Of a stretch of DNA of 64,000 nucleotides, positions 1-64,000 are shown in pieces. The stretch comes from an uncultured Gemmatimonadaceae bacterium (lineage in GTDB: Bacteria; Gemmatimonadota; Gemmatimonadetes; Gemmatimonadales; Gemmatimonadaceae). Both the position numbers and the translations under genes were made by a program. Positions within the stretch are counted from its first letter, which is position 1; each line of letters begins with the position of its first letter. The notes below the pieces were generated by a model that was given only the letters and a program-made list of their open reading frames with translations, had not been told where the DNA came from and ran no database searches. Where the stretch lies: assembly GCA_963781585.1 (NCBI GenBank), contig CAWAGQ010000013.1:192001-256000 (forward strand). Direction: 5' to 3'.

Positions 1-47
1 GCGCTCGGGCGCGCGCTGGCCTCGCCCGGATTGGCTTCGCCAAACCG

Positions 48-842
48 ATGACCGCGGCGTCGGAAACCCATCGCCCTCACCGTACCCGGAAGCGCTGGTT
101 ACTGGCAGCGATCCCGATCGCGGTCTTGTCATGCGCTCCGGCGAGGCCGACCTATGTGCCGCGCGATCCGGCGCTGCGCCGTGAACCGCTCTACTTCTAC
201 CCCGCGCGCGGCACGCCGCGGGCGATGCTCTTCTTCCTCGGCAACGACGTCGGATTCTGGGACGCGCATCAGCGCCTCGCCATGCGCGTCTCGGCAAACG
301 GAGTTGCGGCCGTGGGCCTCGACGTGCGGCCGATCCTCCGGACACTGCCGGCGGGGCCGCAGGCGCGACGGGCGTCGGAGTACGCGAGCGCCATCACGCG
401 ACTCATTGCCGGGGCACGACGCGAGCTGGGCGTCCAGGACCGCCCGCTCCTGATTGGCGGTCACTCCATCGGCGCCGAACTCGCGGTGTATACGGCAGCC
501 CAGGTGCCACTCCCCGGGCTCGTGGGCGTGCTCGCCCTGAGCCCCGGACTGAGAGGACACCTCCGGGTTTCGCTGGGCGACATCTTCATGTCGGGGGAAC
601 CCACCGAACCGGGAAGTTTTGCGCTGGCGGACGAGATTCGCGCGCTGCCGTCGCGCGTGGCCGTTGCAATCGTACGCGGACAGCGTGACCCGTATCCCAA
701 CGCGGATTCGGCGTTCGCGGTGGCCGGTGGGGAGCGCCTGCGGCGTTGGGCGGTGCCGTTCGCGGGGCACTCGCTCAAGCAGCTCGTGCTCACCTGGCCG
801 GTAGTCGCGCGCGCGCTCACTTATCTCCTGACCGAGGAGTAG
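48..842 (+). CDS. Alpha/beta hydrolase, AcvB/VirJ-like (lysyl-phosphatidylglycerol hydrolase-like), probable lipoprotein
   Basis: Hydrophobic N-terminus ending VLSC; GNDVG motif, nucleophile elbow GHSIG, C-terminal AGH. Confidence 0.65.
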   Translation: MTAASETHRPHRTRKRWLLAAIPIAVLSCAPARPTYVPRDPALRREPLYFYPARGTPRAMLFFLGNDVGFWDAHQRLAMRVSANGVAAVGLDVRPILRTLPAGPQARRASEYASAITRLIAGARRELGVQDRPLLIGGHSIGAELAVYTAAQVPLPGLVGVLALSPGLRGHLRVSLGDIFMSGEPTEPGSFALADEIRALPSRVAVAIVRGQRDPYPNADSAFAVAGGERLRRWAVPFAGHSLKQLVLTWPVVARALTYLLTEE

Positions 843-973
843 AGCCGGCGTCCTGGCGCCGCCGGAGTCGGACGCGTGCCAGCGGCGTTTTGCGCCATTG
901 TCACGCCAGGACGGGTGCCTTCGCGGTCACCCACGATTTCACCGGCCGGATCGACGGCCTCGGGTCTACGACC

Positions 974-1627
974 TCATCCTTCGTCGAGGAAGACCAACGC
1001 GCGCCCGCTGGCGACCACGCGCGCGAGGGCCGGGAGCACCGATGGACATACCACCGGCGTATCGAGCCCCAGCAGGTATTCGATGGCCTGCTGGCTCGTC
1101 ATGTAGCTTCGGTACGCCCGCGGCGACGTCAGGGCATCGAACACATCGGCGGCGCCTACGATCCGACCCCCCAATGAGATCGTGTCGCCCTTCAGTCCCT
1201 GGGGGTAGCCGCTGCCGTCCCGACGCTCCTGGTGGTGCCGGATGAACTCGATCACCGGTCCCAGATGGGTGAGCGGCGCGAGGATTTCGAGGCTGATGCG
1301 CACCGAGTCGCGAACGTGTGCGTACTCCTCGTCGGTGAGTCTCGCCGGCTTGTTGAGCACTTCCTCGCGGATGCCGATCTTCCCCACGTCGTGCAGCCGG
1401 CCGGCCAGGCGCACCTGCTCCACGAAGTCGTCACCCAGGTTGAGTTCGGCCGCGATCGAGGCCGCGGTCGCGGCCACGCGCTCGGAATGCCCGCGCAGGA
1501 ATGGGCTCTTGGCTTCCATCGCGTTGATGAGCGCTTGCGCGATGTTCGTGCTGAGCTCTTCCAGACGCTGATTCTCCCGCTCCAAAGCCGAGAGATCGGA
1601 GGGTCGTCCGCTGAGATGAGAAGTCAT
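974..1627 (-). CDS. Stand-alone HD-GYP domain phosphodiesterase
   Basis: GHSERVA, LHDVGKIG, HHQERRDGSGYPQGL, ADVFDALTSPRAYR; start taken at ATG 1627 (the ORF-track extension to 1927 looks non-coding). Confidence 0.9.
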   Translation of the reverse strand: MTSHLSGRPSDLSALERENQRLEELSTNIAQALINAMEAKSPFLRGHSERVAATAASIAAELNLGDDFVEQVRLAGRLHDVGKIGIREEVLNKPARLTDEEYAHVRDSVRISLEILAPLTHLGPVIEFIRHHQERRDGSGYPQGLKGDTISLGGRIVGAADVFDALTSPRAYRSYMTSQQAIEYLLGLDTPVVCPSVLPALARVVASGRALVFLDEG

Positions 1628-1974
1628 CAGGGAATCTGGGGGTGGGGACGCGACAAGATCGGCGTCGTCACCACCTGCGACCGACACGCCAGGGGAACCT
1701 TCGATACACGAGGTAACATGTATCGGTCTGAGATGGAGCCGTCCTGATTGACGAGCGCTCCCGCCGGAACGTCCCGCGCTGACCGGGGGCGGCACGCATT
1801 GGGGCACCGGCATATCGGCCACGTAACCGTCTTCAGGCGCCCTCCTGGCAAACGGCAATCTACCTCTCGCGGGCGGCCCGGAAAGCGCGCCGGCCAAAAC
1901 GGGCCGCCCTTCGCGGGGGCCTCCCACGAGGGTGCGGTGGAGGCCCCGCCTGAGACGCGGGAGCGCCCGGTGGG

Positions 1975-2571
1975 TCAGGCGCGCAGGACCGGCACGTCCA
2001 CCACGTGTTCGGCAAGGAACCAGGCCTGCATCTCGTTGCGTCGAACGATGTCGCTCACGATCAGGTCGTTGGTGCCGTCGTCTCCCGAGTTCGCGGCGCG
2101 GTGCGCCATCGACCGCGCTTCCTCGAGCAGGATCTCGTGCGCGAAGAGCAGGCGCGAGATCTGTACCGGCGCTTCCTCGCGGCCTTTCGGAGGACGCGGG
2201 ATCAGGGTCGTCTCGGCGACATCGGGCGCCATGGCGATGCTCACGCCTCCCAGCTGCTGCACGCGCTCGGCGATCAGATCGACCAGTTCGTTCTGCTCCG
2301 CGTAATGCTTGTCGAAGAGGAGATGAAGCTGGTAGAACGTTGGACCGCTCACCTGCCAGTGGTGCTTCTTGTACAGGTCACGCAACGTGATCGTGTCAGC
2401 GAGGAGCTGATTGAGGTTCTCGGCGGATTCGGCGCAGACCTTCTGCGACAGGGCGATCGGGCGCTTGGCGATGTGCCCGTAGGGTTGCACCTCATGAGCG
2501 TGCTGGTTCAGCACTGGACGCGCCCGCGTGATCACGGCCTCGGCGTCCCGGGTCTTCTTGTTGTTCTTCAT
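1975..2571 (-). CDS. dps: DNA starvation/stationary phase protection protein Dps
   Basis: KKHHWQVSGPTFYQLHLLFD...DLIAERVQQLGG ferroxidase motifs; GDDGTNDL. Confidence 0.95.
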   Translation of the reverse strand: MKNNKKTRDAEAVITRARPVLNQHAHEVQPYGHIAKRPIALSQKVCAESAENLNQLLADTITLRDLYKKHHWQVSGPTFYQLHLLFDKHYAEQNELVDLIAERVQQLGGVSIAMAPDVAETTLIPRPPKGREEAPVQISRLLFAHEILLEEARSMAHRAANSGDDGTNDLIVSDIVRRNEMQAWFLAEHVVDVPVLRA

Positions 2572-2759
2572 CGTATGGACTCCCGGTCCTGGTTCAGTTT
2601 GGCAGGTGTTGTCTCTCCGTGCCCTCGGTTGTTCGCATCATAAGTGGTACGCACGATCGCGCGCGAACGCAGTCGCGCGATGCCCGGCGGATCGACCGGG
2701 AAACGCCGATTCCGCTTCGAACGGGAGCGTGCTTCGCCTCCCCCTTCGGATCGGGGACC

Positions 2760-4454
2760 CTACCCGGCCAGGTACTGGTGGACGGCCGAGATCGCAATCG
2801 AGCCCTCGCCAACAGCGGATGAGACGCGCTTGACGCTGTCGGCTCGGACGTCGCCCACGGCGAAGACGCCCGGGAGGCTGGTCTCGAGGAGGAAGGGCGA
2901 ACGGGCCAACGGCCAGTGCGCCGCCGCGAGGTCCTCCGGCGTCAGGGACGTCCCCGTCTTGATGAATCCCCGCGCATCCATTGCGACGCATCGCTCGAGC
3001 CACTCGGTGCTCGGCGCGGCGCCGGTCATGGAGAAGACGTGGCGTACGCCGAGGGTCTCCGAATGGCCGGTCTGATTGTCTCGCCACGTCACCTGCTCGA
3101 GATGGACGTTGCCGTCGAGCCCGACGATCTCGGTGAATGGGTGGAGCTCGATGTCGGGGTGGTCCTCGATCCGCCGGATCAGATAGCGCGACATCGTATC
3201 GCGCAGGCCGGCCGAGCGCACCAGTACGTGCACCGTGCGCGCCGTCTGGGCGAGGAAGACGGCGGCCTGGCCGGCCGAATTGCCTCCGCCGACCACGATC
3301 ACGTCTTCGCCATCACAGAGCTGCGCCTCCATGAAGGTTGCTGCGTAGTAGACGCCGGCGCCTTCGAACCGCGCAAGGTTTTCGATGGTGAGGCGCCGAT
3401 ATTCCGCCCCGGTGGCGATCACGACCGCGCGCGCGGGGATCCGCTGGCCGTCGCCGATCTCGAGGGCGAAGGGGCGGCGGTCGCACGAGAGCCTGGTGGC
3501 GTTGCGCGCGACCATGACCTGGGCGCCGAATTTCTGCGCCTGCACGTGGGCGCGCGCGGCCAGCTCCTGGCCCGAGACGCCGGTGGGGAATCCCAGGTAG
3601 TTTTCGATGCGCGAACTGGAGCCCGCTTGTCCGCCGGGGGCGGTGGATTCGACGACGAGGACGTCGAGCCCCTCGGACGCGCCGTAGACGGCCGCGGCCA
3701 GGCCCGCAGGCCCGGCGCCAACGACGACCACGTCGCGCAGCCGGGCCTGGTTGATGTCTTCGTTGAAGCCAAGGCAGTCGGCGATTTCCTGATTGGATGG
3801 ATTGCGCAGGACGATCTCGCCGCGACAGATCAGCACCGGGATGTCGTGCACGTCGATGTGGAAGCGATCGAGCAGGTCCTGCACCTGCGGGTCGCGATCG
3901 AGATCGAGTGACGTGTAGGGATGCCCATTCCTGGTGAGGAATTCGCGCACGCGCAGCGTGCCCTGACAGTGATTCGAGCCGATGAGCACCACGTCACCGA
4001 TGCCGCGAGCAATGAGCTCCACGCGCCGCAGGATGAATGCCCGCATGAGGATGTCGCTCAGCTCGCCGTCGGTCTGGATGAGGGCGAGCAGGCGCTCGCG
4101 ATCCACTTCGATGACCTCGCCGGGCTCGCCGCCGCGAATGAGCACCATGCCCGGGCGCCCGCTCAGCATGTTTCCCTCGCCCGTGAACTTGCCGGGGCCG
4201 AAGACGGCAATGAGGTCGCCGCCCGACGCGGCTGGTCGGACGAGCTCGATGGTGCCGGATACCACCACGAAGCTGTGTGTGACGGGTTTCCCCGGTTCGA
4301 CGAGGACCTCGCCGTGCGCGACCTGCCGTCGGCGGCCGTGGCCGGCGATTCGGTCCAGCAGTGCGGGGGAGAGGGTGGGATAGACCTGATCGATCCGCTC
4401 GGGGTGGGCGAGGGGGAGGACGGCGGTTTCGAGGGTGGCGTTCACGTTAGGCAT
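2760..4454 (-). CDS. cNMP-binding domain / thioredoxin reductase-like FAD-dependent oxidoreductase
   Basis: N-terminal cNMP-like domain (GKFTGE), GAGPAG, GGGNSAGQAA, TSLPGVFAVGDVR; start at ATG 4454 (MPNV). Confidence 0.9.
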   Translation of the reverse strand: MPNVNATLETAVLPLAHPERIDQVYPTLSPALLDRIAGHGRRRQVAHGEVLVEPGKPVTHSFVVVSGTIELVRPAASGGDLIAVFGPGKFTGEGNMLSGRPGMVLIRGGEPGEVIEVDRERLLALIQTDGELSDILMRAFILRRVELIARGIGDVVLIGSNHCQGTLRVREFLTRNGHPYTSLDLDRDPQVQDLLDRFHIDVHDIPVLICRGEIVLRNPSNQEIADCLGFNEDINQARLRDVVVVGAGPAGLAAAVYGASEGLDVLVVESTAPGGQAGSSSRIENYLGFPTGVSGQELAARAHVQAQKFGAQVMVARNATRLSCDRRPFALEIGDGQRIPARAVVIATGAEYRRLTIENLARFEGAGVYYAATFMEAQLCDGEDVIVVGGGNSAGQAAVFLAQTARTVHVLVRSAGLRDTMSRYLIRRIEDHPDIELHPFTEIVGLDGNVHLEQVTWRDNQTGHSETLGVRHVFSMTGAAPSTEWLERCVAMDARGFIKTGTSLTPEDLAAAHWPLARSPFLLETSLPGVFAVGDVRADSVKRVSSAVGEGSIAISAVHQYLAG

Positions 4455-4763
4455 GGAGCGGCTCCGCATCGATGGAAGCGGAGTGGGTTCGGTCGTGCGC
4501 CTTCGCGGCGCGGCACATCCAGGATGCCGGGGTGCGTCCTGTTCGTAAGGTAGTGCGGGCGTCTACCCCTTGTCGGCGCAGGTGACCGGCGGCAGGCGAG
4601 AGCTGGTGTGTTCGGGCTTGTGGCGGACCGGACAGCGGGGGGGTTGAGGGCGGTCGCTGAGCTGGCGGGGCCTCAGGCGCGTTTTGAGACGGTTTCGGCC
4701 GCCGTGCGGCTGTGTAGCCGATGGCATGCAGGGGCAAGTAAGTTTCGTTCCTTGTTTGTCTTC

Positions 4764-4836
<73 letters not shown>

Positions 4837-4981
4837 TGCTCCGGTGCGCCAAGCGGTCGCGCTGCACTGCACCTCGCGGCCGGTTGCGCGCGAAATTGGG
4901 AGCTTTGGCACCAGCAATCGTTCGCGTCGACGTCGTGCGGGAAAGCGTGCTGCGGGCGCTGTGGGAGGGGGGGCTGGACGA

Positions 4982-5557
4982 TTAGATGAACAAGTCGGCC
5001 AGCTCACACGCGAACCCCGGCAGCACATCCTCGCCGTCCAATGCCCCGCTGTGGTCGACATACGACTCGCTTCCGTCCGCGCGATAAATCCTCGCCTGCG
5101 CGCGAGCCGGATCGATGACCCACACGAGGCGACTTCCGGCGTCGAGCCAGTCGGCGACCTTCGACAGCACTGCTGCGGGTCGCTCCCCTGGAGACAACAC
5201 CTCGACGGCAAGGTCGGGCGCCAGGGAGGCGTAGCCGGCGGGGAGAGGCGAAGGCAGACGATCAGTGGAGACGAATGCCACGTCCGCGGCCCGTACCGTG
5301 TCCGGATCGCGCGCAAGCTGGAACCCCGTTTCCGCGGCGAAGACACGCCCCAGACCCTGCGCCTTGACGTGATTGGCGAGCAGCGCTGCCAGCTCGAGGG
5401 AGACGGCGCCATGTCGGGATCCCGGCGGCTCGCTGACCCGCAGTCGCCCGCGAACGAGCTCGGTCCGCTTGCCCGGCGCGTCGATCTGCAGCAATTCCCC
5501 CGCGGTGACGAGCGCGTTCGGCGGCATATCCGGAAGGTACCGCGGAGCAGTCGACAT
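4982..5557 (-). CDS. Uma2 family (PD-(D/E)XK-like) putative endonuclease
   Basis: ELVRG, H, ETGF...PDTVRAADVAFV, APDLAVEVLSP, GSRLVWVIDP, LPGF pattern. Confidence 0.9.
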   Translation of the reverse strand: MSTAPRYLPDMPPNALVTAGELLQIDAPGKRTELVRGRLRVSEPPGSRHGAVSLELAALLANHVKAQGLGRVFAAETGFQLARDPDTVRAADVAFVSTDRLPSPLPAGYASLAPDLAVEVLSPGERPAAVLSKVADWLDAGSRLVWVIDPARAQARIYRADGSESYVDHSGALDGEDVLPGFACELADLFI

Positions 5558-5722
5558 GGGGAGGCAATTTCGGGCGCGCGCGTCACAACGGCGTCACCCG
5601 ACGCGGGCGGCGACGGACAGGAACGTCAACCTGTTCGAGTCCCGGGAGAGCAACACATCGACGGCGCTGTCGGCTGGTGCGCGATCGCCGAGCACGTCCG
5701 ACGCGAACGGCTCACTGCGCGC

Positions 5723-6922
5723 TCAGATTCCCTCGAGCGAATACACCCGCACGTGCTCCACGTCGTCACTGTCCCGCCAGACGCCGTACACCCGGGATGC
5801 TGTGAAGGCGAGCGGACGGAGCCCCTCAGGCAGCGCGACGGCCACCGCGATGCGTGACCGCGAGTCCAGGCGTATCCAGAGATTCTCCGGCTGATCCAAC
5901 CCAGGATACACTTCGAGCCACAGTCGTCCCGCACCGTCGGTCTCGAACCGCCGATACGCGGGCCTGGTCCTGGGATACGGCATCTCGGAAACCATTCGCT
6001 CCCCGATGACCCGGTCTTCGCCCTGACTTCCTTCGAGCGATTTCTCCCGGAACGCATCCTTGTCGCGCGGCGTGACGGGAGAGACCTCACGCTGCAGGTG
6101 GTGGGTGCGGATCACGGCGCCATTCAGATCCCGCTCCTCGACCGACCAGTCGGTGCCATCGCCGTCGAGAATCGAGCGCGGGCCGGCGCGCACTGTCATC
6201 GCGCGGCCGAAGGCCAGATTCCAGTATGCCACGCCGCCCATCCGCGGCGTTGAGGCCTGGACGAAATGTTCGCTGTCGGGGAGGCGAAGCGGACCTCCCC
6301 CCCGGATCTCGCCGGTCGTGGAATAGCGATAGAGGCGTTGCCAGAATGTCACGGCGTCGGGCTGCGGAGCCATCGTCCTCACTTCCGAGTAGCCGATCAG
6401 CAGCGTGCCGTCCGTCAGCGCGATCATGTGCGTTGCCGAGCCACCGCCGTCGAACGGCGCCGTGATGGGGAATGAGCGGACGAAGCCGCCGTTGGGGCCG
6501 AGAATCGACAGCCGGCGCTCGGAAGGGTCGAAGACGGCGATCGAATCGTGAGGCAGGAAGCCGACCTCGCGCACGCCGCTATACTCCCCCGGGCCGTGCC
6601 CCTTGCGTCCCGCAGACGAGACAAAGTGCCCCGTCGCATCGAAGAACCGCAACTCGCTGGTCGCACCGTTCACTACGATGAATCCACCGTCGCCGCGCGG
6701 CAGGATGGTCACGATGCGGAGGAAGTCCATCGCGCCGCCGGCCGACCCGCCAAGGTCGAGCAGTGGCGCGTGCTGCGGAAGCGTACGGATCGTCGTGGGG
6801 TTCGCGTACTCCACGACGGTGCGCGCGGGCTGCGCGGCGATCGTGCAGATCCCGCTCGCGCACAGAATCCCGGGAAGGAACCTCAGCGACGGGATCGCCC
6901 GGTTGGATCGGAGCTGGCGCAC
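5723..6922 (-). CDS. Secreted 6-bladed beta-propeller protein
   Basis: ELRFFDATGHFVSSAGRKGHGPGEY, DSIAVFD, C-terminal VYGVWRDSDDVEHVRVY; GTG start at 6922 after a G-rich SD (start uncertain). Confidence 0.75.
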   Translation of the reverse strand: MRQLRSNRAIPSLRFLPGILCASGICTIAAQPARTVVEYANPTTIRTLPQHAPLLDLGGSAGGAMDFLRIVTILPRGDGGFIVVNGATSELRFFDATGHFVSSAGRKGHGPGEYSGVREVGFLPHDSIAVFDPSERRLSILGPNGGFVRSFPITAPFDGGGSATHMIALTDGTLLIGYSEVRTMAPQPDAVTFWQRLYRYSTTGEIRGGGPLRLPDSEHFVQASTPRMGGVAYWNLAFGRAMTVRAGPRSILDGDGTDWSVEERDLNGAVIRTHHLQREVSPVTPRDKDAFREKSLEGSQGEDRVIGERMVSEMPYPRTRPAYRRFETDGAGRLWLEVYPGLDQPENLWIRLDSRSRIAVAVALPEGLRPLAFTASRVYGVWRDSDDVEHVRVYSLEGI

Positions 6923-7149
6923 TGTCCCCCCTTCAACGGTTCGTGACCGGGTGTAGCGCTCATCGTCAAAACGGAGAGTGGTCGCCGCCCTGACCTCCGC
7001 AATGGCGTTCAGGCTGTGTTCCTTCATGCACTCCGGATCATGGCGCATTCCGGGCCGGATGGCCAGCCACGCGGGCGCCGGGCTGTGGGTACCCAACGCC
7101 GGGCGCCGAATCGATCCGGCAGCACCTCCGCTCTGCGAACTGGCCGCCC

Positions 7150-8265
7150 TCAGCCAACGTCCTCCGCTGGCACCGGTGCCGTCTTCCCGGACTCGCCAAG
7201 CGCCATCGTCATCACGCGCTGCAGGACATCTTCGGCGCGCGCGACCCAGTCGCGGAACCACGCGTTGTCGATTCGCGCGGGGAGCGACGCCAGCCGATCG
7301 AGCTCGAATCGATCAGCGCTCATGGCGAGGCCCGCCTGCACGGCATCGCGCGCATTCCACCGCTGTTCGGCGTGACGCTCGACAGGCACGACGAACAACG
7401 GCTTGCCGAGCCAGGCCGCTTCCGAGACCGACTCGAAACCAGCGGTCGTCGCCACGCCCCGGCATCCTGCCATGAACCGGAGGAACTTCTCACCCGACAG
7501 TCGGTGAAAGGTGAGGGTCGGCGCCGCCTGCTCCACTTCCGGTGCCCCGGGCAGGTCGTAGAAACAGTGCAGCTCCACTTCGGGATGCGCGCGATGCCAG
7601 CGGCGCACATCCTCGTGGTATCCGTGATTCACCAGGTAGACGAGGAAGTAGTCACCCTGCGTTGGCGTCAAGTCGAAGAGCTCACGACGGAGCAGGGGAG
7701 GGCCGACGATAACGTGTCGTCCGGGCTGATCAGGCGCCGGGTAGAGCGAAAGCGCGAGCTTCCACGAACGGCAGCCGACCAGGTCGGCGAACAGCCGGAG
7801 TGACCATTGGTCCGCACGCGCGGAGAAGGGCGCGCGATGCGCAGGATGCCCGATCATGTGCTGATGGGCGATCGAGATCACCGGAACGCCAAGCGGTGAA
7901 AAGAACTGCGCGAGTCCGGTGAGCGGCTCGAGGAAGTTGAAGATCAGGTCGGGGCGGGCGTCGGCGACCGCCGCCCGCAGACTCGTCAGGCTCCGGCGCC
8001 AGGTCCGGTGCGCGGCCAGCGCGCGCCACGCCGTTGCCGCCATGTTGACGGAGCGGCCGGCGCGCACTGCGAAGCCGGGGCTCGGCAGTTCCACGATCGG
8101 AGCGGACAGGCCCTGCACGACGTATTCGGGAAGAGCCCGCGATCCGTTGCGGCCGATGACGACGCGGACGACCTCATGCGCCGACCGGGACAGGATCTGG
8201 CGCACGGCGAGCGCCTGCGTCATGTGGCCCCGCCCTTCGCCCTGTACTGTGAACAGGACTCTCAT
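7150..8265 (-). CDS. Glycosyltransferase (GT-B fold, MJ1255/VC2487-like)
   Basis: VQGEGRGHMTQA N-terminus; TAGFESVSEAAWLGKPL...HAEQRWNA. Confidence 0.85.
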   Translation of the reverse strand: MRVLFTVQGEGRGHMTQALAVRQILSRSAHEVVRVVIGRNGSRALPEYVVQGLSAPIVELPSPGFAVRAGRSVNMAATAWRALAAHRTWRRSLTSLRAAVADARPDLIFNFLEPLTGLAQFFSPLGVPVISIAHQHMIGHPAHRAPFSARADQWSLRLFADLVGCRSWKLALSLYPAPDQPGRHVIVGPPLLRRELFDLTPTQGDYFLVYLVNHGYHEDVRRWHRAHPEVELHCFYDLPGAPEVEQAAPTLTFHRLSGEKFLRFMAGCRGVATTAGFESVSEAAWLGKPLFVVPVERHAEQRWNARDAVQAGLAMSADRFELDRLASLPARIDNAWFRDWVARAEDVLQRVMTMALGESGKTAPVPAEDVG

Positions 8266-8659
8266 TGAAGTGGATGAGGCGGAAGTGACCGCGATCGTCT
8301 TCGACCAGCGCCGTACAGCTCTCCACCCAGTCGCCGCAGTTCATGTACTCGAGCGAACCGATGCGACGGATCTCGGCGCGATGGATGTGCCCACAGATGA
8401 TGCCGTGCACGCCGCGCGCCTCGGCGAGCCGGGTCATGGCGTTCTCGTAGCGGGTAATGTACTGGACCGCCTGCTTGGCGCGCCCCTTGAGGTACGCAGC
8501 GACCGACCAGTATCCGAGGCCGAATCGACGGCGCAGGCGGTTGAGCCAGAGGTTGAGGTTGAGGATGACGCTGTAGAGGTGGGATCCGACGTGCTCGAGC
8601 GAGCGATTGAAGTGGGTGAGGCCGTCGAACTGGTGCCCGTGGACCACGAGGTAGCTCCG
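8174..8659 (-). pseudogene. 5'-truncated metallophosphoesterase (UDP-2,3-diacylglucosamine diphosphatase / PlcP-like), C-terminal half only
   Basis: YLVVHGHQFD, ICGHIH, YMNCGDWVESCTALVE present; N-terminal SDxH, GD and GNHD metal motifs absent and replaced by an unrelated gene. Confidence 0.75.
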
Positions 8660-8660
8660 G

Positions 8661-8963
8661 TCAGTCGGCGTCGACGATCCATCGGCGCGGTTCCTCGAGG
8701 ACGCGGGCGTCCAGATAATAGTGTCCAGGAGTCGTCTGCCGGATCACACGACGCCGCATCAGCCGGAGAAACGCCTCCTCCTCGGCCTTCGAGTGCGGGT
8801 GGAACCGCTGTGCTGTGGACGGACTGACCGCGCCGGCATCGCGGAACGCGTTGATCAGACCGGCCGCAGTGGGTGCAAACCACCGGACCAGCACGCGTCC
8901 CCCGGGGGGCCATTCGGTGGCGAGCGTACGAAGGAATTCCTGGATCGCGTTGCCAAGTGCCAT
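8661..8963 (-). CDS. Small hypothetical protein
   Basis: Coding-like ORF (FRDAGAVSPSTA...VIRQTTPGHYYLD); start at ATG 8963 uncertain. Confidence 0.55.
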   Translation of the reverse strand: MALGNAIQEFLRTLATEWPPGGRVLVRWFAPTAAGLINAFRDAGAVSPSTAQRFHPHSKAEEEAFLRLMRRRVIRQTTPGHYYLDARVLEEPRRWIVDAD

Positions 8964-9108
8964 GACGAGATCCCTGGCGTACTCGTGCGTAATCGGCGCC
9001 CGATTGCGGGCGGTCGGCTGCCGGCGCAACCTTAGCTTGTCGATGGTGGACCCGATCGCACAAGGCGCAGTTCAGTCACGCGCGCGAGCGCCAGCCAGGA
9101 GCATCACC

Positions 9109-9621
9109 ATGAACCCCTCGCGAACGATGGCGGCCCTTCTGGTGGCTATCGCACCACTGGCGCCCGGGCGCGCAGCGCGGAGCCAGGCGACCTCCACCGC
9201 GAAGGTCTGTGGGCTGTTGCCAATGGCCGCGATTGAATCCCACTTCGGGCAGAAGGCGAGCTCGGTCCGGGGATCGGATACGCCATCGGTCTCGATGTGC
9301 GCGGTGGACATTCAGGATCGTCGACACGGCGTGAACCTGATCAGCCAGCGCGAAGGCCCCGTCTCGGTGACCGTCCAGCAGCGCCTTGCCGCGATCAAGC
9401 CGGTGCTGGACAAGAAGGGAGCCAAGGTCCAGGACTTCGGCGACGCGGCATGTTACGACGACGATCTCGAGATGGGCGATAACACGAAGCTGCCCGCGGT
9501 CACGTGCTTCCTCGACAAGGGGGGCTATCTGAGTCTCACCGCGCGGAGCGATGATCGCACACAACTCTCGTTCGATGCCGTGAAGGATCTCCTGGAAAAG
9601 ACGGCTGCCAGGCGCAAATAG
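9109..9621 (+). CDS. Secreted hypothetical protein with 4 Cys
   Basis: AGGAG SD before ATG 9109, signal-peptide-like N-terminus, strong GC3 codon bias. Confidence 0.75.
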   Translation: MNPSRTMAALLVAIAPLAPGRAARSQATSTAKVCGLLPMAAIESHFGQKASSVRGSDTPSVSMCAVDIQDRRHGVNLISQREGPVSVTVQQRLAAIKPVLDKKGAKVQDFGDAACYDDDLEMGDNTKLPAVTCFLDKGGYLSLTARSDDRTQLSFDAVKDLLEKTAARRK

Positions 9622-9653
9622 GGATTCGCGGCCCGCGGTCAGGCATCGATGGG

Positions 9654-9737
9654 AGCGATCGGCGATCGCCGGTCAGCGGTCAGTTGTCAGTCCACGGCAG
9701 GCAGTTATCAGGGTGCAGCAGTCAGCGATCAGCCGCC
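9654..9737. repeat. Degenerate 7-bp tandem array, consensus AGCGRTC (family A), 12 phased units
   Basis: agcgatc ggcgatc gccggtc agcggtc agttgtc agtccac ggcaggc agttatc agggtgc agcagtc agcgatc agccgcc, between convergent genes. Confidence 0.8.
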
Positions 9738-9746
9738 GGCGGGTGC

Positions 9747-10259
9747 CTAACGCTGCGCGTCGGTGCGGGGCCTCGACACCTGGCGGATCGCCAGCGCCAC
9801 GACCGCCGCCAGCAGCCCCAGCCCCACCGCGGCCGCAGCGCGGTGGGTGCCGCCGGGCGTCCCCAGGCCGAGAAGCCCATCCAGCGAGTAGTCGCCCGGG
9901 CCCGTGAAGGCGATCATCAGCGCGCCCATCGCATACAGCAGCGGAATCTCGACGCCATTCTTCGCAGCGAAGAAGCCGTTGCGCACGTGAACCGTCACCG
10001 CGGCCACGATCATCACCGCGATCATGATCGCCGGCCCCACCGGTCCCAGGAGCCCCAGGGCCACCAGCAGTCCCCCCGATGTCTCGGCCAGGGCCAGCGT
10101 CAGGGCAAAGAACCGTTTCCACGGGAAGCCGAGCTTCACTATGAACTCGCCGGTGCCGGCGAGACCGTGGCCACCGTACCACCCGAACAGTTTCTGCGCA
10201 CCGTGGGCGGCCAGCCCGAGGCCGAAGTAGAGCCGCGCGATCAGGAGAGCGACGCTCAT
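9747..10259 (-). CDS. DoxX family membrane protein
   Basis: RLYFGLGLAAHGAQKLFGWYGGHGL, AETSGG, VHVRNGFF, GPGDYSLD. Confidence 0.9.
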   Translation of the reverse strand: MSVALLIARLYFGLGLAAHGAQKLFGWYGGHGLAGTGEFIVKLGFPWKRFFALTLALAETSGGLLVALGLLGPVGPAIMIAVMIVAAVTVHVRNGFFAAKNGVEIPLLYAMGALMIAFTGPGDYSLDGLLGLGTPGGTHRAAAAVGLGLLAAVVALAIRQVSRPRTDAQR

Positions 10260-11023
10260 GGTACCGTGATCCGACCCGACTTGTGCGCCACCCGCGTGCC
10301 GGCGGGCACGCCGGCCGGGATCTCGCCGTTGAATTCCTGGCGGGCGAGGATTTCGAGCATCGCCTGGCAGCTCGCGCGCGACGCGGCGCGGCCCCTCTCG
10401 ATTGCCTCGAGGAGCGCCGCGAGATCGGGCGCCGACGTCAGGTTGTTGAGACCGCGCTGAAACGCCTTCGCGTCCTCGACCCCGCGCAGTACCCGCATGT
10501 GCCTCGCGCCTAACGCGCCGGCAGTGGAGTCGGCGGCGCGCGCGCCCACCAGCGCAATCACGCTGTTGGTGGCGAGGTTGCTCGACCGCGTGATCATGCG
10601 CTCCACCAGTTCACGCACCGGCACCCGCCGCCCGACCATCGCATAGAGCGAACTGTCGGAGTCGTCACCGGGGCTCAGCGAGAACGCGGAACCGTCGGCC
10701 AGCGAGGCGAACTGGTTCACCAGCAATACGTCCTGCCCGGGACCGAGCCGCCCGGCGTCGATGGACCGGAAGTACTCGATCAGGACCGGCACCTTCATGG
10801 TGCTGGCAGCGTGAAAGACGCTGTCGGGATTGATGACGAGGGACGCGCCGGTGGCCAGATCGCGATATGCCACCGCGACAGTGGCCCCCGGCACATCGGC
10901 GATGCGATGCAGCACACTGGCGCGCAGGCCACTGGTGTCCGGCTGCGCCACAGCCGGCGTGGCGGCCAAAACCACGGGCCAGAATGCGCAGATCATGCGG
11001 CGACCAATGTCCGCGAAGGCCAT
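10256..11023 (-). pseudogene. Class A beta-lactamase-like serine hydrolase, 3'-truncated
   Basis: AASTMK (SxxK), RSSNLATN (SxN), AHKSG (KTG-like), then a stop 5 codons later; the usual C-terminal strands and helix are missing. Confidence 0.7.
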
Positions 11024-11143
11024 GGCTGAATAAAGGGGCGCCGACCACCCAACGGCAATTGTCGCCGCCGGCGTTGCCCGAGTCCCGCTGGATCGTGTCT
11101 CATGGCAGGCACCTTCCCCACACGCCCCGGGACCGGTCCGGCC

Positions 11144-11608
11144 ATGACGTCCCCGAATTTCGCCGACAAGTCCGACTCCGTTGCTCCCGGCCCAGGCAGC
11201 GCCGAGGCAAAGCGCGAGCGCCTGCGCTTCAGCTCCTTCGCATTCAAGCGCTCGCCGTCGGCGTTCTGCATCGCCGAGGTCGAGCTGGAATGGACCGATG
11301 GCGAGCGGTACAACGGTCGCGCGGAGGGGGTGACGAGCCCGTACAGCGACCTCCGGCTCGCGTCCGAGGCGACCCTGCGCGCGATTGCGGCCTTTGCCCA
11401 CGGGGAAATCTCTTTCGAGTTGATCGGTGTCAAAGCACTGAGGGCCTTCGACGCGAACGTCGTCATCGTGAGTGTCCTCGCCCGGCGCGCCAGCGGGGAC
11501 CGGCGGCTGCTGGGGTGTCACCTGGCGGACGAAGACTCGTTGCGGAGCGCCGTGCTGGCCACCCTGCAGGCCACAAACCGGATCATCGAGACCGTCGTCG
11601 GGGATTGA
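11144..11608 (+). CDS. Hypothetical protein
   Basis: Coding-like ORF ending SAVLATLQATNR; start at ATG 11144 or 11102. Confidence 0.7.
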   Translation: MTSPNFADKSDSVAPGPGSAEAKRERLRFSSFAFKRSPSAFCIAEVELEWTDGERYNGRAEGVTSPYSDLRLASEATLRAIAAFAHGEISFELIGVKALRAFDANVVIVSVLARRASGDRRLLGCHLADEDSLRSAVLATLQATNRIIETVVGD

Positions 11609-11707
11609 CGGCTCGGTCCGGGTTACCAATTCCCGGATCGCGAGTATTATGGGACCTTCACACCTGCTCGTCCGCCAAGGGAGGATCGTATCGCCTCTTT
11701 AGCGCGT

Positions 11708-13216
11708 GTGGCCCGTCATGCGATTCTGGTCGCCACCGTGTCGGCGTGCGCAAAGTCGGCGCTACCCGACGCCGCCCCCGTGCCATTCCCGATCGGAAGG
11801 GGCATTGAGGGACGCGAAGGCGCTTCGCGACTGAACAGCGGCGCCCTGAAGGGCGATGCCCCCCGGCCCTCGGCGGACTCCATCGCGGCCGCTCTGTCGC
11901 TCGCCGGTGATCCCGCCACCGTGACCAGCGACGACACGACGTCGGTGGGCCCGGCGGCGGTGATCGCGCCCAAGGGACTGCCGGCCGGGTCGGAAGTGAG
12001 CTGGGACATCGACGTGGCGTCGTATGTGACCCACGATCGCGTCGAGTACTACGTGGATCGATTCACCGGCGAGGCGCGCGACCGGGTGGTGGCGTGGCTG
12101 GACCGCGGCCTGCGCTACGAGCCGATGATCCGCTCCACCTTCCGCGCGGCCGGCATTCCGGAAGACATGTACTACCTGGGACTCGTCGAGAGCGGCTACG
12201 ATCCCCATGCGTATTCGAGGGCGGCTGCCGTGGGGATCTGGCAGTTCATGACGTCGACCGCGAAGGGGATGGGGCTACGGGTGGACTGGTGGATCGATGA
12301 GCGACGCGATCCCGTGAAATCCACAGTGGCGGCTGCGCGATTTCTCTCCGGGTTGCGGGAGCAATTCGGCTCGCTGTACCTGGCGGCCGCCGCGTACAAC
12401 GGAGGCCCGGCGCGCGTGTCGCGCGGCCTCACCCGGTATGCCGGCGCGATGGAAGACGCCGACGGCGACGATCGCTTCTTCGTCCTGGCCGACCGCCGAG
12501 CGTTGCGCAGCGAGACGTCGAACTACATACCGCAGCTCATTGCGGCCGCCCTGATCGGCAAGAATCCGAGTCACTACGGCATCACGCTCGATTCGGTGGC
12601 GCCGTTCGCGTACGACTCGGTACGGGTACCTCCGGCCACGCCGCTCGCGGTCGTGGCTCGGGCTGCCGCCGTCGACCTGAAGGCTGTCCGCGACCTCAAC
12701 CCGCAGATCCTCCGGGGCATGACGCCACCGGTGGACTCGGCGGTCGTGCGGGTGCCGGCGGGATCGGCCGCCGTCTTCGAAAGCGGGTTTGCGCTGATCA
12801 GCGACTCCGAGCGCGTCGCGTTCCATCGGGTCACGGTGAAGAAGGGAGCCACGGTCGCAGGCGAAGCGAAGATGGCCGGGCTCTCGGTCTCCCAGTTGCG
12901 ATGGTACAACCCCAAGCTCCCCGGCACGAAGAGCGGCCGTTTGTCTGCGGGCCAGACGATTCTGGTGCCCGAAGCGAATGTGGTGGCGGCGGCGTTCGAC
13001 GTCCCGGATCCGGCAGTCGAGCGCTATGGGGGAGCGTCACCCGGCGGCATACACATCGTGCGACACGGCGAGACCCTGTCGGGGATCGCCGTGGCCAATC
13101 ACACGACGGTCGCGACCCTGATGCGGCTCAACGGCCTGCAAAAGAGCCTCATCCATCCGGGTCAGGCGATCGCGGTGCGCACGGGCCTCAGGCGGAGCGC
13201 GAAGAAGAAGAGCTGA
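11708..13216 (+). CDS. MltD-like lytic murein transglycosylase with LysM domain(s)
   Basis: LVESG, AAAVGIWQFM, DERRDP, AAYNGG, ETSNY; C-terminal HIVRHGETLSGIA LysM. Confidence 0.9.
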   Translation: MARHAILVATVSACAKSALPDAAPVPFPIGRGIEGREGASRLNSGALKGDAPRPSADSIAAALSLAGDPATVTSDDTTSVGPAAVIAPKGLPAGSEVSWDIDVASYVTHDRVEYYVDRFTGEARDRVVAWLDRGLRYEPMIRSTFRAAGIPEDMYYLGLVESGYDPHAYSRAAAVGIWQFMTSTAKGMGLRVDWWIDERRDPVKSTVAAARFLSGLREQFGSLYLAAAAYNGGPARVSRGLTRYAGAMEDADGDDRFFVLADRRALRSETSNYIPQLIAAALIGKNPSHYGITLDSVAPFAYDSVRVPPATPLAVVARAAAVDLKAVRDLNPQILRGMTPPVDSAVVRVPAGSAAVFESGFALISDSERVAFHRVTVKKGATVAGEAKMAGLSVSQLRWYNPKLPGTKSGRLSAGQTILVPEANVVAAAFDVPDPAVERYGGASPGGIHIVRHGETLSGIAVANHTTVATLMRLNGLQKSLIHPGQAIAVRTGLRRSAKKKS

Positions 13217-13221
13217 AGGAC

Positions 13222-13249
13222 AGCGATCAGCCAGCAGCGATCAGCTGAC
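13222..13249. repeat. Short family-A heptamer array
   Basis: agcgatc agccagc agcgatc agctgac between convergent stop codons. Confidence 0.55.
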
Positions 13250-13256
13250 CGCCCTG

Positions 13257-13943
13257 CTACTCGAGAATCCCCTTCCCCGTGTAGCCGCGCAACACGATCC
13301 GGTCGTAGCCGTTCGACGGATCGAGTCCGAGTTCCACGGCCGCGCTCACGGCCTCCGGCCCCCGATTGTAGACCAGCAGCGCGAGCTGAACGCTCCCGTA
13401 CTGCTTGATCAGGTCGTGCAGGTAGTGGAACCCGATCCTGAGGTTGAGCTCGCGGTCGTACAGTGCCTCGCGCGTGACGCTGGGCACATAGCCGCGTGCC
13501 GTGCCGAGCATCAACTGGGTGAGACCGATGGCGCCCACCGGGCTGGTTGCGCGCTCCTTGAACTCGCTCTCGAGCCGGACCAGCGGAAAGGCCAGGGCCG
13601 GATCGATCGCGGCGGCACGGGCGGCGTCGTACACCGCCGTGGAGAGCTCAGAAGGAATGCGATACCGGCGCGAATACTCGAGGATCCGATTCAGCCGCTC
13701 GATCTGGGCGCCCGCGACGCGCATTTCGTCGTGCATCGATCTGGCGCCCAGCTGGCTCTCGGATGGGGGGACGTAGGCCGATGCGGCGCCGAGCGCCTCG
13801 GCGTTGGCCTCGCTGGGGGCGAGGCTCCGGATGGCAAAGTCCCCGGCCGCGACCAGACCAGCGAGAAGCAGCACCATGCGGACGCGCCGACGTCGGCGTT
13901 CCTCATCTCCCCGGTGGACATAGGTTCCGCGCAGATCCTTCAT
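13257..13943 (-). CDS. SLT-domain lytic transglycosylase
   Basis: N-terminal TM anchor; LESEF, SPVGAIGLTQLM, LALLVYNRGP. Confidence 0.9.
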   Translation of the reverse strand: MKDLRGTYVHRGDEERRRRRVRMVLLLAGLVAAGDFAIRSLAPSEANAEALGAASAYVPPSESQLGARSMHDEMRVAGAQIERLNRILEYSRRYRIPSELSTAVYDAARAAAIDPALAFPLVRLESEFKERATSPVGAIGLTQLMLGTARGYVPSVTREALYDRELNLRIGFHYLHDLIKQYGSVQLALLVYNRGPEAVSAAVELGLDPSNGYDRIVLRGYTGKGILE

Positions 13944-14020
13944 GTGAACCTCTATAGAACTGCAAACGCGGTTCTACCACAGGCAGGACCGCGTTTGACG
14001 GTTGTGAACGCGCCGGCTCC

Positions 14021-14497
14021 CTAACCCCGAACCCAATCCCCGCTTTTTCCGCCGCGTTTTTCGTTGAGACGAATCTCGCCGATTTCCAGTGCATTATCTA
14101 CGCCCTTGACCATATCCCAGATCGTGACAAGGGTCACACTGACGGCAACAATTGCCTCCATCTCGACGCCGGTTTGTGCTGTCGTTTTGGCGGTCGCGCT
14201 GACGCGTACCGCGGGCGGCGCATCTTCGAGCACCATCGTTAGGTCGATGTCGGTCAGGGCGATCGGATGGCAGAGGGGGACCAGTTCGGCGGTGCGTTTG
14301 GCGGCCAGGATGCCGGCGACCCTGGCGACCGAGAGCACATCCCCCTTGGCGATGGCGTTGGCGCGGATGGCGGCGAGGGTCGCGGCCTGCATGCGAATGA
14401 CGCCGCTGGCGCGGGAGAGCCGGTGGGTGACCGGTTTGGCCGACACGTCCACCATCCGCGCCCGGCCGGCGTCGTCGGAATGCGTCAGGTCCGGCAT
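14021..14497 (-). CDS. moaC: Cyclic pyranopterin monophosphate synthase MoaC
   Basis: MVDVSAK, KGDVL, LVPLCHPI, TGVEMEA, KRGGKSG. Confidence 0.97.
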   Translation of the reverse strand: MPDLTHSDDAGRARMVDVSAKPVTHRLSRASGVIRMQAATLAAIRANAIAKGDVLSVARVAGILAAKRTAELVPLCHPIALTDIDLTMVLEDAPPAVRVSATAKTTAQTGVEMEAIVAVSVTLVTIWDMVKGVDNALEIGEIRLNEKRGGKSGDWVRG

Positions 14498-14518
14498 GAG
14501 CGCGGATGGCGCGAATCG

Positions 14519-15652
14519 TTAGGCAAGCGTGGCCGCCAGATGGCGCAGGAGGTCGGCGGTGATCAGTTGCGGACTCACGTTTCCGTCGGCCAGCAGTTTG
14601 GCATCCTCCACCAGGTCGATCGCCTGGCTGGCAGCGAGCGCCTGGCGCGCATTCCCGTGCTCGGCCCCCCCGCGCATCCGCTCCCGGAGGGCCAGGGTGA
14701 GGGCGTCGAGGAGATCGGAGAAGGCGCCGCGAGCGCCCCGGTGTCCCTGCAGGAACGCCAGGCGCCACAGTTCGGAGCGACGGCCCGCCACGGCGGCGTC
14801 GAGCAGGCGCTTTGCTTCGTCCACCGCGGGCTGGCGCACGCCGGATGACAGCAGCACTCCGGGGGCCCCTTCGGCGAGGTCGAGCCGGACCCTCTCCGGC
14901 TTCGGCACGCCGAGTTTGTCGAGTGCGGCGGATACGGCGGGATTGCGCAGAAACGCGCGCATCGCGGCTTCGGGAAGCCGTGGCACCCGCACGGTCACCA
15001 CGCGCGAGCGGATCGTGGGGAGCAGCGCGCCCACGGCGCTGCTGGTGGCGATGATCCAGGTGTCCGCCAGCGGTTCCTCGAGAAGCTTGAGCAGCGCGTT
15101 GGCGGCGAACTCCTGTCCCTCCACCGGCACCATCCGGTCCGCATCGCCGATGACGAACACCTTGCGCGCGGCCAGCGCCGGGGTGAGCGCGGCGCGCCGG
15201 AGAACGTGGCGCACGGTCGCCACGTAGATCCCCTCGGAGCCCGGGGGCGCCGCGTAGAGGCCATGCGCCTCGGCGCGCTCGAGCGCGGCGGTGGCGAGAT
15301 CGCTCTTGACGTCGTCGATGGCGAGGTCCGAGTCCTTCGGCCGCGGTCGCGGGAAGATCCACGTGAGATCGGGATGGACCAGCCCGATCACGTAGCGGCA
15401 GTGCTTGCAGGCTCCGCACGGCGGCTCCGGCTCGCGGCAGAGCAGGGCCTGCGCGACAAGCAGGGCCAGTCGCTGCTTTCCCACACCCTGCGGTCCGTGG
15501 AGGAGGAGACTCTGCGGCAACGAACCCGCGCGGACGGCGCGCAGCAGGCGTTCGCGCAGTTCCTCGTGCCCGAAGAGCGGAATGATGGTCCTGGCGGGCG
15601 GTGTCGCGTCAGGCAAGGGAGCGGGACTCCAGTCGGTGCAGGGCTCTGCCAT
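14519..15652 (-). CDS. holB: DNA polymerase III subunit delta'
   Basis: LLHGPQGVGK, C..PCGACKHC zinc motif, HPDL, AANALLKLLEEP, LLPTIRSR. Confidence 0.9.
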   Translation of the reverse strand: MAEPCTDWSPAPLPDATPPARTIIPLFGHEELRERLLRAVRAGSLPQSLLLHGPQGVGKQRLALLVAQALLCREPEPPCGACKHCRYVIGLVHPDLTWIFPRPRPKDSDLAIDDVKSDLATAALERAEAHGLYAAPPGSEGIYVATVRHVLRRAALTPALAARKVFVIGDADRMVPVEGQEFAANALLKLLEEPLADTWIIATSSAVGALLPTIRSRVVTVRVPRLPEAAMRAFLRNPAVSAALDKLGVPKPERVRLDLAEGAPGVLLSSGVRQPAVDEAKRLLDAAVAGRRSELWRLAFLQGHRGARGAFSDLLDALTLALRERMRGGAEHGNARQALAASQAIDLVEDAKLLADGNVSPQLITADLLRHLAATLA

Positions 15653-15664
15653 CCAGGACGCAAG

Positions 15665-17251
15665 CTAGCGCGGGCGCGCCGCTCTCGTGAGCCGGGGGGT
15701 GCTGGCGGGTGTGCGCCGGTGATGGGTGGCCTGCTCGTACGCGTACGCCAGTCGGATGAGCGTCGCTTCGCTCCAGGGGCGGCCGAAGAACGTCAGGCCG
15801 GCGGGGAGCACGCCGCGCGAGTATCCCATGGGTACGGACATCGCGGGGAACCCGGTGGTGGGTGAGAAGAAGGGCGAGTTGTTGCCGTCGGGCGTGTTGA
15901 GATCGCCGATCAGGCGCGGCGGGTTGCTCCAGGTGGGATAGACGAACGCGTCGAGGTGCTGGTCGTCCATTGTCCGCACGACGGCGTCGGCGAGGGCGCC
16001 GCGGAACGTCTCGCGCGCGCGACAGCCGGGAAGGGTCTCGGGAGCCGAGTCGGCGCGCGCCTCCTGCTCCAGCCGGCGCTGGATGGTGGGATGGAATCGT
16101 CCCGACCGGAGGATCTCGTCGAGCGACTTGAGGGGCGGGCCATCAGCGCCTAACGCGGAGAGATACCGGTTCAGGTCGTACTTGAACTGCGGGCAGCCGC
16201 CGCGCCCGGTGCGCCGCAACGAGTCGAGCGACGGGATCAGTGCGGTGTCGACCACGGTGGCGCCGGCCCGCCGCAGGTCGGCCAGCGCCCGGTCGAAGAT
16301 GGCCATGACCTCGCTGTCGGCGGTGACGGGATTCCACGCCTGCCGCAGCACCCCGATGCGGGCGCCGGCGAGGCCGTGCCGGTCCAGCGATTTCGCGTAA
16401 TCGGGGATCGGGTGGTCGCGGCTCGCGGCCGTGACCGGGTCGTTCGGGTCTTCGCCGGCGACGACCTGGAATACGGCCACCGCATCGGCGACGGTGCGCG
16501 CGATCGGCCCGGCGATGTCCTGCGAGAGGAAGAGCGGCACCACACCGGCGCGGCTGGTGAGGCCCATGGTGGACCGGATGCCGAACAGCGCGTTGTGCGA
16601 CGACGGCCCGCGGATGGAATTCCCGGTGTCGGTGCCCAGGCCCACGGTCCCGAAGCTCGCGGCCACGGCGGCGGCGGTCCCGCCGCTGGAGCCGGCGGTG
16701 ACGCGGTCCAGCGCGTAGGGGTTCTTCGTGTATCCGGGGAGGATGGAGCTCACCGTCTCGTACGGCGAGAACGCGAATTCCGCCATGTTCGATTTGGCGA
16801 GGACGATCGCGCCTGCCTCGCGGATACGGCGGACCTCGAAGGCATCTTCCTTCGGCTGCCACCCCTGGAAGGCCAGCGAGCCTGCGGTGGTCGGCAGGTC
16901 AACCGTCTGGAAGTTGTCCTTGACGATCATGGGGATGCAGTGCAGGGGACCGACGAATCCGCCGGTGCGGAATCGACCGTCGAGCGAGTCGGCGACGTCG
17001 AGCGCGTGGGGATTCACCACGATGAGGGCGTTTATGGCCGGTCCCTTCTTGTCGAAGGCGTCGATGCGCGCGAGGTAGGCGCTCACCAGCTGGCGGCAGG
17101 TGAGGTGGCGCGCCTGCATCGCGGCGTGGATGTCAGCGATCGTGGCTTCGACGACGTTGAACGGAGTCGTCTGGGCCGACGCCGAACGCGCGACGAGCGC
17201 GAGGCATCCGGCCAGTGCCGTGCCGGCGATCAGGAATGGGTGGCGAGGCAT
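15665..17251 (-). CDS. Amidase signature family protein (secreted)
   Basis: IVKDN, AGSSGGTAAAV, GTDTGNSIRGP; signal peptide from ATG 17251. Confidence 0.92.
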   Translation of the reverse strand: MPRHPFLIAGTALAGCLALVARSASAQTTPFNVVEATIADIHAAMQARHLTCRQLVSAYLARIDAFDKKGPAINALIVVNPHALDVADSLDGRFRTGGFVGPLHCIPMIVKDNFQTVDLPTTAGSLAFQGWQPKEDAFEVRRIREAGAIVLAKSNMAEFAFSPYETVSSILPGYTKNPYALDRVTAGSSGGTAAAVAASFGTVGLGTDTGNSIRGPSSHNALFGIRSTMGLTSRAGVVPLFLSQDIAGPIARTVADAVAVFQVVAGEDPNDPVTAASRDHPIPDYAKSLDRHGLAGARIGVLRQAWNPVTADSEVMAIFDRALADLRRAGATVVDTALIPSLDSLRRTGRGGCPQFKYDLNRYLSALGADGPPLKSLDEILRSGRFHPTIQRRLEQEARADSAPETLPGCRARETFRGALADAVVRTMDDQHLDAFVYPTWSNPPRLIGDLNTPDGNNSPFFSPTTGFPAMSVPMGYSRGVLPAGLTFFGRPWSEATLIRLAYAYEQATHHRRTPASTPRLTRAARPR

Positions 17252-17354
17252 GGCAGGGGAGCGGAGGGATGGTCTACCGTGGCGCGTGCACCCAAGGAGA
17301 GGGGCACCCGGAGGCACGTTGCATTCGGCGACGCCACAATGGAAGGGCGATGCC

Positions 17355-17418
17355 AGTCATCGATCGACAGCCAGCCGTCCACAGTATTCCGTCAACAGCG
17401 ATCAGCTGATCAGCGATC
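17355..17418. repeat. Family-A heptamer array (degenerate)
   Basis: agtcatc gatcgac agccagc cgtccac agtattc cgtcaac agcgatc agctgatc agcgatc, right after the permease stop codon. Confidence 0.55.
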
Positions 17419-18301
17419 AGCCGTCGGCGGCCGGCTCCGTGGCGTCGCGCAGCGCATCCCCCAGCACATTCACCGCCACCACGGTGACGAGAATGAGCAG
17501 GCCCGGATAAAGGGCCAGCCACGGCGTGGTCGAGAGATAGCTCTGCGCGTTGCTCAGCATGTTCCCCCAGCTTGCGGCCGGCGGAGAAACGCCGAGTCCG
17601 AGAAAGGACAGCGCCGATTCCATCAGAATCGCCGTTCCGACGCCGAAGGTGGCGCTCACGATCACGCTCGGCAACAGGTGCGGCAGCGCATGACGCAGGA
17701 ACAGCTCACGGGGCCGCGCACCTAACGCGCGAGACGCCTCCACGAACGCCTGCTCGCGGATGGCGAGGAGCTCGCCGCGTACGACCCGGGCCAGTCCCAT
17801 CCACGAGGTGGCGCCGATGGCGATGACGAGCGCGGGAATGCTCGCACCCACGAAGGTCACGGCGGCGATCACCAGGAAGAGCGTGGGGATGGCGAGGGCG
17901 GCATCGGTCAGCCGCATCACCAGGGTGTCGGCACGGCGCCCGGCCAGACCGGCCAGCGCGCCGAGCGTCAGTCCGATCGCCCCGGCGAAGAGGACCGCGG
18001 CGAGTCCGACGGCGAGCGAGACGCGCCCGCCGAACAGCAGCCGGCTGAGGACGTCGCGCCCGCTCTCGTCCGTCCCCAGCAGGTGGGCGGGGCCCGGCGG
18101 GGCGCCCGCGTTCGCGAGATCGAGCGCATTGGGATCAACGTGATACCACCAGGGCCCGGCGAGCGACGCCACGACGAGGACGCCCAGAATTGCCAGCGCC
18201 AGCCGGGCGCGGGAGTCGGCGAACAGCCGACGCCAGGTACCCGGCGGCTCGCGCTCGAGCTGTGGTGGCGCGGCGACCCAGATGGCATCGGCGGCGGTCA
18301 T
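17417..18301 (-). CDS. Peptide/nickel ABC transporter permease (DppC/OppC-like)
   Basis: HLLGTDESGRDVLSRL, FVEASRALGA, ESALSFLGLG, GDALRD. Confidence 0.93.
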   Translation of the reverse strand: MTAADAIWVAAPPQLEREPPGTWRRLFADSRARLALAILGVLVVASLAGPWWYHVDPNALDLANAGAPPGPAHLLGTDESGRDVLSRLLFGGRVSLAVGLAAVLFAGAIGLTLGALAGLAGRRADTLVMRLTDAALAIPTLFLVIAAVTFVGASIPALVIAIGATSWMGLARVVRGELLAIREQAFVEASRALGARPRELFLRHALPHLLPSVIVSATFGVGTAILMESALSFLGLGVSPPAASWGNMLSNAQSYLSTTPWLALYPGLLILVTVVAVNVLGDALRDATEPAADG

Positions 18302-18307
18302 GGGCGC

Positions 18308-19255
18308 TCACTCCAGCCGAATGCGCGGATCGATCCAGAGATACGTGAGATCCACGAGGAGGTTGACTGCTACCACCGCAATCGAGACGAACAGGGTGAT
18401 GGCCATCACGAGCGGGTAATCGCGTCCGAGCGCTGCCTGGACGCCCAGGCGCCCCAGCCCCGGCCAGGCAAAGACGGTTTCGGTAATCGCGGCGCCGCCG
18501 ATCAGGCGGGGGAGCTGAATGCCGAGCACGGTGACGACCGGGACGAGGGAGGCGCGCAGCACGTGCCGCCAGCGCACCGCGCTCTCGCTCGCGCCCTTGG
18601 CGCGGGCCACGCGCACGAAGGGCTGACCAGACACCGTGCGCGCCGACGAGCGCGTGTACCGGAGCAGTTCGGCGGTGGTCACCGCCGCCAGCACCAGCGC
18701 CGGCAGGATCAGATGGCGCAGCCGGTCGGCGAGATTCGCCGCGGCCCCCACCGTCGATGCCCCGCCGGCCGGCAGGACGTGCAGGACGACCGCGAACAGA
18801 AAGATGCAGCCGATGGCCAGCCAGAAGGTGGGTACCGCCATCGCCACGAAAGCGACCCCGCTCACCGCGCGATCGATCCAGCTGCGCGGCCGCGTCGCGC
18901 ACCAGACGCCGAGCGGGAGCGCCAGCACCACGCTCAACGCCAGCGCCGCCCCGGCGAGGAGGGCGGTATTGGGCAGCCGGGCCGTGATCGCCTCCACGTT
19001 AGGCGACTGGTAGAGAAAGCTCTCGCCCAGGTCGCCGCGCGCCAGACGCCCGATCCATCGCGCGTACTGCGTCGGGAGGGGCCGGTCCAGGCCCAGCTGG
19101 CGCTCGATGGCAGCGCGCTCCACGGCCGTGAGCTTGGGGTCGGCGAGCACCGCGGGGCCGCCGGGCGCGAGGTGCACGATGCCGAAGGTGACCGTGCACA
19201 CGACCAGGATCACTGTGAGCGCGTGCAACACGCGCCGGAGCAGAAAGGCAGCCAT
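18308..19255 (-). CDS. Peptide/nickel ABC transporter permease (DppB/OppB-like)
   Basis: GLDRPLPTQY, GDLGES, ARAKGA, ITETVFAWPGLG, DPRIR; true start ATG 19255. Confidence 0.93.
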   Translation of the reverse strand: MAAFLLRRVLHALTVILVVCTVTFGIVHLAPGGPAVLADPKLTAVERAAIERQLGLDRPLPTQYARWIGRLARGDLGESFLYQSPNVEAITARLPNTALLAGAALALSVVLALPLGVWCATRPRSWIDRAVSGVAFVAMAVPTFWLAIGCIFLFAVVLHVLPAGGASTVGAAANLADRLRHLILPALVLAAVTTAELLRYTRSSARTVSGQPFVRVARAKGASESAVRWRHVLRASLVPVVTVLGIQLPRLIGGAAITETVFAWPGLGRLGVQAALGRDYPLVMAITLFVSIAVVAVNLLVDLTYLWIDPRIRLE

Positions 19256-19260
19256 CGATC

Positions 19261-20817
19261 CTACGGCCGGAGCGACAGGCGTTCGCTGTACCGCAGCGCG
19301 TCGCGAAGGCCGAGTCGGGGCAGGCCCTGCAGCCGATCGGTGACCGCCAGGATCTCGCGCGGATAGAACAGCACCAGAACCGGCGGATCGTCCGCCTCGG
19401 CCTCCTGCAGGGCGATGTAGAGACGACGACGCTCCGCGGTGTCGAGCGTGGCGCGGCCGGCCGCCAGCAGGCTGTCGACCTGCGGGTTCGAGTACCGTAC
19501 GTTGTTGTTGTCCTGGCCGGTGGCGTAGAACGAGAACTGATCGGGGTCGGGCGGGGTGGTCCACCAGATCAGGTTGGCGTCGTACTTCCCGGGAATCACG
19601 TAATCCCGCACCACCGTGGCGAACTCCAGTGCCCGGAGCGAAACGTCGAGGCCCACGCGCCGCAAATCCTGCTGTACCGCGAGGGCGGCCTGCTCGCGCG
19701 TCGGATTGCCCTTGTCGACCAGGAGCGTGAACGCGAACGGTTTTCCGCTCGCGTCGTGCAGCACGCCGTCGGCGCCGGCGTGCCAGCCGGCCAGCGCGAG
19801 CAACCCACGCGCCGAGTCGGGGCGATACGGGACATAGGCGAGTGACGAATCGAAATAGGCCGCGAGCGCGACCGGAATCGTTCCCTTGGGGCGATCCGCG
19901 TACCCATGGAGTACACCGCTGACAATCGCGTCGCGGTTCACGGCGTAGGTCATCGCCCGCCTGACGAGTGGCGACTTGAACATCGGACGCATCTGGTTGA
20001 ACGCGACATAGAAATGCTGCACCACGGCGTTCTGCCGCACCGAAATGCCCGGTACTCCCTCGACGCTGGGCAGGTTGGCGGGTTCGATGGGGACGAGATC
20101 CAGCTCGCTGGCGCGAAGCTGCGCGACCTGGGCGTTCAGATCGGGCACGATCTTGAAGATGACGCGGTCGATGGCCGGCCGATCGCCGTAGTACGCCGGG
20201 TTGCGCTCGAGCACGATGGAGGCCCCCGGTGTGGTCGCGACCACCCGGTATGGTCCGGTGCCGATGGGCTTCGAGTGGCTGAAGGAGCCGGGCTGCGTCA
20301 GCGCCCCGCCACCAAAGGCGTGCTCGGGCAGAATGCCGGCGTTGTAACCCAGGAGGGCGAGGAAGGGAGCGAACGGCGAGCGCAGGTGGAAACGCACGGT
20401 GAGCGAGTCCACGACCTCCACGCGCTCCACCGCCGCAAAGTCGGAGCGCAGGCGCGATCCTGAATTGGGGTCGATGATCTCGTCGAACGTGAACTTCACG
20501 TCCTGCGCACTGAAGGGCACGCCGTCGTGCCACTGCACGCCGGGTCGCAACGCAAAGGTCCAGGTGCGGCCGTCGCCGGAATGCGTCCACGACAGCGCGA
20601 GGTCGGGTGCGGGGCGCAGCTGTTCGTCGGGCCTCACCAGGCCGGGGAAGAGGATCTTGTTGATCAGGACCGACCCCAGGTCCGGGGCAAGGACGGGATT
20701 GAAGATCGGGTCGTTGATCAGCGGAATGCGAAGGACGGTCTGCTTCGCGCCGTGCGACCCGGTTCCGCCGCACGCCACCAGCAGCAGGGCGGCCAGCGTT
20801 CGGAGCAGCTGCCTCAC
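19261..20817 (-). CDS. Peptide ABC transporter substrate-binding lipoprotein (family 5)
   Basis: Lipobox LVAC; LRPGVQWHDGVPFSAQDVKFT; PIGTGPY. Confidence 0.93.
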   Translation of the reverse strand: MRQLLRTLAALLLVACGGTGSHGAKQTVLRIPLINDPIFNPVLAPDLGSVLINKILFPGLVRPDEQLRPAPDLALSWTHSGDGRTWTFALRPGVQWHDGVPFSAQDVKFTFDEIIDPNSGSRLRSDFAAVERVEVVDSLTVRFHLRSPFAPFLALLGYNAGILPEHAFGGGALTQPGSFSHSKPIGTGPYRVVATTPGASIVLERNPAYYGDRPAIDRVIFKIVPDLNAQVAQLRASELDLVPIEPANLPSVEGVPGISVRQNAVVQHFYVAFNQMRPMFKSPLVRRAMTYAVNRDAIVSGVLHGYADRPKGTIPVALAAYFDSSLAYVPYRPDSARGLLALAGWHAGADGVLHDASGKPFAFTLLVDKGNPTREQAALAVQQDLRRVGLDVSLRALEFATVVRDYVIPGKYDANLIWWTTPPDPDQFSFYATGQDNNNVRYSNPQVDSLLAAGRATLDTAERRRLYIALQEAEADDPPVLVLFYPREILAVTDRLQGLPRLGLRDALRYSERLSLRP

Positions 20818-22559
20818 GAGGTCATGGCGTCCCGCACCACCCGCCGAGCGTCGCGCAATGCCGCGACCAGCCGGTTCTGTCCGCGCGTGAGGTGCGCGAC
20901 GAAAAAGCCGACGTCGTCGGGCGCGGCGTTGGGGAGTTCCATCGCTGCGCTGAGATCGGGAAGGGGAGGGATGGGCTCCGCGGGATCGTGGAAGAACTCC
21001 GGACCGCGCGTGTAATTCACCGGCACGAGCAGCCGTGCCAGGCGCCGAATGGCCTGATTGGCACGCCGAACGGCCGTGCTTCCGACGGGCTGGTCCGCGA
21101 GATCCTGCGCGAACTCCCCGAAATCGCGCAGTGCGGCCTGGAGCTCGGTGACGGCGTCGCGTGCCGGCGCGAAGTCGAAGTGGTAGCCGGCAGTGCCCTG
21201 ATACCGGTCGAGCGTGCTCTGAAAGCCCCGAAGTGTTCGCGAGAAATCGAACGGCGCGATGGTCGCGTTGGCCGCTCCCATCACCGCCGCGAGATAGATC
21301 TGTATGTCGCGGTGCAGCACCTCACGGTCGGCGATGGGCATCAGGTCCTCTTCGGTATGCCACTCGATGTTGGCGCCGCACCCGCCCACCGCGTAGTAAC
21401 CGAGCTGCTCGCGCAGCTCATCGGGCATCGTGGAGAGCAGCATGAAGAAGCTGGAGATGCCGATGTTGTTGAACGAGTAGTCACCGGCCTGGTGAGGGCG
21501 TTCGCCGAATGCGTCCTGCCCGGTGACATCGCGGATCACGTCCTGGGCGAACGTCTCGGTCTCCTCCATCCATGAGATGTGGCGGTAGGCGGTGGCCCAC
21601 CGGCATCCGGGCGAGTCGCAGTTGATCTGGGCAACGCAGTTCTCATAGAGGTCGATGGCGAAGCGGTCGGCGAACCAGGTGCTCCCCGCGTAGCGGCCGG
21701 TGGAGTGGCCGGGCCACCAGGCGATCCGGACGCTTCGCTTCAGCGCGGCGCGGTTTTTCCAGAGCACGCGCGCCACCTCGAGCAGTGTCGCGTCGCCGAC
21801 CGCGTTGTCACCGACTCCCACGTCCCAGGAGTCGTAGTGCCCGTGCAGCAGGACGAAGGGATCGGGCTCCTCGGCGCCGGTGATGGTCACCACCGGGATC
21901 GGCGAGCGGAACCATCCTTCCACGACCTGGGTGGAAAGGCTCGCTGACTCGCCGGCACGCGCCAGTTCGATCAGCTTCTGGCCGTCGGGATTGTTGACGG
22001 CGACCACCGCGATCTTCGGTTTGCGCGGCAGGTCACGCAGGTCGGGCGTTCCCCAGATGGTGGTGCAGATGCCCCAGTGCGCGTTCCGTCCGGCGTTGAC
22101 GGCGATCATCCCCAACGCGCCGCGAGCCTCGAAGACCGCGACCTTGCCCGGCATGCCATAGCCTTCGGTGACCACGAACTTGCCGGCCAGGTCGAGGTCG
22201 GCGTCCTCGACCAGATTGCGCGAGAAGAGTTCGTCGGTGCCCCGTGCATAACGAGCCGGGACGTAGGCCAGGGGCGCGGTGCGGCCGCCCGGATAGGCAG
22301 CGCTCATCGCCATCGGTTTGGCGCGAAACGCCGCGCCGCCGGCGTGGACGGTGGCCTTGCCCGGGAGGCTGAGAAAGAGCTCCGGGTCGTGGACCTCGAC
22401 CGGCACGCCGTGCTTCCGCAGGCGGGCAACGATCTCACCGGCCGCGGTTCGCACGTCGTCGGGATGCTCGCGCCGGAGCGTGGAGAAGTGCTCGACGAGG
22501 GACCAGGGCTCGTCGAGGGTGACGTCGGAGAGCGCGGACTTCTGGGCGAGCGAGAGCAT
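20814..22559 (-). CDS. M28 family metallopeptidase, no signal peptide
   Basis: HGHYDSW, GDNAVG, WPGHSTGRYAGS, NCDSPG, EWHT; start at ATG 22559. Confidence 0.8.
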   Translation of the reverse strand: MLSLAQKSALSDVTLDEPWSLVEHFSTLRREHPDDVRTAAGEIVARLRKHGVPVEVHDPELFLSLPGKATVHAGGAAFRAKPMAMSAAYPGGRTAPLAYVPARYARGTDELFSRNLVEDADLDLAGKFVVTEGYGMPGKVAVFEARGALGMIAVNAGRNAHWGICTTIWGTPDLRDLPRKPKIAVVAVNNPDGQKLIELARAGESASLSTQVVEGWFRSPIPVVTITGAEEPDPFVLLHGHYDSWDVGVGDNAVGDATLLEVARVLWKNRAALKRSVRIAWWPGHSTGRYAGSTWFADRFAIDLYENCVAQINCDSPGCRWATAYRHISWMEETETFAQDVIRDVTGQDAFGERPHQAGDYSFNNIGISSFFMLLSTMPDELREQLGYYAVGGCGANIEWHTEEDLMPIADREVLHRDIQIYLAAVMGAANATIAPFDFSRTLRGFQSTLDRYQGTAGYHFDFAPARDAVTELQAALRDFGEFAQDLADQPVGSTAVRRANQAIRRLARLLVPVNYTRGPEFFHDPAEPIPPLPDLSAAMELPNAAPDDVGFFVAHLTRGQNRLVAALRDARRVVRDAMTS

Positions 22560-22738
22560 GATGCGGTGAAGTGGTGAGAGAGCGGCCAACCCGGGAGCAC
22601 CAGGGCGCACCTAACGTACGACGGAAATCGGCTCAGGTGGAGACCGGGCCGGGCGCGCGGCGCCAGGGACCGCGGAAGGCCTAGCGCCCGCGGACGCGAC
22701 ATCGCCATGGACGCGACGGTGCCGCAACCGGCGGCTGG

Positions 22739-25003
22739 TCACTTCAGCCGTGCTGACCGGTCGTCCAGTGCGGCGGCCTCGCGGGCTCGCCCCACGCGGC
22801 GGAGAAGATCGGCGTAATCGTGGAGGGTCTCGCGAAGGTCGTCGTTGTTTGGCCCCGGGAACCGGTCGCGGATCGTGAGGGCGCGGTGGTACAGGGCCTC
22901 CGATTCACCGGAGTGGCCCGTGTCGCGCAGGACGCCGGCCAGGGCGTTGAGCGTGATGGCCACGCTTGGATTCCCGCTGGTGAGCACCTGTTCCTTGATC
23001 GCGAGCGCGTGGCGCAGGAGGGGCTCGGCCTCGTTGTAGCGCTTCAGCCTCCAGTAGGTCTCACCGAGGTTGTTGAGGATCTCGGCGAAGCGGGAGTGCG
23101 TCGGCCCCAGCGTCTTCTCGACGATCGGGCGGGCGCGTTCGTAGAGCCGCAGGGCCTCATCGTAGTGCCCGAGTTGCCAGGCCACCGCGCCGAGATTCTG
23201 CAACGTGCCGGCGACGTCGTAGTGATCCGGGCCCAACACGCGCTCCTGAATCTCCAGCGTGCGCTGAAACAGGGGTTGCGCCTGGTCGTAGCGCTGCGTG
23301 GCGTAGAAGACTGCTGCCAGGCCGCGCAGGTCGCGGGCGAAGCGCTGGTCATCGGGGCTGCGCAGCCGCTCGTCGAGGCCGACCACGCGCTGATAGAGCG
23401 ACTCGGCCTCGGCAATCCTCCCCTGTTTGTAGCGCAGCGCCGCCAGTCCGCCGAGAGTCGTGGCGAGGTCAACAGTCTCGGTGCCGCGCGGCGTTTCGCG
23501 AATGGCCAGCGCGCGCTGGTAGAACCCGTCCGCGTCGTCGTAGTTGCCCTTCCCGCGGGCGACGTCGCCTAACGCGGTGAGCGCTTCCGCGACCGCGGGA
23601 TCATTCGGTCCGAGGGCCTGCTCGCGGATGCTGCGGGCCTTCTCGAGCATCTCCCGCGCCGGGTCGAGGAGGCCGAGGGCTTCCTGCACGGTGCCGAGGG
23701 TGTACATGATGCGCGCCTGGAGCACCGGCTGCTGGGCAAGCTCGGTGGTGACGCGGCTGGCGCCCCAGTCGAGGATTTCGCGGGCCGTGAGCGTGTCGCC
23801 ACGCGACTGGCCGGGATCGGCGGTGCGAAACAGGTCGACCAGGAAGTTCGTGACCTGCCTGGCGGCTGCCGCCTCCTGAGCGGCGAGGCGTTCGGCGCGG
23901 GTGGCGCGGACAAAGCCGACCGTGGCCAGGATGGCGCTGGCAATCACGGCCACGCTGACCGCACCGGCGGTGATCACCGCCGCGCGGTGCCGTCGCACGA
24001 ACTTGACGAAGCGATACCGGGCGCTCCTCGGGCGGGCCACCACCGGTTCGTTGGCCAGGTGCCGCCTGAGATCATTGGCCAGCCCGTTGGCGGTCTCGTA
24101 GCGCCGGGTCCGCTCCGGCTCCATCGCCTTCATCACGATCCAATCGAGATCACCCTTGAGCTCGCGCCGCAGTCCGGCGGGCTCGGTTCGTCGCGAGGCC
24201 GCGACGTGGGTCTGCTCATTTCCCAGCGTCTGCAGCATCGCACTGGGCGTAGGCGGCGAGGTGTCACCGGCGGCCAGGCGGGCGAGGAAGGCGTGTACGC
24301 CCAGTTTCGCCGGATCGGTTGGGAGACGGCCCACCAGCAACTCGAAGAGCATCACGCCTAACGAGTAGATGTCGGCGCGGGTGTCGACGTCGACCGCCGC
24401 CGAATCGGCCTGCTCGGGACTCATGTAGGCGGCGGTCCCGATCATCTGGCCGAACTGGGTCACCAGCGTCCGGTCGGTCAGGGGACTGCCGAGCGCCTTG
24501 GCGATGCCGAAATCGATGATCTTGGGCTGCGGCGCGCCGTCCTGTTCGGCGATCAGGACGTTCGACGGCTTCAGGTCGCGATGGATGACGCCCTTCTGAT
24601 GGGCGTGCTGCACCGCCTGACAGACCGCGATGAACAGCTCCACCCGCTGCCGGACGGGAAGCCGGTGTGCGTCGCAGTACTCGGTGATCGGGAGCCCCTT
24701 CACCAGCTCCATGGCGAAGTACGGCTGCCCCGACTCGGTGGAGCCGGCGTGAAGCACCTTGGCGATGGCGGGGTGATTCATGACGGCGAGCGCCTGACGC
24801 TCCGTCTCGAACCGGGCGATCACGTCGCGCTGGTCGCGTCCGGCCCGCACCACCTTGAGCGCCACACGCCGCCGCACGGCCCCGGTCTCCTCGGCCTCGT
24901 ACACAACGCCCATCCCCCCCTCACCCAGCACCTGCAGGATGCGGTACGGGCCGATGCGTTCCGGAAGCGGGTGCAGGCCGCGGGAGACGGTGGTGTCGTT
25001 CAC
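22739..25003 (-). CDS. Serine/threonine protein kinase with TM segment and TPR repeats
   Basis: LGEGGMGVVY, VALK, HRDLKPSN, IIDFG, YMSPEQ; C-terminal TPR repeats. Confidence 0.95.
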   Translation of the reverse strand: MNDTTVSRGLHPLPERIGPYRILQVLGEGGMGVVYEAEETGAVRRRVALKVVRAGRDQRDVIARFETERQALAVMNHPAIAKVLHAGSTESGQPYFAMELVKGLPITEYCDAHRLPVRQRVELFIAVCQAVQHAHQKGVIHRDLKPSNVLIAEQDGAPQPKIIDFGIAKALGSPLTDRTLVTQFGQMIGTAAYMSPEQADSAAVDVDTRADIYSLGVMLFELLVGRLPTDPAKLGVHAFLARLAAGDTSPPTPSAMLQTLGNEQTHVAASRRTEPAGLRRELKGDLDWIVMKAMEPERTRRYETANGLANDLRRHLANEPVVARPRSARYRFVKFVRRHRAAVITAGAVSVAVIASAILATVGFVRATRAERLAAQEAAAARQVTNFLVDLFRTADPGQSRGDTLTAREILDWGASRVTTELAQQPVLQARIMYTLGTVQEALGLLDPAREMLEKARSIREQALGPNDPAVAEALTALGDVARGKGNYDDADGFYQRALAIRETPRGTETVDLATTLGGLAALRYKQGRIAEAESLYQRVVGLDERLRSPDDQRFARDLRGLAAVFYATQRYDQAQPLFQRTLEIQERVLGPDHYDVAGTLQNLGAVAWQLGHYDEALRLYERARPIVEKTLGPTHSRFAEILNNLGETYWRLKRYNEAEPLLRHALAIKEQVLTSGNPSVAITLNALAGVLRDTGHSGESEALYHRALTIRDRFPGPNNDDLRETLHDYADLLRRVGRAREAAALDDRSARLK

Positions 25004-25068
25004 GTCCCGGCCATCCTGGACTTACGGCGATACGCGCGGACCGCGCGTGTGCGGCTACTCTGTCACCG

Positions 25069-25497
25069 CTAGTCTACCACGATGTCGGGGTCGATGGTAA
25101 CCGTATCCGGAGTGTCACTTCCATTGGGCGCGCAGATTCCCGTGATGGTGTACTTGTGCGGTCCGGCGTCGGCCCCGTCCAGCACAGTGGCCGAGGCCGA
25201 CTGGCCTTTCACCGCCGTATAGGGACCGGCAGGATCGAACTTCCAGGTGATCGGGTCCTTTGCCGCAATGACGATTTGCGCAACGCTGTGCGCATCACTC
25301 TTGAAATTCCACTGCACCGTCTCCGCCTTCTTCCGATGCAACTTCCAGCGGTCGATCTTGAAGTCGACGTTGCCGCTGGAGCACGTGAGATGCACGTTGA
25401 CGTCTCCTCGCGCGAGGGCGGCTGGCCCGCCGGCGCATGAGACGACAACGACCACCACAAAGGCGACACCAGCGACTCGCACACCCACGCCGCGCAT
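25069..25497 (-). CDS. Small exported/lipoprotein hypothetical, beta-rich
   Basis: GGAG SD, hydrophobic N-terminus ending VVSC, two further Cys, C-terminal IDPDIVVD. Confidence 0.7.
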   Translation of the reverse strand: MRGVGVRVAGVAFVVVVVVSCAGGPAALARGDVNVHLTCSSGNVDFKIDRWKLHRKKAETVQWNFKSDAHSVAQIVIAAKDPITWKFDPAGPYTAVKGQSASATVLDGADAGPHKYTITGICAPNGSDTPDTVTIDPDIVVD

Positions 25498-25680
25498 AGG
25501 CCACTCCAGGAGGGCTGAAGTCCCTAGATTGGCCCGGCCTGCTGCGACCCGCAAGGTGGCGCACGCTGAATCCCGCGCCGGTGCCCGTCGCGTAGGGAAC
25601 CAGCAGCAACGGATCGGCCACTCCCCGGCTCCAACAGGGCGACCAGTCCGCGTTGCCCGTCGTGCTCACCCTCCGAGTAC

Positions 25681-27495
25681 ATGACCAACCCGCCACTCTC
25701 TCCGGAATTCCTCGCCCTCCAGCGCGCCGTCGCCGGGCGGTTCTCGCTGGTGCGCGAGCTCGGGCGGGGTGGCATGGGAATCGTCTACCTCGCGCGCGAC
25801 GTCGCCCTGGACCGGTTGGTCGCCATCAAACTGCTGCCGCCGGCCCTGGCCGGGCAGTCCGCGTTCCGCGACCGGTTTCTCCGCGAGGCGCGGATGGCCG
25901 CGTCGCTGGCGCATCCGCACATCGTGCCGATTCATCTCGTCGAATCGACCGGCGACATCGTGTACTTCGTGATGTCGTTCGTGGACGGGGAAACGCTGGG
26001 AGAGCGGGTCCGGCGCCGGGGACCGATGGCCTCGTCCGACGTGATGCGGATCGTCCAGGAAGTGGCCTGGGCGCTGGGGCACGCGCACGCGCGCGGGATC
26101 GTGCATCGGGACATCAAGCCTGACAACATCCTGCTCGACCGGGAGTCGGGGCGCGCGCTGGTGACCGACTTTGGCATCGCCGGCGCGGCGGCCGGCACCA
26201 CCCCGGCCGATGGCCTGCCGGCGGGCACGCCGCACTACCTCAGCCCCGAAGTGGCGCGCGGGGAGCATGGCGACGCCCGCGCCGACCTCTACGCGTTAGG
26301 CGTGACCGCCTGGTACGCGCTCACCGGCAGCCACCCGTTCGAGGCCCCCACGCTTCCGGCGCTGCTGGTGAAGCAGGCCTCGGAGCCGCCGCCGGGGCTG
26401 GGCCGGATCGCACCGCATGCGTCCCCGCGGTTCGCGCGCGCGATCGACCGCTGCCTGGCCACGATGCCCGAGCAGCGCTGGCCCGACGCCGAAGCGCTGG
26501 CCGGCGAGGTCGACGTGGTGCGCGCACGCGTGATGCGGTTGCCGGCGCCGGTTCGCGCGTTTGCGTCGGAGGCGATATCGGCAGGCGACCTGATAGCGAC
26601 CGGCATAGCCGGCGCTGCGACGGCATTGACGGTGCTGGCTGTTCTCCATCGCGGAGGGCCGTTCGACGACATGGTGGCGACCGCCACGCTGGTGCCGGTG
26701 GCCTCCGCTTTTCTCGGCGTTGCGCTTCTGCGAGTCGGAGGTGTGGGCATCGCTGCTCGAGACCTGATCGAGGCAGGGTACGACTTCGAAGCCGCGCGTG
26801 CCGGCCTGGTCCACACCTACGCCGAGCGAGGCGGTGAGGAGGCGGAGAAGCTTTCCACGTCACACAGACGTCGAGCGCTGGTCTACGGGGCCACCGCCCT
26901 CATCAAGGAAGCGATCGCAATCTCGTTGGCTCTGTGGGCAAGGTCGACCTGGATCTATCTCCCGGCCGAGGTGTTCGCGGTGCTCATTCCGCCCTTCGCC
27001 GCGCGAACCATCTGGCGCACCCTCGGGCTCGGGCCGGGGCTGTGGCTGCGCCTGCTCGGAGGCCGACTGGGCCGGTTCATGTTCTCGGTTGCGCGCCGGC
27101 TCGCGCGCCGCAGCACTGCGCCCGCGGCCGACGCCCAATCGACGATCGCGGCGCTCGGCAGCGACGCCGAGGGGACATTCCTTCGCCTGCCGCTCGGCGT
27201 GCGCGATGACCTGCGCAACGTCCCGCGTCTGCTGAGTGCGCTGGGACGTAAGGCCGAGGTGCTGAGAACGAAGGCCGACGACCCCGTGGCGGCGGAACGG
27301 CTGGCCACCGTGGTCGCGGCCATCGAGGCCATGCGGCTGGACCTGCTGAGCCTCGAGGCAGGGCTTGTCACCATCCCGGATGTGACACGCCATCTCCAGG
27401 ATGCCGAACGCATCGCGCGGGCCGTCGACAATCTGCTGGAAACGCCCCCGCATGTCGCGACGGAGAAACTGGTCGGAGATCCAACCCCCACCTGA
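25681..27495 (+). CDS. Serine/threonine protein kinase with membrane C-terminal region
   Basis: LGRGGMGIVY, VAIK, HRDIKPDN, TDFG, GTPHYLSPE; several hydrophobic helices after the kinase domain. Confidence 0.92.
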   Translation: MTNPPLSPEFLALQRAVAGRFSLVRELGRGGMGIVYLARDVALDRLVAIKLLPPALAGQSAFRDRFLREARMAASLAHPHIVPIHLVESTGDIVYFVMSFVDGETLGERVRRRGPMASSDVMRIVQEVAWALGHAHARGIVHRDIKPDNILLDRESGRALVTDFGIAGAAAGTTPADGLPAGTPHYLSPEVARGEHGDARADLYALGVTAWYALTGSHPFEAPTLPALLVKQASEPPPGLGRIAPHASPRFARAIDRCLATMPEQRWPDAEALAGEVDVVRARVMRLPAPVRAFASEAISAGDLIATGIAGAATALTVLAVLHRGGPFDDMVATATLVPVASAFLGVALLRVGGVGIAARDLIEAGYDFEAARAGLVHTYAERGGEEAEKLSTSHRRRALVYGATALIKEAIAISLALWARSTWIYLPAEVFAVLIPPFAARTIWRTLGLGPGLWLRLLGGRLGRFMFSVARRLARRSTAPAADAQSTIAALGSDAEGTFLRLPLGVRDDLRNVPRLLSALGRKAEVLRTKADDPVAAERLATVVAAIEAMRLDLLSLEAGLVTIPDVTRHLQDAERIARAVDNLLETPPHVATEKLVGDPTPT

Positions 27496-27514
27496 GGGGA
27501 ACGGCCTCTCCGCG

Positions 27515-28906
27515 TCAGGAGGACGTGTTCGTCGAAGCGAGACTTTTCAGCATCCGGTACCAGAATTCCACCGCGTCGTGGAACGACTTCACGGGAATCC
27601 GCTCGTCGCGGCCGTGGGCGCGGATGTCGTCGATGCGGTCGAACACGGCGCTCACGCCGTAGACCGGAATGCCCGCGTTGCGCGCGTAGAGACCGTCGGT
27701 GGCGCCGGTCGACATCTCCGGAACGATGACGGCACCGGGCCACATCTGTGCCACGATCGTCTCGATAGGCCCCATGACGTCGCGACGCAGCGGCGACGCG
27801 GGACTCAGTGTCGGTTCGGCGATGCGTGACAGGTGGATCGCGGTATCGGCCAAGACCCGCGTCAGCACGGCCTGCACGCTGTCGGGAGGATCGTCAGGTA
27901 GCATGCGGCAGTTCACCGTGGCGCGGGCGAGCTGGGGAAGCGCATTGTCGGCGTGACCGGCGAAGAGCCGGGTGGCCACGCAGGTGGTGCGCAGCACCGA
28001 GTTATAGTAGGGCGTGGCGGCGGACAGTCGGGCAGCAGCCGCCGGATCGGCCGAGCGCGCCACCGCCTGCATGTCGCGCGCGATGTCGGGCGGCTGGGTC
28101 GGTGCCGAGCGCTCGAAGAACGCCCGTGTCGTCTCGTTGAGCCGCACCGGCCAGGCGTGCGCGGCGAGCCGCGTCAGGCCCGTGCTGAGATGGTAGATGG
28201 CGTTGTCCGGTACCGGCACCGAGCTGTGCCCGCCCTTGTTGCGCACCTCGAGCTGAAAGCTGAGATAGACTTTCTCGGCGGTCTGTACCGAGAAGGCGAC
28301 TGCCTTGCCGTCGCGGAGTTCACCACCCCCGGCGTCGGTGTTGAGCGCGTAGTCGGCGTCAACGAGGTCGCGGTGCTCCTTGAGGAGCCACTTGATGGTC
28401 TCCGATGACGTCTCCTCGTCGGCGGTCAGGACGATGATGAGATCACGGTTCGGGACGAAGCCTTCCTGCTTGAGGCGGATGAAATTCGCGACCAGGGTCG
28501 CGACGCCCGCCTTGTTGTCGGATGACCCGCGCGCGTAGTAGTAACCGTCCTGCTCAAGAAACTTGTATGGGTCGAACGACCAGTCCTCCTTGCGCGCATC
28601 CACGACGTCGAGATGGGCCATGAGGAGAATCGGCTTGGCGCCGGACGCGCGTCCGCGATAGCGCGCCACCAGGCCCTGGTATCGAGGCGAGTATCCCATC
28701 ACCCGGACATCGGCCTGGGGGAAGCCCGCGTCGGTGAGCCGGCGCGCCATCGCCTGCGCCGCGAGATCGGTGTGACCCGCCGAGTCGCTGGTGTTGATCT
28801 CGACCAGTTGTCTGAGGATGTCGGTCTCGAGCTGGCGCTGGTCGGGCGATTGCGCGAGGGCGCTGAGGCCGGGGAGGATGAGGACGAGTGCGGCGAGGGG
28901 ACGCAT
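27515..28906 (-). CDS. M20/M25/M40 family metallo-hydrolase (secreted)
   Basis: AHLDVV, RGSSDNK, ADEE, GGHSS, TGATDG, HGRDER. Confidence 0.92.
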   Translation of the reverse strand: MRPLAALVLILPGLSALAQSPDQRQLETDILRQLVEINTSDSAGHTDLAAQAMARRLTDAGFPQADVRVMGYSPRYQGLVARYRGRASGAKPILLMAHLDVVDARKEDWSFDPYKFLEQDGYYYARGSSDNKAGVATLVANFIRLKQEGFVPNRDLIIVLTADEETSSETIKWLLKEHRDLVDADYALNTDAGGGELRDGKAVAFSVQTAEKVYLSFQLEVRNKGGHSSVPVPDNAIYHLSTGLTRLAAHAWPVRLNETTRAFFERSAPTQPPDIARDMQAVARSADPAAAARLSAATPYYNSVLRTTCVATRLFAGHADNALPQLARATVNCRMLPDDPPDSVQAVLTRVLADTAIHLSRIAEPTLSPASPLRRDVMGPIETIVAQMWPGAVIVPEMSTGATDGLYARNAGIPVYGVSAVFDRIDDIRAHGRDERIPVKSFHDAVEFWYRMLKSLASTNTSS

Positions 28907-28920
28907 GGAAGGGCGGCGCG

Positions 28921-29045
28921 AAGGTCAGAGGCAATGGGTCGCGGCTCATAGGCCGTGAACAGAAGGTCACGGGTCAAAGCTCACAGGTCATGGCCATGAA
29001 CAGAAGGCCAGGGGTCAAAGCACATCGGCCATAGGCCATGACGAG
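28921..29045. repeat. Degenerate 7-bp tandem array, consensus NAGGYCA (family B), about 18 units
   Basis: aaggtca gaggcaa tgggtcg cggctca taggccg tgaacag aaggtca cgggtca aagctca caggtca tggcca tgaacag aaggcca ggggtca aagcaca tcggcca taggcca. Confidence 0.8.
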
Positions 29046-29264
29046 AAGACACGAAGTGAGCGCCGACGGGGTGACTGGTCATGATATCGAAGGTCGTTTC
29101 TCACCCCCCGGCGGTCAAACCCAGGCCGCGAGGTGGCGTCGTGTCCGGGATGCGGGCGACCTCGATGTGTGGGCTGGCCGGGCCATCTTGCGGCGCCCCG
29201 CGGTGGGCTCGATCATCGGGAATCGCCGAGCGATACATCCTCCGCCCTTGATGAGGTAGACGCG

Positions 29265-30464
29265 ATGTCGGGATTCGGATTGGTTCGAGCGGTTGGCCGC
29301 CGAGGCGTGCTGTCGTGCCTCGTGACATTCGCGATGGTGGCGCCGGTGAGCGCGTCCAACGCGCAACAGACCGCCGCCGCACCCGCTACGGGCCTCTCGC
29401 CTACTCCGCCCATGGGATGGAACAGCTGGAACAAGTTCGGGTGCCGCATCGACGAGCAGTTGATCCGCGAGACAGCCGACGCAATGGTCTCGTCCGGGAT
29501 GAAGGACGCCGGCTATCAGTACGTGAACATCGACGACTGCTGGGAAGCGCCTCAACGCGACGCCAGCGGCGATCTCACAACCGAACCCACCCGCTTTCCA
29601 GGCGGCATGAAGGCGTTGGCGGACTACGTCCACGCCAAGGGCCTCAAGATCGGGATCTACTCCTCGGCCGGCACGGGCACCTGCCAGCGGCGTCCGGCGA
29701 GCCTGGATCATGAAGTGGCCGACGCGAAGAAGTTCGCCGAATGGGGCATCGACTATCTCAAGTACGACAACTGCAACAACGAGAATCGGCCGGCGCTGGA
29801 CCGCTACCGCGCGATGGGCGAGGCGCTGGCGGCGACCGGGCGTCCCATCGTCTACAGCCTGTGCGAGTGGGGACGCAACAAGCCCTGGGAGTGGGGGCGG
29901 ACGGTCGGCGGCCGTCTCTGGCGCACCACCGGCGACATCAGCGATCGCTGGAATTCGATGGTCAGTATTCTCGACCGGCAGGCGGGACTCGAGCAGTACT
30001 CCGGCCCGAACGCCTGGAACGACCCCGACATGCTGGAGGTGGGGAACGGCCGCATGAGCTACGACGAATACGTTGCGCACTTCAGCCTCTGGGCGCTGCT
30101 CAACGCCCCGCTGATTGCGGGGAACGACCTGCGAACGATGTCCGATTCGACGAAGGGGATCCTGACCAATCGCGAAGTGATCGCGGTCGATCAGGACTGG
30201 GGCGGGCGACAGGGGACGCGGCTGCGCGACGACGGCGAGGTGGAGGTGTGGATGAAGCCGATGGCCAACGGCGATCGGGCGGTGATCCTCCTCAACCGCA
30301 GCACCACGCCGTTTCACATCGCGGTGACGCCGAAAGAGCTGGGGCTAAGCGGGGGTCGTCACCGAGCGCGCGATCTGTGGGACCATCGGGATCTCACGTT
30401 CGAGGAGGAGGTCGAGGCACTGGTGCAGGCGCACTCGGTGAAGATGTATGTCGTGAGGCGGTAG
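29265..30464 (+). CDS. Alpha-galactosidase, glycoside hydrolase family 27
   Basis: TPPMGWNSWN, NIDDCW, DYLKYDNC, WRTTGDI, WNDPDMLEVGN; GAGG SD before ATG 29265; signal peptide. Confidence 0.95.
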   Translation: MSGFGLVRAVGRRGVLSCLVTFAMVAPVSASNAQQTAAAPATGLSPTPPMGWNSWNKFGCRIDEQLIRETADAMVSSGMKDAGYQYVNIDDCWEAPQRDASGDLTTEPTRFPGGMKALADYVHAKGLKIGIYSSAGTGTCQRRPASLDHEVADAKKFAEWGIDYLKYDNCNNENRPALDRYRAMGEALAATGRPIVYSLCEWGRNKPWEWGRTVGGRLWRTTGDISDRWNSMVSILDRQAGLEQYSGPNAWNDPDMLEVGNGRMSYDEYVAHFSLWALLNAPLIAGNDLRTMSDSTKGILTNREVIAVDQDWGGRQGTRLRDDGEVEVWMKPMANGDRAVILLNRSTTPFHIAVTPKELGLSGGRHRARDLWDHRDLTFEEEVEALVQAHSVKMYVVRR

Positions 30465-30547
30465 GGGAGGCCCTCACGTGTTTTCGCCAATCGGTGCGCT
30501 GCCCGCCGCGGTGCCGAACAGAGGACCCCGTCCGCGCGTTGGCACTC

Positions 30548-31714
30548 CTATCGCGCCGTCCACGCACCGCAGCGCGGTTGCGCAGGTGGCTCGCCGTCGC
30601 GTGGCGTGACCTCCTTTCCAGAGTGCTGGCCGCCTCGTACGTGAAGCACCTGGACGCGTTCCAAGCCGTCCTGGATATAGCGAACGCCCAGCACCCAATC
30701 CGTGCCGAACTGCGTCGGGAAGAACCGGGGAGGCAATTCGAGTCGGGCTTCGGCGCGACCGCTACGATATGCCGTCCAAACCAGCGGATAGACCCCTGGC
30801 CTCGCGGGATCCTGAACCCAGATGCGGCCGTCGGTGCCACCGACGATGTCTCGATATGCAGGCGCCGCCTCGGCATACTCGGCTCCGAATATCGCCCCCA
30901 CGCCACCATCGGGCACCATCACCTGACGTGACGACTCCCATCGTTGCTTCATCGCTGCTGTCACGGGTTCCGGCTTCGAAAACGAGGGTACCCGCCGCCG
31001 GATCGAGAAGTCCGGCGCGAACTCAATGAACTCTGCTGCCTCCTGGTCGCCGTAAGCGATTCCGTTTGCCAGGAGCGCAACGACGCCCGCCCGCTCCATC
31101 CGCACCGAAAACATCATGCGACGGTTCGCCTGCCTGAGTACCTCGATGCCAGGCAACCCGGACACGGAATCCACAACCGTCCCGTCAGCACGCAACCGGA
31201 CGAGCGTGATGGTGAGCCGCTGAATCCCGAGGTCGCCAGTTGGCCCCGTTATGGCGCGGCCGACAAAGGTTCCGTCCTCCATGCGACCAAGCACATCGAA
31301 GCGGACGGGGACTGAAAACGAACGGGTATAGTCGCCACTGCCGGTGAAGAGCGAGACGCGACGTGCGGCCCCATCGAAGATGCCGATCGAATCACCGCCG
31401 GCAGAGAACACACGCCGCAGGTAGCGGAACTCGCCCGGGCCAGAACCGTTTCGTCCCGAGGTTCGGATGTGGAGCCCGTCGCTGTTGTAGAATCGTAGCT
31501 CGCTCGAACCGCAGTCCGCTACCAGAATCCCCCCGTCGCCCAGCCGTAAGGCGCCCGCGATGCCCGCGAAGAGGTAGGGAGCGCCGCGATCCTCAGCTCC
31601 GATACTGAGAACGGGCTGAAGTTCAGCGACCAGCGACGCCTGCGCTTGAGCGGCGGGTTGTCGACCGAAGCCCGCCACGACTGCAGCACACCCACAGCTG
31701 TAGAGCACGCGCAC
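30548..31714 (-). CDS. Secreted 6-bladed beta-propeller protein
   Basis: ELRFYNSDG...GRNGSGPGEF, DSIGIFD, DWVLGVRYIQDGLERVQV; paralog-like to 5723-6922. Confidence 0.75.
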   Translation of the reverse strand: MRVLYSCGCAAVVAGFGRQPAAQAQASLVAELQPVLSIGAEDRGAPYLFAGIAGALRLGDGGILVADCGSSELRFYNSDGLHIRTSGRNGSGPGEFRYLRRVFSAGGDSIGIFDGAARRVSLFTGSGDYTRSFSVPVRFDVLGRMEDGTFVGRAITGPTGDLGIQRLTITLVRLRADGTVVDSVSGLPGIEVLRQANRRMMFSVRMERAGVVALLANGIAYGDQEAAEFIEFAPDFSIRRRVPSFSKPEPVTAAMKQRWESSRQVMVPDGGVGAIFGAEYAEAAPAYRDIVGGTDGRIWVQDPARPGVYPLVWTAYRSGRAEARLELPPRFFPTQFGTDWVLGVRYIQDGLERVQVLHVRGGQHSGKEVTPRDGEPPAQPRCGAWTAR

Positions 31715-31749
31715 GCGACAGTTCCTCTTTCTCAGAAGCCGGCCGCAGC

Positions 31750-34700
31750 CTATTCCATCACTATCGTAATCTTCCCCGCCATCATCTCATTGAACGCCTT
31801 CACATCGGTGTCGATGAGTTTGGTGTAGGCCGCCTTCGCCGCAGTGAGGTCCTTCTCGATCTCCGCCAGCACGGCGAGCGACGCATCGGTGGGGCGGTAC
31901 TCGGCACCGCCGGCCACGTCACCCGCGCCGCTCCCCACTTCGCCCGACAGCCAGATCAGGTTCATCAGCACCTTGTACTTCTCCACGTACCACTTGTCGT
32001 CGCTGTGAAGATCGCTGCGCGACAGGAGCTGCAGCTCCACGTCCATCATCTTCTTGTCCATGTCCTCGATGGACTTGAGCATGTCAGCCTTGCCGGCGTT
32101 CGCCTTGCGCTGATCCTCGAGCTGCTTCCGCATCACCTCCAACCGGTTGATCATGTTGACGGCAGTATTCATGTCGTCGCGGATGCGGATCTGGGTCTTC
32201 GTCGAAAGCGCGAGATCGGCGTCACTGGCAGTGATGGTTGGATCCCGGCGGATCTGGAGTCCCTGGGTGTACGGCTTGCCGTTGATGGTGAGCCGCACCG
32301 AATAACGACCCGGGACGCCGAGCGGGCCGGTGCGCTCCGGGCCCTGGATGCCCCAGTGCTCGAGCGGACGGATTTCCTTGCCCTTGAAGCGGGGCTCGTC
32401 CCAGATGTGCGGGTTGTCCGGCGGCGTAGTTCGCATCTCCACCTGCTTCGGGCCGTCGTACCGCACGTCCCAGACGACCCGATTGAGGCCGGTGCGCCCC
32501 ATCTGATGGATGGTGCGGATAACCGTACCGGTCGAATCGGCGATCTCGATCGCGAGCGTGTCCTTCGGCGCCGCCTTGAGGTTGAAATTGATGTCGATGC
32601 TCCCGCCGCGCGGCTCGCGGAAGCCGGTACGAGGCGCGAACAAGAAGGCGTCGGCGTCGGCCACTACCTTGTCCGCCTGCTCGAGCATCGTGATATCGCG
32701 CAGCACGTACAAGCCGCGCCCGTACGTCGACACCACCACGTCATGATAGGGCTTGGAGACCACGATCCACGTAACCGGGGCCGCCGGGAGCCCGTTCTTG
32801 AACTGGGTCCAGTGCCCACCGTCGTCCATGGAGTAGTAGAACGCGTTTCCCGTGCCGGCGAACAGCATCCCGCGCCGGTTGGGGTTCTCGGCGACGGACA
32901 TCGCGTACGACAGCGGATGGTCCGACGGCAGCCCGTCGCTGATTCTCGTCCACGTCTTGCCGAAGTCGCTGGTCTTGTAGATGTACGGCTTCCGGTCGTC
33001 CATCAGGTGCAGATCGACGGTCACGTACGCCGTTGCGGGATCGAAATGCGACGGTTCGATCTTGCGCACCGTGCCCCAGGCCGGCAGCCCGGAAATATTC
33101 CTGCTGACGTTGGTCCAGTTGCCACCGCCGGTGGTCGTGTACCAGATCTGGCCGTCGTTGGTCCCGGCCCAGATCAGACCCTTCTGGGTGTCGGACGGGG
33201 CAATGGCGAAGACCACCTCGCCGTAGAATTGCCCGAGGTTGTCGCCCACGACGCCGCCTGACGAGACGATCCGGCTGGAGTCCCGGGTCGAGAGGTCGGG
33301 GCTCACCACGCTCCAGCTCTGCCCCGCGTTGGACGTTTTGAAGATGACCTGGCAGCCGTAGTAGACGGTATTGGGGTCGAACGGGTCGATCGCCAGCGGC
33401 GGAGTCCAGTGGCACCGGTATTTCGCGTCGTTAGGCGGCGAATCGAGTGTGTGGACCCAGGGACTCACCGAGCGGGCGCTGCCCAGTTTCGCGTCGTACC
33501 GCGTGACCTGGTTGCCGTAGCAGCTGGCCCAGATGATGTCGGGATTGCCGGGCGTGGGCAGCGTGAAGCCGGATTCACATCCGCCGAGTCCACCCTGCCA
33601 TGCGTTGCTCCCGCCCCGTCCGCCCCGTCCCCCCCCACCGAAGCGCCCGAAGCCTCCACCTCCGCCGCCCGGGCCCCCGTCCCCGCGGCCGCCGCGGGCC
33701 GGCGCCACGATGTTGGGCAGCGGCACCGGTTGGTTGCTGGGCCCGCGCATCGTGCCGTCATCCTGGCGGTTGCTGTAGATCCAGTACGGCACCTGGTCGT
33801 CGATCGCCACGTGATACATCTGGCCGATGGGGAGATCAATCGTGGTGAAGCTCTGGCCGTGATTTCGGGTATAGCCGGCTCCCGCGTCACCGGTCACCAC
33901 CCAGTGCGCCGGATTCCGCTGGTCCATCCAGATGTCGTGGCAGTCGCCACACCCCCCGCCGCTCACCGCGAACGTCACGCCGCCGTCGAGCGACCGGTGA
34001 AAGGTGCTGTTGGCCACGAGCACCTCGAGATCGTTCTGCGGGTTGACCTCGATGCGGATGTAGTAGCCGGCGCGGCCGATCAGCGTGCGATCCCAGCTCA
34101 CCACCTGCCACGCCTCGCCCCCGTCGTCGGAACGCCAGAGCGAGCCCTGATCCGGCGTCTGGATGAGCGCGTACACGCGCTTGGGATTCGACGGCGCCAC
34201 CGAAACGTCGATCTTTCCCACCGGCGACTTCGGGAGCCCCTTCTCGAGCCGCGTCCAGGTGGAGCCACTGTCGCGCGAGACGTACACGCCGCTCCCCGGC
34301 CCGCCGCTGAACATCGCCCAGGTGTGCATTACGACTTCCCACGTGCCCGCGAACAGGACTTTCGGGTCGCTGCGATCGATGGTCAGCCCGGAACATCCCG
34401 TGTTCTCGTTCACGAACAGCACGCGCTCCCAGGTTGTCCCGCCGTCCTTCGTGCGATACACGCCGCGTTCCTGCTGCGGACCCGTGGTACGACCCAGCGC
34501 ACACACGTAGACGATGTTGGGATTGGTCGGGTTGATGATGATGCGCCCGATGCGCCCAGTCTCGTCGAGCCCCATGTGCTTCCAGGTGGCGCCGGCGTCG
34601 GTGGACTTGTAGACCCCGTCTCCCATGACGTCGGCATCCCGAATCGCCCACGCCTCTCCCGTTCCGGCCCACACGATCCGCGGATTCGACGGCGCCACGG

Positions 34701-35013
34701 CGAGCGCGCCGATCGCCTGCACCGGCTCGTCGTCGAAGATGGGCGTGAAGGTCTCGGCGCCGTCGGTGGTCTTCCAGATGCCGCCCGATGCCGCGCCGAA
34801 GTAGTAGGTTGTCGTGTCACCGGGCACGCCGGCGACCGAGGCAACCCGCCCGGCCGGCGCCGGCCCGACGTACTGGAAACGGGGAGGCTGCGGCGGAGGC
34901 GCCGCCTGACCGCCACGACCCCCGCGCTGCGCGAGGGCGCTAGACGACAACCCGGAAACCAGGCAGAGCGCGCCGAGCGCGGCGCGGGTCGAGCAGCGTG
35001 CTATGGCATCCAT
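31750..35013 (-). CDS. Secreted BNR/Asp-box (VPS10/sialidase-like) glycosyl hydrolase-like protein
   Basis: Repeated S/T-x-D-x-G-x-T/S-W Asp boxes, WAGTGE, WAGTNDG; GAGGAG SD before ATG 35013. Confidence 0.85.
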   Translation of the reverse strand: MDAIARCSTRAALGALCLVSGLSSSALAQRGGRGGQAAPPPQPPRFQYVGPAPAGRVASVAGVPGDTTTYYFGAASGGIWKTTDGAETFTPIFDDEPVQAIGALAVAPSNPRIVWAGTGEAWAIRDADVMGDGVYKSTDAGATWKHMGLDETGRIGRIIINPTNPNIVYVCALGRTTGPQQERGVYRTKDGGTTWERVLFVNENTGCSGLTIDRSDPKVLFAGTWEVVMHTWAMFSGGPGSGVYVSRDSGSTWTRLEKGLPKSPVGKIDVSVAPSNPKRVYALIQTPDQGSLWRSDDGGEAWQVVSWDRTLIGRAGYYIRIEVNPQNDLEVLVANSTFHRSLDGGVTFAVSGGGCGDCHDIWMDQRNPAHWVVTGDAGAGYTRNHGQSFTTIDLPIGQMYHVAIDDQVPYWIYSNRQDDGTMRGPSNQPVPLPNIVAPARGGRGDGGPGGGGGGFGRFGGGGRGGRGGSNAWQGGLGGCESGFTLPTPGNPDIIWASCYGNQVTRYDAKLGSARSVSPWVHTLDSPPNDAKYRCHWTPPLAIDPFDPNTVYYGCQVIFKTSNAGQSWSVVSPDLSTRDSSRIVSSGGVVGDNLGQFYGEVVFAIAPSDTQKGLIWAGTNDGQIWYTTTGGGNWTNVSRNISGLPAWGTVRKIEPSHFDPATAYVTVDLHLMDDRKPYIYKTSDFGKTWTRISDGLPSDHPLSYAMSVAENPNRRGMLFAGTGNAFYYSMDDGGHWTQFKNGLPAAPVTWIVVSKPYHDVVVSTYGRGLYVLRDITMLEQADKVVADADAFLFAPRTGFREPRGGSIDINFNLKAAPKDTLAIEIADSTGTVIRTIHQMGRTGLNRVVWDVRYDGPKQVEMRTTPPDNPHIWDEPRFKGKEIRPLEHWGIQGPERTGPLGVPGRYSVRLTINGKPYTQGLQIRRDPTITASDADLALSTKTQIRIRDDMNTAVNMINRLEVMRKQLEDQRKANAGKADMLKSIEDMDKKMMDVELQLLSRSDLHSDDKWYVEKYKVLMNLIWLSGEVGSGAGDVAGGAEYRPTDASLAVLAEIEKDLTAAKAAYTKLIDTDVKAFNEMMAGKITIVME

Positions 35014-35220
35014 TGACTCCTCTCTATCTGACGCAGGATCGCGATCGCGCGCATGCGAAAGCGGTTCAGTCGAGGGGTGGCTTCCGGAAAAGTCCCGGGG
35101 ACATCCCCCCATACAGGGACGATGGTGGTCGGCGAAACCGGGCCGGCGTGACCGGACTAAAGCTGCGTTGGGAAGCGTACTCGTCGCAACGAGCAGCGGT
35201 AATTCGGCGCAGACCGGAAA

Positions 35221-36297
35221 TCAGGCCAGCTTTTGAGAGGTCGTACGGTCGAAAAGATGAATGGCAGCGGTCGGGACGCCCACCGGAACCACGTCGTCCG
35301 GCTGAACCGGTGGCTCCGACCGCGCAGCAGCGAGCAGCGCGTCCCCGTCCGGGAGCGCGAGATGCAGGATCTGTTCGTTTCCCAGCCGTTCCACGAGAGT
35401 GACGGACAGGCGGAGCGCCTCGGGTTCGTCGCTCAGCGTCAGGTCGTGAGGTCGGATTCCGAGCAGCACCGTCCGATCGCGGTGGGACGAAGCCGCCGGT
35501 GAGAGTGCGATGCTGAGGCCGCTTCCCTCGAAGCGGCAATGCTCCCCAGTGCAGCGGATCGTGCCGCGGAGGAGGTTCATGGCCGGGCTGCCGATGAAGG
35601 TAGCCACGAACGCGTTGGCCGGGCGGCGGTAGAGCGCGTCGGGGGTATCGACCTGCTGCAGGGCTCCGTCGCGAAGTACCGCCACCCGGTCGCCTAACGT
35701 CATGGCCTCCACCTGATCGTGGGTGACGTAGAGCATGGTGGCGGCAAGCCGGCGATGCAGCCGCGCCAACTCGGCGCGGGTACCGGCGCGGAGCTGGGCA
35801 TCGAGGTTGGAGAGCGGTTCGTCGAACAGAAACGCGCGTGGCTCGCGCACGATCGCGCGCCCCAGTGCCACCCGCTGCCGCTGCCCGCCGGAGAGTTGCG
35901 CCGGACGTCGCTCGAGAAGCTCCACGATGTCGAGCAGCCGCGCCACGTCGTCGACGCGGCGGGCGATCTCCGCTTGCGGGCGTCCGCGCACGCGGAGTCC
36001 GAAGCCGAGGTTCCGGCGAACCGTCATGTGCGGGTAGAGCGCGTAGCTCTGGAAGACCATCGCCACGCCCCGGTCCTGTGGCGGAATCGTGGTGACGTCC
36101 TGGTCGTCGAACAGGACGCGCCCCGCGGTGGGGGCTTCGAGCCCGGCGACGAGCCGCAGCGCCGTAGACTTGCCGCTGCCGGACGGTCCCACCAGAACCA
36201 GGAATTCGCCGTCGGATACGGTGAGATTCAGATCGTCCAGCGCCACCGGACCGGACGGAAAGCGCTTCGTCAGGTGTTCGAGCCGGATGCGAGCCAC
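35221..36297 (-). CDS. Sugar ABC transporter ATP-binding protein (MalK/UgpC/SugC-like)
   Basis: GPSGSGKST, VFQSYALYPHM, LSGGQRQRVA, DEPLSNLDA, YVTHDQVEAMT. Confidence 0.95.
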   Translation of the reverse strand: MARIRLEHLTKRFPSGPVALDDLNLTVSDGEFLVLVGPSGSGKSTALRLVAGLEAPTAGRVLFDDQDVTTIPPQDRGVAMVFQSYALYPHMTVRRNLGFGLRVRGRPQAEIARRVDDVARLLDIVELLERRPAQLSGGQRQRVALGRAIVREPRAFLFDEPLSNLDAQLRAGTRAELARLHRRLAATMLYVTHDQVEAMTLGDRVAVLRDGALQQVDTPDALYRRPANAFVATFIGSPAMNLLRGTIRCTGEHCRFEGSGLSIALSPAASSHRDRTVLLGIRPHDLTLSDEPEALRLSVTLVERLGNEQILHLALPDGDALLAAARSEPPVQPDDVVPVGVPTAAIHLFDRTTSQKLA

Positions 36298-36303
36298 GCG
36301 CGT

Positions 36304-37185
36304 CTAGCCCCGCACCGCGCCGGAGGTCAGCCCGCTCACGATCCGGCGCTGGAAGGCGAGCACGACGGCGGCCACCGGTACAGTCGCGACCACGGCCGCG
36401 GCGAGGATCTCGCCCCACGGCACCTGGTACTGGCCGCGGAAGAGCGCGATGGCCACCGGTACGGTCTGGTGTTCCGGCCCCAGTGTGAACGACAACGCGA
36501 ACAGGAACTCGTTCCAGCAGAACACGAAGACGAGAATGGCGGTGGTGGCCAGTCCAGGCACCGCCAGCGGGAGAATGACGCGCGTGAACGCCTGCCAGCG
36601 TGAGGCCCCGTCGATCAGGGCCGCCTCCTCGAGATCGCGCGGGAGCTGGCGGTAGAACGAGACCAGCAACCAGATGGCCAGCGGCATGGCGAAGGCGAGG
36701 TACGGCAGGATGAGTCCCGCGAAGGTGTCGATCAGCCGCAGGCTGCGCAGCAGCAGATAGAGCGGGCTCACGATCGCGATCTGGGGAAACATCGTCACCA
36801 CCAGCACGAAGGCAAGGATGGCGCGCCGCCGCCGCACCCGGAGCCGCGCCAGCGCGTAGGCCGCCAAACCGCCTAACGACACGCACAGCGCGGTGGTGCA
36901 CCCGGCCACCACCAGCGAGTTCCGCAGGGGGAGCCAGAAGTGGCGCTGGGTGAACACCGCGCGGTAGTGCGACAGCGTCAGGGCCCGCGGCCAGAGGGTG
37001 GGTTGGCGGAACAGCGCGGCCTCGGGCGTCACCGACGCCACCACCAGCCAGCAGGCGGGCAGGGCGATGGCGACCAGCACGATGCCGAGACCGGCGCTCC
37101 AGGCCCACCGGGGAAGCCGCGCGGTCACCCGGCGCCCGGCGTCAGGTGGGCGATCTTCCCTGCTCCGGGTGGACGACGCGGTCAC
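36304..37185 (-). CDS. Carbohydrate ABC transporter permease (SugB/MalG-like)
   Basis: NSLVVA, LEEAALIDGA, WNEFLFAL, FQRRIVSGLTSGAVRG; GTG start overlaps the upstream TGA. Confidence 0.92.
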   Translation of the reverse strand: MTASSTRSREDRPPDAGRRVTARLPRWAWSAGLGIVLVAIALPACWLVVASVTPEAALFRQPTLWPRALTLSHYRAVFTQRHFWLPLRNSLVVAGCTTALCVSLGGLAAYALARLRVRRRRAILAFVLVVTMFPQIAIVSPLYLLLRSLRLIDTFAGLILPYLAFAMPLAIWLLVSFYRQLPRDLEEAALIDGASRWQAFTRVILPLAVPGLATTAILVFVFCWNEFLFALSFTLGPEHQTVPVAIALFRGQYQVPWGEILAAAVVATVPVAAVVLAFQRRIVSGLTSGAVRG

Positions 37186-38155
37186 GGCGCGCTCCGCGTG
37201 AGGTCGGCACCCAGGCCGCGCACGTACACCAGCGCGAGGAGGCCGGTGACGGCGAACACGCACACCGAGAGCGCCGCCCCGTACCCGAACCGCAGGTTCT
37301 GGAGCAGCGTGGTAAACGTGTACAGGGCGACCGGTTCGGTGGAGGTGCCGGGTCCGCCGGCCGTGAGCACGTATATCAGATCGAAGACGCGGAAGGCGTC
37401 GAGCGTGCGGAAGATGAGCGCGACCAGGATGGCGGGGCGCAGCAGCGGGAGCGTGATGTGCCAGAGACGGCGCCAGGCGCCGGCTCCGTCGACCGCGGCG
37501 GCCTCGTACAGCGACGCGTCGATGTTCTGCAGCCCGGCCAGGAGCAGGAGCGCCACGAACGGCGTGGTCTTCCAGATGTCCGCGAGCATGATGGGGATCC
37601 ATGCCGTCGTGGCGCGGACGAACCAGACGACGGGGTGATCGATCACGCCGACGCCCATCAGCACGGCGTTGGCGATGCCGGCCTGGGTGTCGAACAGGAA
37701 ACGCCACAGCAGGGCGACCACCACGGTGGGGATTGCCCACGGCAGAACGATTGCGGCGCGCACGAGCCCGCGACCGTGGAACGCACGATTCATGGCGAGC
37801 GCGAACCCCAGTCCCAGCAGCAGCTCGGCTGACACGGTGACGCCGGTGAACAGCGCGGTGTGCGCGAGCGCGAGCAGGAAGCGGGGGTCGTGCGCGACCG
37901 CGATGTAGTTGGCCAGTCCCACGAACGGCTCACCGAGCCACGGCATCCGCAGGTCATGGCGGTGGAGCGATTCCCAGATCGTCCAGCCCAGGGGGAAGAT
38001 CGCCATCAGCAGAACGACACCGATGGCGGGCGCGATCAGTGCACCGGCAAGCCGGCGCTCACTGCGGGCCATGTCGTCTGCCGGACCGTGTCGGCTGCCG
38101 AAGGGACCGTCAGACGCTTCTGCCGCGCGTGCTGCACTCCCCGAAGGTGACGGAC

Positions 38156-38159
<4 letters not shown>
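37182..38159 (-). CDS. Carbohydrate ABC transporter permease (SugA/MalF-like)
   Basis: FVGLANY, LPWAIPTVV, DIWKTTPF, LYEAAAVDGA, FRVFD. Confidence 0.92.
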
Positions 38160-39497
<1,338 letters not shown>

Positions 39498-39505
<8 letters not shown>

Positions 39506-41399
39506 CCTTGAATACGATCATGGCCAGGGGTGGCAGCGTGACGATGATGCTGTTCAGATGTCCGTGCTGCCCCACCGGAACACTCTCCACGCCGCCCAGA
39601 TTGCCCTGGCCGCTCCCGCCGTAGAGCGGAGCGTCGCTGTTCAGAATCTCTTCCCAGTATCCGGCATGGGGGACGCCCACGCGGTAGTTGTGCCGGGGGA
39701 TGGGCGTGAAGTTGCAGCAGATGACGAGTGGTGGCGCCGGCGGATCGCCGCGCCGCAGCATCAGCAGGATGCTTTGCTGGGCGTCGTTGCAGTCGATCCA
39801 GGTGAATCCCGCGGGGTCGAAGTCGAGCTGGTAGAACGCCGGCTGGCCGCGATAGCTGGTGTTCAGGTCGCGCACCCAGCGACGGAGGCCCTGATGCATG
39901 GCCTCGTTCAGCAGGTGCCAGTCCAGGCTGCGGTCGTGGTTCCATTCGGCCACCTGGCCGAACTCGCCCCCCATGAACAGCAGCTTCTTGCCGGTCACCG
40001 CGTACTGGTAGCCGAACAGGAGCCGGAGGTTGGCGAACTTCTGCCAGCGGTCGCCGGGCATCTTGCCGAACAGCGATCCCTTGCCGTGTACCGCCTCGTC
40101 GTGCGAGAGGGGGAGGAGGAAGTTCTCGGAGAGCGCGTAGAGGCCGCGGAAGGTCAGGTTGGTGTGGTGGTGCTTGCGGTGCACGGGGTCACGCGAGAAA
40201 TAGTCCAGCGTGTCGTGCATCCAGCCCATGTCCCACTTCATCCCGAAGCCGAGGCCACCGAGGTAGGTGGGCCGCGACACCATGGGCCAGGCGGTCGATT
40301 CCTCGGCCACCGTGACCGCGCCCGGGCGTTCGCGGTAGATCTCCTCGTTCATCCGGCGCAGGAAGCCGATTGCGCCGAGGTTCTCCCGTCCCCCGAACTC
40401 GTTCGGGATCCACTCGCCCGGTTTGCGCGAGTAGTCCAGGTAGAGCATCGACGCGACCGCGTCCACCCGCAGGCCGTCGGCGTGATATTCGTCGAGCCAG
40501 AACAACGCGCTGCTGATCAGGAAGCTGCGGACTTCGTGCCGGTCATAGTTGAAGATCGCGCTGTTCCAGTCCGGGTGATGTCCCTTGCGCGGATCGCCGT
40601 GCTCGTAGAGATGCGTGCCGTCGAAGTACACCAGGCCGTGCTCGTCGGCAGGGAAGTGCGACGGCACCCAGTCGAGAATGACGCCGATCCCGTTCCGGTG
40701 CAGCACATCGATCAGATACATGAGATCCTGCGGCGTCCCGTAGCGGCTCGACGGGGCGAAGTAGCCGGTGGTCTGGTAGCCCCACGACCCGTAGAACGGG
40801 TGCTCCATGATCGGCAGGAGCTCCACGTGCGTGAACCCGGCGTCGAGGACGTAGTCCACCAGGCTGGTCGCGAGCTCGCGGTAGGTGAGCATCCGGTTCC
40901 CCTCTTCGGGGACGCGGCGCCACGAGCCGATGTGGACCTCGTAGATGGCCATCGGATCGCGCAGCGGCTGGCGCGACGACATCGCGTCACGCCACGCCTG
41001 ATCTCCCCATTCGTAGTCCAGTCCCCACACGATCGACGCCTGTCGCGGTGGTTCCTCGCAGCGGAAGGCGAGGGGATCCGCCTTGTCTACGCGGAAACGC
41101 CCCCGGCGCGACCGGATGTGGTATTTGTATGCCGCGCCGGCCGCGACCTCCGGAATGAATCCCTGCCAGACGCCGGAATCACCAGCCGACTCCAGCTGGT
41201 GGCTGTTGGTGTCCCAGCCGTTGAAGTCGCCCATCACCGAGACCGATTCGGCGTTAGGCGCCCAGACGCCGAAGGTGACACCACGCTGCCCGTTCCGCTG
41301 AGCGAAGTGCGCGCCCAGATGCCGGTAGAGCCGGAACTGGGTGCCCTCGCCGAACAGATAGAGGGCGTCGGCCGTGAGCAGGGAGTTCGCGCCGGCCAT
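39498..41399 (-). CDS. glgB: 1,4-alpha-glucan branching enzyme
   Basis: VWAPNA, YEVHIGSW, SWGYQ, DWVPSHFP, GLRVDAVASM, AEESTAWP, LSHDE; ATG overlaps the glgE stop (TGATG). Confidence 0.96.
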
Positions 41400-43462
41400 C
41401 ACAGGTAGTAGTCGAAGTCCCGCTCGGTCTTGAGCCGGCGACGCACGCGGAAGATGTGCGCGGGCACCGAGGCCGGATCGAGCGAGATGAAGTTGCGCGG
41501 ACCATGCCACAGGTAGCGCGCGTCGCTCACCAGGTCGTGCACCTGAAATGGCGTGTCGGCGTCCAGTTCGAAATCGGCCAGCGGCAGCGTCAACCACCCC
41601 GAATGCGCATGGTGCGGGTTCAGGTTCACGACCACGATCAGCAGGTCACTCTGGTCGGGCGTGCTGCGCGCGTACGCGACCAGCTCCTCATTGTCGATCT
41701 CCAGGAATTGGAGCCCCGGATGTGCGAACGCCGGATTCGCGCGGCGGATGGCGTTGACCCGCGTGATGAATGGCGCCAGCGAATCGTCACGCTCGAGGTC
41801 CCAGTGACGCACCTGATACTTCTCGGAATCGAGATACTCCTCGGTCCCGGGAACCGCACCGGCGTCGAACAGCTCGAACGTGGGTCCATAGATGCCGTAG
41901 TTGCCGGCCAGCGTCGCGGCCAGCACGAACCGGATCTGATGCGCGGCCCGGCCACCCGCCTGCAGGTACTCGTGGAGTATGTCGGGCGTGTTGGCGAACA
42001 GATTCGGCCGCAGATACTCGGCGACCTCGGTCTGTGTGAGCTCGGTGAAATAGTCGGTGAGCTCCTTCCTGGTGTTGCGCCAGGTGAAGTACGTGTACGA
42101 CTGCGAGAATCCGCTCTTGGCGAGGTGCCGCATCACCTTGGGCCGGGTAAATGCCTCGGACAGGAAAATCACGGTCGGATGCTGCGCGCGCACTTCCCGG
42201 ATCAGCCACTCCCAGAATGCAAACGGCTTGGTATGTGGATTATCCACGCGGAAGATCTCGACGCCATGGCCGATCCAGAACAGCACCACGCGCTTCATCT
42301 CCTGCCAGAGCGCCGACCAGTCGGTCGACTCGAAGAACAGCGGGTAGATGTCCTGGTACTTCTTGGGCGGATTCTCCGCGTACTGAATCGTCCCGTCCGG
42401 GCGATGACGGAACCACGCCGGATGCTCACGCGTGTACGGGTGGTCGGGCGAACACTGCAGCGCAAGGTCGAGGGCAATCTCCAGGCCCTGCTTCCGCGCC
42501 TCGTGCACCAGCAGATCGAAGTCGTCGAACGTCCCGAGCTGCGGATGAATGGCATCGTGTCCGCCATCGAGCGAACCGATCGCCCACGGGCTCCCCACGT
42601 CGTCGGCGCTCGCCGAGACGCTGTTGTTGGGTCCCTTGCGGTGGGTGACGCCGATGGGATGAATCGGTGTCAGATACAGCACGTCGAAGCCCAGCGACGC
42701 CACGTAGGGAAGGCGCGCGATCACGTCTCGCAGCGTGCCGTGGCGTCCGGGCTCGCTGCCCGCCGATCGCGGAAACATCTCGTACCACGCACCAAACTGC
42801 GCGCGCCGACGCTCCACCTCGACCTGAAGGGCCGGCGCGGAGACGGTCGCCCGTGACCGGTCGAGGTGCTGGCGCATGGTAGCGGCGAGTTCCGGCTCGA
42901 GCGCGGCTTCAACGCGTTCTGCAACAGGTGCGTTGCCGCCGATGAACTTCGCACCCTCGCGGAGCAGGGCCGCGTCGCTCCCGCCACCAGCGGCCACCTC
43001 GCTCAGCATCGCTGCTCCCTGGATCAGCTCGCTGTGCACGTCCTGATCAGCTGCCACCTTCTTCTCGAGTCCCGAGCGCCAGGTGGCGAAGTGATCCACG
43101 CATCCCAGAACGGCATACTCATAGAAGCCGAGTTCCGGCAGCGCAAAGCCGGCACTCCAACGATCGTTGCCAAGTGCCTTCATGGGAACCTCGGTCCACT
43201 GCGGGGCTCCGCGCTTCCGGAATCTCAGCAACGCGACGAGGGCGTCATGTCCCTCTGCGAAGACGTCGGCCGACACTACCAAGCGATCGTCCACCACGCG
43301 CTTCACCGGGAACCGCCCCCCATCAATGCCGGGCTTCACGCCTTCCACGACCACGCGCGGCGGCGGCATCGGTCGCTCGGGGGACTTGTCGGCTACGGCA
43401 ACCGCCGGCGCGGCGACACCGCGCTCGGCGATCGCGCTGGCCGTGCGACGCGTCCCTGTCAT
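41399..43462 (-). CDS. glgE: Alpha-1,4-glucan:maltose-1-phosphate maltosyltransferase
   Basis: WYEMFPRS, PIHPIG, YAENPPKKYQDIYP, FRVDNPHTKP, SQSYTYFTWRN, NTPDIL. Confidence 0.96.
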   Translation of the reverse strand: MTGTRRTASAIAERGVAAPAVAVADKSPERPMPPPRVVVEGVKPGIDGGRFPVKRVVDDRLVVSADVFAEGHDALVALLRFRKRGAPQWTEVPMKALGNDRWSAGFALPELGFYEYAVLGCVDHFATWRSGLEKKVAADQDVHSELIQGAAMLSEVAAGGGSDAALLREGAKFIGGNAPVAERVEAALEPELAATMRQHLDRSRATVSAPALQVEVERRRAQFGAWYEMFPRSAGSEPGRHGTLRDVIARLPYVASLGFDVLYLTPIHPIGVTHRKGPNNSVSASADDVGSPWAIGSLDGGHDAIHPQLGTFDDFDLLVHEARKQGLEIALDLALQCSPDHPYTREHPAWFRHRPDGTIQYAENPPKKYQDIYPLFFESTDWSALWQEMKRVVLFWIGHGVEIFRVDNPHTKPFAFWEWLIREVRAQHPTVIFLSEAFTRPKVMRHLAKSGFSQSYTYFTWRNTRKELTDYFTELTQTEVAEYLRPNLFANTPDILHEYLQAGGRAAHQIRFVLAATLAGNYGIYGPTFELFDAGAVPGTEEYLDSEKYQVRHWDLERDDSLAPFITRVNAIRRANPAFAHPGLQFLEIDNEELVAYARSTPDQSDLLIVVVNLNPHHAHSGWLTLPLADFELDADTPFQVHDLVSDARYLWHGPRNFISLDPASVPAHIFRVRRRLKTERDFDYYL

Positions 43463-43942
43463 CGACCCATACCAGTGTCACTGCACACACCGAACTCAGC
43501 GTGCCCGCGGGGCGGGATGGTGCGAATGCGCAGGCCCTGATGGCAATCGGTGGCGACGAGCATGGGCAGTTCTCTCCCCCGGGAAAGCAGCGCGGCGGAC
43601 TCCGTACCGTTATCGCGTGCGTGAGGCCTTGTCAAGAAATCCCGGCCTGCGCGGACGAGGCCGGGTGGCGAGCGTCGCGGTCGGCGCTGCCGGCCAGAGA
43701 GCCTAACGAGCGCTGATCTGGCCGGTCGCGCACGGCCGAGTTGCGGAGTCCGGGGACCTTCGCAACGGAACGCGTTGTCTCACAAACCGGAAGCCGTAGA
43801 TCGGCGCGACCCGCCTGGTCCAGGGGGCCGGAACTCCGGCTCGGTTCCACGACTTCGTGCTCGTGGGTATCGTATTGTGGTGAAGGTCCGGAGTCCTCCG
43901 GACGCACGGGATACGGCGGGTGAGCCCGCCGGGGAGGGAAGT

Positions 43943-44629
43943 GTGTCTCGCCTGGTGATTACCGCGGGAATCGTCGCCGCAGCGGCGCTGCCGCTCTCGG
44001 CGGTGGTGGTGCGCCGCGCGTCCATCTCGCCGAAGGCTGTTCCGGCGCCGGTGGTGCACGCCGTCAACGCGACACCCGCTACCCTGCAAACCGCCGTGTT
44101 CGCCGGCGGGTGTTTCTGGGGCATCGAGGCCGTCTTCGAACACCTCAAGGGGGTCACGGACGCCGTGTCGGGATACGCGGGCGGCGTCGAGCGGACGGCG
44201 GAATACGAGATCGTCAGCACCGGACGCACCGGTCACGCCGAGTCGGTGCGGGTGACGTTCGATCCGTCAAAGATCACCTATGAGCAGCTGCTCCAGGTCT
44301 TTTTCTCGGTGGCGCACGATCCCACGCAGCTGAACCGCCAGGGTCCTGATGTAGGCACCCAATATCGCTCGGCGATCTTCTACGCCGATTCGGAGCAGGC
44401 GCGGGTGGCGCGTGCGTACATCGACCAGCTCACCAGGGCGAAGGTGTTCGCACGCCCGATCGTGACGCAGGTTGTTCCGCTCAAGGAGTTCTACCCGGCC
44501 GAGGCGTACCATCAGGACTACATGGCGCATCACCCCAACGAGCCGTACATCGTGTTCAACGACCGACCCAAGGTGGAGCACCTGAAGAAGGAGTTCCCCG
44601 GTCTGTACCGGGAGATGGGACCGGAGTAG
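43943..44629 (+). CDS. msrA: Peptide-methionine (S)-S-oxide reductase, exported
   Basis: [41 protein letters not shown] start after GGAGG; N-terminal hydrophobic segment. Confidence 0.95.
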
Positions 44630-44721
44630 TCGCTCGGCCGCGCTGGGGGGACGAGGCCGTCCTCAGCCGCTTCGTGAGGTTCGAAACAGCAGTCCGGGAG
44701 ACCCCGGCGAGGCAGGTGCGT

Positions 44722-46173
44722 TCAGCGCCAGCGCCGCCACGATCCCCACGGAGCGCGCGCGGAGGCCAGCGCGGTAGCGCGCTGAGCCTCGACTGCTGGT
44801 CGGGCCGCGCCGAGCCACGGAGCGCGGCTCCGCACGCTCGCGACGTTCAGTGCGCCGAGCCCGCCGCGGCCGAGCCGCGACGCGCCGAAGCCGGAAGTCA
44901 GGAACCCCGGGGGAGTTCGCGCCAGCAACACACCGGCGTTAGGTGCGATGTCCGTCGGCCGGTTGTTGGAGCCGAAGACGGCCGAGAAGCTGAGATTCCC
45001 GTCATCGTTCCCTATCTTGAAGAACGGGATCCTGACGGTGACGGAGTCATCATCGTAGACGGTAGCCACCAGACCGAGGAAGCCGTCGAGTCCCCACATC
45101 TCGGCGGTCGCGTCGTCCTGGCTGAAGAAGCTGACCTCGTAGTCCACGCCCTGTGTGGCGGACCCCCCGAGGACGTTGACGCCGGGTGGGACGCCGGTGG
45201 CCTCGCTCTCGTCCACGTCGAAGTCCATGAACCCGTACAGCGAATTGGGCTGCGCCAGCGCCGACGCGACCACGGGCGCCGAGAAGTGCAGCGTGAGCAG
45301 CAGCCACCCCGGTACGTAACGCCCGGTGACCGCCAGGAGGTCGAGCGCGGGGGCGGATCCCGTCTGGGTGTTGGGCAGCGTGTCGTTGGCCGGATCGGTG
45401 ACCGCGAATCCCTCCTCTCCGGCTCCGATCGCGGTGCAGACAACATCGACCGACATGGGCAGCGCCTGACCGGCGGCAATCGACACTGGCCGCGTGGCGG
45501 AGCCGGTCAATGTGCAGTTCGGCTCCACGTCGAAGATTTCGAGCGTGTGATCGCCGGGCGGAATGTGGATGAGCCGGCGCGACGAGTTGCGGTCCAGCTC
45601 GAACACCAGACCCTGGTCGTAGGAGATCAGGTAGCCGTCGGGGTCGATGTCCTCACCGGTGGTGGTTGACGTAAACCTGACTTCGCCCGTCACCGGCGTG
45701 CACTGCACCGCGAAGTTCACATCGATCGTATCGTTGGCCACGATCGATACCTGACGAGAGTCCTGGCCTGATGAGCACGCCGAGTTGAGTCCCTGCAGGG
45801 CGACCGTATGGGTGCCGACCCGAAGGTTGTTGACGTGGAAGGTCGCGCCGTCGGCGCTCGACACGTCGAGCGGAGCGATGGTATCGATGGCGAGCTTGAA
45901 GGTGAACGTCGCAAGGTCGCCCGCCGTTTGCGTGGCGACGGAAATCGTCATCGATCCGTGCGCGGCCGGTCCGGTGCTGTCCGAGCACCCGGCCAGGATC
46001 CATGCGGCGGCGAGAAGCGGCCCGGCTGTCGCGGCGAGGTGCATGCTTCTGCAGCGTGCAACCGGTTGGCGAGCGGATGCGCCAATCCCGGCGTAGAGTG
46101 ACCGGCGGGCCGCACCGGAAGACGAGTGCGTACCATGCGGTAGCGCGGATTGCGACGATCGCGGACCGGACAT
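44722..46173 (-). CDS. Hypothetical lipoprotein with Cys-flanked Ig-like repeats
   Basis: Lipobox LAGC; two GxHTxxL...C...C modules, TTTGEDIDPDGY; start at ATG 46173 or 46044. Confidence 0.7.
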   Translation of the reverse strand: MSGPRSSQSALPHGTHSSSGAARRSLYAGIGASARQPVARCRSMHLAATAGPLLAAAWILAGCSDSTGPAAHGSMTISVATQTAGDLATFTFKLAIDTIAPLDVSSADGATFHVNNLRVGTHTVALQGLNSACSSGQDSRQVSIVANDTIDVNFAVQCTPVTGEVRFTSTTTGEDIDPDGYLISYDQGLVFELDRNSSRRLIHIPPGDHTLEIFDVEPNCTLTGSATRPVSIAAGQALPMSVDVVCTAIGAGEEGFAVTDPANDTLPNTQTGSAPALDLLAVTGRYVPGWLLLTLHFSAPVVASALAQPNSLYGFMDFDVDESEATGVPPGVNVLGGSATQGVDYEVSFFSQDDATAEMWGLDGFLGLVATVYDDDSVTVRIPFFKIGNDDGNLSFSAVFGSNNRPTDIAPNAGVLLARTPPGFLTSGFGASRLGRGGLGALNVASVRSRAPWLGAARPAVEAQRATALASARAPWGSWRRWR

Positions 46174-46473
46174 CATTCCCCCCGAGGCGTTCGGCCTCGA
46201 ACTAGCCCCACGTCGAAGGGTCGATGCTAGTTCGCCGACAGTCTCCGGAAGATACGACGAAGATCGTGCGAGCGCGCCACGGAACTTGCGCCACCGTGTG
46301 CGCGCCACCGTGCGCGTCGTCTGGTCACGGAGGTAACGAAATCTCCTCGTGGTCCACGAAGGTACCGCGCCTTGAGGTCGAGTCAGATAGCACTCCTCGA
46401 GAGCGACCAATTCAAATGCGCCGTCCTACGCAAGCGGTGAAGCATCGAGAACCCCCAGGTGCGTGGCCGTCCA

Positions 46474-46520
46474 CGGACGAAATTCGGCAAATCCGGACGA
46501 AATTCGGCAAATCCGGACGA
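46474..46520. repeat. Perfect 20-bp tandem repeat (2.35 copies) upstream of the peptide gene
   Basis: cggacgaaattcggcaaatc x2 + cggacga. Confidence 0.9.
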
Positions 46521-46674
46521 TCTTCGGTGTGCTCTGGCTACTCCGAGCGTACCCGTTGTGACGTACCGCCCGAACGGCTTCCAGATGTCCTGGCCCGACT
46601 GCGCCGCACGCCGGCGACAGATCGCCTCGGAACGCGCTTGGTCGGGTGTGACCTTCAAGATCTCGGAGGAAAAG

Positions 46675-46918
46675 ATGTCGAACCGTGGCCTTGCAACTCG
46701 CGCGGCGCTGGTCGTGGGCCTTGCCACAACCGCTCTGCTAGCCACTCCCTCCTGCTCCAGCCTTTGGGTTCTGCTACGAGGGATGCTATCCCCTGATCAT
46801 GTGCCCTGAGCCGTCGGAGCTTCGGTCGTTCTGCATCGACCAAGGTTGCTCAGGTAACGCCAACTGCGCGACGAACGCCGCCAACTGCTCGGGTGATACA
46901 AACATTATTTGCTTCTAA
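46675..46918 (+). CDS. Secreted 8-Cys peptide precursor (~80 aa), interrupted by a +1 frameshift near 46750
   Basis: GGAGGA SD then MSNRGLATRAALVVGLATTALLATP; in the +1 frame PAPAFG-FCYEGCYPLIMCPEPSELRSFCIDQGCSGNANCATNAANCSGDTNIICF, stop TAA 46916-46918. Confidence 0.7.
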
Positions 46919-47018
46919 TCTCAGGTGCCATGCCTGACAAGGTGCGCGGCTCGCCCCGACGCAATTGTCGAGGAGGGAGCCGCGGCCATGTCGCCAATCG
47001 CCACTTCTCTCGCGTCGC

Positions 47019-47702
47019 ATGACGGACCGCCACGACAAGGTCTTGTCCGTAACTCTTACGCTCACGGCGGTGGTGCTGGCCGGCACAGCTGTGTACCGAA
47101 CCTTCAGCCGACCTCAACCACCCGCCGGCTTCGAGCCAGCGGCTCCCGAATACGTAAAGAACTGGCGAGAGCTGCTTCCGGCAGGGATCCGGATGGGGAA
47201 CAAGAACGCCTCGATTAGTATCATCGAATTCTCAGACTTCGAGTGTCCCTTCTGCAAACGCTTCGCGTCAACTCTGAAGGACCTGCGGGCGGCGCGTCAT
47301 GATGATGTGGCAATCATCTTCATTCACTATCCGCTGGATTCGCATCGCTTCGCCCGACTGGCCGCCCGGGTGGCAGAGTGCGCGGCAGGCCAGGGCCTCT
47401 TTCCGCGCATGCAGGACCTGCTGTTCGAGAAGCAGGATTCTCTCGGTCTGATTCCGTGGACACGGCTTGCGGTCGACGTGGGAATCCACGATACGTCCAG
47501 CTTCTCACGATGCGCCGCAGACAGCCGTGTTCTTCCGCGCGTGGAAGTCGGTCTCGAGGCAGGGCGCCGGATCAATGTGCGTGGAACGCCAACTGTGCTG
47601 GTAAACGGCTGGCGCCTCTACGGGACCCCGACCCTTGAGCAGCTGCTGAAAGTGATTCAGGACATCGAAGCCGGACGATCGCCCGCAAGAGGGATGCCGT
47701 GA
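47019..47702 (+). CDS. Membrane-anchored DsbA-like thiol:disulfide oxidoreductase
   Basis: N-terminal TM, IEFSDFECPFC (CxxC), HYPL, cis-Pro loop GTPT. Confidence 0.9.
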   Translation: MTDRHDKVLSVTLTLTAVVLAGTAVYRTFSRPQPPAGFEPAAPEYVKNWRELLPAGIRMGNKNASISIIEFSDFECPFCKRFASTLKDLRAARHDDVAIIFIHYPLDSHRFARLAARVAECAAGQGLFPRMQDLLFEKQDSLGLIPWTRLAVDVGIHDTSSFSRCAADSRVLPRVEVGLEAGRRINVRGTPTVLVNGWRLYGTPTLEQLLKVIQDIEAGRSPARGMP

Positions 47703-47706
47703 TCGC

Positions 47707-49128
47707 ATGCGCGGGACGCCGCTACGACCCGTGCGAGCACGATCGGATGGGCCGATGACTGCGAGCACGATGTCGGTCCTTCTAATTACCGGCGTCATCC
47801 GCCGAACAGTGCCGAGTCGATTCCCAGCGGCCTTCGCCGTCCCGGCCAGTCTTCGCAAATCAACCCTCTGTATCCTCGCTCTCATCATCGGGCACCCTCT
47901 GGAGGGCCAGACGCTTCCCACGATGCTAGCCGAATCGAGCTGCCGCTCCGCATGTGGAATGGAAGTGCAGAAGGCCATTCGGCTGGCGGCCGACAGCGAG
48001 GTGCTGGTCACGGGCACGCCGTACTTCGTCGGTTCAGATGCTCAAGGCCGCATCTTCCTGATCCGGAGCAGTCGGTTGGGCCTCCCGGAGGCTCCGCCGC
48101 TTGTGTTCGACCACAACGGGCGCTTTCTGACGGAACTTGGTCGTCGAGGACGGGGCCCGGGAGAAACCCTGTACCCGTCGTGGATTGACTTCGGACCAGA
48201 CGACAGCATTCGCGTTTTCGAGGCCAGTCGAATTCACGTGTTCGGGCCGGATCTCCATCCGGCGAGAACGCAACTTGATCTGAGGGAGGTGCGCTCACTG
48301 AGGTACGTCGTCCGGTTCGGTGACGGCATGATCGTTGGGCTTGGAAACGAGTTCCTCAAACCGGGCGAGCCACGTCCGGTACATGAGCTGCGACCGGGCG
48401 TGAAATCGCTCACCATGATGCCCGAACCGGCACTGAAGGTCCCAAACGGTCCGGTGCGTGTTCTGGCGGCGTCGCGAAACCCGCACCGCTTCTGGATAGG
48501 ACAGTTCGATCTCAGCGAGGGAGTTGGCTACGACCTCCTGCTCACCGACCCAGGTGGACATGTCTTCGCCGCCTTCCGGCGTCGTCCCGTCTGGTGGAAG
48601 TCCCCTCGGATCATCGGATTGAAGACGTTTGTTCCGACTTCCCGAGTGCAGGCCGTTCGGGAGATCCGCAACGGTCTTCTGCTGGTGCTCGTCGCCCAAC
48701 CGCGATCCGACTGGAAGCCCGGCACGGCCGATCCCAGGAACCTCATGGCGTCATCGGATGCGTACGAGGCGAGGATGGAGCTCGTTGACGTTGTGCAGCG
48801 GGGCGTGTCCGGCTGGGCTCACGTCCCCGGCTACCCTGTCGGGATCGTGGATGACACCACGATCGCGACCTATGTCGAAGATGCCGACGGCTCGCCACAC
48901 GTCGATTTATGGCGCGCTTACCCGACCGATGGACGCAGCCAAGGCACCTCGCCGCCGGTGCGAGGAACGCCCCCATTGCGGCAATTCGACGAGTCGAAGC
49001 CCGCGGACGCGCCCCCCACCTCGGCGGGGATCGCAAGGCGTACCCCAGTGAGTTGCTACTTCGCGTCCAGCTTCCTCCCCGCGTTCAGGTTGTCCCAGTT
49101 GAGGATCGTGTTGAACACGAGGAAGTAG
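47707..49128 (+). CDS. Secreted 6-bladed beta-propeller protein (start uncertain; C-terminus overruns the convergent gene)
   Basis: VFDHNGRFLTELGRRGRGPGE, GPDDSIRVF, YVEDADGSPHVDLWR; N-terminal CRSAC. Confidence 0.7.
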   Translation: MRGTPLRPVRARSDGPMTASTMSVLLITGVIRRTVPSRFPAAFAVPASLRKSTLCILALIIGHPLEGQTLPTMLAESSCRSACGMEVQKAIRLAADSEVLVTGTPYFVGSDAQGRIFLIRSSRLGLPEAPPLVFDHNGRFLTELGRRGRGPGETLYPSWIDFGPDDSIRVFEASRIHVFGPDLHPARTQLDLREVRSLRYVVRFGDGMIVGLGNEFLKPGEPRPVHELRPGVKSLTMMPEPALKVPNGPVRVLAASRNPHRFWIGQFDLSEGVGYDLLLTDPGGHVFAAFRRRPVWWKSPRIIGLKTFVPTSRVQAVREIRNGLLLVLVAQPRSDWKPGTADPRNLMASSDAYEARMELVDVVQRGVSGWAHVPGYPVGIVDDTTIATYVEDADGSPHVDLWRAYPTDGRSQGTSPPVRGTPPLRQFDESKPADAPPTSAGIARRTPVSCYFASSFLPAFRLSQLRIVLNTRK

Positions 49129-52100
49129 CTCCCGATGGTTTCGCCGCGGTATACGGGATTCGTCGCGAACAGGACGACGTGGCCTTTCTCCAATGGCGCG
49201 TCGACAACGACCGGCCGCTGCGCGATGTCGGCGCCGCCGTCCAGCAGCCCGGAGACCAGCAATCCCTGCTGCTCGCCGAATCGCACGGCCACCCGGGGAC
49301 GTTGATCGGGTGGGATGATGTTGAGCGGGTTGCGCAGCTGCTCCTCAGTGACCGGCGCGTACTGCCACGGCTGCACCGGATCCCGTCGAGGCGCCTCGAA
49401 CTTCGGATCGAGCGCGGGGCGTCCCTGCGGCGTGTCCTGATCGTCCGGGGTGCCGCGCCCGGTGGGCCGGCTTCCGCCGCCGCCCCCTCGACCGCCGCCG
49501 CCGCCCCCGCCACGTCCGCCGCCGCGTGAGCTGCTCACGCCAAAGCTGCCGCCGTCGTCGCTGTACATGGCGAGGCTGTCCTTCACGCCGTAGACGATCG
49601 GGCTCGCATCATCGACGACACGCGTGCGGAGGAGCGTCCCCACCACCTCGCCGCGGCGAGGTGAATTGCTGCTGACACCATTGACCAGGCCGTACTGAAT
49701 CGCGAAGTCGGCCGTGTTGTTCACCGCCACCAGCACGCCACCGCGCTTGACGAAGCTCTCCAGGTTCTCGAGCCCGTTCCACCCCATGCCCGGACGGATA
49801 TCGTCGGTCTCGGCCCACGTGCCGATGTTGGGCGTCTCGGCGGAATGCTTCCACGGCATCGGATTTCGCCACATCGGCATGCCGTTGATGATCGCCTGCC
49901 CGCCGCCGCCACCGGGCGGAAACAGGATCACGTCGTACTTGTCGTTCAGGTTCGGCGTCTTCCCGATGTCCTGCACGCTGATGTAGTCGTACGGGATGGA
50001 GAGGAAGTCGAATGCCTCGCGCCACCATCCCTCGGTCTGCGTGCCCGTCCAGGCATGGAGTATCGCGACCCGCGCCGCACGCGCGGGATGCATGCGCACC
50101 GAGGGCGCCGATGCGAGTGCGAACGCCTTGATGCCGAGCGCCGAGGTTTCCTTGTCGAGGTCGGCCTGCGACACGTTACGCACGATGAACGAGCCACGGT
50201 TGAACTTCTGCCCGTTGGCCTCGAAGGGCTCCTCGGCTGACTGGAAGTCGGCAGCCTTGAGACGATAGCGCAGCGTGGCGAGGGCGTTGTCGCCGTTGTG
50301 GTTGATGGCGAACACGGAGCCGCTGCCGGTTACCCCGCCGGTGGCCGACACCTGGCCGGTGACGCGTTCCATGGGAGCGTCGAGCACCTTGGTGTCGGTC
50401 ACGCGGATGGCCTCGACACCGAAGCCTTCGGGGAAGGTCCACCCGGTGTCGTCGTACGGGTTCTTCTGCGGGTCGTTGGGGCTCCAGTACTGGTAGTCGA
50501 GGAGGGCGTCGGCGATGCGCGAGTAGGGCTGGTCCATGCGGATGACGTAGCTGCCGGCGGGGAACTCGTGCGCCATGGTGCGCGTGGTATCGGCGCCGCG
50601 TCCGCCGCGGCCGGCTCCGGTCTCCGCGCCTGCCTCGGCGCCTCCACCAGCGGCGCCGCCCCGGCCGCCGCGGCCACCGGTCGCGCGCCGCCGAACGGGG
50701 ACCTGCACGGTGAACGCGGCCGTTGCGCGCGAGATCTCCACCGCCTGCTTCTGGAGCACGCGCAGGAGGTCAGCCTGGGCGCCGAGCCGGGGATCGTCGG
50801 CTGGCAGGACGTACGCCGCCGGCCCCTCGGTGTGCGCCTTCAGGATCGACCGCTTGCTCTTGTCGTAGAAGTTGCGCAGGAAGAGCTGCCGGTTGCTGGC
50901 GATGTAGGAGAGCGAGACCAGGATCCCGGTCTGCTCATAGTTGTTGTTGTTCCGCAGCGACCACATCACCCGCGGCAGCGGGGGGTTCTGCTTGTACCAC
51001 GTTCGGGCCGTCTCGTTAGGCGAGAGGGTGCGCTCGACCGTCTCGGCGCTGCCGCCGTTACCGAACGTTTCGTACAGCCGGCTGATGCCGTTGTGGGTGG
51101 CGGCCATGAACATCAGGTACCCCGGCGACCAGGTGTCGAACGTCCCGAACGCGAACACCCCCGGCATGCCGAACCGCGTCATCTCCTGCACGTTGTTCCA
51201 GCCGATCATCTGCCATTCGTTGGTCAGGAGCGGGTCGAGCCACGCGTTGTAGGGCCCGTCGCCGATGGTGTTGTCGTAGAGGTAGGCCACCGACTCGTGC
51301 AGGTCGTGGAGTACCTGCGCCTTCCAGCCGATGTAGGTGTTGAGGACGTTCTGCGACAGCTTGAGGGTGAGCCCCATGGCATCGCGGTTGTTGTCGTGCG
51401 CCACGTAGTGGCCCCAGTAGATGAGGCTTGGCCACGTATCGTCCGGATGCGCCATGTGCCACTTGAACAGGTCCACCTGGCGGTCGCGCCCATCCACCTC
51501 GACGATCGGCGTGATGAGCGTGATCAGGTGGTCGCGGATGTTCCGGATGTACGGGCTCTCGTCGACCGCCAGGCGATAGGCCAGCTCCATCAGCGCCGTG
51601 GGCGCTCCGGCCTCGGGCGAGTGGATGGTGCCGGTGATGTAGTAGACCGGCGCCGCATCGGCTGCCAGGCGGGCCGCCTCCGCGTCGTTCATGCCGATCG
51701 TGCGCGGATCGGCCAGCTTGGCCAGCTTCGCCTTGTTCTCGTCGAGCTTCGCCATCAGGGCTTCGGACGCCACCGCCACCGCGATCATCTCGCGCCCTTC
51801 CTCGGTGGTGCCGATCGAGTAGACCTTCACGCGCGGCGTCGCCTTCGCCAGCCGGCGCATGTAGTCGTAGACCTCGGTGGAGTAGGGGAGCTTGTTCGGC
51901 GCGCCCGCGATGTCGCCGAGCACCACCTTGGGTGTGGGGACGGTCTTCGACGCGGGCAGATAATCGACCAGCGGCGAGAGGAAGAAGGGCTCGGTGGTGT
52001 ACTCCCGGATCTTCTTCGTGTACTCCTCGTCGATGGGCTGGTTGGGCGCGCGTCCCGGAATGGTGGCCGATGCGGCGGGCATCGCCCCGCCGCTGCCGCC

Positions 52101-52202
52101 GTTCCCGGACGCGGAGCCCTGCGCCACCAACGGCCGGGGCGCCGACGCAACGACGCCGACCAGCGAGAGTACCAACGCGCGAACCAGAGTGACACACCGC
52201 AT
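49056..52202 (-). CDS. M14 family zinc carboxypeptidase-like secreted protein
   Basis: IGTTEEGR, TIHSPE, HDNNRD, HDLHE, C-terminal GATase-like region; start at ATG 52202 with signal peptide. Confidence 0.85.
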   Translation of the reverse strand: MRCVTLVRALVLSLVGVVASAPRPLVAQGSASGNGGSGGAMPAASATIPGRAPNQPIDEEYTKKIREYTTEPFFLSPLVDYLPASKTVPTPKVVLGDIAGAPNKLPYSTEVYDYMRRLAKATPRVKVYSIGTTEEGREMIAVAVASEALMAKLDENKAKLAKLADPRTIGMNDAEAARLAADAAPVYYITGTIHSPEAGAPTALMELAYRLAVDESPYIRNIRDHLITLITPIVEVDGRDRQVDLFKWHMAHPDDTWPSLIYWGHYVAHDNNRDAMGLTLKLSQNVLNTYIGWKAQVLHDLHESVAYLYDNTIGDGPYNAWLDPLLTNEWQMIGWNNVQEMTRFGMPGVFAFGTFDTWSPGYLMFMAATHNGISRLYETFGNGGSAETVERTLSPNETARTWYKQNPPLPRVMWSLRNNNNYEQTGILVSLSYIASNRQLFLRNFYDKSKRSILKAHTEGPAAYVLPADDPRLGAQADLLRVLQKQAVEISRATAAFTVQVPVRRRATGGRGGRGGAAGGGAEAGAETGAGRGGRGADTTRTMAHEFPAGSYVIRMDQPYSRIADALLDYQYWSPNDPQKNPYDDTGWTFPEGFGVEAIRVTDTKVLDAPMERVTGQVSATGGVTGSGSVFAINHNGDNALATLRYRLKAADFQSAEEPFEANGQKFNRGSFIVRNVSQADLDKETSALGIKAFALASAPSVRMHPARAARVAILHAWTGTQTEGWWREAFDFLSIPYDYISVQDIGKTPNLNDKYDVILFPPGGGGGQAIINGMPMWRNPMPWKHSAETPNIGTWAETDDIRPGMGWNGLENLESFVKRGGVLVAVNNTADFAIQYGLVNGVSSNSPRRGEVVGTLLRTRVVDDASPIVYGVKDSLAMYSDDGGSFGVSSSRGGGRGGGGGGGRGGGGGSRPTGRGTPDDQDTPQGRPALDPKFEAPRRDPVQPWQYAPVTEEQLRNPLNIIPPDQRPRVAVRFGEQQGLLVSGLLDGGADIAQRPVVVDAPLEKGHVVLFATNPVYRGETIGSYFLVFNTILNWDNLNAGRKLDAK

Positions 52203-52583
52203 GACAGACCTCGCGAGGGAGAAAGCCGGGCAGGAATGGGACCGCACGGAAAATCGAGTCTGACGCCGCATCTCGGAAAATCGAGTCCGACCCCGATTTC
52301 GGCGCCTCCGGCTGTCAGGCGCAGGAGCCGCCCGATGACAAGAATGCGCCTCCGAACGTCCGCGCGCCAATGTCGAGTGGGGCGGGACGCGCGACCGTCC
52401 GGATGGAGCCACTACGCCAAGTACGGACCGTCGTATCGGTCCGCTGTACCGGCTCCGTGCCAGTGACGATGCGCGAATCACCCTCGGTGCACGCTCGGCA
52501 ACCGGTGGCTCGCCGCCGGGACATGCGCTGCGCAGAGGAGCGGCACCTTGCGCCGCTGTGCGATCTCGTGAGGAATTCCGGCG

Positions 52584-55256
52584 ATGTCGCTCTCACCTGC
52601 CATGCGTCGCGGACTCCTGCTGCTACCGGCGTTGCTGACCCTCACCGCCCGGGCCACGGCGGCGCAGCAACCCGCTGGCGCGCCGTACCGCGATCCGGCC
52701 CGGCCGGTGGATGAGCGGGTGCGCGATCTCCTGGGGCGGATGACCCGCGAGGAGAAATTCTGGCAGCTGTTCATGATCCCGGGCGACCTGGACGATCCGG
52801 CGCACGACTATTCTCATGGCATCTTCGGTCTTCAGATCCGGATGCCCCGTGACTCGGGTCGCGATGCCGCCACCGCGGCGCGCACACACGCCGAGCGGAT
52901 CAACGCCATCCAGCGCTACTTCGTCGAACGGACCCGGCTCGGAATCCCGATCATTCCATTCGAGGAGGCTGTGCACGGCTTCCTGGGGCCGGGAGCCATA
53001 GTCTTCCCGCAGGCCATCGGCCTGGCCGCCACCTGGGACACCGCGCTGATGTCCCGCGTGGCCGCGGCCATCGCGCAGGAAACCAGAACGCGCGGTGTCC
53101 GCCAGGTCCTGTCACCGGTGGTGAACATCGCGAATGACGTGCGATGGGGGCGCGTGGAAGAGACGTACGGTGAGGATCCGTACCTCGTCTCGCTGATGGG
53201 GCTGAGCTTCGTCGCCGCGTTCGAGCGTGATGGCGTCGTGGCGACACCCAAGCACTTCGTGGCCAACGTCGGGGCAGGAGGACGCGACAGCTACCCGATC
53301 GACTATAGCGACCGGCTCCTGGAGGAGTACTTCTATCCGCCTTTCCGTGACGCCATCCGCGAGGGGGGCGCGCGGTCCATCATGAGTGCCTACAACTCCG
53401 TGGACGGAGTGCCCGCCACCCAGAACCGGCACCTGCTCACAGACGTGTTGCGCGGGGAGTGGGGATTTGGTGGGTTCGTGATCTCGGACGCGGCGGCCAC
53501 GGGAGGCGCCACGGTCCTGCATCACACCGAGGCGAATACTGCATCGGCCGCGAAGGACGCCCTCGACGCCGGCCTGGATGTGATCTTCCAGTCCTCGTGG
53601 GAGCAGCACCGTCCCTATCTCGACGCGATCCAGCGCGGCCTCGTGGCCGACTCCGTGATCGATGCGGCGGTCGCGCGCGTGCTGCGCGTGAAATTCGACC
53701 TCGGTCTGTTCGAGCACCCGTACGTGGACCCGGATAGCGCCGCGCGCGGGAACGCGAGTGCGGCGCACCGGTCGCTGGCGCTCGAAGCGGCGCGTGCGTC
53801 GATGGTGCTGCTGCGCAACGAAGGCGGCACGCTCCCGCTCGATCGCGCCGTGCGCGCGGTAGCCGTGATCGGAACGGACGCGGTCGAGGCAAGGCTTGGT
53901 GGATACAGCGGCCCGGGGGTGCGGCGAACCTCGATTCTGGATGGGATTCGCGAGAAGGTGGGGGGGCCGGCCCAAGTGCGATTCGCGCCGGGGCCCGGTC
54001 GCATTGCGCGCGACCACGTTGTGGTGCCGGCCACCCAGCTCGCCTGGGATTCGGCCGGAACCACCATTCGCGGGTTGCGCGGTGAGTACTTCGACAACAA
54101 TCGACTCGAGGGATCGCCGCGGTTGGCGCGTAACGACCAGCGGATCGATTTCGGTTGGACTCTGAACTCACCCGGCCGCGGAATCCCATTCGACTGGTAC
54201 TCGGTGCGATGGACCGGGCGTCTTGCCGTGCCCGCCGGCGGTGTGCGCCGCCTCGGGATCGAAGGGAACGACGGCTACCGGCTGTACCTCGATGGCAGGT
54301 TGGTCATTGACGATTGGCGGAAGGAGTCGTACGGGACCCGTTTTGCCCGGGTGGATCTGGCTGCGGGCACATCGCACGACATCCGACTCGAGTACTTCGA
54401 GAGTACCGGCAACGCGCGCGTGAAGCTCGTGTGGGACGCGGGTGTGGCGGACGACTGGAGCGCGTCGATCGACAGCGCCGTCTCGCTGGCGCGTGTCAGC
54501 GACGTGGCGGTGGTCGTAGCCGGCGTGGAGGAGGGAGAGTTTCGCGACCGGGCCCTGCTCGGACTCCCCGGCCACCAGGAGGAACTGATCGAGCGCGTGG
54601 CCAGGGTGGGAAAGCCGGTGGTTGTTGTGCTCATCGGCGGAAGCGCTGTGACCATGAACTCCTGGCTGGATGGGGTCGGCGCGGTGCTCGACGCGTGGTA
54701 TCCCGGCGAGGAAGGCGGGCACGCGGTGGCCGACGTGCTGTTCGGTGACTCCAACCCGGCCGGGCGCCTGCCGGTGAGCTTCCCGATGTCCGAGGGACAA
54801 CTGCCGCTGGTGTACGATCACAAGCCCACGGGACGCGGGGACGACTACCTGGACCTCACCGGCCAGCCGCTCTTTCCGTTCGGCTTCGGTCTGAGCTACA
54901 CCACCTTCGAATATTCGGAACTGCAGATCGAACCGGCGGGCATTCCGGCCGGCGGTACGGCACTCGTTAGGTGCCGGGTGCGCAACACCGGCTCACGCGC
55001 CGGCGACGAAGTCGCGCAGCTCTACCTCCACGACGTTCTCGCGTCGGTGGCGCGCCCGGTCATGCAATTGGGCGGGTTCCAGCGCGTGCACCTGGCCCCG
55101 GACGAAGAACGCGAAGTCACATTCCGCGTCGGGACAGACCAGTTGCGCATGCTCGATGGAAACATGAAGTGGGTCGTGGAGCCGGGCACGTTCCGGGTGA
55201 TGGTTGGAGCGTCGTCGAAGGACATCCGTCTGCGGGGCGAGTTGACGGTGAAGTGA
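52584..55256 (+). CDS. Beta-glucosidase, GH3 with PA14 and Fn3-like domains
   Basis: EEAVHG, RWGRVEETYGEDP, KHF, MSAYN, VISD, AWYPGEEGG, FPFGFGLSYTTF. Confidence 0.95.
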   Translation: MSLSPAMRRGLLLLPALLTLTARATAAQQPAGAPYRDPARPVDERVRDLLGRMTREEKFWQLFMIPGDLDDPAHDYSHGIFGLQIRMPRDSGRDAATAARTHAERINAIQRYFVERTRLGIPIIPFEEAVHGFLGPGAIVFPQAIGLAATWDTALMSRVAAAIAQETRTRGVRQVLSPVVNIANDVRWGRVEETYGEDPYLVSLMGLSFVAAFERDGVVATPKHFVANVGAGGRDSYPIDYSDRLLEEYFYPPFRDAIREGGARSIMSAYNSVDGVPATQNRHLLTDVLRGEWGFGGFVISDAAATGGATVLHHTEANTASAAKDALDAGLDVIFQSSWEQHRPYLDAIQRGLVADSVIDAAVARVLRVKFDLGLFEHPYVDPDSAARGNASAAHRSLALEAARASMVLLRNEGGTLPLDRAVRAVAVIGTDAVEARLGGYSGPGVRRTSILDGIREKVGGPAQVRFAPGPGRIARDHVVVPATQLAWDSAGTTIRGLRGEYFDNNRLEGSPRLARNDQRIDFGWTLNSPGRGIPFDWYSVRWTGRLAVPAGGVRRLGIEGNDGYRLYLDGRLVIDDWRKESYGTRFARVDLAAGTSHDIRLEYFESTGNARVKLVWDAGVADDWSASIDSAVSLARVSDVAVVVAGVEEGEFRDRALLGLPGHQEELIERVARVGKPVVVVLIGGSAVTMNSWLDGVGAVLDAWYPGEEGGHAVADVLFGDSNPAGRLPVSFPMSEGQLPLVYDHKPTGRGDDYLDLTGQPLFPFGFGLSYTTFEYSELQIEPAGIPAGGTALVRCRVRNTGSRAGDEVAQLYLHDVLASVARPVMQLGGFQRVHLAPDEEREVTFRVGTDQLRMLDGNMKWVVEPGTFRVMVGASSKDIRLRGELTVK

Positions 55257-55419
55257 TGCCGGCCGCTCTCGCGACGAGCATGCGTGTGTCGGCCCAATCT
55301 TCGCTCGGACTGGCGGAGCGGACAAACCCGGCTCATCTTCGTCGCGCCGCCTTCATTCCCCAGGCCGCGGTGCCGGCGCGAACGTCGGCTGAACCTTCGA
55401 TATCCGAGAGGGCCGTTTC

Positions 55420-55860
55420 ATGCGCAAGGCTATCGTGTTCGTCGCCGTGCTTTTCGCGTGCGCCAAATCCGAAACGGCGCAGAACGGCATGTCAGCCAGT
55501 GCCAATGTCCTTACCCCAGCAGCGATTGCCGGGACCTGGACTGGCGTGTCGATGGCCGAGGGCAGCGATTCGGTGCTCAATCACTGGACGGCAACGAGCG
55601 TGAGTGACATGGAAGGAAACCTGGTCATCGAGGGCTCCCCCGATACCGTCCACTACACCATGACGTTCGACGCCGACAGCTTCGTTGCCACGTCGACGCC
55701 GTACTCGGATCCGTCCATGCCCACTGGGCCCAAGCTGATCTTCAGATCCGTGGGCCGGCTGCAGGACGGCAAGCTGGTCGGTACGAGCACGAACATGCTG
55801 GCAGACAAGCCCGATTCGATCGTAAGCCACGATCATTTCAGCGGCAGCAAGGCGCCCTAG
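55420..55860 (+). CDS. Hypothetical lipoprotein
   Basis: MRKAIVFVAVLFAC lipobox, SD GAGGG, beta-rich sequence. Confidence 0.75.
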   Translation: MRKAIVFVAVLFACAKSETAQNGMSASANVLTPAAIAGTWTGVSMAEGSDSVLNHWTATSVSDMEGNLVIEGSPDTVHYTMTFDADSFVATSTPYSDPSMPTGPKLIFRSVGRLQDGKLVGTSTNMLADKPDSIVSHDHFSGSKAP

Positions 55861-56078
55861 CTTCCTCCGCCTGCCAGCGTCCCCGGGGCCGTCCGAGCAG
55901 GGCGGCCCCGGTTCGTACCATCCCCACTCTTTTCGCCTGACCTCGGGGTCTCAGTGGCAAGTCCGAAAGATCCACTGCCGGGCACGTGCGGTTGTCGCGT
56001 CGGCGCGATGGGGTGGGTCTTCCTCGGCGCCCGCTGTGGTGCGAACGATCGTTGCTCGCCCGGCGTATCTCGAACACC

Positions 56079-57620
56079 ATGAGCCTCCTCGACTTCCTGT
56101 GCCGCGCGAGGGCGCGGCGGCCACGGCTGCGCCCCATATCCCGGCGTCCCGGCCATGCCCCGGCGGTCCCGCTCGTCGCATTGGGGTCCGCGCTTCTGGC
56201 GGGGTGCGTGCCGCCGCATACCGTCAGCGGGGTGACCGCGTCGCCGCGGTCGCCGCAATCCACGTGGACGCCCGCCGCGGAGGCGGGCGCACCACTGCAT
56301 GGGTCGCAAATGGCGTTTGCCGAACCATCGGCCGATGCCGCGGTGCATCTGGGTGCGCTCTCCCTCGAGGATGTCATCGATCAGGCCCTGCGGAACAGCC
56401 CCCAAACGCGTGCCTCCTGGGCGCAGGCAAGGGCGGCTGACGCGTCGTACGGGTCGGCCCGCGGGCGCTACCTGCCGCAGCTCGATCTCACGGCAGCGGG
56501 CGGCCCGTCCCGATCCATCTCGCAGAACCCGGCGCGCATTCCTGCCAACCGGACGACGTTCAACGCCGCCCTGTCGCTGCAGTACGTGCTGCTCGATTTC
56601 GGATCTCGTGGGGGCTCGCTGTCGGCGGCTCGCGAAGGTCTCTTTGCCGCCGACCTGACGCATAACGCGGCGGTACAGAGCGTGGTGCTGCAGGCGGAGA
56701 GCGCGTATTTCAGCTACCAGGCGGCGCGCGGATTGCTCGTCGCCGCACACCAGACCGTGGCGACGGCCCAGGCGAACCTCGCGGCAGCGGAGCGCCGGCA
56801 CGACGTGGGGCTGGCCACCATTGCCGACGTGCTCCAGGCGAGAACCGCCCTGGCGCAATCGCAGCTGTCCGAGCAGACCGCTGACGGGAACGTCCAGGCC
56901 GCTCGCGCTCAGCTCGCGCTCACGTTGGGCCTCGACGCGAACGCCCCGTTCGACGTTGCTCCGGACACCGGTGCCACGCCGGTCTCACGGGTCGCCGACA
57001 ACGTGGATTCACTCATCGCGAGGGCTGTTCTGGGGCGACCTGACGTCGCCGCCGCCCGGGCCCTCGCCCGTCAGAGCGAAGCGGAAGTGCGCGTGGCCAG
57101 GTCGGAGACGTTGCCCAGCGTGACGGTGGGATCCACGACGGGGAAGAGCTTCTCGAACAACCAGAATCTCGAGGGGCGCACGTACACGGTCACGCTCGGG
57201 CTGTCGGTGCCGATCTTCAACGGCCTGTCCCGGGAAAACGACGTGGCGGCGGCCAATGCGCTGGCCTCGGCCGCCGCGGCGCGAGCCGAGCAGACGCGGC
57301 TCCAGGCGGTGGCCCAGGTATTTACTTCGTACTACGCCCTGCAGACGGCGACTCAACGCGTGTCGACGTCCGCGGACCTTCTGGCCAGCGCAACGCGCTC
57401 CGAGGAGGTGGCGGTTGGCCGATACGCGGAGGGGGTGGGTACAATTCTCGATCTACTCACCGCGCAGACCGTTCTGGCAGACGCCAGAGCCCAGTCCGTG
57501 CAGGCGCGGTGGACCTGGTACGCGGCGCTCGCGCAGCTCGCGCGGGACGCCGGTGTGCTGGGGACGCACGGCGAACCAAACCTGACGCTCACCGCGGGTG
57601 CAGGCGGAACGAACCGATAG
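56079..57620 (+). CDS. TolC family outer membrane efflux lipoprotein
   Basis: LLAGC lipobox, LSLEDVIDQALRNSP, VGLATIADVLQA, YAEGVGTILDLLTAQ. Confidence 0.9.
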   Translation: MSLLDFLCRARARRPRLRPISRRPGHAPAVPLVALGSALLAGCVPPHTVSGVTASPRSPQSTWTPAAEAGAPLHGSQMAFAEPSADAAVHLGALSLEDVIDQALRNSPQTRASWAQARAADASYGSARGRYLPQLDLTAAGGPSRSISQNPARIPANRTTFNAALSLQYVLLDFGSRGGSLSAAREGLFAADLTHNAAVQSVVLQAESAYFSYQAARGLLVAAHQTVATAQANLAAAERRHDVGLATIADVLQARTALAQSQLSEQTADGNVQAARAQLALTLGLDANAPFDVAPDTGATPVSRVADNVDSLIARAVLGRPDVAAARALARQSEAEVRVARSETLPSVTVGSTTGKSFSNNQNLEGRTYTVTLGLSVPIFNGLSRENDVAAANALASAAAARAEQTRLQAVAQVFTSYYALQTATQRVSTSADLLASATRSEEVAVGRYAEGVGTILDLLTAQTVLADARAQSVQARWTWYAALAQLARDAGVLGTHGEPNLTLTAGAGGTNR

Positions 57621-57633
57621 ATGGATCACGAGC

Positions 57634-57668
57634 AGCGTTCAGCGAACAGCGGTCAGCGATCGGCACCG
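57634..57668. repeat. Short family-A heptamer array
   Basis: agcgttc agcgaac agcggtc agcgatc ggcaccg, just after the TolC stop codon. Confidence 0.6.
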
Positions 57669-57740
57669 GGAGTCGCGCTGCCTCGCGATTCCGCCCGAGC
57701 CGAGGTTGCTGTCGGGCGGCGTGGCCGCGCGGAGAACCGC

Positions 57741-58868
57741 GTGCCGTCGGCGTTAGGCGCCGTGATGGTCGCGTCGCTGGCGGCCTGTCACGGCCAGACA
57801 CCTCCTCCCAAGGCGCCGGTGGCGGTGACGATCGCGGTGGTCGAGCAGGGGCCCGCGCCGTACGTGGTGCCGTCGAACGGGGTGGTGGAGCCGATGCAGT
57901 CCGTGGCGGTGCAGTCGCAGGTGGGGGGCGTGCTGCAGGCTGTGCGATTCTCCGAAGGCGACGAGGTGCGGGCGGGGCAAGTGCTGTTCGAGATCGATCC
58001 GCGTCCGTTCCAGGCCGCTCGCGATCAGGCGCGCGCGGTGCTCGCCAGGGACGAGGCGCAGGCCGGAAACGCCCAGCGCGATGCCGACCGCTACGCCGCC
58101 CTGGTGCAGAAGGACTACGTCACCAAGTCCCAGGCCGACCAGGCGACAGCGAACGCGGCGGCGCAAAGGCAGGTGGTGGAGGCTGATCGTGCCGCGCTGG
58201 CCAACGCCGAGTTCAATCTCGACAACGCCACCATTCGGGCGCCGATCTCGGGAAAAACCGGGTCGCTGCTGGTGCGCGAAGGGAACCTGGTGAAGCCCGG
58301 CTCCGCGCCGCCGCTGGTGGTCATCAACCAGATCCACCCGATCCTGGTGCGTTTCACGGTGCCCGACCGCGAGCTCCCGAACGTGCAGAAGTACGCGGCG
58401 ACGCACGACCTCGCGGTGCGCGCCACGCCGCGTGGTGATGCGGTGCCGGAGTCGGGGAAGCTCAGTTTCGTGGACAACGGCGTAGACACCACGTCCGGGA
58501 CCATCGTCCTCAAGGGGCGGTTCGACAATCGCGACGGGCGACTCTGGCCCGGTCAATTCGTGGCGGTCGAGCTGCAGTTATTCGTGCAGGAGGGCGCCAC
58601 GCTGGTGCCGGACGCGGCGGTGCAGGTGGGCCAGGACGGTCCGTTCGTGTTCGTGGTCGACGCGCAGAACAAGGCGGAGGTGCGGCCGGTGGTGACCGTA
58701 AGGTCGGTGGGGAGCCGGGTGGTGATCGCCAAGGGCGTGCAGGCCGGCGAACGTGTGGTGACGGACGGGCAGTCGCGCCTGGTGCCGGGGGCGGCGGTGG
58801 AGATCCGCCCGGCGATGGCCGATTCGGCGCTCGGCGCGGCTCCCGCGGCCACAGAGAGAACCCCGTGA
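57741..58868 (+). CDS. RND efflux periplasmic adaptor subunit (MdtA-like)
   Basis: FSEGDEVRAGQVLFEIDPRPF, IRAPISG, VDTTSGT, LWPGQFV; GTG start after GGAG. Confidence 0.92.
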   Translation: MPSALGAVMVASLAACHGQTPPPKAPVAVTIAVVEQGPAPYVVPSNGVVEPMQSVAVQSQVGGVLQAVRFSEGDEVRAGQVLFEIDPRPFQAARDQARAVLARDEAQAGNAQRDADRYAALVQKDYVTKSQADQATANAAAQRQVVEADRAALANAEFNLDNATIRAPISGKTGSLLVREGNLVKPGSAPPLVVINQIHPILVRFTVPDRELPNVQKYAATHDLAVRATPRGDAVPESGKLSFVDNGVDTTSGTIVLKGRFDNRDGRLWPGQFVAVELQLFVQEGATLVPDAAVQVGQDGPFVFVVDAQNKAEVRPVVTVRSVGSRVVIAKGVQAGERVVTDGQSRLVPGAAVEIRPAMADSALGAAPAATERTP

Positions 58869-61800
58869 ACTTCACGGCGGTGTTCATCCGCCGCCCGGTC
58901 ATGACCACGCTGGTCATGATCGCGATCCTGGTGTTCGGGGTGCTCGCCTACTTCCGGTTGGCGGTGAGCGACCTGCCTAACGTGGACTATCCCACGATCA
59001 CGGTGTCGGCGGGCCTCCCGGGCGCCAGTCCGGAGACGATGGCGGCGGCGGTGGCCACGCCGCTCGAGAAGCAGTTCACGACCATCGCCGGGCTCGACAA
59101 CATGGTCTCATCGAGCTCACTCGGCGGCACGTCGATCACGCTCCAGTTCACCCTCGCACGCAACATCGACGCCGCCGCGCAGGACGTGCAGTCGGCGATC
59201 TCGAAGACGATGCGGGATCTGCCGCCGGGGATCATCCAGCCGTCGATGCAGAAGACCAATCCGGCGGATCAGCCGATCCTGTACCTGCACGTGCTGTCGA
59301 AGACGATGCCGCTGTCGCAGCTGGACGAGTACGCCGAGACCGTGCTGGCGCAGCGGATCTCGACCGTGTCGGGTGTGGCGTCGGTGAACGTGTTCGGTTC
59401 GCAGAAGTACGCCACGCGCATCCAGCTCGACCCGCGGGCGCTGGCGAGCCGCGGCATCGGGATCGACGAGGTGGCGGCGGCGGTGAACGCGGCGAACGTG
59501 AACCTCCCGACCGGCGTGCTGTGGGGCCCGAACCGCGCGTACACCGTCCAGGCGAACGGCCAGCTGGCGAAGGCGGTCGAGTTCGGGGATCTGGTGGTGA
59601 CGTACAAGAACGGGGCGCCGGTGCGGCTGGCCGACCTCGGGAAGGTGAGCGACGACGTCCAGAACAGCCGCACCGCGGCCTGGAATGACGACGCACGCTC
59701 GATCTCGCTGGCGATACAGAAGCAGCCCGGCACGAACACGGTGGAGGTGGCCGGCGCGGTGAAGGCGATGCTGCCGGCGTTGCGGGCCCAGATGCCGGCG
59801 GCCGTGGACGCCGAAATCTTCTACGACCGCGCCCAGCGGATCCGGAATTCGGTGCACGACGTGAAGTTCACCCTCACCGTGACGCTGTGCCTGGTGGTGC
59901 TGGTGATCTTCCTGTTCCTGCGCAACCTGTCGGCCACGGTGATTCCGAGTCTGGCGCTGCCGATGTCGATCGTGGGCACCTTCGGGGTGATGTTCGCGTT
60001 AGGCTTCAGCCTCGACAACCTGTCGCTGATGGCGCTGACGCTGGCGGTGGGGTTCGTGGTCGACGACGCGATCGTGATGCTCGAGAACATCGTGCGCCAC
60101 ATGGAGATGGGAAAGCGGCCGCTGCAGGCCGCGCTCGACGGCGCGCGGCAGGTGGGATTCACCATCCTGTCGATGACCCTCTCGCTCACGGCGGTGTTCA
60201 TTCCGCTGCTGTTCATGGGCGGCCTGGTGGGGCGGCTGTTCCGGGAGTTCGCCGTGACCATTGCGGTGGCGATTCTCGTCTCGGGGTTCGTGTCGCTCAC
60301 GCTCACGCCGATGCTCTCGGCGCGCTTCCTCAACGCGCGGCGGCTCCACGGCGCGCACAACCTGGTGTTCGACGGCTTCGAGGCCGGCTACCAGGCCACG
60401 CGACGCTTCTATGAACGGACACTGCGGTGGGTCCTGCGACACCGGCCGACCGCGATGGCGTTCTCGCTGCTGACGCTGGTGGCCACGGGGGCGCTGTTCC
60501 AGCTCGTCCCCAAGGGCTTCTTTCCCTCGGAGGACCAGGGGATCATCCGCTCCAACACCGAGACCGCCCAGGGCACCAGCTTCGACGAGATGGTTCGGCA
60601 CCAGCTGGCGGCGGACAGCGTGGTGCTCTCCGACCCGAACATTGCGTCGATCAGTTCGTCGGTGGGGAGCGGATACGGCGGGTCCGCCGGCACGGCCAAC
60701 ACCGGCCGCATCACCATGCGGCTCAAGCCGCGCGCCGAACGGGCGCTCGACGCCGACCAGATCATCGCCGAGCTGCAGAAGCGCCTGAGCACCCTGCCGG
60801 GCATTGCCGTCTACCTGCAGAACCCGCCGACGATCAACATCGGCGGGCGATCGGCGAAGGGGCTGTACCAGTACACGCTCACCGGCGCCGACCTGCCGTC
60901 GCTGTATCGCGCCGGCCAGGAAATGGAGACCGTCATTCGCGGCATCGACGGACTGACCGACGTCACCACGGACCTGCAGATCGCCAACCCGCAGGTCTCG
61001 GTGGAGCTGGAGCGCGATGCCGCGGCGCACTTCGGCGTGACCCCGGAGCAGATCGAGCAGGCGCTGTACGACGCCTACGGTTCGCGCCAGGTGTCCACCA
61101 CGTACACGCCGAACAACGAGTACTGGGTGATTCTCGAGCTGCTGCCGGAGTTCCAGCAGGACCTGCGAGCGCTGGATCTCCTGTACGTTCGTTCGCGGAG
61201 CGGAACGCTCGTCCCGCTGTCCACCGTGACCAGTGTGCGGCACACGGTGGGGCCGATGCTGGTGAATCACACCGGGCAGCTGCCCAGCGTGACCATCTCG
61301 TTCAATACCGCGGCCGGCGTGTCGCTGGGGGCGGCGGTGACGTCGGTGACGCGCGCCGCGCGGCGCACGCTCCCCGAGGGCGTGACCGGCGCGTTCTACG
61401 GCACCGCACAGGTGTTCCAGCAGACGCAGAAGGGGTTGCTGGCGCTGTTCGTGGTGGCGGTGTTCGTGATCTACATCGTGCTCGGTATTCTCTACGAGAG
61501 CTTCATCCATCCGCTCACGATTCTGTCGGGGATTCCGTTCGCGGCATTCGGCGCGCTGCTGGCGCTGCTGCTCACGCGCACCGAACTCACGGTGTACGCG
61601 TGGGTGGGCGTGATCATGCTGGTGGGGCTGGTGAAGAAGAACGCCATCATGATGGTGGACTTCGCCACCGAGGCGCAGCGCAAGGAGGGGAAGAACGCGT
61701 TCGACGCGATCACCGAGGCCTGTCTGGTGCGGTTCCGGCCGATCATGATGACGACGATGGCGGCGCTGGTGGGTACGCTGCCAATCGCGTTGGGTGCGGG

Positions 61801-61999
61801 GTCGGGCGCCGAAGCGCGCCGCCCGCTCGGGATCGTGGTGGTGGGCGGGCTGGCCTTCTCGCAGGTGGTGACGCTTTACGTCACGCCGGTGATTTTCACC
61901 TACTTCGACGGATTCGTGCGGCGGTTCGGGCGGCGGGCGACGGAGGAACGCACCGAACCGCTGGTCATGCAGCCGGGCGTGGTGACGGCCGGGGACTGA
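58865..61999 (+). CDS. RND efflux permease subunit (MdtB/MdtC-like)
   Basis: FIRRPVMT, LPGASPETMA, GFVVDDAIVMLENI, VKKNAIMMVDF, RFRPIMMTT. Confidence 0.95.
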   Translation: MNFTAVFIRRPVMTTLVMIAILVFGVLAYFRLAVSDLPNVDYPTITVSAGLPGASPETMAAAVATPLEKQFTTIAGLDNMVSSSSLGGTSITLQFTLARNIDAAAQDVQSAISKTMRDLPPGIIQPSMQKTNPADQPILYLHVLSKTMPLSQLDEYAETVLAQRISTVSGVASVNVFGSQKYATRIQLDPRALASRGIGIDEVAAAVNAANVNLPTGVLWGPNRAYTVQANGQLAKAVEFGDLVVTYKNGAPVRLADLGKVSDDVQNSRTAAWNDDARSISLAIQKQPGTNTVEVAGAVKAMLPALRAQMPAAVDAEIFYDRAQRIRNSVHDVKFTLTVTLCLVVLVIFLFLRNLSATVIPSLALPMSIVGTFGVMFALGFSLDNLSLMALTLAVGFVVDDAIVMLENIVRHMEMGKRPLQAALDGARQVGFTILSMTLSLTAVFIPLLFMGGLVGRLFREFAVTIAVAILVSGFVSLTLTPMLSARFLNARRLHGAHNLVFDGFEAGYQATRRFYERTLRWVLRHRPTAMAFSLLTLVATGALFQLVPKGFFPSEDQGIIRSNTETAQGTSFDEMVRHQLAADSVVLSDPNIASISSSVGSGYGGSAGTANTGRITMRLKPRAERALDADQIIAELQKRLSTLPGIAVYLQNPPTINIGGRSAKGLYQYTLTGADLPSLYRAGQEMETVIRGIDGLTDVTTDLQIANPQVSVELERDAAAHFGVTPEQIEQALYDAYGSRQVSTTYTPNNEYWVILELLPEFQQDLRALDLLYVRSRSGTLVPLSTVTSVRHTVGPMLVNHTGQLPSVTISFNTAAGVSLGAAVTSVTRAARRTLPEGVTGAFYGTAQVFQQTQKGLLALFVVAVFVIYIVLGILYESFIHPLTILSGIPFAAFGALLALLLTRTELTVYAWVGVIMLVGLVKKNAIMMVDFATEAQRKEGKNAFDAITEACLVRFRPIMMTTMAALVGTLPIALGAGSGAEARRPLGIVVVGGLAFSQVVTLYVTPVIFTYFDGFVRRFGRRATEERTEPLVMQPGVVTAGD

Positions 62000-62177
62000 C
62001 GCGGAGTGCCGTGTGCTGAACGGCTGAACTCGTTTCCGGGTGCGGCGACCGCGTGCTGGGCGTGGAGGGTGGACGCAGCGTGTCGATCGCCGTCGGCGGC
62101 CTCCGTCACCTGGGCGCGGCCCGCTCGCAACCGACCGCTCCACTTGTTCGCCGACGGCTGTCCGCCGTCTGCGCCCT

Positions 62178-62345
62178 TCACACCACATACGGAATCAGCC
62201 GCTTCGTGCGCGCGGCGTAGTCCCGATATTCGGGGTACCGCTCCGTCACCAGTCTTTCCTCGGCGGCGATGCGGACGGCAACTTCCACCACGGCCACCAG
62301 CCACAGCGCGATGCTCGCCGGCGACAGGTGGGACAGCACTCCGGC
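62178..62345 (-). pseudogene. C-terminal fragment of an isoprenylcysteine carboxylmethyltransferase/PEMT-family membrane protein
   Basis: AGVLSHLS...RIAAEERLVTERYPEYRDYAARTKRLIPYVV*; no RHPxY motif or N-terminal helices because the ZIP gene ends 17 bp upstream. Confidence 0.65.
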
Positions 62346-62362
62346 CGGTGGTTCGCCGACGC

Positions 62363-63148
62363 TCACCCACCTTGCAGTTTGGTGAGCAGGAAGGCCACCA
62401 GGAAGCCCACCACCGTAATGAGACCCGTGTACGCGTGCGCCACGGCAAACGCCTCCGGGATCATGGTGTCGACAAGCATGGCGAGCATCGCCCCGGCGGC
62501 AGTGGCGGTCGTGGCAGCCACGCCGGCGACCGACACGCTGCGGAACAGCACGAAGCCGATGAGTGCCGCGACCCCCGAGGCAAGGGTAATGCCGCCCCAC
62601 ACACCGAACACGTATTGCGGTGACCGTCCGGCGCGCCGCATTCCTGCCGCACTCGACAGGCCCTCGGGAATGTTGGAGAGGAAGATGGCGGTAACTGCCA
62701 CGGAATTCACCGCGCCGCCCTGCAGCAGACTGAGCCCGATCACGATCGACTCGGGAATGCCGTCCAGCAGTGCGCCCAGCGCGATGGCAGTGCCGCTCCC
62801 GGCCTGCTCCTCCTCGCTCGCCTGCATGTCGCCGGAGCGTTTCCGGTGTTTGGCTCCGCGTACGTCGAGAAACCGGTCGGCGGCGGTGTAGACGATGGCG
62901 CCAGCCAGGAAACCGATTGCGGTTGCAGGGAACCCCCCTCGCTGATAGGCCTCGTCCATGAGGTCGAACGCCAGTGCGGAGATGAGCACGCCACTGCCGA
63001 ACGCCATCACCGCCGCCACAAGGCGTGGCCGCAGGCGGGTCCAGAATCCGGCCGCGGCTCCGATCACCAGCGCCAAGCCACCCACCAGGCCCCACCATCC
63101 AGCCAGAAGCCAAGGGGGAAGGGAGTCAGGCCAGAGTCCATAGCTCAT
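62363..63148 (-). CDS. ZIP family (ZupT/GufA-like) metal transporter
   Basis: MAFGSGVLISA, LDGIPES, IFLSNIPEGLSS, TMIPEAF; the start lies inside a repeat array and is uncertain. Confidence 0.88.
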   Translation of the reverse strand: MSYGLWPDSLPPWLLAGWWGLVGGLALVIGAAAGFWTRLRPRLVAAVMAFGSGVLISALAFDLMDEAYQRGGFPATAIGFLAGAIVYTAADRFLDVRGAKHRKRSGDMQASEEEQAGSGTAIALGALLDGIPESIVIGLSLLQGGAVNSVAVTAIFLSNIPEGLSSAAGMRRAGRSPQYVFGVWGGITLASGVAALIGFVLFRSVSVAGVAATTATAAGAMLAMLVDTMIPEAFAVAHAYTGLITVVGFLVAFLLTKLQGG

Positions 63149-63269
63149 GGTTCAGAGCTCATGACGTTCGCTTGGCCTCTGGCCTCTGACCTATATCCTA
63201 TGTCCGCTCACAATGGCCTCGGGCCTCTGACCTTTGACCTATGGCCTATGACCCATGGCCTATGGCCTA
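63127..63269. repeat. Family-B heptamer arrays in inverted arrangement
   Basis: 5 units NAGNYCA (63127-63161), then about 14 units TGRCCTN (63173-63269). Confidence 0.8.
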
Positions 63270-64000
63270 CTTCGGCCACACCACTCCCTGGTTCTTCGCC
63301 ACCATCCCCATGCCCTTGTAGACGAACTTCTGGACGCGTTTCCCCTCGTAGGTCTCGGTGGTGTAGATGTTGCCTTTCGAGTCGGTGGCGATGCTGTGCA
63401 CGGCGAACCACTGGCCCGGCTGGCGGCCCCCGTCCCCGAACATCGTGAGGATCTGGAGTGACTGGCGGTCGATGACGTAGATGTGCTCGTTCTTGCCGTC
63501 GGCGAGGAAGATGTACTTCTGCTGCGGATCGCGGGAAAAGGCGATGTCCCACACCGAGCCGTCACCCAGGGTGCGCGGCGCGATCTGCACTTCCTTCACG
63601 AACTCGCCGTTCTTGCGGAAGACCTGGATCCGGTCGTTAGGCCGGTCGCAGACGTAGAGCAACCCGTCGGTGGACGGCTGGGCGCAGTGCACCGGGTTGC
63701 GGAACTGCGGAATGAGCGGCGCGTCGGGATTGTAGGGCCCATAGTTGCTGTCGCTCGGCACGTTGCCATAGGCGCCCCAGAAGCGTTTCACCGCGCCGGT
63801 ATTCATGTCGATCACGGCCACGCGATGGTTGCCGTAGCCGTCGGCGATATACGCTTCCTGAGCGGGAACGTCGAAGGCAATCTTTGCGACGCGTCCAAAG
63901 TGTTCCGTGCTCTTGCTGTCCACCGGCTGGTGGGCCTTGCCGATCTCCATCAGGAACTTGCCATCATGCGTGAACTTGAGGATCTGTGAGTCGCCGGTGC
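63267..64000 (-). CDS. NHL-repeat beta-propeller protein (PAL-like), 5' end outside the window
   Basis: YIADGYGNHRV, YVCDRPNDRIQVF, HSIATDSKGNIYT. Confidence 0.85.
   Translation of the reverse strand, partial: TGDSQILKFTHDGKFLMEIGKAHQPVDSKSTEHFGRVAKIAFDVPAQEAYIADGYGNHRVAVIDMNTGAVKRFWGAYGNVPSDSNYGPYNPDAPLIPQFRNPVHCAQPSTDGLLYVCDRPNDRIQVFRKNGEFVKEVQIAPRTLGDGSVWDIAFSRDPQQKYIFLADGKNEHIYVIDRQSLQILTMFGDGGRQPGQWFAVHSIATDSKGNIYTTETYEGKRVQKFVYKGMGMVAKNQGVVWPK

Follow-up and report, generated by a model that had tools for sequence, protein, structure and literature searches.

A possible orphan gene for an exported eight-cysteine peptide, interrupted by a one-base frame change, upstream of a DsbA-type oxidoreductase gene in a Gemmatimonadota contig

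Several bacterial loci are known in which a small exported peptide or protein is served by a thiol-disulfide oxidoreductase encoded alongside it. Sublancin 168, with BdbB, and enterocin F4-9 are described in extracts of PMC6606811 as products of bacteriocin loci in which a thiol-disulfide oxidoreductase gene is part of the locus itself. In uropathogenic Escherichia coli, according to extracts of PMC8405906, DsbL is an accessory DsbA with a CPFC motif that is dedicated to a co-expressed arylsulfate sulfotransferase, and the E. coli heat-stable enterotoxin STb is listed there as a DsbA substrate.

The locus described here lies in a window of 64 kb, by which is meant the whole stretch of DNA that was analysed, and it shares features with each of these systems. 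As at the bacteriocin loci, to the extent that the extracts describe them, a small, putatively exported Cys-containing peptide adjoins a thioredoxin-fold oxidase that could be thought to fold it. However, those bacteriocins depend on double-glycine leaders or dedicated transporters for export, whereas the peptide considered here has a Sec-type signal and eight Cys residues and shows no sequence similarity to them. The transporter, glycosyltransferase and immunity genes in the extracts' account of bacteriocin loci were likewise not seen among the ORFs scanned here. The likeness to DsbL, as far as the source extracts go, is that the enzyme encoded here also has a CPFC motif and that a β-propeller gene lies 3′ of it. 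On the other hand, this propeller is poor in Cys (four or one, depending on the start codon) and is a poor candidate substrate, and the ORFs scanned in the vicinity include no DsbB or DsbI partner. With the E. coli heat-stable enterotoxins, on the same partial account, the peptide would share a small precursor with a signal peptide and oxidation by DsbA in the periplasm, but there is no likeness in sequence or Cys pattern, the enterotoxins have fewer disulfides and nothing toxin-like was seen here. By analogy, the peptide locus may work as the bacteriocin-oxidase and DsbL loci do, while standing outside their families. Exported disulfide-rich peptides are a known kind; this particular sequence is an orphan.

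The reading begins at a Shine-Dalgarno sequence, GGAGGA (46665–46670, + strand), spaced 4 nt from an ATG at 46675–46677, and both elements lie exactly where an earlier note on this DNA, made by eye from the letters and the ORF list, had placed them. From this ATG, frame 1 encodes 44 aa (MSNRGLATRAALVVGLATTALLATPSCSSLWVLLRGMLSPDHVP), in the order basic N-terminus, 14-residue hydrophobic stretch, SCSSLWVLLRGMLSPDHVP and a TGA at 46807–46809 (+ strand). The first part of the frame (46675–46749, + strand) comprises the start codon with the n-region MSNRGLATR and the h-region AALVVGLATTALLA.

How unusual such a start is can be judged from a survey of the window, in which 3451 candidate starts with 25 open codons were considered. 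A Shine-Dalgarno match of at least 5 nt at a distance of 3–10 nt was found at 59 of the 3451, and only six, ATG 46675 among them, also had a signal-peptide-like N-terminus as defined by a simple rule of our own. The other five head ORFs of 170, 228, 388, 890 and 1087 aa, four of which have codon scores of 0.30–0.51 and three of which carry Pfam domains (MsrA, GH3 and a sortilin-like protein); ATG 46675 is the sole member of the six whose ORF ends after 44 codons. The start is convincing and is the strongest point in favour of a gene.

The encoded N-terminus contains two Arg in residues 4–9, followed by an uncharged stretch in which the best 12 consecutive residues average 2.27 on the Kyte-Doolittle scale. 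This is the pattern of a Sec signal peptide, that is, a positive n-region and an uncharged h-region of ∼10–15 residues, and supports the assignment of n-, h- and c-regions of a putative Sec signal peptide. A lipoprotein (signal peptidase II) reading was rejected: the T-P-S-C of frame 1 places Pro at −2 and departs from the lipobox [LVI][ASTVI][GAS]C.

The Cys-rich sequence lies in the +1 frame. Here a TAG at 46739–46741 is followed by 58 open codons, from 46742 to a TAA at 46916–46918 (+ strand), which read PLPPAPAFG and then a 49-residue core (46769–46915, + strand), the putative mature peptide. Cys occupies core positions 2, 6, 12, 22, 27, 33, 40 and 48, so that the spacing is 3-5-9-4-5-6-7; translation of this frame confirmed the eight-Cys core, its spacing and the TAA, all reported in the earlier note. 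ATG 46799 is the first ATG, GTG or TTG codon of the open +1 frame.

Both frames are open in the overlap zone (46742–46806, + strand), and the frame change falls inside it. The base originally proposed to be skipped is T 46750; when CCCT (46747–46750) is taken as one step, the proposed 80-aa joined protein is indeed reproduced. When codon log-odds were summed over both frames, the best totals were obtained for a frame change at 46744–46774, and a change at the frame-1 stop was 13–15 bits worse. An early join is favoured on these scores, and its position may be anywhere in 46744–46774; some joins inside this interval would bring in a ninth Cys. The earlier proposal was that the join creates an A-F-G signal peptidase I site directly before the core. 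Within PAPAFG (46751–46768, + strand), the putative c-region, A is at −3 and G at −1, ahead of F, and these small residues occur in the joined reading only, with the site judged by reading rather than by a predictor; the exact join, and with it this putative site, is not fixed by the codon scores within 46744–46774.

As deposited, the peptide gene is broken by a one-base (+1) frame change, and the need for such a change counts against reading a gene here. Phase variation is unlikely to be the cause, because base runs in the overlap zone are no more than three long. Among the 39 long ORF translations of the window that were scanned, 30 had Pfam hits, with matches mostly near full profile length within one ORF, and no split genes were apparent. 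This lack of split domain matches suggests an assembly without visible proneness to indels, in which a single error is still possible. The break stems from either an assembly error of one base or a recent mutation that inactivated the gene, and the sequence alone does not separate the two.

The reading preferred here is that of an orphan gene whose product would be a mini-protein with four disulfides, exported through Sec, and whose frame was disrupted by a recent mutation or by an indel in the assembly; we give it an even chance of being correct. The broader statement, that a real gene is present at this site, either intact in nature or recently broken, is likewise about evenly poised. The locus would be a lineage-specific orphan small gene, its deposited copy interrupted by a one-base (+1) change within 46744–46774. 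Reading through the break would give an 80-aa precursor with a signal peptide of ∼31 aa, made up of MSNRGLATR, AALVVGLATTALLA and the c-region TPPAPAFG. Putative signal peptidase I cleavage after A-F-G would release a 49-aa mature peptide, in which a DsbA-type oxidase could join the eight Cys into four extracytoplasmic disulfides; the obvious candidate would be the membrane-anchored CPFC DsbA encoded 100 bp downstream. The product might be a stable extracytoplasmic mini-protein, for example an antimicrobial peptide or an inhibitor.

The foremost alternative is that there is no gene, that the segment is the 5′ untranslated and promoter region of the DsbA operon, and that the Cys-rich open frame and the signal-peptide-like start both arose by coincidence in GC-rich DNA. 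We consider this unlikely. Cys richness alone is not beyond chance in the window: in a six-frame translation of the 64 kb, 80 of 69,109 stop-free 49-aa windows, at five loci, contain at least eight Cys. Nor is the even Cys count informative, although it had been offered as evidence, as Cys parity is a coin toss. Chance is also favoured by a negative codon score when all codons are counted, by the silence of the gene callers at this locus, by searches none of which yielded a homologue, and by high third-position GC in frame 1 that begins near 46520, already upstream of the ATG.

Against chance, the five other hits to the combined Shine-Dalgarno and signal-peptide rule are all at the N-termini of long ORFs. 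Moreover, the intergenic Cys-rich frame has a single Arg in 58 residues and a combined R, A, G, P and S fraction of 0.40, whereas six other loci with at least seven Cys per 49 aa have 9–27 Arg and fractions of 0.60–0.73, and all six sit inside the coordinates of Pfam-bearing long ORFs. This contrast in composition, together with the Shine-Dalgarno sequence and the signal-peptide-like start (six of 3451), makes chance unlikely.

Codon usage was assessed with a log-odds score for which 17 long genes from the window served as the training set. When Cys codons are counted, the core scores −0.09 bits per codon, the whole +1 frame −0.23 and the signal-peptide part −0.17; the value for the core is below the 5th percentile for 49-codon pieces of typical genes (+0.13). 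The deficit of the core comes wholly from its eight TGC codons, each of which contributes −2.45 bits. The remaining 41 codons score +0.37 bits per codon, compared with +0.17 for the DsbA gene and +0.12 for the propeller gene. The six chance Cys-rich loci score −0.17 to −1.33 bits per codon, and both the non-Cys score and the single Arg set the present locus apart from all of them. In addition, 21 of 25 two-fold-degenerate codons of the core end in G or C (P = 0.01–0.04 at a GC background of 60–66%), and at about 46740–46760 the peak of third-position GC leaves frame 1 for the +1 frame. If Cys codons are disregarded, the Cys-rich frame resembles coding sequence in both composition and codon choice. 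None of the antisense ORFs over the locus scored positive (−0.07 to −0.74), Rfam gave no match at 46000–47300, and a search of the + strand for a sigma-70-like promoter was negative.

Searches for relatives of the peptide were uniformly negative. When 1.84 billion representatives were searched by phmmer with the 58-residue frame, three hits came back, all of them giant tandem-repeat proteins of 1628–5084 aa. These are matched only by query residues 5–26, in 12–54 stretches, and were rejected as spurious. Neither the Cys-rich frame nor the 44-aa product of frame 1 found a homologue in word searches, and no relative was obtained from the PDB by sequence at E up to 10, from NCBIfam, from the Atlas, or by tblastn on plasmids and phages or on 80 fetched DsbA loci. 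There are no further copies of the peptide gene inside the window, and a literature search gave nothing on such a peptide, on DUF5128 or on NVEALA. The homologue check that had been proposed thus came out negative, with no homologue keeping the Cys spacing in any search.

This silence is weaker than it looks, because the lineage is poorly sampled. The DsbA-like protein, for which the 15-billion-protein collection contains an exact sequence match, forms a singleton cluster there at 90% identity, and a word search with the propeller returned only itself. A genome scan with the DsbA yielded at least 80 loci, which among the matches listed were at most 42% identical and came from other phyla. The same collection lacks all five ORF forms looked up for the peptide locus (the join and the products of 44, 39, 116 and 74 aa) but contains the DsbA from this 566,596-bp contig; this indicates that the peptide gene was not called and agrees with the original description of it as missed.

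The only profile lead was WAP (PF00095), at 14.6 bits and E 0.04, with core residues 11–48 aligned on positions 4–38 of 41. There is a likeness to the WAP four-disulfide core in the presence of eight Cys in ∼45 residues. WAP domains have a central adjacent Cys pair, and membership was rejected here: the score is below the gathering cut-off of 20.8, the peptide has no adjacent Cys and only six of its eight Cys are in the matched part. A Cys-rich RiPP of the radical-SAM type (SCIFF/ranthipeptide), whose precursor gene would adjoin one for a radical SAM maturase, was also set aside, with no Radical_SAM hit in the sets of 8 and 39 ORF translations and no NCBIfam hit.

Structure prediction had been suggested as a further check, and its outcome was neither favourable nor unfavourable. 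AlphaFold2 gave the core alone a pLDDT of 68.3 and a pTM of 0.45, compared with 67.4 and 0.38 for an off-frame eight-Cys control stretch (14848–14994, − strand) inside the DNA polymerase III delta-prime gene, and Foldseek returned no match to the core model in the PDB with E ≤ 0.001. Since the pLDDT of the core equals that of the control, the fold is no evidence either way, and equal confidence for an off-frame stretch calls for care with the folding of Cys-rich peptides from single sequences.

Downstream of the Cys-rich frame lies the gene for a DsbA-like thiol:disulfide oxidoreductase (47019–47702, + strand) with an N-terminal membrane anchor. Its profile scores (Thioredoxin_4, 81.4 bits with a cut-off of 23.2; DSBA, 51.6 bits with a cut-off of 25.6) and its CXXC motif, CPFC at residues 76–79, place it in the DsbA family. 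It is followed by an ORF for a six-bladed β-propeller of the DUF5128/NHL kind (47707–49128, + strand). Here the Pfam DUF5128 score of 19.2 bits is under the cut-off of 22.9, but NHL chains are matched in the PDB at E 3e-6 and the closest clusters in the Atlas, which are DUF5128, occur most often in Gemmatimonadota. The start of the propeller is uncertain: the version in the collection begins at 47959, and the longer reading has a hydrophobic segment at about residues 53–61. The propeller contains four Cys in the 473-aa reading and one in the 389-aa reading, and this paucity would leave the peptide as the sole Cys-rich export candidate beside the oxidase. DUF5128 propellers may be linked with small peptides in Bacteroides, a link that plays no part in the present argument.

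The position of the Cys-rich frame beside a DsbA gene had been put forward as unlikely by chance, and this argument proved weak. For a set of 80 relatives of this DsbA, one small signal-peptide-bearing Cys-rich ORF was found within 1.5 kb (0.0046 per kb) versus four elsewhere (0.0055 per kb), with no enrichment near these relatives. The adjacency is a single observation and weak evidence. Overall, the interpretation given in the earlier note is partly supported.

Third-position GC is 0.66, 0.69 and 0.73 for the peptide, DsbA and propeller genes on the + strand, versus 0.80–0.88 for the flanking minus-strand genes, and the trio may be a cassette of separate origin. The three + strand genes span 46675–49128, and their codon scores are also lower than those of the minus-strand genes on either side. 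If the break is an assembly error and the peptide is made, it would be the first of an unrecognised Gemmatimonadota family of four-disulfide mini-proteins exported by Sec, encoded in a small cassette with its own CPFC oxidase and a DUF5128 propeller; we regard this extended proposal as distinctly unlikely. Were it true, conceivable products include an antimicrobial peptide stabilised by disulfides and an inhibitor with a new fold.

More generally, if the gene is real, it would illustrate that gene callers miss small secreted disulfide-rich peptides over one wrong base, and a little-studied phylum would have contributed an orphan scaffold with four disulfides, from which stable bioactive mini-proteins might be derived. 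Should it prove to be a pseudogene or a product of chance, it only advises caution in the reading of Cys-rich frames in GC-rich DNA. Either way, the locus has no bearing on any long-standing open question.

An improbable alternative is that the real product is the 44-aa frame-1 peptide (46675–46809), a tiny secreted or membrane peptide, and that the Cys-rich frame is untranslated. This would make use of an intact ORF with a strong start and would render a frame change unnecessary. However, the tail of frame 1 past the signal peptide scores −0.79 bits per codon, typical of off-frame sequence, the word search with this product gave no homologue, and the T-P-S-C before its one Cys misfits the lipobox. 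It would also leave unexplained the 36 stop-free codons with five Cys and gene-like codon choice that continue past the frame-1 stop.

Very improbable, in our estimation, is a leaderless 39-aa peptide with six Cys that starts at ATG 46799 and is cytoplasmic or exported by other means. Although no other ORF in the Cys-rich frame has a canonical start, ATG 46799 has no Shine-Dalgarno sequence, and the strong start 124 nt upstream would have to be disregarded; moreover, the gene-like stretch begins ahead of this ATG, with two more Cys, and the 39-aa form is absent from the 15-billion-protein collection.

Programmed +1 frameshifting, at CCC-U (46747–46750) or at CCC-UGA (46804–46809), is barely credible: both sites have a proline codon followed by U, a context that favours +1 slippage, a stop codon would occupy the A site at the second, like that of prfB, and four-base reading at CCC-U gives a clean signal-peptide junction, but efficient +1 frameshifting is very rare in bacteria, neither site has a Shine-Dalgarno-like stimulator just upstream, no slow codon follows CCC-U, and the join at the stop scores 13–15 bits below the early join. 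A prfB-type site combines a slippery codon ahead of a stop or slow codon with such a stimulator a few bases upstream, and CCC-UGA lacks the stimulator.

Two further features flank the putative peptide gene. Upstream, a perfect 20-bp direct repeat of 2.3 copies (46474–46520; Tandem Repeats Finder, 100% matches) lies ∼155 bp 5′ of ATG 46675. Each unit contains a 9-bp palindrome, and the unit is unique to 46474–46520 in the window, with none expected by chance; the repeat is possibly a regulator binding site. Downstream, between the peptide TAA and the DsbA start, a stable stem-loop is predicted (46924–47002, + strand; core 46941–46987), with an MFE of −47.3 kcal/mol and a z of −2.10, although 7 of 200 shuffles fold equally well. 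It has no U-tract and buries the GAGGAGGGAG stretch, and it is possibly a terminator or a stabiliser.

On the other side of the repeat, the long minus-strand ORF at 44722–46410 likely starts at ATG 46044, where a lipoprotein-type signal ending L-A-G-C is encoded; the 122 codons upstream of this ATG score as non-coding. The divergent gap from this start to the peptide ATG is 630 bp and contains the direct repeat; without the peptide gene, an empty gap of 974 bp would separate 46044 from the DsbA start at 47019.

Elsewhere in the window, two Ser/Thr protein kinase genes lie on opposite strands at 22742–27492, one of them fused to many TPR repeats, and several peptidase genes (M28, M20 and M14) are present. 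One tRNA gene, at 4764–4836, is the window's only Rfam match at gathering score.
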